A stretch of 62,913 nt of DNA, filler included, from Globobulimina sp. (taxonomy: Eukaryota): the NCBI GenBank assembly GCA_003354225.1. It is 44 parts of 44 records of this genome, joined end to end, with 100 filler letters (N's around TTAATTAATTAA, not from the genome) between each part and the next. Parts side by side here need not be neighbours in the genome. Positions count along the whole stretch, not along the records: positions 58,721 to 60,051 come from PIVH01018524.1; 43 more parts are not named here. One strand, given 5' to 3'. The translations under genes and the position numbers were made by a program. Below are positions 1-62,913 of the stretch, piece by piece. Below the pieces are notes generated by a model. It was not told the DNA's origin and ran no database searches. It saw only the letters and a list, made by a program, of their open reading frames with translations. Within the stretch, counting starts at the first letter, position 1. The number at the start of each line of letters is the position of its first letter.

Positions 1-107
1 TTTATTGCAAGACAGGAACAGGAACAACAACAACATACATTACATAAAAACACAGGTTTGCAAACATATCAAAATTTGTATACTTTATATACAAATGAAA
101 TATTATA

Positions 108-515
108 ATGTTTTCAGAAAATTATAAATGTGATGATGAAATCCGTAAATATTGTGCTGTTCCAAACAATTATAAATGTGCAGCATGTGGCCAGGTGGGT
201 AGTCATTGGATTATGGTATGTCCCCTTCTTAAATGTTATCAAATGATTAAAATAAAAGTTAAAGATTTATTAGATTGTACAAAAAGTACAAAGAAAAACG
301 ACATCGTTAATAATAGTCATAATACAAAACGTATAAAAAACATTACAAATTGGTTATGCGCTGCATTGCGTAAAGTACCAATCTGTCAAAACAGTATTAT
401 GTTAAAGAATATTTCATTAAATATATCAAAATCTGCTGTTTCGCTCTTATTAAACAAAATTTCGTATCCAAATCTTTGGATTATCGAGAAAATGTTGAAA
501 AAAATCATTCAATGA
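108..515 (+). CDS. Zinc-knuckle-containing protein fragment (gene model uncertain)
   Basis: VPNNYKCAACGQVGSHWIMVCP resembles the RBBP6/Mpe1-type CCHC knuckle (P-x-x-Y-x-C-x2-C...HW...CP). Confidence 0.45.
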   Translation: MFSENYKCDDEIRKYCAVPNNYKCAACGQVGSHWIMVCPLLKCYQMIKIKVKDLLDCTKSTKKNDIVNNSHNTKRIKNITNWLCAALRKVPICQNSIMLKNISLNISKSAVSLLLNKISYPNLWIIEKMLKKIIQ

Positions 516-1042
516 ACAAAAACGTTTATGTGCAAGGATATAATGCGTGATATAATGATACTATATGTGTAATAATAATGGAGTGCTGATACCAAATTAT
601 CTGCCTTGTGATCTGTATGCAGTGCATAATGAGTTTGTAGTTATTGTGAATATGAATAACATGTTTCTCGTCTTAGCAGATCAAACACAGTGTGTTATGA
701 TTTAAGTGGTTATTTTGAATATAAATAACGTGATATGTCGTCAGGTGAAGCTGTATTTGTATCTGCATGGGATTATTATTGTACATACTGTAGCATAAAT
801 TTGTGTTTCTATATATTATGACACAGCGAAATGTGTAACGTGTTTGCTTTGTTTAAATTGTATATTGTTTGTTGCAATTGTATTAATTTTGTTTTTTCAT
901 TCCACATTTTATTAATTGTATGTTTAATTAATGTCATTGTCAGAATAAAATCATAAATATCGCTTGCTTTAAAAATGTGTTTTTTTTAAGCTTTTTTTTA
1001 GTAGCATCTATATTAAATCTCTCGCCGCATTTGTTGTATATC

Positions 1043-1334
1043 ATGTCCAAGCCAAAGGTATCAAATGATAATAAAACTGAAGAAGCAGAAGAAGAAAAGA
1101 TACAGATAAATAATTCGAAAAGTACAGATTTATTACGTTTAGATATTCATTCGACCGACGATAACGGAGTAACGAGAATTAGTGTCATCGCACCAACATT
1201 AAAAAAAAATTCAAAAAGATTACCAGTAATGATTTGTTGTGTTGTGGACACTTCCGGTTCAATGGGATGCGATGCAATTATTAAAGACGCAAATGGCAAA
1301 TCAGAATCGCACGGTTTATCAATATTAGATTTAG
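1043..1334 (+). CDS. von Willebrand factor A domain protein, 5' fragment
   Basis: ATG at 1043; ICCVVDTSGSMG carries the DxSxS MIDAS motif; truncated by the contig end. Confidence 0.8.
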
Positions 1335-1434
1335 NNNNNNNNNNNNNNNNNNNNNNNNNNNNNNNNNNNNNNNNNNNNTTAATTAATTAANNNNNNNNNN
1401 NNNNNNNNNNNNNNNNNNNNNNNNNNNNNNNNNN
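1335..1434. other. Artificial contig linker N44-TTAATTAATTAA-N44 (first of 43, recurring every ~1.43 kb until 61483..61582)
   Basis: Identical 100-bp spacer with stop codons in all six frames separates blocks of steadily decreasing length (1334 to 1331 bp). Confidence 0.99.
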
Positions 1435-1479
1435 AATGCAAAACAATCAAACAAAAACTCATACAAACAAGTCAGTCAA

Positions 1480-2768
1480 TTATAAACGTTTTACTCTGAC
1501 ACCGATTGGTGGATTGATAGCATTCACTCCATTAAATACAGTTTTAATTGGTTCTTTGATGTCTTCTTCATTTTCACAGTCGAATGTATAATTCAGCAAC
1601 AGATTTCCCATAACAATGCACAACTCTTTCACAGCTAACTGCTGACCTACCTATCATATATATATGTGTTTGTGTATTTTGTAAGAAAGAAAGAAAAAAA
1701 AAGAGATATTTTTTTATGTGACGTGTACATACACAATCCCGTCTCCCTTTCCCAAATGTAATGAACGACTTATTCTTCTCAAATTTATTTGTCTTTTCAT
1801 TGATCCAATTTTCCAAACACATATTCTCTGATGAATCCACCCAATGCTCTTTCTCATTTTCTTTGTGAATCAACTCGATTGAACAGACAATTATACTGTC
1901 TTTGGGAATGACGCATGTTTGATTATTTTCCATCGTTACTTCCACATCTGATGTTGTATAATGAGGGATCAACATCTGTGCCACACTCGAGACTCTAATC
2001 ACTTCAAATATGAATGCACGAAAATATACCAATTGATTCAGCCAATTTATATCAAATCTTTTCATACCCCTCATATTTGCATCATCAGTCACATTTCGGT
2101 TGAAACACTGGATCAATTCATTTCGAACTTTTTGTTGAATTTGTGGGAATTTGCATGACAGAACAACTGCAAAATTGAGTGTTGATGAGGTGGTATCAGT
2201 TCCTGCAGCAAATAATACATGCATATCTGCTTGTGCTTCTGATTTTGACAGTTCTTTTTCTGCGTAATCAATGTAAAATGTTTCATCTTTGTTGGCAATT
2301 CTATTTTGTTTGGCCATCTTTATAAATTTATTATATATGTCATCAATTCTTTTAAAAATGTCAATAATCCGATCATAATTGGAATATGGATTTAATTTCA
2401 ATAAATATAAGAAATATTTTGGAACTCTCAAATAAAAAATGATTGAGAATAACAACTGAAATTGTTCTGTAATGAGTTGAATATAATGATGATATACTGG
2501 GTTATTATAAGCAATAGAACACCCAAAATTGGCATAAAATATGGTATTGAATGCACAATATTTCATGAGTGAAGATGGATACCACAACTGTTTTGTTTCT
2601 GATAATTTATTCAATTCAGAAAATACTACATTTTCCATACTTTCGTCGCATATTTTATTCACAAACGAGGCAGTGCACATTCGAAAGAGTATGCTCTGTG
2701 CTAACTTACGTCTTTTACGCCACTCTTTTCCATTTAATGAGGCAAAGGGTAGAGTAGGTCGGAAACAA
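1480..2768 (-). CDS. Cytochrome P450, 5'-truncated, one intron (1651..1732)
   Basis: WxxxR (WRKRR), I-helix AGTDTT and ExxR (EVIR). Splicing GT..AG at 1732-1651 restores the heme motif FGKGRRDC|VGQQLA; stop TAA at 1480-1482. Confidence 0.95.
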
Positions 2769-3239
2769 NNNNNNNNNNNNNNNNNNNNNNNNNNNNNNNN
2801 NNNNNNNNNNNNTTAATTAATTAANNNNNNNNNNNNNNNNNNNNNNNNNNNNNNNNNNNNNNNNNNNNCTTCGACAACGGAGGGTGAGCAGAAAATGTCG
2901 GGTGAGGAGGAACATAGTGGTCACCAAATTATTCGTTGTCTCCGCGGTTATCAACAAAATCTGATTTAGGCTTTTCAGAACACGGATGGTGTATGTGGCT
3001 GATTATGAGCATAGTGATGGAGGCAAAAGGGATAAGAAATATTTACGGATTTCTCGACAGATTGAGAATGAGAATGAGAATGAGAGTGAAGCAGCAGTTG
3101 CAATTGAAGGTACGGATGAGGATGAAGATGAAGATGAAATGCATCCGTTTGTATTTTAAATATGTTCTACCTTTCATCTTTTGGATAAAGTCTAGTCTTT
3201 TAACACTACACACTAAATTGGTGAAAATCGTGAAATCAA

Positions 3240-4202
3240 ATGGCTACAATTTTCAAACAAACAAAGCATATTGTTTTAAATTCAATATTGCTGACATTCT
3301 CAGTGTATTTGACAATCGCTCAAGATACATTGCCCAAATGCACTGCAATAGACAGCGTAAATAATGCTTCTTTTGGAAATGGTTTTAATCAAATTTCAGA
3401 GGGTACAACAATATTTAATTTTGGTGGTGCCTGTTCGTCTCTTCCTGATTATGGTAATGGCTGTGCTGGATTCACTACAACTGGTTATTTGTATGGATAT
3501 CACGACTTATCAAATTATGAAAATAACCGGTTTATGTTTGATTCAGTCGCTACGAGTATTGATAGGTTGGCTGTTCGTGAATATGTGACAGTATCATATG
3601 ATTGTGTTGGCACTTTACAATCTCCGGCCACATGGATACCATTAACTGTTTATTCAGAAACTCCATCAGATCTGGACCCCAATATAATGTTGAATAGAAC
3701 CTTTATACTGCCAGCTATTTGTGATAACAATGCCAATGTCGGTGTCAGAATCGATCATCCCATCACTACTCAATTCACTCTCATTAAAAATATGTGTATC
3801 AATGGCGAAAAAACACCGACATCAGGTATGATTGCACTTTTTTTATATACAGACACTTGTTTGTATACACATATATATAATATCATGATAAAAGCACCAA
3901 CGTTGGCTCCCTCATCGAATCCATCATCGAATCCGACAATATCTGTTTCAGAGAGCCCATACGAGAGTGGACAGTCAGAGGATGATTCAAATTCTTTTTC
4001 TGAGAGTGGAGATAGAAAAAAAAGGAAAAAAAGAAAAAAAAGAGGCGGTTCAGGCTCAGGCTCAGGCTCAGGCTCAGAGAGTGCGGATGAAGCACTATTT
4101 GCGGCGCATAGTGATAATGAGCAGATGGAGAATAATAATGAATATATATTAAGTTTAGGTTTTAGCAATTTTAGTTTGATAAATATCTGGTTATTATTTG
4201 GA
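3240..4202 (+). CDS. Secreted/surface protein: signal peptide, beta-rich Cys domain, P/S/T stalk, probable C-terminal membrane segment; in-frame intron 3826..3894
   Basis: Hydrophobic N-terminus; removing the GT..AG intron gives a PTSAPT stalk; hydrophobic stretch at the contig end. Confidence 0.65.
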
Positions 4203-5735
4203 NNNNNNNNNNNNNNNNNNNNNNNNNNNNNNNNNNNNNNNNNNNNTTAATTAATTAANNNNNNNNNNNNNNNNNNNNNNNNNNNNNNNNNNNNNNNNNN
4301 NNGAAAAATTTGCTGACACATATACTGAGCTGGCCTTGGTAACCATTTTTGATATAATTTGACTGAACTGTTTGAGCATTAAGTTAGAACTCAAAACAAC
4401 CAAGTTTTAATTTAGTAAATTTAGAAAATATGGCTCAATATGGTTGTCACTCCATTTCCCGCAAAAGTTCTCCATACAACATCGGAAGGAAATCCGTTAC
4501 CATGTTACCATACATGTTACACTGGTTACTTTTAAAATTACCATTAAAAGATTAAACACCTTACCCATTTCTTTGTACACAGTTACAACCCAATCAATAA
4601 TCTATTCTGCCATAAGACAATGATTTTCCCATTTTGTTTTATTGCCAAGACTACCAGGGGTTCACATTTGCCAATTCAACAAATTTACAATCAACTTCTT
4701 CTAACCATTTTGCTGTCACTCCTGATTATTGTCTTTTACACTCCTTTTTCTTCTAAAATATAAGTTCATTTACATACATAATGTTCTCCATCTGTTCTCC
4801 GTAAACAGCCATATTTTAGAAAAATTGTTAGCCATGACGGGTTACGGTAACAAATGGCAAATGACAATGAACGCCGCCAGTTACTGTCTCGAACGATTTC
4901 AGGCAAATACCATATAAATACTAATCTTAGAAAAATTGAAAACTTCTGGCCAACCTTTTACTCTTCCTAACTGTCATAAATAGTATGGATGATTTGAATC
5001 ACACTTCCTCCAATACTTCTGATCCAGGACACCTTTGGGCACATTTTCACAGATCCATTACTGGGGTCGCAGCGAAACCATTCCATAAATTTCAAGGCAA
5101 ATTTGTGACTAGTCCGAACATCCACCACCATCTGGCCAGACTGAAAGTGTCCGTGCAGTTCTGTCCATTTTCGCCAAAATTCATGTTTCGTTCCATTATG
5201 TGCCATAACGCCACGATATCATTTCCCATGAACAAAAAGTGTCACATTACAGTATCCCCGTACCATAAATAATCATCCCTAAAAACATTGATTGGCCAGT
5301 ATTGTCCTAAATAAAAATTTGCGGGACCACCCCACAATGTAATTTACGATTAACAAATGCATGTACCTTCACAGTAGTATGATCGAATTCCCCATAATTT
5401 ACAGTTACCAAAACATTCCAACTTTGAAACTTTAATCGGACGGTCCACAAACATTCCATACAGACGGGTTCACACATGTACACTTCCATATTTTGACCAT
5501 AATCAAGTTACCACTTTTATTGTCGACATTCTCATAATTGCATTACTGTCCTGTCGTACCATTACTGTCCATTATTACTGATGACTGCTGTCTTCTTGAT
5601 GGTTATGTTAGTTATTGATTCAATACTCGGAAAATNNNNNNNNNNNNNNNNNNNNNNNNNNNNNNNNNNNNNNNNNNNNTTAATTAATTAANNNNNNNNN
5701 NNNNNNNNNNNNNNNNNNNNNNNNNNNNNNNNNNN

Positions 5736-7068
5736 ATTTATTCAAACACCACTTCAAATTTACCAGTTGATGTCGATTCATATAATATAACAATAACTGG
5801 ACAATATCTTGACACATTGGATTATATAGAAATGGTTACAGACAGTCTATCAATAAACACTTTTATTGATTCAGCAAATCAAATCACTGTTGATATTTTA
5901 TCCGCAACATCGACTGTTTGTGGTTTTTATGATTTATCAATGATATTGACATCATCAGAAACGGGACAACAAATTCAATCGTATGATGCTGTATTTTCGG
6001 TATTCACTGGATTTGTTCCGGTAATACATACAATAATTCCGTTATATTCAACTGTAAATTCAAAAATTTATATTCGAAATGATGATAAATATCAACAATT
6101 TAATTTTAGTGACACTATAATTTGTAAATATGACTTGGAGACCAAAGATGAAAATGGTAACACACAATTATTTGATACAAATGGTTTATGGATTAATCCT
6201 CAATTAATATCATGTATGACACCGAATGTTGCAATGCAAACTATAAATATCTCCGTTTCATTTGATAGTGTTCGATATTCAAACACTTTGTTTGTTTATA
6301 TCATACCAACACCGTCAATTATTAGTATATTACCCACAAATAAAGTCTATCCCTCTCAGAATATTGAATTTATAATAATTGGTTCAAATTTTATAGAAAC
6401 ATCCAAATCAACATTGCCAGCATGTCATTTTGAGCATATTGTTACTGGAGATATCAAAATGTCGCGTGCAATAATTATTGATTGTAATACATTAAGTTGT
6501 TATAAACCAAATTTTATTAATTCAACAGATGGTAATTATACAGTTGCCGTTACATTTGATGGCTTTTCTATTTATCAACTCGATGATGCATTGTTGGAGG
6601 TATCATCTATTTATTCACCACCAATCATCCATTCATTTATTGGATCAAATTTTGGTGATTATGACAGCGGAGTTTCAGTATCCATTAATGGTTCGTATTT
6701 CCGTTCTGGCTCAACCCGATGTCAATATACTGTTTATTTTGAAAATTTTGATAATGACGCAGTGATTAAGAATTCATACATCACAGATTATTTGGTTAAT
6801 ATTACTGTTCATTCGGATACATTGATTACATGTATTTTGCCATCGTATCATGAAATTATAGAGCAAAGTGAATATATTGAGTACAATACCAAGTATGTTA
6901 AACATGTTGGGCCAGAATCAAGACAAAGGATATATATTAAAGCTATTAATGCATTCAATGAAAGTGGAGATATTGTTGGTTTGTGGTATGAATATAGGTC
7001 AACACCATCCGTTTATAGTTTTTATCCTTCTCAAATATTTGATGATTCGTCAAATGACATTAATATTA
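5736..7068 (+). CDS. IPT/TIG (Ig-like) repeat surface protein, internal fragment
   Basis: Repeated P-x-I-x-S-I-x-P ... G-S-N/Y-F ... C-x-F ... I-x-C-x-x-P modules in an ORF spanning the contig. Confidence 0.8.
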
Positions 7069-7168
7069 NNNNNNNNNNNNNNNNNNNNNNNNNNNNNNNN
7101 NNNNNNNNNNNNTTAATTAATTAANNNNNNNNNNNNNNNNNNNNNNNNNNNNNNNNNNNNNNNNNNNN

Positions 7169-7652
7169 TAGTATAACCTTTTGATTGTTTCTTTGCATGT
7201 TTGGATACAGTTAATGGCTCACTTAAATCAATGACACATCTTTTTTTATGCAATTTTGGTATCATTAGGTAAAATTGATCTGGATGTGATTTTGTGTACC
7301 TGTAGTTCTGTGGAACTTCTTCTGCAACGACTAAAAAACCATTGTATACTAACTGACTATAAAATATTGGATCCCAATCTAATGACCAACACAATTCACC
7401 GTTCACTTCATCTAAAGTTGAAATTGTTGTATCCACAAATAATTCAAAATCATTGCACGGGTAAACATGTTGCTGGGAACTATTTTTGATATGTGGATCA
7501 TCTTTCAATTCTTTTTCAAGTTCTTCTTTCATTGGAGATGACCATTTTGGTAATATTACTGTTGGCGAAAATTTGTGTTCCATTGTAAAATTCCGTTTTT
7601 TAACTGCATTTGCACAAAATGTAGATATGATCAATGCGGAAATTAAATTCAT
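7169..7652 (-). CDS. Leucyl/phenylalanyl-tRNA-protein transferase (Aat/ATEL1)-like protein, 5' fragment
   Basis: CWSLDWDPIFYSQLVYNGFL..A, LMIPKLHKKRCVIDL and VSKHAKK match my recollection of the N-terminal block of divergent L/F-transferases. Confidence 0.65.
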
Positions 7653-8618
7653 TACAAATACAACTTTAATATCCAATTAATTAATCTTACTTGCAATCTG
7701 TATTCTGTTTTTTTTGAGTTGCAGGCGGAGAATCGGGCGGAGATTCTAAATTAATTCGAATTTGCGTCCTGGAACAGCGGCAGCTGTTAAAGTTGCTTTT
7801 TTAATATCATGTGACATAATTTCTTCAAAACTTAAGAAACCTCCATGTTATTTGGTAAAAGTCGAAAAAGCGCGGTAAATTGCTGCATCTCATAGGAAAT
7901 TCTGGAAATTCTCCTTAATTTGGGATTTGTTTCCCATTGTTTAAACTTCATGCAATGATATCATTGCATTAATTTTCGAATTAATAGTACGTATATCCCC
8001 AATATTATAAAAAAAAAAGCTATGACAAAACTCATCATAATGCAAAAAAAGCGATCACAAAGTCATGACGAAACAAAACAAATTCATATACGACATGCAC
8101 AACAAAGTCATGACAAAGATAAAAAAACAGCAAGACATAGAAAAAAAGAACTACGTGGCGTACAAGAACAAAAGCCACGCCAACCAGAAAAATAAGCTAT
8201 AAAAAATATAATATAATAAAATAAAGTTAATTAAATTGTGAGTGAGCAGAGCAATATATATGTGATGTGATATTGTAATTTAACATTTGTTTAAAAACGA
8301 TTTTATTTCAGTCAGCGTTCGAATGACTGATGAAGTGACCTTTGATGTATTTGATATATTTGATGCTGCGGTTTCTGTATTAAAAGACAATGTATTTTGG
8401 ACATGGCCAAATGCATTTTTTACGCTATATTCATCCATAACATCCAATGCATGGAAATATATGTTCCTATTTTTATTTTCATTTAATTCCTCACATTTAT
8501 CNNNNNNNNNNNNNNNNNNNNNNNNNNNNNNNNNNNNNNNNNNNNTTAATTAATTAANNNNNNNNNNNNNNNNNNNNNNNNNNNNNNNNNNNNNNNNNNN
8601 NTCATTAATGTGACAATT

Positions 8619-9044
8619 CTAGTGTTCATCAACTACTGAATCAACTCGAAAGCGGATCTTCAAATTCGGATTGTTGTCAGCGTTGCTTGGTAAATCTACA
8701 GTTGCTTGATATTTTATATTTGGTGTAACTGTATAAAACGCATCGTTCCAACTTGAACCATTATTATAACTGATGTCAACATAACAACCTTCAAGCCGTG
8801 CTGGAGTTAGATCAAAATATACGTAAAACTCTACAAATATGTTATTGTGACCTGATGTACTGATGGGATTTATTGGGTACACTGTACTTCCACTACAACA
8901 GGAACCAGATACTCTCCAGCAAAAGATATCAGAACCTGGACAATAAATTCCTCCCGTGAATATCCCATGGACTATTCCAGTTGCAAACCAACCGTCTAAA
9001 TTTCCGCAATCATTTGTGTATATGTCAACTGCTTTGATTGTCAT
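8619..9044 (-). CDS. Secreted beta-sandwich domain protein, possibly frameshifted in the signal peptide
   Basis: DLPSNADNNPNLKIRFR and ISTSGHNNIFVEF resemble the domain in 3240..4202; an upstream ATG with a hydrophobic peptide (MLPVMFIFSL) is in another frame. Confidence 0.45.
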   Translation of the reverse strand: MTIKAVDIYTNDCGNLDGWFATGIVHGIFTGGIYCPGSDIFCWRVSGSCCSGSTVYPINPISTSGHNNIFVEFYVYFDLTPARLEGCYVDISYNNGSSWNDAFYTVTPNIKYQATVDLPSNADNNPNLKIRFRVDSVVDEH

Positions 9045-9142
9045 AAAAACAATTGCAAGCTAAAGATGAACATCACTGGCAGCATGGTTAATAATACTTT
9101 AGTGTTTGTTTAGTCCTAAAAACTATCCATTATTCCTCGCCG

Positions 9143-9521
9143 ATGTCTAGTTATTTAAATGATATTAAGAATGAAAACGAATCGAATATATCAAATATAG
9201 ATGTTCCATGTCATGTATTTTTTTCTGGTGCTTCATGGGTATGTTATATGTGATAAATATGGTTTATGTACATTTCAAATAGGACCGAATCATAATACAA
9301 AGGGCTGTGCATTTCATATTGGTGTTTTAAGAGCAATGCAACAAAAATGGGGACTTAATAAGTTATCAAAATGTACGTTTGTAGCAAACTCATCTGGTGC
9401 GTTAATTGCGTTGTGTGCTGCCATTGGAATGGACTGGAAAGAGGCTGAAAAAAATTATTTACACTGTTTAAATGGTGCAATAAATAATGGTGTTTTTGGT
9501 AAAATGAGCACATTCTATTAA
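9143..9521 (+). CDS. Patatin-like phospholipase, N-terminal part; intron 9239..9302; ends prematurely
   Basis: Splicing gives FFSGASW|GCAFHIGV (oxyanion-hole motif) followed by ANSSGA (variant GxSxG). A stop at 9519-9521 comes before any catalytic Asp (DG) motif. Confidence 0.75.
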
Positions 9522-10232
9522 ATTAATTGGATTTTATTGGATTTGGATTTAATATGAATTTAATGGATTTAATATTTAATGGATATATTAAATCCACAGA
9601 TTTAATGGATTTAATAAATTTAATGGATTTAATATTAATAAGAGGGACCATGGTGGTGCTGGAGAAAGAAAATAAGTCTTTTGTTTAAAGTGTTTTTATC
9701 TTTTGTTTAAAGTTTTCCTTTTCAAGATATTTTCAATTTGTTCTGGTTTCCCTTTCAATGCAATTGACGCATATTTCATAGCAAGAGAATAATAATATCT
9801 ATGGTGATAATAAATATTCACATCAAATTGTTTACCATTGGATTGATAATATGTTTTCAATCCCTTTGCTCCAATGTTTGTTGTTAGCGCTTGCGAATAA
9901 TGAAAGTGACATATTTTCATTATGCTTTTAGTCCNNNNNNNNNNNNNNNNNNNNNNNNNNNNNNNNNNNNNNNNNNNNTTAATTAATTAANNNNNNNNNN
10001 NNNNNNNNNNNNNNNNNNNNNNNNNNNNNNNNNNCTCCAAAAGTTGAAGTCCGATCACCACAATGAAAATTAGCTCAATAGTTGTGACTGTAGTGGTTGT
10101 GTCTGCAGTGTTGTGTTGCATTGAATTGATTCTGCGACAAGGGGTTGTGTTTTGTGTTTCCCATAAAACAACTATTAATAAATCAAATTACTGCATAAAA
10201 ATTACAAAGGAAAAAAGAAAAATCACATTTAT

Positions 10233-11367
10233 TTATTGTTTTTCTCGAGCTCGTTGCAATTGATTCAAAGATCTCCTTAATCGCTTCCTTTTTAGTTTTT
10301 GCTTTTTATTTTTTAATGTTTGTAGCCTTTTCTGTTTATCACTTTGTATTTTCTCCTGCTCCTTGTCAGCATACCATTGTCTTAATTCTTTCTTATCCTC
10401 TTTTGTCTGCTTCAAATGCATCAATATCTTTAACCTATGTCCATTCAAATTATATCCATTCAATTTTAAAATTGCTTTTCGTGAATGTGATTCCTTGGCA
10501 AATTCAATAAAAGCAGTGCCTGCAAATAAATCCTTACGATGATTAATATGCAATTTTATTACCTCGCCACATTTACCAAATACAGCCATCAATTGTTCCT
10601 CTTTTGTATCCCACGAAACATTGCCAACATCGATGCATTTGGAACGTCGCACCAATTCATCTAAACACAAATTATAAATTATGCATTATCCTCATCAGCA
10701 AACACAAAAACACAAAAACACAAAAACATACTATAAATTTGCTTGACATCACTGCCATATTCGACGGATTCATCATATTCACTCTGTGTCGAATACCTTG
10801 AATATAATTTAAATTCTGTATCATGCTTATTTTTATACGATACGTTTCTTGTAATTTTTAACGCTTTGACACAATCTCCAACACTCTCAAACTGCACAAA
10901 TACTTGCGATACCAATGAATATTTAAAAATTAAACTCATTCTTTTAACGTTTATGTTATGGGAATATAGGAATTGTAACACTCTATTTTTTGTAGTGTCG
11001 ATTGGAAAACCAACACATTTTAAATAGAATGATTTCTTACTAAATTGATTTGAATCTCTGTCTTGAACCCATGTCGCAGAGAAATTATGTTTATGAAAAG
11101 ATTTTTTATTTAATATTTTTACATATTTATCTGCATTCTTTTCATCATTGAATTCAATGTAAACTTTTTTATAAATTTCGCTGTCTGAATGACGTTCGAA
11201 TGCTATATAATTTATAATGTCTATCGCGGCTTTATTTGGTTTGTTGACTAATTTTATAATATCAACTTCGCTGAAATTCAATGGTATTGGTTCAATTACA
11301 ATTGTTTTCGTTTTTGATTCTAAAAAATCACCTTTTTTTAACACAATTTGTTGGACAGTGGCCCGAC
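10233..11367 (-). CDS. Multi-RRM RNA-binding protein, 5'-truncated, intron 10661..10731
   Basis: Three RRM-like units (VYIEF, VFVQF, IDVGNV...GTAFIEF) joined by a GT..AG intron; basic C-terminus. Confidence 0.85.
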
Positions 11368-11467
11368 NNNNNNNNNNNNNNNNNNNNNNNNNNNNNNNNN
11401 NNNNNNNNNNNTTAATTAATTAANNNNNNNNNNNNNNNNNNNNNNNNNNNNNNNNNNNNNNNNNNNN

Positions 11468-11905
11468 TGGTTTTAATATCTTTTTTAATTTGTTCAGACA
11501 ATTGCCCAATTTCGTCAAACTTATAACCAGATTTGGTGTAAATGGGTGCATTGAAATGTGGTATATCGTCATTTTCGGAAATTGATTTGAAAACTAGTTG
11601 TTGTTCAATCCGATGTAACAACTCCGCGAATTCTATGTCATCAATTTTAGAATTTGTTTTCATAAAATAAAACAATTTGATCACAATACAAAACCTTGCG
11701 TGTTTTGCTCGGTTGGAGGTTCGGAAAATCTGCCTCTGAATCCTCCACCGCCTCTGCCTCGGCCTCGACCACGGCCACGGCCCCGACCACGACCACCGCC
11801 ACGGCCTCTGCCTCTGCCCCGGCCGCCACCTCTTCCGCCATAGCCTCCTCTTGATCTGCCGCCGAAATTTCTGCCTCCTCCTCTGGTAAAGCCACCTCTG
11901 CCCAT
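11468..11905 (-). CDS. GAR1: H/ACA snoRNP subunit GAR1, 3'-truncated, intron 11633..11694
   Basis: RGG-rich N-terminus, then EPP...LLHRIEQQLVFKS...IPHFNAPIY matching the Gar1 core (VPYFNAPVY). Confidence 0.85.
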
Positions 11906-12006
11906 TATGTCAGATTTGTTAGATGTGTGTTTTTGAGTGTGAACAAATGTGGAAATCCTCGCACTTCAGACTTCAGTTGCTTTACAAGACAAATTGGCAG
12001 TTAGTG

Positions 12007-12447
12007 TTAGCGTAGATTAGTACTGCTGGTTTGCGGTCGAACTCCCAATGTCGGATCAACGATTCTCTTTTGATATTCCAATAGCATTTCATCAATGTCC
12101 AGTTCTTTATGTTTCAATGAATTTTCATATTCCACTGATTTGTAAACATCGCCTCCTTTTAACTTGGTGTGTGTTTTAATGACAACAATATCTCAGATTG
12201 CAACGGCATGATAAAAATATAAGATATCATACTGACATACCCTCTCAGTTTGGAAATAATAGCATAAAACACCAGCAAATGCAACGAATGTGATCATGGG
12301 TCCAGCCGTTTTCCATAACGTGGATTGTCTAAATGCTCTGAATGTGGCTCTTTTGGTGACTTTCTGCAATTTGAATGAACCATGTTTGGCTGGAAGGGAG
12401 AATTCTTCCACGCGATTTGGATTCACTATCCTTCGGAACCAGTTCAT
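12007..12447 (-). CDS. Small single-TM protein, COX16-like, intron 12163..12240
   Basis: GPMITFVAFAGVLCYYFQTER|LK...KELDIDEMLLEYQ follows the COX16 layout (P-hydrophobic helix-F-x3-R, then D-(L/I)-x-E). Confidence 0.4.
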
Positions 12448-12498
12448 ATTTTAATACTAAAATTTTTGCCAGCTTAAATCTACTTTACTTTTACTATC

Positions 12499-12800
12499 AT
12501 GTCAGCTGTGGCAGATACGGCAGAAGGAAGTGGTGAGTCGCAATTAACCACATGGTTGGTAGAGAATAAATTGTCATCGTTATTTAAAAACGACAGGTTT
12601 ATGCAACAAGAATTAGCATTGCAAGATTTTCTTGAATTAAATGATGAGGAATTGCAGTTAAATGATAATGTATATTTGTTGATATATATTTGTGGTTTGC
12701 TTTTGTGTGACGTACAGCGAGTTCCTTAGAGACGATTTGAAATTGGGTGTGATGGAAGCAAAGAAGTTTAAAAAAGCGATGCGAAAATTGCAAGGAAAGC
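12499..12800 (+). CDS. SAM-domain protein, 5' fragment, intron 12657..12717
   Basis: Spliced product LTTWL...L...F...L...L.ELNDEEL|HEFLRDDLKLGVMEAKKFKKAM fits a SAM fold. Confidence 0.6.
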
Positions 12801-12926
12801 NNNNNNNNNNNNNNNNNNNNNNNNNNNNNNNNNNNNNNNNNNNNTTAATTAATTAANNNNNNNNNNNNNNNNNNNNNNNNNNNNNNNNNNNNNNNNNNNN
12901 ATTTGGTTAGGGACGCCAAGTGATAA

Positions 12927-14091
12927 CTCACCTTACGCACCGCAGATTTACGCCCCTTGCAGCCTAGCTAGAATTGGTTAGAATTCATCCCTCGTTTAAA
13001 GGGAGATTCACCAGATGGATATGCTTGATATTTATACGGATTACCTGATTTGCCAAAATAAATATGCAACAGCAACAGGCTTATCAGATATGTTGGACGG
13101 TGACATTTCACACGATAAAGTGACGCGATATCTTCGTACAGAGAACGGCGGTTCAAAATCGCTCTGGGCTTTATGTAAAGCCTACGGTTCGAGAACAAGA
13201 ATCCTCTTGGAGGAGTATTGATCTTAGATGATTCTATTGAGGAAAAACCATATACGGATGAGAACGAAATTAACTGTTGGTACTACTCTCACGCGAAAGG
13301 CGAGGTGGTTAAAGGAATTAATATCCTTTCATGTATGGTCCGATATGATGATTTCAGTGTGCCTATAGGGTATGAAGTTATTAAAAAGGAGCTTGTATAC
13401 AGCGATATAAAAACAAAGCGTGTCAAGAAAAAGTCCTCAATTTCTAAAAATGAGATATTTCGTAGTCTACTGAAACAAGCTGCCGCAAATAAAGTGCTAT
13501 TTGATTATGTGCTGGCAGATAATTGGTATGGCTCAAAGGCCAATATGGCGTATATCCACAATGACCTTCGAAAATCGTTTATTATCGGAATTAAGTCCAA
13601 TCGGACATTAGCTTTATCCAAAAAACGACGCCGACAACGGGACGGTATCAATCATTGCGCTCATTAGAGCTAGAAGAGAATATAGCTCACACAGTCTGGC
13701 TTAAAGGCCTAGACTTCCCCGTGCAGCTCCTGATAAAAGTTTTCAAAAACGAAAACGGCTCAACAGGTATTCTCTATCTGATTTCTAATGACATGCATAG
13801 TAATGCTGAACGTCTTTACGAAGTCTACCAGAAACGGTGGCGGATTGAAGAGTATCATAAGTCAATTAAGCAAAATGCGAGTTTAGCAAAGTCTCCAACA
13901 AAAAAAGCAAAAACCCAATGTAATCATATATTTGCATCGATTATTGCATACTGCAAATTGGAGTTTTTGAAAATAAAAACGAACCTAAATCATTTTGCAA
14001 TTAAATATAAATTAATTCTTCGGGCAAACCAGGTTGCGATGCGGGAGCTAAAAAATATGACTGGTTAGATGGGACTGGTGCGTAAGGTGAG
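12927..14091 (+). mobile_element. IS701-family bacterial insertion sequence (1,165 bp)
   Basis: Perfect 15-bp terminal inverted repeats CTCACCTTACGCACC (12927..12941) and GGTGCGTAAGGTGAG (14077..14091) flank a DDE transposase. Confidence 0.9.
13015..14068 (+). pseudogene. IS701-family DDE transposase broken into three frames
   Basis: SHDKVTRYL, LILDDS..EKP, VLADNWY and YQKRWRIEEYHK motifs; frameshifts near ~13180-13220 and ~13620-13655 (the latter at an A-run). Confidence 0.85.
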
Positions 14092-14333
14092 AACTTAAAT
14101 AAAATTTTCTCTTCTTCCCTCTCTTCTTTCTTCTTTTCTTTCTTCCCCCTTTTTTTTCGCTGGTCCTCTTCTTTTTTTCTTTTCAACTCCTTGTTTTTTT
14201 TTTAGAAAACTCACCTTACTCACCCGTCCCATCNNNNNNNNNNNNNNNNNNNNNNNNNNNNNNNNNNNNNNNNNNNNTTAATTAATTAANNNNNNNNNNN
14301 NNNNNNNNNNNNNNNNNNNNNNNNNNNNNNNNN

Positions 14334-15666
14334 GGAAGGATATTCTGCGATTATTCATGGTTTGGTCGAGGGAGTCAATATAAAATATAAGCAAATTGTA
14401 CATACCATCGATTGGAATGAGGATGAAATTAAGGTGTATGCCAATGGCGAGGCAGACGATAACAATAAGAATGAGGTTTTACTTTTACATCAATTTATCA
14501 TGCTTTTTTTTACCAATTTATGTTCGATTTCATTTATATATAAAACACATGCACAGAGTGAGAGGGTCTATTGTGGCGACGCAGTGGTTGTGACCTTACC
14601 GTTGGGCGTCTTGAAAAATGGCGACGTAGCGTTCCAACCAAGTCTGCCATTATGGAAAACCAACGCTATCTCCTCCATTGGTTACGGCCTATTAAACAAA
14701 ATATTTTTGAAATTCGACACTATATTTTGGGACGTCGAGAATGATTACGTTGGCTACGCCTCCTCCATTCATGGCGAATTTTATTTATTTGTCAACTTAG
14801 TGCCCGTGGCAGGGACACCGGTGTTGATGTCCTTAGTCAGTGGCTCATTCGCCGCCAAATTAGAAGAAAAATGCGAGTCTGAAGTGGTGAAGTATGCCAT
14901 GCAGATCTTGGAGAATATATTCTGCAAAAAAAGCAAAAAGAAAAGTAAAAAGAAAGGCATCCCGCAACCCATCGATTATTATATTACGTCGTGGGGAAAG
15001 GACCGCTTTTCCCGCGGCAGCTATTCGTACATAGCCCATGGTTCGAGCGGCGATCATTATGATAAGTTGTCGTACTCTGTGGGGGACAAAATATACTTTG
15101 CCGGCGAGCATACGATACGCAAATGGCCAGCCTCAGTGCACGGCGCTTATCTGAGTGGCATACGCGAAGCGAGGAAGATAATGAACAATCATTATATTCA
15201 TAACGTGGACAAACTGCCGGATAGAAAGAGAGGGAAACGGCGGAAAATAGAGAACAGTCAGTTGTTGAAAGCGTGTTTGACGCAGTATCCAACGGATACG
15301 ATTTTCAAACCCATTAAGGATGTGACTATACGGATGAGTCAGAGGATAAATAACAAGAAACAAAGGAAAATACGGCAGCGCAGCAATCAGAATGAGAGCA
15401 ATCAAGATATTTCGTCTATGTCTGATACTTCGTCAGGGACAGAGGCGGAGGACATTGATTTGGGTAAAAGGCAAACATTGACCTGCACGTTGTGTGGGGG
15501 AATGGGGTATTTGTCAAATGAGGAGAAGGAGGATATGGATGATGATGGCAAGAAAATGAAAAAGAAATGCAAGAGCAAAAGGAAAAAGAATGAGAAATTA
15601 ATCGGTCCGTTTGCTTTGGAGGAGAATAATAAGATTTATATACATTATGGCTGCCGGGAATGGAGC
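14334..15666 (+). CDS. LSD1-like flavin amine oxidase with C-terminal extended-PHD-like zinc finger, fragment; in-frame intron 14476..14556
   Basis: DAVVVTLPLGVLK, GYGLLNK, W..D.FSRGSYS and FAGEHT..WPASVHGAYLSG.REA, followed by CTLC...GPF...IHYGCREWS. Confidence 0.88.
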
Positions 15667-15766
15667 NNNNNNNNNNNNNNNNNNNNNNNNNNNNNNNNNN
15701 NNNNNNNNNNTTAATTAATTAANNNNNNNNNNNNNNNNNNNNNNNNNNNNNNNNNNNNNNNNNNNN

Positions 15767-17099
15767 CACTCTCTCCATTGCCATCCCCATTATTATTGTG
15801 ATCATCGTCCACACCGTACACTGGTTCCATTTCGATTAACGAGGCGTTATTAAAAGTATTATCTAACAAAGGATGTTGATTTGTGATTTTACGGAAGAAG
15901 CATAAAGTATCCATCATTGATATGATCCGATCTAAAATGCACAGCAAATCTCTGCGAGATAATTTATTCTCATTCTCGTCATTTTCTATCTCATTTTCAT
16001 ATATTTTATCCACATAATACGCCAACAACTTCACCAAACATTGTTTTTGCTGCGTCAATTCGTGTAATTTCTCCATATCTGGCGAGAGAACATTCAGTTT
16101 ACTGGTCACATTATGCGCGATCTCAACCAATAATATGTTTTGTAACATGCCCGATATCTGACATTTATTGCCATCAAACATCACCTTATCATAAACATTG
16201 CGCAATAACGCTTCCATGCCGTCTGTAAACTGTATCGTGCCGACATCCATTTCACTTTTCAACGCATATTGTTTGTGTAAGTTGCTATATAACGACTGAA
16301 TTAAATTTAATTTCGACACATTATCGCCATCATCCTCCATCAATGCATCTAACGTACTCAAATCATATCCTTTTTCGCATTTTGTATCTATTGTATTATA
16401 AATATCGTCAAATTGGTCCGTAAGTTCCGTCACAATGTCAAATATAAATCGCCCACAATGCTCCTTATATTGATACTCTTCGTCGCACAAAAACGCAAAG
16501 GATTTCCCAATTTCATTGATCAGCTCATTATCAATCGACTCACGAATACATTTCTTCAATTGTTTCAATCCCTTATTCCGTATTTTCGCCCCCATCTCTT
16601 CCCTCTCGTCATCGTCCATATCCTCTGTGATCACAAACTCTTTCTTTTCCTCAAAACCCTCCGAATCCGACGCATCCGCATCGCCATAAAACTTATTCTC
16701 CACAAAAGGAGTGTCATGCCGCGAGAATATAATCTTCAATGAATTTAAGATTTGATTCAAATGCGTCTTCGATTTGACGCTATTAAACGCATCGATCGGT
16801 ATCAAGGGAATGATCTTAATCAACGGATACAATTTAAATACGTCCGCCTGATACATATCTAACAGCGACGACAAATGCGGCAAAATGCATTGTTTCAACG
16901 TGTCCAACGCCGCCTGCTTCTCGTCCAAGTCATGCCGCGTCGATTTGCGCCCTCTCTTTGCTTTGACATTCCTGCATTCCACGTCCAACTTATTCCGCAC
17001 TGATTTGACGCACGAAAGGATCAAATAACACAATATCGTCTGTCCCTCGTCATCGATGTAATGCTTTATATTCATATCTTGTATGCCGTCGCCGTCCTC
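15767..17099 (-). CDS. Cohesin subunit STAG/Scc3, internal fragment
   Basis: LPHLSSLLDMYQADVFKL..LIKI...HLNQILNSLKIIFSRH...IGKSFAFLCDEE parallels the STAG segment LP.LL.KY.AD.EKV..LL.I...HLD.LL..I..VV.KH...CSKTY.ILC.EE. Confidence 0.75.
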
Positions 17100-17383
17100 N
17101 NNNNNNNNNNNNNNNNNNNNNNNNNNNNNNNNNNNNNNNNNNNTTAATTAATTAANNNNNNNNNNNNNNNNNNNNNNNNNNNNNNNNNNNNNNNNNNNNT
17201 TTTTGTTGCTTATTCTTATTATTCTCTGGTGTAGACTTAAACCGTTTTATCGGTTGTGGTGTGTCGTATTGATAGTCATCACCTTGTAACGTGGACAATT
17301 TTCGTTTACGTGAAGCGCTCATATTGTCTGAAAAAGGTTTTTGACAGTTTTCACTGAATAATACAGGATCGATATTTTGTAGA

Positions 17384-18157
17384 ATGACAGAAACAAACAA
17401 AGAGGTTGAACGATTTTTATTATTATTAAAATCTCAAAAATTAAAAGCCGCCGCCGCTGTCATTGAACAAATATTAGGAACGCCATCAATATTTTCATTT
17501 GGTGAATTTATAAATCTTAATAATGTGAAAGCATTGAAAGGTTCATCCGAAGGAAAATGGTATGACGCATTGGAATTATTTGCTTATGGAACATATGGTG
17601 ATTATAAAAAAAATCAAAGCAAATATCCCAAATTCAATACGAAACAGTTGGCGAAATTAAAGCAACTTTCCATTGTTACCTTTGCTGGACAGTCAACCAC
17701 AAAAATATTATATTATAAGACATTACAGCAACAATTGGACATTAAGACAGGTTAAATTCAAAAATATATTTATGTTTATCTGCGAATCTGCGGCCAACAT
17801 AAATAAACACAACAAATAGTGCGAGAATTAGAGGATTTGATGATTGACTGTATTTATTCGGGTTTAATTGTTGGCCGTTTGGATCAAAGAAAGGCTTTAT
17901 TGGAAATAAGATATTGTCGCGGTCGCGATATTAATGAGAAAGCAATTGGATTGATGAAAAATAGATTATTGTCTTGGTTAAAATCAACGGATCAAATTAT
18001 AAAAATGATAGAAACGCAGCAAAAAACTGCTACACGGCTTACAAACGAAAGGGAGCAGAAATATATCGCCGCACAAATTAAAATTGAGAAGACCACTAAA
18101 GACATATTAGAAAGAGCTGCGGTGGAACAGGCTGCCAAAGGTGGTGGACATGATTAA
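17384..18157 (+). CDS. CSN7: COP9 signalosome subunit 7 (PCI domain), complete, intron 17751..17819
   Basis: FLLL.K...AAA.VI.Q.L..P.IF.FGE, LELFAYGTY.DY, KLKQLSIV and T|VRELEDL.ID.IY.GLI.GRLDQ. Confidence 0.92.
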
Positions 18158-18244
18158 CATTTATATTTTATCTTTTTGTTTTTGTAATAATCATCCTTGC
18201 ACAAAGCAGTTTTTTTGACCTCAATCTCCATTCTTCTCAACATC

Positions 18245-18532
18245 ATGCAAACGTATTTAAATGTTGACAAATTGTCTTCCATGCAACAAATGGTGCTGGT
18301 TTTGGCATTTTTTACAGTTGTTTTAATTATATTGTATGTCAATGTATTTTGTCCAGATCCAAGCAACTTTCTACATATTGATAATTTGTTTGAATCGCAT
18401 GAACCATTCATTCCCTGCAACACGAACAGCAAAGCAATGGCATACCAGCCATCCTTAATAATCATAGGCTCTGTGAACGGAGGTACCTCATTATTAAACG
18501 ATATCTACTCATTCTTTCTTGACTCATTCACC
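18245..18532 (+). CDS. Type II membrane sulfotransferase-like protein, 5' fragment
   Basis: N-terminal TM anchor, then PSLIIIGSVNGGTSLL, resembling the 5'-PSB loop P-x-F-x-I-I-G-x-x-K-x-G-T. Confidence 0.5.
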
Positions 18533-18632
18533 NNNNNNNNNNNNNNNNNNNNNNNNNNNNNNNNNNNNNNNNNNNNTTAATTAATTAANNNNNNNNNNNN
18601 NNNNNNNNNNNNNNNNNNNNNNNNNNNNNNNN

Positions 18633-19569
18633 GGAAAGCGCCAGGTACTTTGTATTAAATGTTGTTTTGAGCACTAAATCTATGACAAAATGTAACATTA
18701 AATTGCCAGGATTCCATTTGTTGCCCGATGACCTCGAACAAGTCACTGTGATCCCCTTTGCAGCGCCGAACATTGTGTATTATGAGGATGTACATCGCAT
18801 AAAAGCATCCGTTGTGAGACGCATTTTGAATGTTTGGAACTATGGAGATCCAGTACCGATAATTATGAATGGTTTGCAGCACGAAACCAAAGAGAATATA
18901 GGCCTGAGTTTAAGCACTTTATTTAAGTTCAATTCCGACGCTGAATTGATTCAATTGGGCACCAACCAGCCCATTGGCAACGTTTTAATTTTAATGACTG
19001 GTGAAAAACGTATACGTATATCAAAAACAGAGGATGTACGCCGGAGAAAGAAAGCAAAAAAAACATTTTTCGGGCTCAAAATTCATGGTTATAAAAATTG
19101 GAAACATTCTGGCGGCGAAGAAACATGGCTCAAAATGGTGCCATATGTTGCTGTGGCGCCGTATGCGAAAGACGCAGTTTTTTATGTGAAAAAGGGCTCG
19201 AAATGTTTGTGGAAGAATACGCAGGGCGGCGTATTGGGGGCGATTGGAATCGCCCTAAAACACCATCCGATGAAAAGATACAAGGAAGCCATTCTACGGA
19301 GCTGTTTGAAGGATTATTTGAATCAACATTCGGTTTATTGGAAATCTTTTGTGGAGAAGAAGTTGGCGCAAGAAAGGGCGGAAAAGGAGGAAGGCGTTGG
19401 GTCGAGATTTAAAGCTTTATTTGATAGGTTTGGACAGAAAAAACGATTTGAAAAGGAATATGAAGAAAAGGTATCGCCTGAAAAGCAAATCAGTTGGTTG
19501 CCGTGGAAAAGGAGAAAGAAACGGAGGAAATTAGTTGGTGCTGTGGAGGGACATAATTATGGTATATGA
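18633..19569 (+). CDS. Hypothetical protein, C-terminal fragment
   Basis: Long open frame of about 300 codons; no family recognised. Confidence 0.6.
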
Positions 19570-20065
19570 TTGGGTTCGATTTGGTGGGTTTTTTTTTGTA
19601 ATGACAAAGAAATCTTTTGTATACATTTGAGCATTGTTCGTTTGATTTTGTTACACGCTTTTTGCTATCCATTTTTTTGGTTAATGTTAATAGATAACCA
19701 CTAGTCGATTTTTTGTATATGATTTATGCAAAGTTGAAGTACAGTACTAAGTAGCGTAAAAAGTGAACACTTCAATGCAGTCACAACTATTAAGCTAATT
19801 TTCATTGTGGTGGTCGGATGTTCCAGATAATGGGTCATACGATCCATCATGCACCTCTTCATAATCACTTGCAATTTCTCCATTTTTGATGCTTTTTTAT
19901 ATTTTTCAACAACGTAAACGATGAGTAGCTCACTAACAAGTTTTTGAGAATCATGGATCTAGCAANNNNNNNNNNNNNNNNNNNNNNNNNNNNNNNNNNN
20001 NNNNNNNNNTTAATTAATTAANNNNNNNNNNNNNNNNNNNNNNNNNNNNNNNNNNNNNNNNNNNN

Positions 20066-20447
20066 TGATTGCGAAATGTTGATGTTTTTAGCCAAAATTC
20101 GCAATTTTGTGCAATCTGGCGCCATGGGGCGCAATGTGGCGTCGTGGCGTCAGTGCGCCATTAAGAGTTTTAAATTTCGTGACAGTATGTTTGTTAGTTT
20201 GTCCAAATTGATTGCGAAATGTTGATGTTTTTAGCCAAAATTCGCAATTTTGTGCAATCTGGCGCCATGGGGCGCAATGTGGCGTCGTGGCGTCAGTGCG
20301 CCATTAAGAGTTTTCAATTTCGTGACTACATGTCTGTTTGCTAGTCCCAATTGATTGCGAAATGTTGATCTTTTTAGCCAAAATTCGCAATTTTGTGCAA
20401 TCTGGCGCCATGGAGCGTAATATGTCGTCGTGGCGTCAGTGCGCCAA
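20066..20447. repeat. Tandem repeat with 143-bp period (~2.7 copies visible)
   Basis: TGATTGCGAAATGTTGAT...GGCGTCAGTGCGCCA recurs at 20066, 20209 and 20352. Confidence 0.95.
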
Positions 20448-21498
20448 TAACAAATTCACAAAAAAAAACGTTGTACTGAACATTCCGATCAATTTCGTGA
20501 CCCTATGTTTGCTACTTTGCCTAAATAGGTCATTTGTCACTATCAAATACTCTTGTTTTCATATTGATAATTGGTTGATTTTAAAAATCGCTCTAGCCCG
20601 AACCTGAAACGAAGCCAAAGTTCTACGTTTAATAGATCAAACGAAAGCTGAGAATCAGGGCAACAAATTTGTCAGCACAGATTTTTGATATAGGCCCTAG
20701 TTTTCGCGCAATGCGGCTTCAAATGTGAGCATATGCCGATTTAGGCCTCTATGTGGTCATGATTTAGTAGTCATCGTCCTCCAGAGAATAGATAAATCGA
20801 ACAGTTGGTCATAGCGTTTGTTAGGCTACCATATAGTAAGTTCGATTATGTATTAAAGTTGCCTCCATATCATCCGTGTTTTTGGTAGAAAGCAAAAAAC
20901 AAAAAAAATTTCGATGGAAAAATAACCCGTTTTGGGCATGCTTTTCTGGTGACCGTAGAATGTTAATGAAGCATTCATGAAAGTTCATTAAAAAACGATT
21001 TTGTAGCGCTTGATCCGATCTGTCGAACGGTGTAATCCGCTAGTCTGTAGCTCATTTTGCTAAGAAACGACAGTCAAACGAAAAACGTCAAAAAAACGTA
21101 CCAGGACTAAAAATGATAAAATTTGAATTTCCCGCCAAAACTGGATCTGCCGAACATGGGTTATGGGTGGTCTAGAAAGCCAATTGTCCACTCTACCCAA
21201 CCATGTGTCAATGTTGGTCGGTGCACTTTCCGTCCAGTTGTTATTCCATAATGAATTAGGTGGTGCGTCGCATATTTTGCCCATATTGGGAAGTTGCCGC
21301 CCCCCTGATTCAAACTGACTGAACGATAAATTTGCTATGCTTTATCCGATTGCCACCCTTGTGCCCGCCGCAAATTGTTGCGACGGCAAAAATTTAAANN
21401 NNNNNNNNNNNNNNNNNNNNNNNNNNNNNNNNNNNNNNNNNNTTAATTAATTAANNNNNNNNNNNNNNNNNNNNNNNNNNNNNNNNNNNNNNNNNNNN

Positions 21499-21627
21499 AT
21501 CATGGATTATGATAAAGTTTTAATTGTGGATAATGGTAACATTTTAGAATATGATTCTCCAAAGAATTTGTTGAATAATCCACAAAGTAAATTTAAACAA
21601 ATTGTAAAGGAATCGCTGGATGAGTAG
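21499..21627 (+). CDS. ABCC/MRP transporter, extreme C-terminus
   Basis: IMDYDKVLIVDNGNILEYDSPKNLL.NP.SKF is the canonical end of ABCC NBD2. Confidence 0.9.
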   Translation: MMDYDKVLIVDNGNILEYDSPKNLLNNPQSKFKQIVKESLDE

Positions 21628-21757
21628 ATATTTAAATTTTTGTGTGTGTTCTGTTTTGAATTATTAATATTCAAATCAGTATTAATTATTTTTGTGATAT
21701 TTAAATTTTGTGTGTGTTCTGTTTTGAATTATATAATATTCAATTCAGTATTAATTA
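21627..21757. repeat. Direct duplication of a ~65-bp 3'-UTR segment
   Basis: GATATTTAAATTTTGTGTGTGTTCTGTTTTGAATTAT...TCAGTATTAATTA occurs twice. Confidence 0.85.
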
Positions 21758-22931
21758 TATTACAGTAGTTACACTGAAAAAGCCATAATATAGTAAATAG
21801 AGTAAGACTGAACGGGCCGGGAGACTTCCAATCGGTACAGCCCATTTAATAAACAGATGTTATAGATATTGAGGTTTTCTTGAAGTGAGCTAACATGTGT
21901 AAGCTAGTCATCCCTTTCACCCTGCTTTGAATCAATGAAATACAAACACAGACTAATATTGATTTTATACTTTCTTTAGATCTGGCTGAAAAGGCAAATA
22001 ATATCGATGTATTTGAAGATTACAGAACTGATGAACAATAACATTGACAACACTGAACACTGCAGCATACTGTATACGATCCTAATATCTCGTGCAGTGG
22101 TCGGATTTTTATTTTTCCAACATTTCCTGCTTGAGTTGACTTGTAATAATGATATATTATAATTTATATTGTGTGTAGTGACCATTGCTAGCACTCATAG
22201 CAGTCAAAGTGTAACGATCTAACTATAAACCCGATTTGTTTAAATGTGAATAATACTTAATTATGTATGCAAGATTACACTAAAAATTATGATCGTGTCT
22301 CCTTCATTTAATTATTGACTTAAGCTTTGGTTTGCATCTTTCTTGTCGTCACCTTTTTGTGTCCATGCAGATGCTGCTGCGGCACCCAAACCTACGATTT
22401 CATTTGGATTATGTGAACCGGCCCAATCTGAGTCGGTATTGAAATCATTCCATAGAGTGTCTGCAAAATCTGATTGAACATCTGTCCGTTTTTGATGGTC
22501 TGGGTTAATTACTATATGCAAACAGCTCGGATGCTGCAGCTCTGTTTTGCCTATGCTACAGTTTATATTTTTAAATTGCTGTCCATGCGCTATTAACACT
22601 GCAGTTTCTACAGTCATATCACTGATGTGGCTGAAAAGGCAAATAATATCGATGTATTTGAAGATTGTGCATGTCTTTGGAAAAAATAACCAAAAAGCTG
22701 TGTTCAATCGTAGCCAGTTTTGGTCAAATAACTCTCCTGAAGTCGACCTTATGTTTATATCAAATAGATTCTGGTTTATTTTATAATATTAATTACAACT
22801 TTTTTAATAATTATTGAATGAATGCGAATGGNNNNNNNNNNNNNNNNNNNNNNNNNNNNNNNNNNNNNNNNNNNNTTAATTAATTAANNNNNNNNNNNNN
22901 NNNNNNNNNNNNNNNNNNNNNNNNNNNNNNN

Positions 22932-23021
22932 ATAACTTTGTGTTGGGTTTGCAAATCGAGAACAAAGTCAGAACAAATTTATAATTGAATTTTCGGTATA
23001 CAAAGGGGGGGTTATCCAAAC
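22932..23021. repeat. Interspersed repeat, copy 1 (copy 2 at 39769..39858)
   Basis: About 90 bp shared with an unrelated contig, including AGAACAAAGTCAGAACAAATTTATAATTGAA and GTATACAAAGG.GGGGTTATCCAAAC. Confidence 0.9.
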
Positions 23022-24363
23022 GGGGGGGTTATCTTTTGGAATATATCGTTTAAATGAATAATTTTGCCATATCTTTATTGGTGTTCCACAACACCAAAAG
23101 CACCACATTGCTTATCCGCAAAATATGCGCCGTGATGCAGCCTTATTCCACATACTGAATTCAACATGACAAGAAGAAGATTATATCGAATATATTATCA
23201 TAATGAGGATTACTAAGATGTCAATGATGATAAATGTTCTAGCACCCAGCAATTTAACGCGCAATGGATATATCATTATATTATTTTTAACTGATATTTT
23301 AAACATTTACACATTTTTTGCTGCTATGTATGATCATATGAGATATATTATATTATATTATGGGTCATATAATATTAAAACATTTACATTGTCTCCATTT
23401 GTAAACTATGGTCATATGCATCCTATCTGAGCTCGAAGTAGAGTTTGTTTGGTCCATGGTTGGCTCCATATGATCTAACACATTGTTTTTGCGCCATGCA
23501 CTATGTCACTGTGTCCTCTGCTTATTACATTGCAATTTATATTTGATTGATTCCCATCTGATGTAGATGTATTGGGAGATATTGTCTTTACACCTATCCT
23601 GTTTCAGGTGCTACGTGATAGTTTGGCTGTGAGTCTACGTTTCCTAGCTAGTGGGCGATTGGGCGGCAACGAACTGGATAGCTTCGACTTTCCGAGAGGC
23701 CCCAATCTTAACGGTGTTTTAACACTGGGCCTTACACTGTCCAAGGTCCAGATCATTGCAATAAATGGTCTTACCACCCAGCTATAATGGGATCACTGTA
23801 GCGATCATCAGATGCAATTATCCTTTATATTGAGCCTTGTGAGCTAATAAAAATAATATTGAATTACATTATGCTGCATTCATTCTTCCCCATCACCGAT
23901 CAATGTATGCATTTATACTATCTACAATAATTATTATCCATCACTATGAAATATTATTGACATCGTATGTAGCACTGAACCCGTTCTACGGTTAGTTCAC
24001 TGTACTGCACTCTTTTGACGGGACGTTGTGTTTTGAGTCTGTTATTGTCATCGAGTGATTTAGTTGATTGTAGTCAGTCAATTGGTGCTGCCTGTCACGG
24101 ACATAAAAACATAAAAACATTATTTATAGCCTTGCCGTTTTCTTCTGGCAAGCATTTAATTTAAAACTCCATTTCATTCCCTCCGCTTTCAAAAAAAAAA
24201 AAAAAAAGCCAGCGAATAATTTGAATGAGGAAGAATGAGATCTAATTTGTAAATAACACATTTNNNNNNNNNNNNNNNNNNNNNNNNNNNNNNNNNNNNN
24301 NNNNNNNTTAATTAATTAANNNNNNNNNNNNNNNNNNNNNNNNNNNNNNNNNNNNNNNNNNNN

Positions 24364-24624
24364 CTCCTTATCTTTCTTATACTCATCTCGGATTTCTTTC
24401 AGCTCTTTATTAAGCACTTTCTTAATAGAGTCAAGCTTTGCCTCATTAATAGTAGTATCGGCAGCATACTTGCTAATCTCAATTCTGTTCTCACATTTCA
24501 TCTTAACAAATTTCTCAGCATCCTTTAATATGACTGATTGTTTGTTTTCTCCACCGCACGAAGCAAACAACACAATAACAAATAATATTGCAAAACTTAC
24601 TATTGTCAATTGGATTTTTCCCAT
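24364..24624 (-). CDS. Bacterial lipoprotein, 3'-truncated
   Basis: Signal peptide MGKIQLTIVSFAILFVIVLFASC ending in a lipobox Cys. Confidence 0.7.
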
Positions 24625-24893
24625 GATATCAATTTTAGTTGTTAAACATTAGAATGAATATAATACATAATATTAATTTCCAGATTGATACAAATTTACA
24701 AATATTGTTGATACAAAGTGGGTGATATTTATAGATAAGAACAAATTTAATCAGATGATATAAAGTTGTGAACCTTAAATTTACATTTAGAACTCAACTT
24801 TGACACTAAACCCCTTTTCCAATGTGCCTAATTTTCTTTCTTATATATAAAATCAAGGCCTTATAAATTTATCACCATTGAATGAAAAATCAC

Positions 24894-24901
24894 TAATTTT
24901 G
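24894..24901 (+). promoter_or_regulatory. Bacteroidota-type -7 promoter element (TAnnTTTG)
   Basis: TAATTTTG lies 55 bp upstream of the livH ATG; a matching TAAATTTG lies on the minus strand (24691..24698) upstream of the lipoprotein. Confidence 0.5.
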
Positions 24902-24956
24902 TAAACTAAGTAGAGTTATATCTTATAAACATTTACATGACGTTTAAAATCAACGA

Positions 24957-25695
24957 ATGCTGATACAATATTTATTAAACGCTCTCATTAATGGAAGTAT
25001 AATAGCAATACTAGCAGTTGGTTTTGCAATAGTATATAACACTACAAGAATTTTCCATATAGCATACGCAGCTTTATACACTTTATCAGGATATTTGTTT
25101 TATCAGTTTTTCGAGATTACCGGAATGCCATTTATTATAGCTTTATTGTTAAGTATTATAATAACTTCCGGCGTAAGCCTTGCTTGTGACATATTGATAT
25201 ACAGACCACTGGCAAAACGAAACGTAGGGTTACATCCATTGATGATCGCATCTATTGGACTCCTTATCATCATAAACAATATTATAATCCTAATATGGGG
25301 GAATTCGCCAAAAATCATTACTCAATCCGAGCTACTAAACATTGGTGTATTTGGCATTGATAGCAACAGACTATTGTATTTTATTTCTTATCTCGCCGTA
25401 CTATCTATAATATTTATCATTCTGAAAAAAAGTCGATTTGTAACGGTAATGCGTGCCATCCGTGATAATCTAACTTTGTCATCTGTTTTGGGCCTTAATG
25501 TTTACAGTTATCGATCAAGGATATTTATTTTCTCAGGCATTATCATAGCATTTGTTGGATCGTTGCACTCATTTGATATTGGTGTTAATCCAGGTGCTGG
25601 ATTGCCAGTCTTTATATATGCTTTTATAGCCCTGATAATTGGTGGAATAGGACGATTTGAGGGACCAATTCTAGGTGGATTTTTCATAGGTTTCC
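24957..25695 (+). CDS. livH: Branched-chain amino acid ABC transporter permease, 3'-truncated (bacterial)
   Basis: QYLLNALINGS..A.LAVGF.IVY.TT.IFHIA, RPL, MRA..DN...S..LG.N and FIALIIGGIG...G...GG; no introns. Confidence 0.9.
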
Positions 25696-25795
25696 NNNNN
25701 NNNNNNNNNNNNNNNNNNNNNNNNNNNNNNNNNNNNNNNTTAATTAATTAANNNNNNNNNNNNNNNNNNNNNNNNNNNNNNNNNNNNNNNNNNNN

Positions 25796-27127
25796 AAACC
25801 ATACCTCTCCCTCCTTACCGCCACTAAAGCCACTAAAACGTGGCCTGAACAAATCAGATCGGGCCAAATCATTTGGCCTCAAACAATCCGAAGAAGTCGA
25901 CAGCGACTTTGAAGATTTTAACCTAAACACCTTAAACTCCAAAAAAAAGGGAAATCGGCGCAAATCGGCCGCCTCCTTCGAAGTCAGCCAGAAAGATTTC
26001 AAAATCAAATGGGAGAGAGCCAACAACAAAACGCATGAACTCAATCGTACCATCACCGACCAACAATACACCATCAACAATTTAAAGCACGAATTGCGTA
26101 AATATACCAAACTCGACCACGACCACATTATGACCACCGACAAGCACTACCAACGTACCATCAAACACAAAGGGAAGGAAATTGCCAATTTACGGCGCAG
26201 ACTCAAATTGGCCATCAATGACTACGAGAAAGTGTACGGATATTACCAAAAACAGCTAGATTTATTCAAAAAGAACCAACAAAAATGGCTCAATGAGCAG
26301 AAAGCCAACAACCGAGATGTGACTAAATTCGTATTCGCCGATGATGTCAGACGCATAAAACCGCGCAAGAAAGGCGTGCGGATCTACTTTGGTGATGGCG
26401 AGGATGTGATCTTTGACAATATTGAGGTGCTACGGGGTAAGGACTACAATGACGACGATGATTACAGGAACATCATCAAAAAGGCACGGCAGGCCGCGCC
26501 GGTGTCGCAGGAGGAGAAGAAGCGAGATATTGTGATTGAAGTGTTGGACGAGGACGATATGATTATATTGTGCTTGAATGAGCTGACTGCGCGGCTTCGT
26601 GACTTCAAACATAAGCACGAAGGCGAGGTCTATGCGAGGAAGATCGCGGAGAGATACAAAAAATTGCCTATCTATCACGTGGATGATGACTATTTACGTC
26701 TGTTGAAAACGAATAATAATTCCTGGCCCAAGCTGTTCACCGCTGCGCGTAACGGGAATGGCCATGGCAACGTAGGTAATGGCACTAAGATGAAGGTGGT
26801 GGTCAATGGCAAACGTAAGGGCAAATTTGGCGGCTTTTTCAGCGCGCAAAAGGAGATGAAATTGGGCAAACAGCCGACGATTTGCGTGCAGAATAACGTG
26901 ATATTGAATAATATTAACAATCATAGCAAGGATCCGCGGGTGCCGTACTCGACACATTTGCAGGAACGGATTGATATCGCCGTGTTAGAGAATGGCGAGT
27001 TTAAAATGGCGGCGGAGAGTCAGAATGATGGCAAGGACGAAGATTTGAAGGGGTTGCAGGATGTGAGTGTGTTCAATGGCTGGTTCACGGCACAGATTGA
27101 GATGAATCAATATAATAAGCAGCCCTC
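25796..27127 (+). CDS. Hypothetical coiled-coil protein, internal fragment
   Basis: Open frame across the contig with GC-richer codon usage; no family recognised. Confidence 0.6.
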
Positions 27128-27227
27128 NNNNNNNNNNNNNNNNNNNNNNNNNNNNNNNNNNNNNNNNNNNNTTAATTAATTAANNNNNNNNNNNNNNNNN
27201 NNNNNNNNNNNNNNNNNNNNNNNNNNN

Positions 27228-28089
27228 ATTTATATATGGTAATTTTGTTCCATATGAATATGACGCAAATAATATTCATCAATATAACAAAACATATGAT
27301 ACCGGATATGTGTTGTATAGAATTGCCATTCCTGAGAATGAAACAGCAAATAATATTTATACAAATACAACACAAAAAGTATATATGTTACAACCAAAAA
27401 ATGCAACAGGAAACAGACCAAAAAAAGGATATCAAGTATTTAGAATGGATGAATATTCGGCGCACAATATTAATGAAAGCAGTATCTACCAAACACCATT
27501 GAACCAATACGCAAATGATTTAATTAAATATATATCATCTACCTATAATTATACATTTATCAATCAAACTGTGATTGGACCGTGGCCACCAGGCAGCGCA
27601 CCAACTGCTTGCAATGTGGTTGTTGCGCTTGAATTAAATAGAAATATTGGCGGAAATAATTGCGATGACACATATAATCAAATAAATAGTGAGTGCAACT
27701 TGAATGAAAGTGTATATTATATGGCAGTGGGTGTAATGCATTCAAATCCGGATATTGCACAAACTACATATTCAAATATTGTTTATTATGATAAAATAAT
27801 TCGATTATTTGAAGCTGATCCGGTGATTAATTGTTTTGAATATAATGGATCCGGATTAATATTACCGGTTCACACCAATGTTGAAGAGAAATATTTAAAA
27901 AATATATTTGTTGTGCAGATTGCTAAAAAGATACATTGTATTGAAAATTTACCAGGATTATGTTTACAAGATAGAAAAAGCGCGGCCGTTGTTACTATAC
28001 GGAATTATTTGAATCCAACTACTAAAACAGCACCGATCTCTACTCAGTTAGTAAAAACTATTTGGTTAAGATTCGATGCTTGGCACTAA
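27228..28089 (+). CDS. Hypothetical, probably extracellular protein, C-terminal fragment
   Basis: Open from the contig start to TAA at 28087-28089; several N-glycosylation sequons and Cys residues. Confidence 0.6.
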
Positions 28090-28214
28090 TTATACAGTAT
28101 TAATAATATTTGTAAGTATATAAGTTATAATAAAAAACACCAATAAAAAAAATGCATGCGCAAACATAGAAATTATAATAAAAACAAAACAAAACATGTA
28201 CAAACAAGACTATA

Positions 28215-28559
28215 TTATGGCATTTCCGAATCAGCGCTATCTCCACCACCATAACTCAACACAACATTCAATATTCCTTCCAATTGCGTACCAATTTGTT
28301 CATTTTGTTGATTATCTGTACCGATTTGTTGATTATCTGTACCAATTTGTTGATTATCTGTGTCAGTGTCCCTTTGTTTACTCAATGAAGAAGTGTCAGT
28401 ACGCGATGATTCACGAAAGCTGAACGCAATACGGAGTGGTTCCGGTTTTTCCATTAAATCAATATTCATTTCTTCCATTTCTTTTAATTCTGGCATTGAA
28501 TCAATATCTTTTGGCATATATCTTTCCGTTTTCATTTCAATTCCATCATAACAATCATC
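28215..28559 (-). CDS. Acidic protein C-terminus with 21-bp coding repeats (TDNQQIG)
   Basis: ORF containing about three TDNQQ units. Confidence 0.5.
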   Translation of the reverse strand, partial: DDCYDGIEMKTERYMPKDIDSMPELKEMEEMNIDLMEKPEPLRIAFSFRESSRTDTSSLSKQRDTDTDNQQIGTDNQQIGTDNQQNEQIGTQLEGILNVVLSYGGGDSADSEMP

Positions 28560-29285
28560 NNNNNNNNNNNNNNNNNNNNNNNNNNNNNNNNNNNNNNNNN
28601 NNNTTAATTAATTAANNNNNNNNNNNNNNNNNNNNNNNNNNNNNNNNNNNNNNNNNNNNTTGCCGTGTTTTAAATTCACATTCTAAAGCTGACGGTTCTC
28701 GTCCGCCTGTATACAAAATAAAATACAAATTGTATCATTTGCTTTGCAGTTAATTTGTATTTGGGTTTGGTTATATATATATGTATACCTAATTTAAACT
28801 CCACGCATAAACCGATGATTTTTTCAAATTATAAAGTGGATGATTAGATTTTGTAGCATCCCAACCTACGCGCGTTATTTCTTTAGCTAAAAGCAATTTA
28901 TGAGCCGGCGCTACAATCAAATATTTGCGTCGTTTTGCATTATTTGGATTCATATTCAAATCTAAATTTACAATCTCATTTGCGTCATTATTTTTGTTTT
29001 GCCTTACGGGATGGCAGATATTGTTGCATTGTAAGGATGGCAGATCGTATTTGTGTATGGGTTTGTTAATTATATAAACAAACCAAAGTAAAATAGATAC
29101 ATTGGTCCATCGTTTCACGCCGTTCATTAGAGTACGTCCAACTAAAAGTATGTCCAACTAAAATGTCTAAGAGGATTGCTTGCCAGCAGTGTGGATTAAT
29201 AAAAGTCCTCACTCTATTGTCTCTACTGTCTCGTCATATGGTTTATAACTCATTTGAAAAATAAACCGCCACATGCAACAAAAAT

Positions 29286-29352
29286 TGTCGCATAGCTCAA
29301 GTAGAGCACTGGATCAATCCAGAAGATACAGGTTCGAATCATGTGGCGACAG
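29286..29352 (+). pseudogene. tRNA-like sequence lacking an anticodon (tRNA pseudogene or SINE head)
   Basis: Acceptor TGTCGCA/GGCGACA, D arm GCTC-AAGTA-GAGC, anticodon stem CTGGA/TCCAG with only a 4-nt loop (TCAA), T arm ACAGG-TTCGAAT-CATGT. Confidence 0.8.
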
Positions 29353-29418
29353 CAATCATTATGTAATGGATAGAAAAGAATGATTTTATGGAATGGATGA
29401 GTTTGGATAGAAAAAAAT

Positions 29419-29602
29419 GTATAATCCGACGGCGCCTCACAATGAAACTATATCCAAACGGCGCCTCACAATGGAATAATATCAACAGCGCCAAGCAATG
29501 AAATAATATCCAAACGGCGCCCAGCAATGGAATAATATCAACGGCGCCAAAGCAAAGAAATAATATCCAAACGGCGCCAAAGCAATGAAATTCTCCAGCG
29601 GT
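29419..29602. repeat. Minisatellite of ~27-30-bp units with a GGCGCC core (~6 copies)
   Basis: AATATCCAAACGGCGCC(A/T)..CAATG(A/G)AAT in tandem, with no unique spacers. Confidence 0.9.
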
Positions 29603-30091
29603 GCTGTGGTGATACAACACCACCAAACTGATGAAAGGAATGAAGGAAAAAATTGAAAAAAAAAAAAGAAAAAGATGGTGGTCTGGGATGACCACAACTG
29701 AAAGAAAAAATTGGAAAAATGAAGGAAAGCATTTAACACACTTTCTTTACATTTATTAAATAGTACAACTCCACTTGGTGTTAGCTTTTGCTTTAAAAAC
29801 GTCTTAGTACAACTTTGTTGTTATGACGATTAAACACTGTCCCCTTTGGGTAAAATTCAGTGTCTATTTAATTAAATTTGAAAGTGTCTTGTTTACTCAC
29901 TCATTTTTGCATCAAACTGACCTAATAATGGTTGCCTGAATTGACGTGGTTTAAATCCACATTCTAAAGCTGACGGTTCTCGTCCGCCTGTNNNNNNNNN
30001 NNNNNNNNNNNNNNNNNNNNNNNNNNNNNNNNNNNTTAATTAATTAANNNNNNNNNNNNNNNNNNNNNNNNNNNNNNNNNNNNNNNNNNNN

Positions 30092-31422
30092 ATGCCAACC
30101 GGAATAACATGCAAAATTTCATCTTGTTTAATTTGTGCATTTTGAATCAGCTCATACTCACTTTCCGTGAATGCCTTTCTTTCTGTTTCCAATTCAATAT
30201 ATTCCAAATAGAACCGCAGCATTTCAACAATAATCCGATACTCATTATCTTTGATGGCAAAATAATTTAATTTTTGTAAGTTAAAATTTGTTGTTTTCTC
30301 TCTCAATTCGTACATAAATAGATTATAATATGCAAATGGCGAATAATTATGCGATTTGCCTGTAAATAGTTTGTGTGTTTTTGCATCGTAATTCATAGCA
30401 AACATTCCACCAAAATCAATTAAATAACAAATTCGTTCTTGTTTGACATTATGGCGTGGATAGACCAATATATTTACGCCATTTATATCGATGTGATAAT
30501 AATTAAACAAATGCAGCCGTTCCAAGCCAATCATTAATTCATTGTAACAATTCACTAAAAAAGGAATCAAACCATGGTCGAATTCGAATGATGGCGGATA
30601 ACTTTTCTGTATCATACCTTCGAATGTTTTGACATTCTCGATTTGCTCCATAATTAAAATACATTTTCTTTCCGTTTTCCGAGTAAATCTGTTTGTTTCT
30701 CGCCATTCTATCCATGGGATTAATACATGCAAATCTGTTAAATAATACATTTCCATGTTTGAGGCGGATTGAATATTTTTCATGATATTGTATTCAAACT
30801 GTAATATGTTACATGTCTCATTATCTATGCTATGTTTTATGGCATATTTCTTCTCATTCATTCTATTCATATCAATATTTAACGGCAATACATCTTCATT
30901 TAAACGTGCAAATTCAATGGAAACTGATAATATTTGTCCATGATTTCCTGAACCAATCATATCATGGATATCAAAAAATATTTTCTCAGATAATGTGCAT
31001 TTTCCTTCTCTGCTATCTTTATTTATCGATGAGATGCATTCACTAAATGACAAATAATCTTTTTCTGTTACAAAATGCAATTATTTATTTGGCGTAATAT
31101 CATCATAAGGGTTTCTATACAAATTGTGGCTTTTTTGGCTTTGCTCATAGTTTTCAATATGTTGATGAATATGAATAGTTTCTGTATCTTGCACAATATG
31201 CTCCATTTCAGAGCTTGGCGAAGAGGACAATGCTTTTCCATCGGTATTATTATTATTAATATTATTATCATTATTTGCAGGATATTGAGGCGAATTGGTT
31301 GTAATCATAATGGTGGTTTGTCTCCACACAAACAAAGAATTGCCATACAATAATAAAATACATAATATTACGAAACAAATTACAAATATTGTTTTCCAAC
31401 TTAAACTGCGAGAGCGTGCCAT
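30092..31422 (-). CDS. Protein kinase with N-terminal signal anchor; candidate intron 31043..31120 removes an in-frame TAA; 3'-truncated
   Basis: IGSGNHG, YAIK, alphaC E, YHIDINGVN and LIDFG motifs; the upstream in-frame ORF encodes the TM segment IFVICFVILCILLLY. Confidence 0.8.
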
Positions 31423-31635
31423 GNNNNNNNNNNNNNNNNNNNNNNNNNNNNNNNNNNNNNNNNNNNNTTAATTAATTAANNNNNNNNNNNNNNNNNNNNN
31501 NNNNNNNNNNNNNNNNNNNNNNNCTCTAATTTAAAGAATCTATTTTTCTGTAAAGAGCACGTATAGAGGTTATATTTTTTGTGCAAGGATAATTTTACAA
31601 TTTGTATATGAGGGAAAAAATGCGAATTTTTAAAA

Positions 31636-32438
31636 TTATATTATTTGATGGTCACTATCTTCACTATCTGAAATTACATGGCGTATTAAATTAATATCAC
31701 TGCCATTTTGATGTTTATATTTCTCCATTTGATCCCCATAATTATTATAATTATCCAATTGTTTATAAACATGAACAAAATGCCACAATGCATATAATAA
31801 AAAGATAGAACATGAATAAAACAAATGCCATGAATAGGTTCTAAGAACAATGTCATTGAAAGCTACCAATGATACAAACGACAGCGTATAACACGAAATA
31901 TACAAAAATAATAAGAAACTGGCACAACTTTTTGCTACTTTTATCTGTCTCAAATAATAAATAATTACAACTGTAGATATTACAACAATCGATAGTATCC
32001 ACCATGGATAGATTGAATATATAATTCCATCAACAGGTGACACTAAACATACACTCAAATAAAATGGAATTATTAAGAATGTATAAATTAAACAATGTAT
32101 CAAGTTCCACGGCCAATCATTACTAAACATTTTAGCATCGATCAATACGGCAGATAATAAAAACATGGCTGACATCACCCCACAAAATGCGTATAATGCA
32201 GACATATATTCATTTTCGTAACTTTGTGAACCTGAAATTGGAACAATATTATCCCATAACACAAAAAAAGGCTTCGTCCCATAAAATATATATAAAAAAG
32301 TCCATGGGATAGTACTTTTTACATTGAATCGTTTTCCCTGCATTATCACCAATAGCGCGCAAATATAACTACAAACCGTAGTGGCTATCCCAATCAGCAC
32401 AAGTCCTACGGTCATCTTACTTATATTGCCCGACCACA
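31636..32438 (-). CDS. Multi-pass (~7 TM) membrane protein
   Basis: About seven hydrophobic segments; SWH near the last helix weakly recalls the CREST superfamily. Confidence 0.6.
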
Positions 32439-32504
32439 TGCTTTGCTTTGCAGACTTTTTTTTTAGTGAAGTGGAGAAACGTTTTACTGAAATAACAATC
32501 CGAA

Positions 32505-32855
32505 ATGTCAATGTCAAACACGTCTAAATCTCTCAAAGTATTTGGTGCAGTCTGTTTTTTATTTGTGGCACGTCGCCAATATTTGAAATTATATCGAAAA
32601 TTCAAGAATTATCCACCTGGCTCATGCAGTCCCCTTCAATGTTTATTACAGTTTGCTCTCAATCCAACACAATTTTTATTTAACATTGGGAAAAAGCACG
32701 GAGCCGTAGCAACAGTACCAATTGGAATTTGCACCAATATATTCATCAACGATGCTCATTTGGCTCAAAAAATACTTAAAAACGAATCATCATTAAACAG
32801 ATCGAAAATGATCATATCACAAACTCGCGCATCTAACTCATGAATTTTGCCATTA
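32505..32855 (+). CDS. Cytochrome P450 N-terminal fragment (stop at 32841-32843 may be a frameshift)
   Basis: Membrane anchor, basic hinge, NYPPG proline motif and KKHG....IFIND..LA..IL. Confidence 0.7.
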
Positions 32856-33657
32856 NNNNNNNNNNNNNNNNNNNNNNNNNNNNNNNNNNNNNNNNNNNNT
32901 TAATTAATTAANNNNNNNNNNNNNNNNNNNNNNNNNNNNNNNNNNNNNNNNNNNNGACATCATTTTCAATTAAAGGACCATCCCATTTTACCATGATTAT
33001 TGATACAACGTTAATTATTGACTGGTCTTTTGAAATTCCGCTATTTTATTCAAAAAAGAAACACATTGATAAAAGGATATTTATATTTATGGCAAATGGT
33101 TTGTCTTCAAATGTGCACATTCATTATAAACATATGGATGATGAGATTGATTATGATATGTTGTCAAATATTATTAATGATGAAAAACCTGTTCAGTCAG
33201 AAACGATATTTTGGTTAAAAACATCGAATAGCAATAAAGAATTTAGTTTTATATTTTGTGGACATCATATAAATGGAGAATATGCACGCAATAAAAATAG
33301 ACAAATAGCAATAGTAAAAAATCAAATTATTGGTAAATTACCAAATTGGGTTGATGCGTTATGGTGGATATCTGAATTGGTTCAAGTCAAAATTCCTGTG
33401 GTGTAAAACCAGGTTGTCTTTGTAATCCTGCTAACACTTTTTGAAATACTCAATTTAAAGAGCACCCTTTTTGATATCGCGTTTGGAAATAAAATATATG
33501 AGAGGTCATCTCCGAACAAAATGCGGATTTACGGATTTTAAACAGACTGCGCTATATTTAGATTCACAAAACTCAGCTAGTATATACTACTTAGCGACCA
33601 GGGGTTGTAATCTTTGGAATATACGTTAAGTCGTCTGTTTTCAATCTAGATTCTGAA

Positions 33658-34287
33658 ATGTCTCAACGTAAATATCGCCAAAAATACCACAATTTTGAGG
33701 AAGAGGAGAAAAAACAGAAAGAGGAAGAAGAATATGTTGTAGTCTCATTTGGTAAAAATGACAAAGTTCAAACAGGCCATGATCATCATGTAACAAATTA
33801 TGTTATAACAAATAAAAACATCTATAAACCACAAATTGTTAAATTCTTATTTGATAAAGTCACAAATCCTATTTATATTACAGCAGGATTTGATGATTCG
33901 GGTTTTATTGATGATTCAGGCAATGTGATATTATGCGGAGATAATACAAATAATCAGATCTCAAATTATAAGAATTTTCCATATTTAGGGCCACATTGTT
34001 TATCATTATCAAATAAAATTAAACAAATTGCATTAACATCAAATAGTTCATTATTTTTAGATAAAATAGGAAGAGTTTGGAGTGTTGGTGGCGCAAACAA
34101 TGGCGATTTATTGTTAATGGAATTTGCATTTAGCAATAATTACAACAATAAATACAATGAATACATTAATTACATATGTTGTGGATATCAACATTGTGGA
34201 GCAATATCAAATTATCATAAACTATATGTTTGGGGAAATAATAAATATTCACAGTTAGGATTCAGCAGCAAAAATAATTACATTTCA
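33658..34287 (+). CDS. RCC1-repeat protein, 5' fragment
   Basis: Repeated ITAG..S.FID..G.V..CG.N..NQ and ICCGYQH......LYVWGNNKYSQLG blades. Confidence 0.88.
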
Positions 34288-34387
34288 NNNNNNNNNNNNN
34301 NNNNNNNNNNNNNNNNNNNNNNNNNNNNNNNTTAATTAATTAANNNNNNNNNNNNNNNNNNNNNNNNNNNNNNNNNNNNNNNNNNNN

Positions 34388-35719
34388 ATCTTTGTGCCAA
34401 TGTGCCATTTCCTGGGTTCCAGTTATTTATTAGGCGCATTTTTAGCTGGTTTGTGTTTTTGTACCGACCATACTATTCATATCGTGTGGCATCATCAAAT
34501 TAAGCGTGTATTACAGTGGATGTTACGTATATTCTTCGCGGCCACCATTGGCTTTGCGATCCCCATTCGAGATTTCACCAATGGTACGGTGATCGCACGC
34601 GGTGTGGTGTACTGCTTATGTGACATTGGAAAAATAGTTACCGGCTTTTTTGCGCGTCCATTGACTACGAAAGAATTTTTTACGGTGGGATTTAGGTACT
34701 TATATACTCTCAAACTTGCATTTATAACACAAAAAAAGCCCAAAACTCTCAAGCTTGCTCTGCCACTGAGTGACTTCAAAGTTTTTACTTAAAGTCATCC
34801 TTCCATGCCATGTCAGCTTAACACTTAATAACATCTACGTTTTGATGTCTACACAGTATGAGCGCTTGGGGCGAATTTGCCTTTATTTTGGCCACCGCCT
34901 CGTACGCAGAAGGCACCATCGACCAACAATCATTCAGTTCCATCTTATTAGCAGTCTTATTATCCGTCATCTTGTCGCCGTACGCGCTCTCTTTCTGCAT
35001 CAAATACTACGAAAAGCAGGCTCAAAAACGCATGGATGACAACATCAAACAGTATGAAGACACCAACCTCCATCCCGTCTACTTTGCCATCAACACCAAA
35101 GCGCGCGGCCAATGGGGCCATCAGGACAAGTTATTGCACCGTATCTTCACGTTAGGCTTCGAAATCATCGATTTCCGTTCGTGGCATGCGCCAGAATACA
35201 ACTACTCGCATCACGAGCCTCTGACCAAAGAGTCCTTCTACGTCATGGACACCAAAATGGCTTTGCCGCCCACCAAGCACTTGGACGCTGCGGAAAAGAC
35301 CGAGTTAATGGACCGCGTGAAGGCGATCCGCAGCGATTTCCGCGACGCGTTGGGCGAGAAAGCCGTGATTAACATCAAGCGATGGTTGCCGGGCGTGACG
35401 AAAAGCGACGACCAGTTGGAGCCCACCGACGATTATGTCAAGGCTATGTTTGGCGGAGAGTACAAACCAAAGCACAAAAAGACCGCAGATTACTGCCGTA
35501 CCGCGGCCTTTAAACAGGCGCATAGCATAATGAGTGTGTTTGAGCGGAAGAACACTTTGGAAGATTTGGCGCGGCGCTCCAAGGCCAGTTTGCATTCGAT
35601 GTATTCTGTGCGTTCGTTGGATGACGACCGGAAGCGGACTATGGAGGAGTTGGGGAACATCATTTCGTTGACCAATTTGTTTGCGACTTCGCCTGAAGGC
35701 ACGGAGCCCCGGGAACAGT
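34388..35719 (+). CDS. CPA2 cation/H+ antiporter with soluble C-terminal domain, fragment; intron 34696..34856
   Basis: GSSYLLGAFLAGL, IFFAATIGF, GK..TG and spliced GFS|MSAWGEFAFILA motifs. Confidence 0.88.
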
Positions 35720-36241
35720 NNNNNNNNNNNNNNNNNNNNNNNNNNNNNNNNNNNNNNNNNNNNTTAATTAATTAANNNNNNNNNNNNNNNNNNNNNNNNN
35801 NNNNNNNNNNNNNNNNNNNACGGGAGTATGTTTAGCCATTCTTTGTTGAAAAATTAAAAAAAAAACACTTTGCAGTGACCTAAAGTACGCGTTATAACAT
35901 CATGTCGCAACCAAACAAAACTCGCACAAGTGTGATTAAAAGGGTCTGTGGTGATCATGAGCCTGTTGAGGAAGAATATCAAACAGATTGGGTGACTAAC
36001 GTGAATGTTGTGCTGTAATAATTGTTTGTGATCGGAGTTATTTCCTACTACCCAGGCATCCAAAAGCTAGTTTGTTGTTCATTTTGTTTTAAAATGTAAT
36101 TTTTAAAAAAATAGAAAGGAAAATAAAATAAAATTTGACACTATATAACACAAAATTAAAAAAAAAACGTTAATTTGTAGTTGACTTTTTAGGCTTAAAC
36201 TTCTAAACACTTCTTTTCTGATTGGCAAGGTTTTTGGGTTA

Positions 36242-36321
36242 GCTAGAGTGGTTTTCAACTTTGAATACTAGGATTCGAAACCTAGGTCAACTTCGAATAC
36301 TAGGTTGAAAACCACTCTAGC
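36242..36321. mobile_element. 80-bp MITE-like element with perfect 18-bp terminal inverted repeats
   Basis: GCTAGAGTGGTTTTCAAC ... GTTGAAAACCACTCTAGC; the interior repeats GAATACTAGG. Confidence 0.6.
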
Positions 36322-36519
36322 CACGTGACTAAAATCGATTCAAGATTCATATTTGAACTCATCTTGCTATTTGAAGGGATGGTATTTGTTTGAGGGTGAC
36401 TTTGAGCTAAAAACTCAGCATACAAATACAAAAAATAAAACCATTCGAATATCTATTAATTGTAATTAAAAGCACAAAACAAAAATATTACAACAATTAT
36501 ATATGAAATACACCAATCA

Positions 36520-37151
36520 CTATCCTTCTTGTCCATATTCATTCGTCCAATCGATATGCCGTTTAATATCCTCTTTACCCACCGACGGTTTTGCGTCCGC
36601 GAGTGTCCGCAAAAAATGCGCCAATTTTAGATTCTCCGCACGCACATAATTCTGCTCATCATCCGGTATCTCCATAAGCGACATCTTCCGCGCATTGGGG
36701 GTTGCGGGCGAGCACGGCAACCAAATATAAGGACACTTCTGCTCAGGATCCGAGCACTTGACAAAGTGAGTCGCAGTTTGCATGGTCCTCACCGGCTCCA
36801 TAAGCGCGTCCTGAACCACTGCCGATATATCAGAGCCACTAAAACCATCCGTCCGCTCCGCCATGATCGAGTAATCCTGATCCTTTAACGAATTCGGCGT
36901 CGATCCGACATGGATCTTGAACATAATTTGCCGCGCCTCCTTCTCTGGTAACGGTATATATATTCTCTTGACAAATCTTCGCCGGATCGCAGGGTCCAAA
37001 TCCTTATCCAAAGCAATCACACAATGTATCATACAAAACATACACAAAAATACAGTCATACCCAAGGACAGTTAGTGGCACCCAACGTCAATACGCCTTT
37101 CGTATCCTTGCCGACGCCTTGCATTTGCACCAAAAACTCAGTCTTTATTCT
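36520..37151 (-). CDS. VPS4: AAA ATPase VPS4, C-terminal part, intron 37003..37061
   Basis: [45 protein letters not shown] beta-domain and C-terminal EYGQEG. Confidence 0.96.
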
Positions 37152-37251
37152 NNNNNNNNNNNNNNNNNNNNNNNNNNNNNNNNNNNNNNNNNNNNTTAAT
37201 TAATTAANNNNNNNNNNNNNNNNNNNNNNNNNNNNNNNNNNNNNNNNNNNN

Positions 37252-38583
37252 CGCAGTGGGAAAAATTGAAATCCCTCAAAAAGAGAAACAGTAAATATTG
37301 GCATATGTCAAAAATTCTCAGGGAAACAGTGGAATGTTTTGGATCAACCGGAGTGTTGAAATACGATGGCGATGAATTAGTGAGCGGTGAACGGGGTCCA
37401 TTTTATTGTGGAATGGGTGTTGTTTTAGAAGTCCATCAGTTTGTGATTAGATTCAATGGTCCTGTTTCTACATCGAAACACAAGGAAATAGCTATGAGAT
37501 TAGCTGATAAAAAAGGTATCGTATTAAGGTTGCACAATGACTCTAAACCTTACCGCAAGACACGTTTCTTTGATTCTTCGTGGTTGAGTAAATTCGTAGA
37601 GGAAAATGAGAGATTATTCTTTGGCAACAGCCATTGCCTTCAAATAGGTACTGTTAGAAATATGGTAACCAAGAAAAATTATGAGAAATTTATTCATGCC
37701 TATTACATTCTGGATTGTGTATTCAATGGAATAGCACCTGATGACAAGTCATTTAACATTCCTTTTACAGTGCAAGAAATTGTAAACAAGGCAGTTGCGC
37801 ATCAATTAGATGGTACTCCGTCATCTATTGATTCATACATAACAAACACATTTAAAATGTATTGCATGGCCAAATCTCAAGTGACAATCAATTTATATCA
37901 TTTAAAAAGATTTTATGCGCCATTTTCCCATATTATTACCGATAATATTGATGATATCCAAATGTTTGCGAGCAAAAATATAATGGACGATCGCGAGGAT
38001 AGTCAGCACATAAATTTGCTAAATTTTCAGAAAGTGTATAAATTATTTCCAAATATTCAAAATATTCAAATTTGTTCAACTACCAAAAATGGAAAATATT
38101 CATATCCATTTAAGTTATCATCGTTGCTGTCGTTAATATCTCCAATTCTCAAATTGAAATTGATTGTAATCACAGCCAGCTGGCATGGCGATGATGATGC
38201 CGTCGATACAGACGCCGACACCTCAGATGAAGAAAAATCTGATGAACCTAAGACCATCCAAACAAAATGTCAATATAAAAAACCATATGTATTGTTTTCA
38301 AATCATGATTTTAAAAAAAGATTATTGATCATCGAGGTGGCACTGCAACTCATCAAAGTATACAAAGTCGGTAAAAATAAACAACGAACTCTCGAAACAC
38401 AGATTTCAGCAAAAAAGGCAAAAATTAATGTTAAAACTGTTAAAAAGAAAAGAAAATGCATTGTAATCACTGCCAAGAGGAAGGAGCACACATTTTATTT
38501 GAATGCCGCAAATATGCATGAAACTGTGTTAAAAGCTATGAATTCTGCGGTTAATTTCTCACAGAAAACGAAGACAGCCAAAA
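37252..38583 (+). CDS. ADP-ribosyltransferase-like domain protein with PH-like C-terminal domain, fragment
   Basis: FYCG...GPVSTS...A...A...G....L...S.F.EENERLF follows the R-S-E ART pattern; basic beta-rich tail ending in a helix. Confidence 0.55.
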
Positions 38584-38926
38584 NNNNNNNNNNNNNNNNN
38601 NNNNNNNNNNNNNNNNNNNNNNNNNNNTTAATTAATTAANNNNNNNNNNNNNNNNNNNNNNNNNNNNNNNNNNNNNNNNNNNNTTAATTTGTTGTTTTTG
38701 TTGTCTGTATTTGTAATATTGCACGATACGTGTTGTTGCGTGCTATGTGTGCAAGGATAGCAAGGATGCAGCTGTCCGTTATTATGAGTTGAATCCAGCT
38801 ATTATAAAAATAATCTAAATCTGTTGAATTATGATAATTATCACTAAGTGTAGCAAAATCCCCATCACTAAATAAAAGGAAAAAACCTCCACAACAAAAA
38901 TCGTTTAACTACGCGGATCAGATACA

Positions 38927-39682
38927 ATGCTGTTCTCACACAATGTGTTGTTGTCGTTTTCTTATGTGTTGTTAGTATTATCACTTGATCGGATCATGCA
39001 ACATCAACAAGCATTTTCATTAAAATACTTTATCGTTTGTTACAATGTTTTACAAATCGCATTAAATGTATACATGATTTATGGATTATTTCAGCCATTT
39101 GTACAGATAACAAATCCATTTTTATTTAATACCGCGCCATCAAATGAAACAACTTATTTTGTGTACATTCATATGATAAGCAAATTAATTGATTTTGTAG
39201 ACACAATAATAATTGTATTGAAGAAGAAATCCGCCAAACAATTAACATTTTTACATGTATTTCATCATAGTACTATTGGTATGATTTGGTGTTATTTAGT
39301 AACGAATGGTTATGCATTTGGGACAGTCTCTTTTGGCGCATTGGTTAATTCATTCGTTCACTGTTTAATGTATACACATTATTTAATGGCATCGCTAAAA
39401 ATAAAGCATCCATTTAAAAGATACGTGACTGTGATACAAATGGCACAGTTTGGATTATTAATTTTGCACAGTATTTTAGTTCCGTTTGTTGAACATGTAA
39501 ATAAGGCACCGTGGGCATTGCAACTTTGCTACCAAGTAATTATGCTCTTATTATTCAGCAATTTCTCAAAAGCAACCTATGGCAAAGGAAACAAAAGTAG
39601 CAAAGCAGCAAAAATGAGTATTTGGCTTTCATCCCATTGCTTCGTCTTTTATTTATCTTTTAAAAATAACATAAATTTGTAA
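38927..39682 (+). CDS. Fatty acid elongase (ELO/GNS1/SUR4 family), intronless
   Basis: SKLIDFVDT, FLHVFHH, NSFVHCLMYTHY and TVIQMAQF motifs. Confidence 0.95.
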   Translation: MLFSHNVLLSFSYVLLVLSLDRIMQHQQAFSLKYFIVCYNVLQIALNVYMIYGLFQPFVQITNPFLFNTAPSNETTYFVYIHMISKLIDFVDTIIIVLKKKSAKQLTFLHVFHHSTIGMIWCYLVTNGYAFGTVSFGALVNSFVHCLMYTHYLMASLKIKHPFKRYVTVIQMAQFGLLILHSILVPFVEHVNKAPWALQLCYQVIMLLLFSNFSKATYGKGNKSSKAAKMSIWLSSHCFVFYLSFKNNINL

Positions 39683-39768
39683 ATGTGAAAAAAACTTATA
39701 ATTTTTATATTTTAATATTTTAGTTTCAATCTAGAAACTGTTTGTCTTGGGTTTATTCTGTGTTTGTT

Positions 39769-39858
39769 ATAACTTTGTCTTTGGTTTGCAAATCCAGAAC
39801 AAAGTCAGAACAAATTTATAATTGAACCAAATGTATACAAAGGTGGGGTTATCCAAAC
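39769..39858. repeat. Interspersed repeat, copy 2 (copy 1 at 22932..23021)
   Basis: Same ~90-bp element as at 22932..23021. Confidence 0.9.
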
Positions 39859-40604
39859 AGGAGCTTTAAAAATTAAAAGCATGTCACTTTTTCAGTCTCC
39901 ATATCAAAACATTTTTGGGTACACTATGTTTTGCTATCAAAAAAACAATATCCACTTCCACTGTTTTTCTCTGAAAAAACAAATAGACAAACAATATATT
40001 TACTGTTTAGCCACTNNNNNNNNNNNNNNNNNNNNNNNNNNNNNNNNNNNNNNNNNNNNTTAATTAATTAANNNNNNNNNNNNNNNNNNNNNNNNNNNNN
40101 NNNNNNNNNNNNNNNGTAAAAGTTTGTCCGAAGAACCTCACTCGAAAACTTTCAGCTTTCGATAAGGTCGCAAACTTTGTTTGTCAACCGTGAGATCGCG
40201 CAAGATATTTTTGGGAAAAACATCGTGCGGCAATAATTAACATTAAATTGCTTTTTTCGGTGATAATGAACAAAATGATTTATTTACGCTGCTTTTAATC
40301 TTAAACACAATGTAGTCGTGTCACGAAAGTAAAGTTTTGAAGAAGATTTATTTCAGCGCTACTAGTAAGTGGCATTTTATTTTTTTATTTTAAAGCATTT
40401 AAAAATGAAAGTAATGGAAAAGTCGGATATTATAATATTACAGCTGTAATATTCGATGCCAAATATTACGGAAAGTAATATTATGCATATAATATTATAA
40501 AAACGGGTACGCAAATATTAAAAACATTTCGACTACGGTCAGTAACTAAAAACCACTTCCTAACTACACTAAACATTGAACCTTTAATCAAGCTGCGTCT
40601 ATCA

Positions 40605-41447
40605 ATGGATAAATTGGATCATTACGAATGGATTCAATTTAAGAGTCAATGGATGGCATTGCTTGATAGAAATACTATTTCATCTTTAATTTATCACTAT
40701 TTTCATCACCATAAACCAAAAAATACAAACTACAATTTTGAGATTGTCATGACTTCCGTTGAAAACATTATAAAGTCCCGACCAGAAACAACACAAAATC
40801 ATTCTAAATCCTTTTCAAGTTTAATACAACAAAGCAATTCGTTATCATCTCATCATTCTGACCAATCACAATCATATTCTATTAAACTAAATGAATTACC
40901 AACCGATTTAATTGGTGATATTGCCTCATATTTAGATCAAACAAACTATGCTAAGTTTGAATTATTATGTCGTCAAACCTATATTTCATGCAATAATCCA
41001 TCCACTTTACACACTTTAGATTTACTCAACGTCGCAGTGATTGATTATAACAGATTTTGCGGATTACATGGAAACAAACACCAATCCATTTCCTTTCAAT
41101 CGATTAACAACACTCCGTTTATCGCAGGTTGTGTCCCTCTTTGTACTCAATCACTTCACACAACATAACAATTTCATTAATTTCGCATCCATTACGCATC
41201 CATTACGCATTGAAGAGTTTGACGTCTATGTATTGTATAGATTTTTATCGCATTTCTCTGCGTTGGAAGAGCTGCGATTAATTCAAGTATTTACACAAAA
41301 TCGCCAGAATGATGATGACGATGATATTATCGGTGGTTTATTGCCAAATCTCCGACGATTTTCTGCTATGAATTGTTCCCCGGAGTTAGTGAATAAAATT
41401 ATAAATTTATACGGACATAAATTGGAAGTGCTAATGTTGCTGAATCA
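40605..41447 (+). CDS. F-box-like/LRR protein, frameshifted near 41050
   Basis: LNELPTDLIG.IASYL.......F.L.CR F-box-like motif; LRR-like L..L.L units continue in another frame. Confidence 0.55.
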
Positions 41448-41547
41448 NNNNNNNNNNNNNNNNNNNNNNNNNNNNNNNNNNNNNNNNNNNNTTAATTAAT
41501 TAANNNNNNNNNNNNNNNNNNNNNNNNNNNNNNNNNNNNNNNNNNNN

Positions 41548-42409
41548 GATATGTTTTGGCGAAATGAAAGAGAAAATTAATAAAAATAAAAAGCATAAAA
41601 ATGCAAATAACAATAATTGTGATTTTTTATTGAATATATTATCGGAAGCATTTAATTCGTCGACACGATTAAATTCATATTTATTATGCTTTGATATTTT
41701 AGATTCAATGATGTTAAATATTGATGGTATTAATGTATTAATTAATAATTTTACTCATTTTAATAATTTATCGAAGCGGAAAAAGAAAACAAATTTGTTG
41801 GAAAAATGCATAAATTTAATAAATTCAATCAAAAATAAAAAAGATAAATACAAATATCGTCGGATTTGTTGTATGAAATTATTGCGAAATTTGGCCATGC
41901 AAACCTTGGGCCAAACTATTTTAATTAAATACTTTTTGCCTCCCAATAAATTGCATGATATTATCGATTGGATTGATATCAATGATGAGAGGTTTCTGAA
42001 TATTTATTGCCAATTTCTAAGGAATTTAGGATTTGTTTATCAATTTAAAATTGCATTTGCAAATAATAAACAATTATTAATCAAAATATTTCAGATTATT
42101 ATTGATGAGAAACAAGAAAAGAAATTAAAGAAAATTGAGAATAACGATGATTTTATGAGTTATTTAAAATTAATGTTAGATACAAAACTATCGTTAATGA
42201 CATTGATTTGGTGTTTGATCCATAAAAATAATAAAAATATATTATTTATAAGAAACTTACCATCGCCGTCGTTACAACCATTAATAAAAAGAATTGAAAG
42301 TTTGAATAGAAAGATTGTGTGGAATGACAAATTAAATAATATCCAAATATTATTGAATTCTCTATTGGATAGATGTAAACTTGTAAATAAATTACTGATT
42401 GGTTTATAA
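41548..42409 (+). CDS. Alpha-helical (ARM-like) protein, C-terminal fragment
   Basis: Long ORF with LLRNLA and FLRNLG helices. Confidence 0.5.
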
Positions 42410-43208
42410 AACATTTACAAAACAAGCAAACAAACAATTTGATATATATAAAATCTGTCTCATATTACATTTACGTACTTGTGCATTCGTTGTATTGTTG
42501 TTTGTGTTTCTTATTTTGGTTATTTAAAAAGAGATAATTGGTTTATTGGGTTCTTATCAGTGGTGAAGTGCTAGGTCTCTGTTCATGTATTCGTTGTCTT
42601 TTGATAAGCTCCACAAGAATCAATGATGTAAAATCTAGTCTAGTTTTTTTTCACAAGTTAAAACTAAAAAAATAAAATTTATCTCGATCGTTTTACTCTT
42701 ATATATAGTAAAACAAACTACAAAGCAGTACACATATAATCAAATTGAATATGATTAAATTACAGATCTTTATGGTTTGAAACGGCATCGATTTGAATGG
42801 TTAAAACTCCTTTATCATAAGAAACTTGTTTTCGCTCAATTTGTGCAGTATTATATCCATTTGGAAGTTGAAAATCATANNNNNNNNNNNNNNNNNNNNN
42901 NNNNNNNNNNNNNNNNNNNNNNNTTAATTAATTAANNNNNNNNNNNNNNNNNNNNNNNNNNNNNNNNNNNNNNNNNNNNATTTACGGCGACAAATAAAAG
43001 AATAGGACGACCGACGTCACATGGGGTTTAGACCCCATGTGTAATTTTGTAAATCAATGGTTAGAGATGAAAAAACATTGTTTTGTTCGAAACTATTCCT
43101 ACTGTATGTATTAAAGCACAACAAAAAATTAATTTTTATTTCGGTTAAATAAGATTACATGTTAATAGAGTTTACAATACAAGACAAGTAATACATAATT
43201 GAATCTAA

Positions 43209-44198
43209 TTAACGGTCCGGCTGTGGATTGGAACGGAGCGAATTTGAAGTACTGATGAGGAATGGTTTAACGTCCACTTTGTTAGGGTCCAAATAATTTC
43301 TGCGCAGAGCATATTCAATCATCACCATATGTAAGAAGACGTACTGTTCGGGCCGTTGCACCATGGCCGCTCTCTGTTCTCGAAGTTTAAGTACTGTCCC
43401 AGCGATGTCCACTTTGGGTCCTTCTGGAGTGCGATTAGTATTGTCGAGTCGTCGTGCTAAGATGTCAAGTGCGACCAGGGTACCAGTGCGGCCTACGCCT
43501 GCACTGCAATGCACAACGATTGGATGAGTTTTGTTCGGTCCTTCTGTTAGCCATTCTTTATCGTATGCTTCTTGTTTGAGCTGCTCCAAGTTGTAATTCA
43601 TTTGTTCCATGAAGTTTAGAAGAGTCGTTGAACTGTTTGGGGTACCTTTGTCCGGCCAAGCGTAATAAGTCAATTGAAGTACTCGTCGATTCATATCTCC
43701 TTTGGTCACCTTGAGTGCACTTGCGTCATATGCTTCATTCATGTTCTGTACACGTCGATTCTCCACTGTAATATCTCCATAGGTTTCGGTCATTCCTTGT
43801 GTGGATGGAAAGTAAAGGTTACATTTGGCTCCTCCTAGCTTGGTGAGAGCAATGACAATCAACACCTCTTCTTGCCATATCATTCGCCAGAAATCGTTGA
43901 TCGTTTGAGACAGAGGGCCTTGAGCGCAGATAAACTTGCGTTGACATTCGAATCCGTCCACATAGTTGGCATGAATATAGTCTTGACCTGGTGGTTGAAG
44001 CACTACACGTGTGTCATCGTAGCATTTGATGTCACCCCAACGATTGAGTTCCCGGTTGTTCTGGAAGGCCACTGCCGGCTTGTCTTTGTCTCTTTGGACG
44101 ATGGCTCGAAACTGTTTGATGATCATTGAAAGACTGTTGTCTCGCGCCATACAATCGGCAAAGGCATTCAGGCTCATCGACATACGACCGTCCGCCAT
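43209..44198 (-). CDS. Classical protein tyrosine phosphatase, single domain, complete
   Basis: DYIHANYV, FICAQGPL..T..DFWRMIWQE, WPD loop, VHCSAGVGRTG and Q loop (MVQRPEQY). Confidence 0.97.
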   Translation of the reverse strand: MADGRMSMSLNAFADCMARDNSLSMIIKQFRAIVQRDKDKPAVAFQNNRELNRWGDIKCYDDTRVVLQPPGQDYIHANYVDGFECQRKFICAQGPLSQTINDFWRMIWQEEVLIVIALTKLGGAKCNLYFPSTQGMTETYGDITVENRRVQNMNEAYDASALKVTKGDMNRRVLQLTYYAWPDKGTPNSSTTLLNFMEQMNYNLEQLKQEAYDKEWLTEGPNKTHPIVVHCSAGVGRTGTLVALDILARRLDNTNRTPEGPKVDIAGTVLKLREQRAAMVQRPEQYVFLHMVMIEYALRRNYLDPNKVDVKPFLISTSNSLRSNPQPDR

Positions 44199-44410
44199 AT
44201 TTGTTAGTTAGCCGCCGTTCTGCGTAAATACAAAAACCACAATGAAAGGAACCCACAGCACTTACATATTTGCGCATGTAGTAATCTAAATTTTCCCATT
44301 TTCTAAAGTANNNNNNNNNNNNNNNNNNNNNNNNNNNNNNNNNNNNNNNNNNNNTTAATTAATTAANNNNNNNNNNNNNNNNNNNNNNNNNNNNNNNNNN
44401 NNNNNNNNNN

Positions 44411-45549
44411 AATCGAATCTAATCAATATCTACAAAAATCATGAAATATATACAAAAATCAAACAACACGTCCAATTGGAACAATTATATAACGATTACT
44501 TTCATCAATATCACCAAACAAAGCTTGAAACAGAGAATATAGATTTGGTGGAAATTGAGTCATTGCAACAAAATGTAATCTTATATCGCGATTCTGTGAT
44601 AAAGCACACTTTGAATATATCTGAAATCATTCAACAAGACAAGAAATTGAAAGAGTTACTTATTACAACCATGCATAATGGAACTATTATTGATCAACAT
44701 TTAAATAAGAAATGGATAGATATTATAGATTCAGTCAATGGCTTTGAAACAATAATATCACATTCATTCCAATATAATTGCAAATACAAACAGTTACAAA
44801 ATAAAGAATTGCATTCACTAAAAACGATGCTCGCGCAGGAAAAACGTACGTTGAATGTTTTTAGTATAAAGCAAGAAAACGAAAGCAAAGAAAGAAAATA
44901 TAGATTGCAAATGTTATATGAAAGATTATCGTCTCTGCGAACTAAAATTGTTAACATCAGCGACGAAACACACGAAAAACGAGAGAGTCAAGAAAAAAAT
45001 CATAAAAAATGGATTGATGAAAACATGAAAAATTGGAAGAATAAAAACAAAGAAATTGACAAAGAGAATAAAAATTTGTCAAATAAGTTTAATGAAATAA
45101 AAGATAATGATGGAGCCATTGAAAAAACACATTTGCGACGAATGGCGGTTAAACAGAATGAATTATATGAGCTAGAAACAGAATATACAAACACTGTCAA
45201 GCAGAAATATGATGAATATGCCGATCTAAAACGGCAATATGAAATAAAACAAGGTGAATTATTGTGTATTAAAGATGTTTACAAAAATATAGAAAAAATT
45301 CAAGAAGCGGAATCATTGAAATTAGAGCAACAGAAATTGAGATGGTTATGGTTTTGCTGTGCAATGTTAAAAATTAAGCTAATAAAAGCAAGAAAAACGT
45401 TGCAGTCAAAACATAAAAAGAAAGCTAAAACAGGCAAAAAAGGCAAAAAGAGTAAAAAGGGTAAAAAGAGTGGAAAGGGTAAAAAGAGTGGAAAAGGTAA
45501 AAGCAATGCAAAATCTAAGAAGAAAAAGAAAAAGAAAAAGAAGAAGTGA
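44411..45549 (+). CDS. Coiled-coil flagellar protein, DRC10/IQCD-like, 5'-truncated
   Basis: Long coiled coil with a DRC10-like EY...V.QK..E...L...Y pattern and a KKGKK-rich tail. Confidence 0.5.
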
Positions 45550-45841
45550 TGTGTTTGTATAATAAATATGTTGATGACTGGTATGAACACATTTTGCTTG
45601 ATTCTGCGTTGTTATGTGTTGTACCAATCGGATACTGTGTAAACGATATTCCACAACAATTGACTTTTAGGTTTTGAAGAGTGTTTGACAAAGTTTTTTG
45701 CAGGGGCGCCCTAAATGTAGCGTAATTAATGTAGGTGCAAANNNNNNNNNNNNNNNNNNNNNNNNNNNNNNNNNNNNNNNNNNNNTTAATTAATTAANNN
45801 NNNNNNNNNNNNNNNNNNNNNNNNNNNNNNNNNNNNNNNNN

Positions 45842-47172
45842 ATGCCCCAGAAACAGTTATAGTACAGTGATCCTTCGGTGTATTTGACCAATATGGACAT
45901 GATATTTCAGAATCCTCCAAAACATTTGTGCCACTCGCTGTAATTGACAACATATTTGTTGTTTGTTGTGCAATAATGGTTGAGCCTTTTAATCCCCATA
46001 TTGAATCTGTAGCAGTGATATTGCAGTTTCCTTTTATTGGGCAATAAATCACGGCATTTTCAAGAGTATAAGCCCAGTCTGTGGTGACAGTCAAATTTCC
46101 AGTGTCAGTATTGTTTGCATTTATAATCATATAATAGCCATTGGAGATAGTTTGGCCGTAATTGATGAAGCAATTATTATCTCCCAATGGACAGATAACT
46201 GTCGACGATCTGCATGCATGGCCGCCTGAGATACCATCGCAATATAAATGGCAATCCATATTCGACGGACATACAATTGTTGCCTGAAAACATGCAAACT
46301 CCCGATTACAATTAATGTGACATACAGCATTATCCACACATTCAATGTATCCATATACAAATGCGTAGTCTTTGTCTGCTGACATTTCTGAGCCTGATAT
46401 GATTGGATTCGGCGCATAAACATTACAAATGCTATCTTTATCATCGTAAATGCATTGATATTCATCATTAATATATGAAAATTTGCAAAATTCTGATAAA
46501 CTATGCGTACAATACATAGAGGGAAGATCTAAAGACATGATTTCCTTGGAATTATCCAGTTGGAGGAATATTTGATTAAAAGAATTGAGTGCATAAATTT
46601 GTGTCAATTTTAAACGTCCATTGTATTTCACCAGCACATTGATAAAACAATTTGTGCGCGTTTGATATGTTGGAAAAGGACAATATATTTTTGTTTTGTA
46701 TAAAACATCATTCGTTGCATTCACAAACAAATATCTACCCTCAACATGGGAGGCATTAATTACTGCATAGCCACATGAAGACGCTTCATAACAATAAATA
46801 TGACAATTTGCATTGGATGGACAAATTATTTGTGTTTCCCAACACGAGCGGTCAGCCATACAATGCACATTGCACGCCATATTCTCGTCGCATTTAATAT
46901 ATCCTCTGTTGAATTGATAGTTTATATTCGCAGTGATATTTGAACCGGATATTATTGGGTTTGGTTCGTCAATATTACAGATACTGTCTTGGTAATAATA
47001 AATACATTGAAACTGATTATTAATATATGAGAAGATACAGGAAGACCGCCATGAATCATCGCAATAAATAGTGGGGAGATCGCCATATGAATATGGATTA
47101 TTGAGTGTAGGTTTATGTGTAATATGTAACTGATTAAAAGAATTTAGAGCATATATTTTTATCTGCCCTAAA
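45842..47172 (-). CDS. Cys-rich repeat surface protein, internal fragment
   Basis: Repeated C-x-I-x-C-x4-SC...I-x-CP modules; larger repeat with PNPII.GS and Q.KIYALNSFNQ seen twice. Confidence 0.7.
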
Positions 47173-47272
47173 NNNNNNNNNNNNNNNNNNNNNNNNNNNN
47201 NNNNNNNNNNNNNNNNTTAATTAATTAANNNNNNNNNNNNNNNNNNNNNNNNNNNNNNNNNNNNNNNNNNNN

Positions 47273-48603
47273 GGTGGTGAATTTAGATAATTTTTAATTA
47301 AATGATACAGATATTTATTAAAAGAAATATTATTTGTTTTTCCTTTACATTTACAGCACCAATACGTAATACGTCCATATTGCATATTATTTACATATGA
47401 TTTATGTGCCATTTTTAAACAAATAACGTTATAAATATTCTCATTTAAATGGAATTCATTGACAGTTTGCAGCATCAAATAAGCCATTTTGTCACATTTA
47501 ATAGTGATATTTTCAAATATCATGGATAGCATTGAGAGGCCTCGTCGTTTGAAGAAATGTAAATAATTTTTTAACCAAATCCAAGACTCATTATCTAATA
47601 ACAAATGCTGTTCCACGTAATACTCAAATATCCATTCAATGAGTGTCATTTTTGGATGTTGGCTAATATATTTATTGTAGTCCTCCACTTTTCGCGGCCA
47701 CTCTATCACCAAATTTGTATTTAATCGACGTAGAAAATAACATAGATGGCAGGCAAACCAGGAGGGAAATATCGCATTGACATAATACAAAATTGATTTA
47801 TATTCATTGGTCATAATACAGCCAAACATCCATTCAATGGATCCTTTCTCTGTTTTGTTGAAAGAATTAGTTTTCAACGTCAACAATGAACGTAACTCAT
47901 TCTTGTGATCAATAAACGGCGAATTGAAAAATAAATAACCATAAATCCAATCTAACCAATTATTGTCAGAGTACAATGATAAAATATCGATATTTCCTAA
48001 AAAAATATCCAATAAAGGCAATAATCTCTCTTCTTTTTCTCCAGTTATGCCATTTTTTACTTTTTTCACCTGATTCTTCCATGATAAAATATCGTGTTTG
48101 CTCGGTATATTTGTGTTATCTCCGTCGTCATTCAAGCAATTATATAATGGACATTTTATGCATAAATCTGAAATTAATTTTTGTGTAAAATGCGAGATTT
48201 TATCCGATGAAAAATTCTTGATTTCGTTGATGATAAAATGCAATTTGCCGTGAATGGCATTCTTGTATAACAATTTCCAATATGCATCACTGTCAAATTG
48301 AATATTATTATTAAATGAATCAGTGAATGGCGATCGAAATTTATTCATTACATCTAAAAATTTCAAGGTTATTAAAATCGAGTTGTTGTTATTGCATTCG
48401 GTTTGCGTTTCAATCCAGAATATTTCAGCCACATTCCAGACATATTCGCAGTTTATTAATATCTCGATTTTCTGTTTTAATGTTTTTAATTCATTTGAAA
48501 TTAAATTAAATTGCACTTCGGTCATATTATTTTCTTGCATGGATTCTTTGGTTAACTGACATTCTAATTTCTCTTTCCTTTTTTGTTTATTTTATTTGGA
48601 TTT
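47273..48603 (-). CDS. NUP85: Nucleoporin Nup85, internal fragment
   Basis: W.VAEI.W, YW..LY...IHG, NW..W..G.LFF..P and WFACHL match Nup85 blocks. Confidence 0.75.
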
Positions 48604-48703
48604 NNNNNNNNNNNNNNNNNNNNNNNNNNNNNNNNNNNNNNNNNNNNTTAATTAATTAANNNNNNNNNNNNNNNNNNNNNNNNNNNNNNNNNNNNNNNNN
48701 NNN

Positions 48704-50003
48704 CCGCCATAGCAATTATAAATGACACAGCAAGTATGGCAAATGTAATAATATAAAACGTTTTATTTGATAATTGTTCAACATTTACTTTATATATAAT
48801 ACCAGACAGTGACTGCCTATTTGGTGTAATAACCATTGGATAGCTGAAGGCCAAAGCAGTGGATAAACCGATTCGTACTCCAAATAATAATGTTGAATCT
48901 TGGGGATAATTATTTAATATGTTTGCGTCTACTGAACTGCCAAATGTCCAATAACCTAAAACAGCAATCGTCATATAATAAACTGTAGTTACACCAAATC
49001 CAATCATTATTACACTACACATTCGTTTATCATTACTGTTTAATAATTCATTTGTCAATGAAAATGCTTATATAACAAGACAAGAAATCCAAGTTAAAAT
49101 GTCAATGTTGTTAAAAAAAATCTATGTATCACGCATACTGCACTGAAAAGTAACACATTCTAAAACCAACTGCAAATATAGTCATTTAGAATATGTTACA
49201 GTTATGAATGCGGAGAGTACGTTGTAGTGACAGTTTAATTTGGATGATCTGATACCTAATGGATGAGTCCCAAACGCAAACGCATAGACTGACGTTGCTT
49301 TGACAAAATCAAACAGTTTCGTTGCGTTTGTAAAGTCTAAAAATTCATTCAGCCCACAATCATGATCCACTACCTGTGCATTGCATAAGTTTACAGAATC
49401 ATCATAAAAAAATATAACCACTGAGATTGTGATAAATATGAAGCAAATCAACGCGAACAATGATGTAAAGCGTAAAAAATCCAATTTTTTTAATAGAGAA
49501 CATGGTATAATCAGAATCAGCATAAATACTGTGATCCAAAAACGTCTGTTTAATAATACATTTCTGAATGGATCATCAGGTCTATGGTCAATAAACAATG
49601 CTAATGCGTCTGGCATTAAATCGCCAATAATCACCAAAAATGCACACATTGCACCTAATGTGTTGACAAAAATTGTGACATCAGCAAATATTTGTAATTT
49701 CGGCACTGTGGCTGAACACAAATTAGAATAAGATGAGGTTGGAGTGTGTGTTGCTGAATTATATATAATTCCTGATGTTGTTTGTAATTGAAATGTAAAT
49801 GCGGAGACAATTGAAAATGTGGCGAATAAAATAATGCTCACTATCCACCCAACCTGAGCTGCTGCGTACGGCAAACCCAATACTGCTGCACCAACCATTG
49901 AATTACATAAATTTATAATTGATGATAGTATTGAGGCCTGACCAATATCATGCTCATGATCACCATCAGCAGAGACACTATCACTACTGATATGTGCTGC
50001 CAT
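48704..50003 (-). CDS. SLC38/AVT-type amino acid transporter, 3'-truncated, intron 49067..49255
   Basis: NL.NS.VGA.VLGLPYA, IIGDL, L..L.FTS, FAF..HP and GY.TFG..V..NIL.NY. Confidence 0.93.
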
Positions 50004-50134
50004 TTTGTTATATGATACATTGATTGTTGTCCTCNNNNNNNNNNNNNNNNNNNNNNNNNNNNNNNNNNNNNNNNNNNNTTAATTAATTAANNNNNNNNNN
50101 NNNNNNNNNNNNNNNNNNNNNNNNNNNNNNNNNN

Positions 50135-50737
50135 AAAAATTATAAATAATGCAATTCTTGAATTAAGATAATTTGCTTTCGCAGTAGCAACCGTAGTATC
50201 TATATCAGGATAATTATTATCATCATCACAATGTAGAATTTCCAAATACTCTCCATTTTGGTTACAGCCAGCATATGATTTAGAATTTAATTTAACTGCT
50301 CCCTCACAATTGGCACCACCAAATCCAATCACATGCATTGAGTCAGACGTACAAGTGATATATGTTGAAAAAATGCCGTCTGAATAACTTCCAAAATAAG
50401 GAGCACAGCCAAGAGATTCAATTTCTTCCCACCATGATACTCCAACATCGCCAATAGCGCAACTATCATGCGTTCTAAATTTAATATATGATTTAGTGTC
50501 ACATTGATACTGCGTCACGTCATGACAGCGATATTCTCGATCGTTCTCTTGATCTGCAACGTCACAGTCACTGTCATTATAATAATCCCAATAAAACGAA
50601 ATATGCGTTGCAGCTTCTTCCGCACAACGATGGATTGAAGTATTACAATCACATTCAGCATCGTACGAATTGAGACATTCGATTGGGACACAATAACTGT
50701 TTGCGCTTTGAAATGCAAATAAAACCGGAACAATCAA
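50135..50737 (-). CDS. Secreted Cys-rich protein with hydrophobic C-terminus (possible GPI anchor)
   Basis: Many Cys residues; hydrophobic N- and C-terminal segments. Confidence 0.55.
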
Positions 50738-51209
50738 CGTATAAACTGTATATAAAAGTGCATGTATGGCATAGATTTCGGCGATTAATTGTAATCAATG
50801 TAATGCAATTAAAACATACGATGCATGATATGTTATTTGAAATGGAGCTGCTACCTCTGTCAGTTATGTGACTTCTGTGAGATAATATGTATACTTCTGA
50901 GAAAACGAAGAATGATTAAGCAAGTTAGCTGTTGAATGTTTTTTACTTTGGAAAACTTCCACACAATTTTAACTTCAGCAAGCATCAGTGGATGGGTACT
51001 TTTCTGAAAAGCGATAAACAACGTTATCTCGAACAAATGAAATGCATTATATGCACCCCACAACCACACAAAAAAATGTATATACATTTGATCGAGCTTT
51101 GAAGTTTAGCGATGGTGAAAATCACAATTACCACAGTTAATTACCATAATTATCATTTTTTTCAACATATATTGTTTGCAAATGAAAAAATGGCTGAGGC
51201 AAATTGTGA

Positions 51210-51465
51210 TCAATTTGATTTTTCGACCAAATAATTGAAGAATGTATTATCTATAATTATTGTATAAATACTTGAGGAAAACATGCCAAATACAATATGA
51301 ATTAAAATAATATTTAAACATAATTCCCTATCATTTTTGTTTGGTATTTGTACCCGATCACATAATATATTATGAATTACATTTACATACATTAAACCGC
51401 CTAACAATCCGACATAAATCATCAAGATGTATTCACACCAAATACCAATATATTTGCTAAACAAT
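51210..51465 (-). CDS. CLN3: CLN3/battenin family protein, C-terminus
   Basis: VGLLGGLMYVN...DRELCLN matches the CLN3 motif EGLLGGA.YVN...RE. Confidence 0.75.
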
Positions 51466-51807
51466 NNNNNNNNNNNNNNNNNNNNNNNNNNNNNNNNNNN
51501 NNNNNNNNNTTAATTAATTAANNNNNNNNNNNNNNNNNNNNNNNNNNNNNNNNNNNNNNNNNNNNGTACGTAGATAAGGACATCAGAAGTATGGAACGTT
51601 AAGGAATGTTATAAAATGCAAGTTTTTAGCATAAGCAGATCATGCACTAAATTGCTGTCAGTTGCTTTTTCATCACCAAACTCACTTCAATTTCTCTTCA
51701 AAATCAATTGGTGTCAACTGGCACCAATAAAGTGTAGAATTTCAAAAAATTACAAAGTTTCTAAAATTATTAAATGCAAATTATAATTGCTACAAATGCC
51801 TACAATA

Positions 51808-52896
51808 TCAGTTTTCTTGTTTAGTTTTGACAATTTTCTTAATTAAAGAAACCAAGAAATCGTGATCATGAAATTGATTTTTAATTTTATTCTTTGAAAT
51901 GTATGAATCTACCATTTGCTTTATATACTTATCTGATTTTATATGATATTTCAACGCCTTTATTGTAAATATTGCACAATGCGTAAATACCGGATAATAC
52001 CTGTTCAAATTATTTGTTCTTAATGTTTTTATAAACTCTTTATTTTCCTGTTTTAACTGCTGAATATTTGTCATAATTAATTGCAAATCCTGTAACGAAC
52101 TCACTTGGATAATATGCTGTAATTTTGATTCAATGTCTTTTTTAAATAAACATCTGATATCATTCATATTATTGGCCACAAAATCATCATAATATTTGCT
52201 AAATTTATCCGTAACAACTGCTACTTTATCAAACCAAAACCTATCAAATTCAATTTGATAATTCTCCATTCCAGAAACATGCGAACCATTTATGTTACCA
52301 CTACACACATTATCCGCTTTATCCGTTCGTGCTTTATAAATTTTAGAAACCAGATATGTTTTATTTATTTTATGATCCCATCTCAATTCAAAAAAATCAT
52401 TGAAATACATTGACAAATTTTTCATTTTACCGTGATACACAGCTTTAATATGACAATTAAAATAACGATAATAAATATTAGGCAACATCGCCAAATTAAT
52501 ATACCTCTCATTCTCTGCTATAATCTGCATTTCTTTTCTATGTCTTTCCATTTCCGACTTTTCAATAAAATCACTAAAATGTAGCACCGGATTCAAATAA
52601 GTTTTGCCATTCAACATAGTTTGCCGTAACGGGACATGTTTGCCAGTAACCACCTTCTCAGCGCACTGTGCAGTAACTTGCATTTCTATTTCTTTTACAT
52701 TGGGATTTAATTTCAAAGCTTCGTTCGAGTGATATTCGGATTGCTGAAATTGTTTTAATTTTAATAACGTTTTGCTGAGCCAATAATGGTTGGTTGAAGT
52801 GTCTGGAAAATGATAAACAGCGATTTTAAATTGCGTCTTTGCTTCGTTATATCGCTGCTTATTAAACAGAAACAGAGCATAGAAATACTCCATTGT
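51808..52896 (-). CDS. TPR protein with C-terminal SAM-like domains, 5'-truncated
   Basis: TPR helices (YA.FL...Y.EA..F..A..P, HY.L...L...A..L.P); F.KY...F..N..NDI..L SAM-like repeats. Confidence 0.6.
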   Translation of the reverse strand, partial: TMEYFYALFLFNKQRYNEAKTQFKIAVYHFPDTSTNHYWLSKTLLKLKQFQQSEYHSNEALKLNPNVKEIEMQVTAQCAEKVVTGKHVPLRQTMLNGKTYLNPVLHFSDFIEKSEMERHRKEMQIIAENERYINLAMLPNIYYRYFNCHIKAVYHGKMKNLSMYFNDFFELRWDHKINKTYLVSKIYKARTDKADNVCSGNINGSHVSGMENYQIEFDRFWFDKVAVVTDKFSKYYDDFVANNMNDIRCLFKKDIESKLQHIIQVSSLQDLQLIMTNIQQLKQENKEFIKTLRTNNLNRYYPVFTHCAIFTIKALKYHIKSDKYIKQMVDSYISKNKIKNQFHDHDFLVSLIKKIVKTKQEN

Positions 52897-54427
52897 NNNN
52901 NNNNNNNNNNNNNNNNNNNNNNNNNNNNNNNNNNNNNNNNTTAATTAATTAANNNNNNNNNNNNNNNNNNNNNNNNNNNNNNNNNNNNNNNNNNNNTGGA
53001 GGATGCAAGAGATAAAAGTATCATTTCTGATTTTGATGAATCCAAATATGAACAGTTAGAATTAAAAGGCGTTTTTGATAAAAAAATGTGGTATCATAAT
53101 AATGAATATTTTGCAAGAGCACAATTTCAGGAATTAAAAGGAGCGGCAAAATCGGCAAATTTTAAATTAAATTCATCAAAACAACAAATTAAACAACAAC
53201 AGCAACAACAAGTTTAATGCCAGCATTTTAATTAATTCATTTTCCTTTGTCCCATCAGTTAAAACTTAAAAATTGATTTCTTAGTGCTTTGAAAATTAGA
53301 TAAAACTTAAAAACACTTCCAAACAAAATAATCCACTTTCCATCTAATGCTAAAAATGCCGCAGTATGCTACATTAAACGAAGAGGTTTGTTGTTTGTAT
53401 TTTTGTGTGTCGATCAGCAAAGCATATCGGACTAAATTACGACATACAGACTGAGATTCATGTTCACATTGTCGATGTGGAAAATAACGACTTCCAATGG
53501 CAAACACATAAACGTATATTTCAAATCATGAAAGATGACACATTCAATGATTTTCGATATAAAATAATTAGAAAATTATCATGTAAATATCCACAAAAAC
53601 AAAGCCATATAATCGATTGTCTAAAAATCATACATAAAATGAAAATATTCATCGAAAAAGTAGCAAACAACTCCGATGATACACATGTTATGGTTGGAAT
53701 ATTTAGAAATAATCAAAGTGAATATAGTTTAAATGAGAATATTTGGCATTCAATTAAAAATCATAAAAATATACACAAATTGAACCAAATATGTATTTGG
53801 TTCATTGCTACAAAATGCTCTATCAATCAAATTGCAAATATTCCGAAAAATAATCAAAATAAAAAAGTAAACACAAATACAAACACGAATACAAATACAA
53901 ATACAAATCGTTCGCGTACTGGTACCAATAATACAAATACCAATAAACCAAAAAGAAAACCAAAGGAAAAAAGAATTGAATTAAGCGATATGACCACAAT
54001 AAACAAACAAAATAAAAATAAAAGACCCACAAATATAAAATTAAAAAAAAGGAAAATAAATAAAACAAAACCCAAAAAGAGAAATAGAATTGATTTAAAT
54101 TATAATTTTGATGCACCTCATAAAAAAATGAAAAAATCATCAAATTCTACGCCAGAATGTATTTGGATGCTAATTGACATGGCACCAACTATGGATACGC
54201 CCATATTTGTTATGTATTTGTATATGTATAATTTGTAAACAATTATAGAAATAATATGCAGTTTAACAGCAATAAAATATTATGTGTACGCAGTTTGGTG
54301 GCGGAAATGGTGAAAAATAACTGGGCCNNNNNNNNNNNNNNNNNNNNNNNNNNNNNNNNNNNNNNNNNNNNTTAATTAATTAANNNNNNNNNNNNNNNNN
54401 NNNNNNNNNNNNNNNNNNNNNNNNNNN

Positions 54428-55085
54428 GGTTCCTGAATAAGAAAAGGAATGAAATATTCTCCGATCCGTACGACTTTCTGCATGTTGTACCGCAGCAGAA
54501 ACCAAATAAAGTGTGTTTTATATGTATTTTATGGGTGTTTTCAAGTTACAATGTTTTATTTTCGATAATAAGGCGACTGCGGACAGTTCGTTTGTGGACA
54601 ATAATGGTTTTGTGGACGTGGATCGTTTCACAATGCAGTCGACCAAATATGACAATGTTTTTGGTGTTGGTGATTGTACGAATACGACCAATCCGAAGAC
54701 TGCAGCTTCGATATTTGGACAGACGCCGACTGTGATTGATAATATACAGAGAGTTATGAGGAAAGAGAAAGTGTTGCCGAGTTATGATGGCTATGGGTCG
54801 TGTCCTATTTTTGTGGGGGATAAGAAGTTAATTTTGGCAGAGTTTACTTATGGCGGAGTGCCCAAGGAAACATTCGGAGTGTTAGGGGTGGATCAGGGCA
54901 CTGCGCGGCGGGCGTTTTTTCATTTGAAACGGGATGTGTTTCCCTGGGTATATTGGAATTTGGTGCCGAGGGGAATGTGGTATGGCTCGCACATGATTTT
55001 TAAACCGAGATTGAAATCTTTGGTTGAGGAGAAAGATGAAGTTAAACCGGCTGTGGGTACGGATCCGAAATGTAGAACCTATTAA
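54428..55085 (+). CDS. SQOR: Sulfide:quinone oxidoreductase (mitochondrial type II), C-terminal part, intron 54511..54572
   Basis: YDFLHVVP, GFVDVD..T.QS.KYDNVFG.GDC, KTAA, YDGYGSCP, LILAEF.Y, PKETF and FPWVYWN. Confidence 0.92.
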
Positions 55086-55300
55086 TTGTAATTATAGTTT
55101 TATGTATTATTACTTGTTACATAAATTAATGAAACTTTATATGTTTTTTTTTGTGTTTAAATTTTATTCTACTCGTTGTTCACTATGTTGTTTAGTGATT
55201 GATTGTTTACATGTACGCTGTATGCAGACAGACGTTCTTTTGAGCTTTATATTTTTCGAGCTTTCCAAAAAGATTTAGTGGACCTTGAAACATATTTTAC

Positions 55301-55758
55301 TTAATTACATAATTTAATAAATTTAGAACACATTTCTTTATGACACCCACGATTCCAATCTTTTTTTTGACAGTGTTTGCTGCAATACCTGGCAACCCGA
55401 CACCGTTTACATTTATACATTCTATCTCCAACAAAATTCTTTGCTATATTACGACATTTATACCACACACATTTTACATCTCTTTTTTTCATTTTCCATG
55501 CCTTATTTTGACTCCATTTCAAATACGGATATATTTCATGCTTACCATTATTGGTCACTTCAATTAACCGTAAACACAATTCTTTAATCAATTTATTATG
55601 ATACAATCCAACGTCATTTATATTTTTTTGTATTACAAATAACTGTTTTCTAAACCCAGCAACGTCTTTTTTGTATTTCCTTTTTGATTTTGCAGTGCCA
55701 TATTCCAAAAACGAAAGTATCATACAATACACATAAAATATAGCATTTAAGCCAAAAT
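55301..55758 (-). CDS. MYND zinc finger protein, C-terminus
   Basis: CVWYKC...CKRCRVARYCSKHCQKKDW...HKEMC. Confidence 0.92.
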
Positions 55759-55858
55759 NNNNNNNNNNNNNNNNNNNNNNNNNNNNNNNNNNNNNNNNNN
55801 NNTTAATTAATTAANNNNNNNNNNNNNNNNNNNNNNNNNNNNNNNNNNNNNNNNNNNN

Positions 55859-56800
55859 TCTTAGTATCTATACCGTAAGTAGCATAGTAGACCTTGAGTG
55901 TCAATGGTTTCTCTTATTCCATATACAATAACTGAACTACTATATATAGGTGCACTTTCTTTCTGATTTTGACTTGTGGGAAATTCTCATTTTTAATTTT
56001 TGAGCACGAATGGTGATAGTGATGAACCAAGATAATTTTTAAGCACAAATGGTGAGTTCTCCTGGTGCGAACTAGCTTCGCTGGATAAATAATGAACCAA
56101 GACAAATATCAATGATTGAGTCAGTCCAATCCTCACTGTGCTGAAAAAACACTGTGTCAAAAAAACTGAGCAAAAACTATATTGGGCAAAAAGTATAGAT
56201 CATAGTATACTTTTATGTGTGAGATCTTAATAGTACTCATGGAATCCTATTAAGGTCTGGTAGAGTTTTAGGACATTGATGAACAATTCGTGACTCAGCT
56301 ATAATCAGAGGCATCCGGAGTACCTCCTCATACAACATCATCATGGATCATTCATTTGAACAACTAAGTAGCGTTACTATAATCAGAGGCATCCGGAATA
56401 CCTCCTCATACAACTTCACCACAGATCATTCAGAGATGGGGGACATAATATCTCTTAGTATCTATGCCGTAAGTAGCATAGCGAAGACCTTGAGTTATTA
56501 TGGTTTCTCTATATATTTTCAGAGAAGGGGGACATAAGTACCTTTGGTGTCTATGCCGTAAGTAGCATAGTAGACCTTGAGTTATTATGGTTTCTCTTAT
56601 TCCATATACAATAACGGAACTACTATATATACCCACACAAACTTTCTGATTTTGACTCGTGGGAATATGTTTTAAGCACAAGTGGTGATCGTGATGAACC
56701 GAGTTAATTTTTAAGCACAAATGGTGAGTTCGAGTGAACCAAGACAAATATCAGTGATTGGGTCAGTCCAATCCTAACTGTGTTGAAAAACACTGTGTTG
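55859..56800. repeat. Complex nested direct repeats (~250-300-bp unit twice, plus ~55-bp duplications)
   Basis: CCGTAAGTAGCATAG..GACCTTGAGT at ~55874, ~56467 and ~56556; GAACCAAGACAAATATCA...CAGTCCAATCCT twice; CTATAATCAGAGGCATCCGGA twice. Confidence 0.9.
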
Positions 56801-57031
56801 AGCAAAAACTGTGTTGAAAATTTTATATATATTTATATTATATAACTATGGATATCGAGATAACTAAGTGTGATCCAGATGGTTATATATCAATCACAAT
56901 TCCAAAAGATTATTATGATGAATTAAAAAAGATGAATAATGATGATTTAATATATTATGTAATATTAAATGATGAATTATGAGTAGTGAAATTATTAATT
57001 ATTGAGTAGTGAAATATAACAAAAAAACACA

Positions 57032-57189
57032 ATGAGTTACAAAAAATGCCAACACAATACTATCCGATCAAAATGTAAACAATGTAAGAAAGCTGGTACT
57101 GGTGGAGGTTCATTATGCGATGAACATTATAAAATCCGAACAAAATGTAAACAATGTAAAATATTAGGTATTGGTGGCGGTTCATATTG
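57032..57189 (+). CDS. C-x-H-x3-R-x2-C-x2-C repeat protein, 5' fragment (large-DNA-virus-like)
   Basis: CQHNTIRSKCKQC...GGGSLCDEHYKIRTKCKQC...GGGSY tandem Zn-binding repeats. Confidence 0.65.
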
Positions 57190-57771
57190 NNNNNNNNNNN
57201 NNNNNNNNNNNNNNNNNNNNNNNNNNNNNNNNNTTAATTAATTAANNNNNNNNNNNNNNNNNNNNNNNNNNNNNNNNNNNNNNNNNNNNTTTTGCACTCT
57301 TTGTGCATACTTTAATTTAACACGACATGTCTTGCAAACAGTTACCTTTTTACTATCATAATCAACTCCTCTGTCACTCAATTTGAAAATTTCTTTGTTT
57401 AAAGTGACGAGATGTAAAGCCTCATATCTGAGCGAATTTTTTGCAGGTAATCTGTTAATGTCAGTTTTGCAACAATTAAGTAGTGGACTTGCAAAGTCTA
57501 AAGTCTTTTTCCCTCCCGCAAGTAGCACAGGTTCGAATTTCAGCAAAGTGATCCATACTTTCTTTCTAGTCAGTTATCATTTTTTTCTTATTAACATTCA
57601 AAGAAAGTTGTCCTGGCCTAGGCTTGGTTCGTGGATCCAATATATTATATTCATTTAATTTGCAAAACGTCATCGCATTATAATCAGGATTTAAATTACC
57701 ATAAACATCAATTTCTTCCCATGTTGGCAAATATTTTGATTTCGTGTGATCAAAGTTGCTATCAAATGGTC

Positions 57772-58620
57772 TTAACCTTGATTAGCTTTTGGCTTTTTCC
57801 TTTGATCATATTGTTTTTTATATTGTTTTAATTTATTTTTATTTTCTTTTTGATATTGTGATTGATATTGTTGTTGATATTGTTTTAATTCATTTTCATT
57901 TTCTTTTTGATATCGTTTTTGATATTGTTTTAATTCATTTTCATTTTCTTTTTGATATTGTGGTTGATATTGTTTTTGATATTGTTTTCGATTTTGAAGA
58001 GATTCTTGTTTATTTTTATGCATCATCCCTTGATGTATGTGATATCCACGTAAGGAATCAAAACATTTATTACAATTTAAACATTTCATTTTTTCTTTGC
58101 TAATTTTAGCTTTCTCAGTTTGTTCATCTGCATGAGGTAATTTTCTTTTTCTAGGAACTGGTAATGGATTTAAGCCAGGAGTTTCAAAATCATTTACTAA
58201 AACATCATCATCAGAATTAGATGTTTCAGATTTTTCAAATTCATCAAATCTTCGTTTTCTTGAAACTGTTTGGCTAGATATTATTGGAATTGGAACTAGA
58301 CTTAAACTTTTCAATTTAGAATTTAATGATGAAATTGTTGTATCTCGGGAAATAATTGAACCTATTTTTTGTTTTTTTTTGGGGTTTTTTAGGGTTGTTT
58401 TTTCCATTTGGAAAGCCATAAACCATGACTGGTTATATATATTATTATAAATTTGGTCCACTATTTTTTTTGAGTTTACTCTAATTTTCCAGTCGTTAGC
58501 AATGCTTAAACGTTCAGACATTGACATTCGTGTTAATGTTGGCTTGGTGTGTTTTTTGTTAATACCAAATCTTTTGGCTTTTTCTTTATATTTTTCAATT
58601 GTTTTAGGACTGAATGTTTT
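57772..58620 (-). CDS. C2H2 zinc finger protein with QYQKENENELK repeats, possibly transposon-derived
   Basis: CLNCNKCF..L.GY.IH.G.MH followed by 39-bp coding tandem repeats. Confidence 0.55.
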   Translation of the reverse strand, partial: KTFSPKTIEKYKEKAKRFGINKKHTKPTLTRMSMSERLSIANDWKIRVNSKKIVDQIYNNIYNQSWFMAFQMEKTTLKNPKKKQKIGSIISRDTTISSLNSKLKSLSLVPIPIISSQTVSRKRRFDEFEKSETSNSDDDVLVNDFETPGLNPLPVPRKRKLPHADEQTEKAKISKEKMKCLNCNKCFDSLRGYHIHQGMMHKNKQESLQNRKQYQKQYQPQYQKENENELKQYQKRYQKENENELKQYQQQYQSQYQKENKNKLKQYKKQYDQRKKPKANQG

Positions 58621-58720
58621 NNNNNNNNNNNNNNNNNNNNNNNNNNNNNNNNNNNNNNNNNNNNTTAATTAATTAANNNNNNNNNNNNNNNNNNNNNNNN
58701 NNNNNNNNNNNNNNNNNNNN

Positions 58721-60051
58721 AAATGTTCTATTTTTGGCACTGAGGAATTTTACGATTTCATGATGACGTACAATTTCATGATGACGAATACAGTGGTCAT
58801 GTTTGCTTCATTAGACGCCCCAGCAATAAGAAAGCCCTCCAGCTCGATTTAAGGATAATCTATCTTGACCTCGAATCAATTTTTGACTCTGAAGGTTACC
58901 ATCAATGTATCTTGGCAGTTGCTTTGCGTACATGTGGTCAATGCTGTCTCAACTACGATGCAGAAGAAACATTGTGCTGTGGTACAAGAAAACATGTTTT
59001 TGGAGGAGTCAGTTGTCTCGAACAACTTGTACGATGGCTTTTTTTCCATCCTATGCATAGAGGTGCAAAAGTTGTTGCCCAAGCGGGGTCATTTTATGAT
59101 GCACTAATTTTGTTTCGTGGTCTAGTTGAACTTGGTCACACTGCCAAACTCGCTGTTCGAGGCAATCGAATTTTGACAATGACAGCAGGTTTATCAGTAA
59201 CGGTCATTGATGCATACTGTTTCTTTGGAGTAAGTCTAGCCAAACTAGCACCAATGTTTGGGTTGGAACTTCAGAAGTCATTTTTTCCAATGAGTTTTTT
59301 GAGAACAAACCAAATCAACTACCAAGGAGTTGTTCCACCCAAACAAACTTTCGAACCAGAATTAATGACAGATAAACGAAAAAAGGATTTTGAAATTTTC
59401 TATGAAAATCTCAAAAATCAGCAGATTTACTGCTTCAAATCGGAGTTAGTGAAATACTGCACTTTGGGTAAGTTTTGAGCACAGTTTAACCATTCTTAAT
59501 ACCACAATTACTTAATAGATACCAAAGTGTTATATATGGCCTGCACGAAGTTTCAACAACTCATGATAGATGGTACCGGAGTAAATCCGTTTGCAATATC
59601 AACTTCAATAGCTTCATTGTGTGTTTTTCTCTACAAACTTCGTTTCATGCTTGTCAATGAACACGGAGAAAGCAGAATAGCGCTGTTACCAGAACACGAT
59701 TTATGTGCTCGTGGGCTTTCTGTTCAGTCTGACTTGGCACTGAAATGGATTGCTTGGTTGAGACATTCACAGGGTTTACCAATACAATCAGCTCTTACTG
59801 GTCGTGAGCCTATCATTGGTATGGTTACAATGGTCTTTGAATCGAACAAATAAACAGTAAAATATTATTTTTGTATAGGAAATCGCTCAGTTGATGGTGT
59901 ATATGTGTTGGCTGACCAACTACCGGAAATTGTTCAATTTCATGGGTATGCTAATTTAAATTTTTGTTGACTGTTAATATTATTATGCTTATTACAAGTT
60001 GTTTTGTTCATGCTCATACACCGTCATGTCCAAACGTAACAGAACAATGGT
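58721..60051 (+). mobile_element. Polinton/Maverick-type protein-primed DNA polymerase B fragment with introns 59468..59518, 59819..59878 and 59946..59998
   Basis: ExoI IYLDLES, ExoII-like AQAGSFYD, IDAY.FF..SL.KL...FGL..K.FFP, ExoIII YCTL|D and SIASL, then the inserted QS..AL.W..W...E..I|G...VDG...QFHG|CFVHAH domain. Confidence 0.88.
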
Positions 60052-60237
60052 NNNNNNNNNNNNNNNNNNNNNNNNNNNNNNNNNNNNNNNNNNNNTTAAT
60101 TAATTAANNNNNNNNNNNNNNNNNNNNNNNNNNNNNNNNNNNNNNNNNNNNGCAAACACAACCAAAAAGAATAACATTAATTATTATCGTATATTATCGT
60201 ATACAATCGCCAAAGCAAAGATAAATATCCACAAAAT

Positions 60238-61032
60238 TTACCATGATTGACAACGTTTAAACAATGTATCCAAATAACACTGCTTGTCACTAAATACATT
60301 GACACGAACATCTTTTACATTTTGGAACTTTTCATCTAATGGATTTCCGCAATATTTTAATATTAACTCAATAACGTCATTAGAAAGTTTCTCATTCGTT
60401 TCGCAGTACCACCTAAAAAATGGAATTATGAACATCAAATAAAATTTTTTATCATACTGCCGCTCATAATTTTTATCCGATATTTTTTTGGATTTATTCG
60501 CTTTTATCTTTTTTTTAACACTTTTTGTTTTCTTTTTAAATCCTTTTTTCTTATAATGATTGTTTTTTCCTTTTTTATCTTTTTTGCTATTTATAATATT
60601 TCCAATATGAGTACACATAACAAATAAACCATAGTCTTGGGCGCATATAAAGTATGTACGACCATTAATTGTGCCATTATTATCACCCAAAGCCTCTTCT
60701 AATTGGACGCCATACCAAATTACATCCGAAGCAAACAATGTCCAGCCGATAAATCGAATAATTGCGTTACAATTTAAATCATTAATTCCTATAATTTGTC
60801 CAACTGTGACTCGTGGTAAATTATATTCATTCTGCTGTAACATTTCTTTTATTTCCGTTTTTTTGATAAATATACCATAATCCGGACGTGTTGTAAAGTA
60901 ATATGTGTCCTTCCACGATCCATCACTGTTTCCGGTCCCCTCACTTAAATCAATACCATAATAAACACCTACTTCGCCTTTTATTTCTCCAATAAATCGA
61001 ATAATGCCGATTTCTCCATTATTTAGCTCCAC
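60238..61032 (-). CDS. Tandem CAP-Gly domain protein (last exon)
   Basis: Two G.IRFIG...G..L....G..DG/NG...YF.....G.F units; AG acceptor at 61033-61034. Confidence 0.9.
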   Translation of the reverse strand: MELNNGEIGIIRFIGEIKGEVGVYYGIDLSEGTGNSDGSWKDTYYFTTRPDYGIFIKKTEIKEMLQQNEYNLPRVTVGQIIGINDLNCNAIIRFIGWTLFASDVIWYGVQLEEALGDNNGTINGRTYFICAQDYGLFVMCTHIGNIINSKKDKKGKNNHYKKKGFKKKTKSVKKKIKANKSKKISDKNYERQYDKKFYLMFIIPFFRWYCETNEKLSNDVIELILKYCGNPLDEKFQNVKDVRVNVFSDKQCYLDTLFKRCQSW

Positions 61033-62144
61033 CTAACGCCAAAAATGACACATAACAGACAAGAATAATCAGTGTAGGTCAGACAGACTAAACTATGTCA
61101 CCAATGGTTGATATATTTGCCATCCAACTTGAAAGAGACTCTGCGAAATAAAAACGAACCCGTCAGTATTTTCAACATTTTTGGATTTATGAAATGTATA
61201 CAAAAATTGTGCAAGGATTTCAAATATATTAAAACGACGTTCATTTTTGATAAAAATTAACACACTCACAATCAACTTATTTTATTTTTTACATTACAAT
61301 TAAAAAAAAAATATGAGGAGAGCTCCACTAAAACAGCAGTCCACACAGAATGGTGTCACAAATGGAAAACAATAATTCAATGACAAAAATTATGTCATTT
61401 AGTTGTATAAAGTATAAAAACATGGACAAAAAACATGTGATAAAAATAGGTTTTAATGGAAAGTTCTTTATCGATGATTCCGNNNNNNNNNNNNNNNNNN
61501 NNNNNNNNNNNNNNNNNNNNNNNNNNTTAATTAATTAANNNNNNNNNNNNNNNNNNNNNNNNNNNNNNNNNNNNNNNNNNNNGCGGCAGCGGCGTTTTCT
61601 CGTTGCCCGATTGACCATCTTTGGTCTTTGGTCGATCTCGCAATAATCCATGTTCATCGATAAATTGGTCATATATGTTTGACAGGCCTCTGGCCGATCG
61701 AAATTCAAATGGTTTGACTTCAACCTGTTTACCCAACGTATATTTTAATTTATTATGTTTTAATTTTTCCTCAATATTACCAACTGCATCTACAAAATCC
61801 ATTTTTTTCTCTTGCTTTACGTCATCATCGTCATCGTCGTCATCATTCTCTTGCCTACCAATACCATGGCCAACATTTCTTACAATATCTTCTTCTTTAT
61901 GCGGTGCACCAAATGCAATACAAAAATCAACTTGAAATGGACATATTGGCTGTTGTCTAGTTTTTGCCGCTTGCAATCTGCCTCTGACAAAACCAATGGC
62001 CGCATCAAAATATCGCACAATATTCTCATACGAATCATTTACCGTTTTTAAATTCTTAGTATACAATTAATAATACATAATAATAATTGATTATAACCGA
62101 ACCGGTGTGTTTGTATGGCCGGCAATTATTATTATGATACAGTA

Positions 62145-62913
62145 TCATACCTTAAATTGTAATTTTGGGCCACATCTCTTATCATAACTCTTCAAAGCAC
62201 CCACAGCAATGTCATAGGCATCTTGCGGACCTTTTTTTTCTTCACGCAGTTCACGCCACTTATCTGTAGGTTTATTGTTAAAATTATTGCGTGCTTCGAG
62301 AGTTGCAGCTTCATCGCACCTCCATGGTGCTATAAATTTAATATTCTTTAATTTGCTGAAATGTGCATGATCCAGACACCACTCCTCAATGTTTATCGCG
62401 GTTTGTTTGATATCGATGTTTCTGACTCTGCCCCGTTGATAATCATCCACTAACAACTGCAGATAATCGAATTTATATTTCCTCCCAATCGCTATGGCGT
62501 AAGTAAAGGATTTATCTGTAGCCATACCAGAATTCCATAAGGTGGGACATTGCAATTTATATAAAGTTCTGGTCTCAATATATTCGTTTTCAGTGATTGT
62601 GTATAAATATTTTAATGTACTATTTGACAAATAACATTGCGGCAGTTTCCGATCAAAAACGCGGTCTGGTTCGTCGTAACATTTTTTAATTAAATCAAAT
62701 TTAAATTCTTTCTTTTCCCTCGAGTTTATGTTATATAATTCATGCAGAAAAGGAAAGTTTGGATCAAAATCAATTATGGTAGATTCTGTACCTTCGTCGA
62801 GTTCCGCTAATAAATCAATGTCATTATCATAGCAATACTCAGAAAATAAATAATAGTATGATTTGTTGATGCTTCTATAATATCTTTTGAGTGCTGTGCA
62901 GGTTGCGTCCACC
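62145..62913 (-). CDS. Hypothetical protein fragment (may be spliced to 61583..62064)
   Basis: Open frame of about 255 codons ending at a GT donor-like site (AAG|GTATG); family not recognised. Confidence 0.55.
   Translation of the reverse strand, partial: VDATCTALKRYYRSINKSYYYLFSEYCYDNDIDLLAELDEGTESTIIDFDPNFPFLHELYNINSREKKEFKFDLIKKCYDEPDRVFDRKLPQCYLSNSTLKYLYTITENEYIETRTLYKLQCPTLWNSGMATDKSFTYAIAIGRKYKFDYLQLLVDDYQRGRVRNIDIKQTAINIEEWCLDHAHFSKLKNIKFIAPWRCDEAATLEARNNFNNKPTDKWRELREEKKGPQDAYDIAVGALKSYDKRCGPKLQFKV

Follow-up and report, generated by a model that had tools for sequence, protein, structure and literature searches.

A predicted three-intron gene fragment from Globobulimina sp. that probably belongs to an intron-bearing lineage of Polinton/Maverick-type polymerase genes

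The analysed window, a 62,913-base stretch of DNA from Globobulimina sp., consists of 44 contigs of 1331-1334 nt each, which are ordered by length and separated by N runs and TTAATTAATTAA linkers. One of these contigs (58721-60051, as a whole assigned to neither strand) carries part of a DNA polymerase gene. It is a complete assembly contig of 1331 nt with a GC content of 0.379 and has N runs with the linker on both sides; the contigs placed next to it in the window are unrelated, and its genomic surroundings are these 1331 bases only. The remaining contigs of the window carry ordinary eukaryotic genes (P450, cohesin SA, Nup85, Vps4, ELO, tyrosine phosphatase, CAP-Gly) and, in a few cases, bacterial-looking genes. 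Integrase, packaging ATPase, protease and capsid families gave no matches in 42 long ORFs scanned elsewhere in the window, all on unrelated contigs, and no RNA family of Rfam was found on 58721-60051. Among the sequencing runs, the contig was found only in X1 and in no RNA run. The Logan contigs of X1, with a depth of about 3, matched 58905-60044 without any difference; their cover starts at 58905, and the stretch 58721-58904, including the duplication described below, was present in none of them.

On this contig, four exons on the plus strand were predicted, separated by three short introns. Exon 1 (58744-59467, 724 nt, 241 codons plus one nucleotide) encodes the exonuclease domain with the motifs ExoI and ExoII and the first half of ExoIII. 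It is followed by intron 1 (59468-59518, 51 nt, GTAAGT..TAG, phase 1, GC 0.29), which splits ExoIII (YCTL|DTKVL), and by exon 2 (59519-59818, 300 nt). Intron 2 (59819-59878, 60 nt, GTATGG..TAG, phase 1, GC 0.25) precedes the short exon 3 (59879-59945, 67 nt, GNRSVDGVYVLADQLPEIVQFHG), while intron 3 (59946-59998, 53 nt, GTATGC..AAG, phase 2, GC 0.21) is located within the conserved G|C of an xFxGCxxH motif. Exon 4 (59999-60051) is open at the contig end and holds the start of a Cys/His-rich nuclease-like insert (CFVHAHTPSCPN...). The GC content of the exons is 0.39-0.42, as against the lower values given above for the three introns. Each of the unspliced frames meets an in-frame stop inside its intron, while the spliced sequence of 1144 nt reads through 381 codons with no stops or shifts. 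What the contig encodes is the 3'-5' exonuclease domain plus the opening residues of the adjoining nuclease-like insert; it ends at 60051, before the remainder of that insert and all of the polymerase domain.

The frames were scored against a profile of 44 relatives, namely those among the 150 listed that span the exonuclease domain and run at least 230 residues past the end of the domain. The unspliced frame reached 245.6 bits, with a 17-codon, stop-holding insertion exactly within ExoIII, between YC(T) and D, and its alignment ended at intron 2. In contrast, the spliced product reached 297.8 bits and aligned without a break over profile positions 22-371, including GNRSVDG and FHGCFVH. An earlier, sequence-only reading of this DNA had claimed three GT-AG introns of 51, 60 and 53 nt whose removal rebuilds the junctions YCTL|D, EPII|GNRSVDG and QFHG|CFVHAH, and all of these junctions were recovered as claimed. 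As a control, 1205 stop-free alternative excisions were scored, with each boundary shifted by at most 15 nt; all of the top scorers listed were 51, 60 and 53 nt long. For introns 1 and 3, the called pair was the only GT-AG pair among the eight listed placements and scored at most 0.5 bit below the best one. The called pair of intron 2 was absent from the eight placements listed; neighbours shifted by 1-3 nt scored 298.1 versus 300.1 bits for the best.

Copies of the three introns were found neither in the window nor among one another beyond chance matches of 9-15 nt. Elsewhere in the window, one contig has two ORFs that become one open frame when a single GT-AG segment (96 nt, GTATGA..AAG) is excised, and therefore short introns of such a style are at home in this assembly. 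The interpretation of the three interruptions as short U2-type GT-AG introns, the predicted splicing of which would restore both the frame and the conserved protein sequence, is well supported.

The region around intron 3 was also conspicuous among the relatives. In 74 of the 150 listed relatives, the match to the profile breaks off ahead of position 455 and no more than 60 residues of the protein are left. Nineteen of these 74 stop at profile positions 354-365, around the G|C of intron 3, compared with one to five in the other six-position bins. Several of the relatives ending at 354-365 have a final G without a tail and others run on with VS.. or GK.., which is how GTAAGT or G|GTAA would be translated. 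Judging from this pattern, introns may be widespread in the family at the position of intron 3 or close to it. The apparent phases differ within the pile-up, and assembly breaks at a conserved motif could produce the same picture.

The protein encoded by exon 1 (P0001, 241 aa) matched the Pfam family DNA_pol_B_2 with an E-value of 3.3e-10 and 39.9 bits, the curated cut-off being 25.8. Exon 2 by itself gave no Pfam match, and the ESM Atlas match for exon 1 was the same Pfam family again. An exhaustive HMMER search of 1.84 billion representatives returned 1438 relatives of P0001 at E ≤ 1e-3 and 276 at E ≤ 1e-10. The sequence-only reading had called the gene a protein-primed PolB and had named an HMM search against DNA_pol_B_2 and Maverick pPolB sets as a way to check it; both the match above the cut-off and the large set of relatives agree with that assignment. 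The closest relative, P0003 (275 aa), shares 78% identity with the query, the next, P0004, 42%, and the rest at most about 35%. The long relatives are 900-1545 aa in size, their exonuclease domain begins 300-800 residues in, and DNA_pol_B_2 was the only catalytic family found in them. Some of the long relatives, including the nearest ones, have C2H2 zinc fingers at the N-terminus.

Exon 1 was modeled with AlphaFold (pLDDT 86.1, 29-row alignment), and the model showed the DEDD exonuclease fold of family B polymerases. The top matches of the model in Foldseek were the exonuclease regions of Tgo/KOD, phi29 and pol delta, with a probability of 1.00 and E-values from 6e-4 to 5e-3, and TREX exonucleases were also among the structures most like it. 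By sequence, no significant match was found in the PDB with either the single protein or the profile as a query.

The exonuclease motifs were compared among 81 of the 150 listed relatives, in which the match spans query residues ≤45 to ≥235. ExoI (YLDLES, 58861-58878, plus strand) has its D42 and E44 each conserved in 81 of the 81 aligned relatives. ExoII (59077-59100, plus strand, exon 1 residues 112-119) reads AQAGSFYD, with Q for the usual H and A for the usual N, while the catalytic D119, found in all 81 aligned relatives, is kept. In ExoIII (YxxxD), Y238 and the following D are joined only after the removal of intron 1, and with that all five catalytic residues D/E/D/Y/D are intact. The deviation of ExoII pointed out in the sequence-only reading is therefore genuine: the His position is occupied by H in 76 of the 81 aligned relatives, Q being found only in P0003 and the contig gene, and the Asn position by N in 69 of 81 and by Y, G, C, F or A in the other 12. 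The Asn is also replaced in the PolB of the locus L001 discussed below, where ExoII reads AHYSKGYD.

A FastTree tree (84 sequences, 276 columns) placed the contig gene within a clade of 14 with an SH-like support of 0.885. The ExoII Asn is absent in 10 of the 14 clade members but only in 3 of the 68 other aligned relatives. The AQAGSFYD-type change is common to P0003 at 78% identity, and the motif is kept in a diverged paralogue through two synonymous changes, at 59085 and 59088. Because the clade is enriched for the loss of Asn and P0003 has the same ExoII, the unusual motif, though real, is a stable trait of the lineage and not damage. The corresponding Asn of phi29 DNA polymerase is N62, a ligand of single-stranded DNA whose mutation lowers exonuclease activity. 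The ExoII change may have a quantitative effect on proofreading.

Two further contigs of X1 are diverged copies of the gene, one covering 59051-59123 with 9 differences and the other 59515-59639 with 25 differences. The alignment of the second begins no earlier than 59515, 4 nt ahead of the acceptor of intron 1, and is preceded by 105 unlike letters, as would be expected if this copy had an intron at that position whose sequence has diverged. P0003, which derives from a source other than that of the contig (one 2006-nt contig), ends with ...YCTM followed by GKFSLAVYH, a read-through into a GTAAGT-like donor at the codon of intron 1. Because of this read-through and of the break of the paralogue at the acceptor, intron 1 appears to be older than the divergence of the copies.

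The paralogue differences were further used to assess constraint, the count including the 15 of 34 differences that are away from the ends of these two short, low-depth contigs. Eleven of the 15 listed differences are at third codon positions (binomial P 0.0018). Nine of the 12 changed codons are synonymous, two of these lying inside ExoII QAG, and the remaining three replace an amino acid (T>I, I>V and T>C). As the changes are mostly synonymous, the coding sequence seems to have been under constraint after the divergence, which speaks against plain decay. The sample is small, and the result is compatible both with an active element lineage and with a domesticated gene. The contig gene would be a member of a small family of diverged copies in which the position of the intron is kept and the protein is under constraint. 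The suggestion that the gene is decaying with impaired proofreading was not upheld: the five catalytic residues are kept, the same ExoII occurs in P0003, the Asn is replaced in 12 of the 81 relatives and in L001, and the changes between the paralogues are mainly synonymous.

The extreme 5' end of the contig looks different. The polymerase frame is closed upstream by a TGA (58741-58743, plus strand), with 20 nt of the contig before it. Next to it lies a tandem duplication (58751-58786, plus strand; 18 nt, 2.0 copies, 94% matches), by which the protein reads FHDDVQ/FHDDEY versus a single FHDDDY in P0003; within the repeat, ATTTCATGATGACG occurs twice, at 58755-58768 and 58773-58786. A duplication at about 58756-58790 had been noted in the sequence-only reading and is indeed present, but the claim that it disturbs the frame did not stand, as the 18-nt repeat is in frame and it is the TGA that closes the reading frame. 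The 20 nt upstream of the TGA encode, in another frame, KCSIFGTEEF, which is faintly like CRHCNQFVEF of P0003, and an AG follows a T-rich stretch at 58743-58744. The conserved CxxC that precedes ExoI in the relatives is absent from the polymerase frame of the contig. The closure of the frame could reflect a frame shift in this copy, the acceptor of an intron (58743-58744), or a fault of assembly at a depth of about 3. It is the one sign of damage in the contig, and an exon boundary or an assembly error has the same look.

With regard to the element type, an alignment of ten full-length relatives led to six IMG/VR loci. L001 is a 15-kb contig with an uninterrupted PolB of 1413 aa (DNA_pol_B_2), in which DUF559, a nuclease-like family, scored 20.3 bits, just under the cut-off of 20.6, ahead of the best DNA_pol_B_2 stretch. 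An rve integrase adjoins the PolB (28.1 bits, under the cut-off of 32.6), and a Pox_A32-type ATPase is found further on (42 bits). PolB, rve integrase and Pox_A32 ATPase together are the gene set of Polinton/Maverick elements. The exonuclease domain of L001 shares 28% identity with the contig gene (E 5e-20), and in the FastTree tree L001 falls outside the clade of about 14-15 members around the contig gene. The occurrence of this polymerase family in Polinton/Maverick-type elements, on which the sequence-only reading had relied, is supported by L001, and the remark on an inserted nuclease-like domain finds a weak counterpart in its DUF559 insert. No close relatives were found in JGI metagenome contigs with P0001 and P0003 as queries, or in IMG/VR with P0001 and P0005, and a query with P0006 yielded nothing but the zinc-finger match L007. 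Nothing in the phage collection matched by tblastn, and no integrase, ATPase, protease or capsid gene and no terminal repeat were seen within the 1.3 kb of the contig. Since the clade of the contig gene has no context-bearing members and L001 lies outside it, the Maverick identification appears to be right at the family level only.

In a passage of PMC8502044, OTU together with a pfam03175 PolB defines the 'Alpha' adintovirus/polinton class, and pfam03175-type PolB is described there also for bidnaviruses and assorted virus-like elements of unicellular eukaryotes. The integrase-linked form, pPolB1, comprises 20,702 genes from 960 eukaryote genomes of 30 phyla according to an excerpt of PMC10748475. 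Excerpts of three further sources agree with the remark in the sequence-only reading that Maverick genes are usually intron-poor. The ORFs of intact vertebrate Mavericks have no introns, and most vertebrate loci are degraded (PMC8097293); in a nematode Maverick carrying Cpli-wasp-2 the core genes are intronless and the cargo genes have introns (bioRxiv 10.1101/2022.07.12.499685); and endogenous polinton-like viruses 'do not contain introns' (PMC10120064). Full-text searches of the literature outside subscription papers, supplements and Repbase annotations brought up no Maverick pPolB gene for which spliceosomal introns are reported. Intronless core genes are a usual, though not strictly defining, trait of Mavericks, and the contig gene with its three introns departs from it.

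Compared with known systems, the contig gene is most readily set beside the pPolB of Polinton/Maverick elements (PF03175; 'Alpha' adintovirus PolB; pPolB1, Jeong et al. 2023), with which it shares the Pfam family, the catalytic residues of ExoI and ExoIII, a Cys-rich stretch before ExoI and a GCxxH nuclease-like insert after the exonuclease domain. It differs in its three introns, in the Q and A of ExoII, and in an identity of at most 42% except to P0003. The exonuclease fold of phi29 DNA polymerase (PDB 2PYJ, 2PZS, 1XHX), the reference protein-primed PolB, is like that of the model, with an rmsd of 3.2-3.5 over 162-167 columns, and the DEDD-type catalytic residues are common to both. However, the identity is 10-12%, no match to the PDB was found at the sequence level, and the phage enzyme keeps the ExoII Asn. 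To our knowledge, phage genes are without introns, unlike the contig gene. The domesticated endogenous viral genes with gained introns that are described for Cymbomonas viral elements in part of PMC10675990 are likewise virus-type nuclear genes with spliceosomal introns, although the contig gene has several diverged copies and is known from sequence alone.

The unusual point of the locus is the structure of the gene: it has three well-supported introns, at least one of them common to diverged copies, and belongs to a class of genes described as lacking introns. We conclude that the contig probably represents an intron-bearing lineage of Polinton/Maverick-type polymerase genes. As to how this came about, we favor, with some reserve, a Maverick-type lineage that has long resided in an intron-using host, the copy on the contig possibly being broken at its extreme 5' end. 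The polymerase is of the type found in Polinton/Maverick (adintovirus 'Alpha', Pfam PF03175) elements, and its transcripts would arise in the nucleus, where the host spliceosome would remove the introns ahead of translation. The full enzyme, the polymerase half of which is off the contig, would be expected from its family membership to copy a linear element by protein-primed, strand-displacing synthesis. Given its 1.3 kb, the contig is a moderate lead and not a discovery.

The strongest competitor of a long-resident Maverick-type lineage is a gene domesticated by the host, that is, a captured viral or transposon protein-primed polymerase which is now an intron-bearing nuclear gene or small gene family and no longer mobile. 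Since the published Maverick core genes are intronless (intact genes are so described in the excerpts of PMC8097293 and bioRxiv 10.1101/2022.07.12.499685), the presence of three introns within 1.1 kb of coding sequence is at least equally well explained by a host gene. Intron 1 is common to the 78% relative and the paralogue, the differences between the copies are mostly synonymous, the nearest clade is enriched for a changed ExoII (Asn absent in 10 of 14 vs. 3 of 68), and introns in viral genes are treated as a sign of domestication in part of PMC10675990. On the other hand, at least two diverged copies in one sample and a closed 5' frame look more typical of a repeat family than of one conserved gene of the host. 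Moreover, purifying selection between copies is also seen in lineages of active elements, and the kept catalytic exonuclease residues are predicted by the domestication and the element readings alike. We consider domestication unlikely.

Slightly less probable still is another carrier, such as a polinton-like virus that lacks an integrase, a bidnavirus-like element, or a so far undescribed self-synthesizing transposon that has integrated in the nucleus. The spread of PF03175-type PolB over adintoviruses, bidnaviruses and virus-like elements of unicellular eukaryotes, as stated in the passage of PMC8502044, would allow for this, and so would the closest clade, which is without any member of known context, and the N-terminal C2H2 zinc fingers of the nearest long relatives. 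However, L001, the only relative with a visible context, has a Maverick-type integrase and ATPase, and the spliceosomal introns mean that the gene cannot at present reside on an organellar or cytoplasmic plasmid. A dead pseudogene, with the three interruptions having arisen as chance insertions and the ExoII change through decay, is very improbable: the stop at 58741-58743 beside the 18-nt tandem duplication, the absence of the contig stretch from all RNA runs and the degraded state of most vertebrate Maverick loci (an excerpt of PMC8097293) would fit it, but all three interruptions are GT-AG, similar in length and low in GC, their removal restores the frame and the conserved motifs, the called pairs of introns 1 and 3 (that of intron 2 not being among those listed) are the only GT-AG ones among the listed equal-scoring placements, the 1144 nt of spliced coding sequence hold no stops or shifts, and 9 of 12 changed codons are synonymous against the paralogue, with ExoII QAG kept there and the same ExoII in P0003.

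Returning to the preferred reading of an intron-bearing Maverick-type lineage, its meaning would lie partly in how such elements are found. Screens for endogenous Mavericks and polinton-like viruses frequently rely on gene callers of the prokaryotic style, the reason given being that such elements lack introns (an excerpt of PMC10120064). A lineage with several conserved introns in its polymerase gene would be fragmented and under-counted by such screens. The ExoII motif adds a caution, as a missing 'invariant' Asn does not equal lost proofreading; the residue is replaced in about one in seven relatives of the family. A bolder reading, which we regard as doubtful, is that the clade of at least 14 sequences, with C2H2 N-termini on the long ones, long-term nuclear residence with conserved introns, a relaxed ExoII and constraint, is either a host-adapted Maverick lineage or the first domesticated protein-primed DNA polymerase. 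If that were true, the pile-up at intron 3 (19 of 74) would reflect an old intron common to much of the family. An intron-bearing lineage would be a candidate case of the domestication of a protein-primed polymerase, and it would bear on how long these elements persist under host-type gene expression.

The window (1–62,913) consists of 44 mutually unrelated contigs of 1331–1334 nt each, sorted by length and linked by runs of N around TTAATTAATTAA, with contig GC contents from 0.245 to 0.477. Apparent features crossing a linker are artefacts. Genes of bacterial look were seen at 24,948–25,694 and 13,179–14,065: a branched-chain amino-acid permease (BPD_transp_2, E-value 5e-26) and pieces of DDE transposases (DDE_5 and DDE_Tnp_1). 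Their probable source is either transposons or bacterial DNA that was co-assembled. On the minus strand, a 298-aa frame at 57,772–58,668 contains one C2H2-like finger, and its tail repeats QYQKENENELKQY owing to tandem DNA repeats at approximately 57,800–57,990. Also on the minus strand, a cysteine-rich repeat protein (example unit ICPSN..C.IYC) without any Pfam match occupies an entire contig at 45,843–47,171.

The PolB of L001 (1–14,461), an IMG/VR contig with a distant relative of the PolB gene, is 1413 aa long, has no introns and contains a weak DUF559 insert. It is followed by an rve integrase and, more distantly, by a Pox_A32-type ATPase. Its ExoII motif reads AHYSKGYD, so Asn is absent there too. 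Five further L001 ORFs (239–584 aa) gave no match in the Pfam scan and are possibly capsid genes.

Among the 150 protein relatives of PolB exon 1 listed, 74 were truncated, and 19 of these (P0005, P0008, P0010, P0011, P0015, P0022, P0024, P0030, P0034, P0062, P0078, P0098, P0104, P0119, P0128, P0130, P0133, P0147, and P0151) ended within profile positions 354–365, at the xFxG|CxxH motif that intron 3 interrupts in the PolB gene. A GTAAGT donor-like reading was present in the tails of several of the 19. This pile-up reflects either an intron site common to many relatives or an effect of assembly or gene calling. In another contig, excision of a single GT-AG segment of 96 nt (62,055–62,150, minus strand, GTATGA..AAG) joins two minus-strand ORFs of 61,583–62,913 into one open frame. 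This segment is predicted to be a short intron of host type, and its donor style is the same as that of introns 2 and 3 of the PolB gene.
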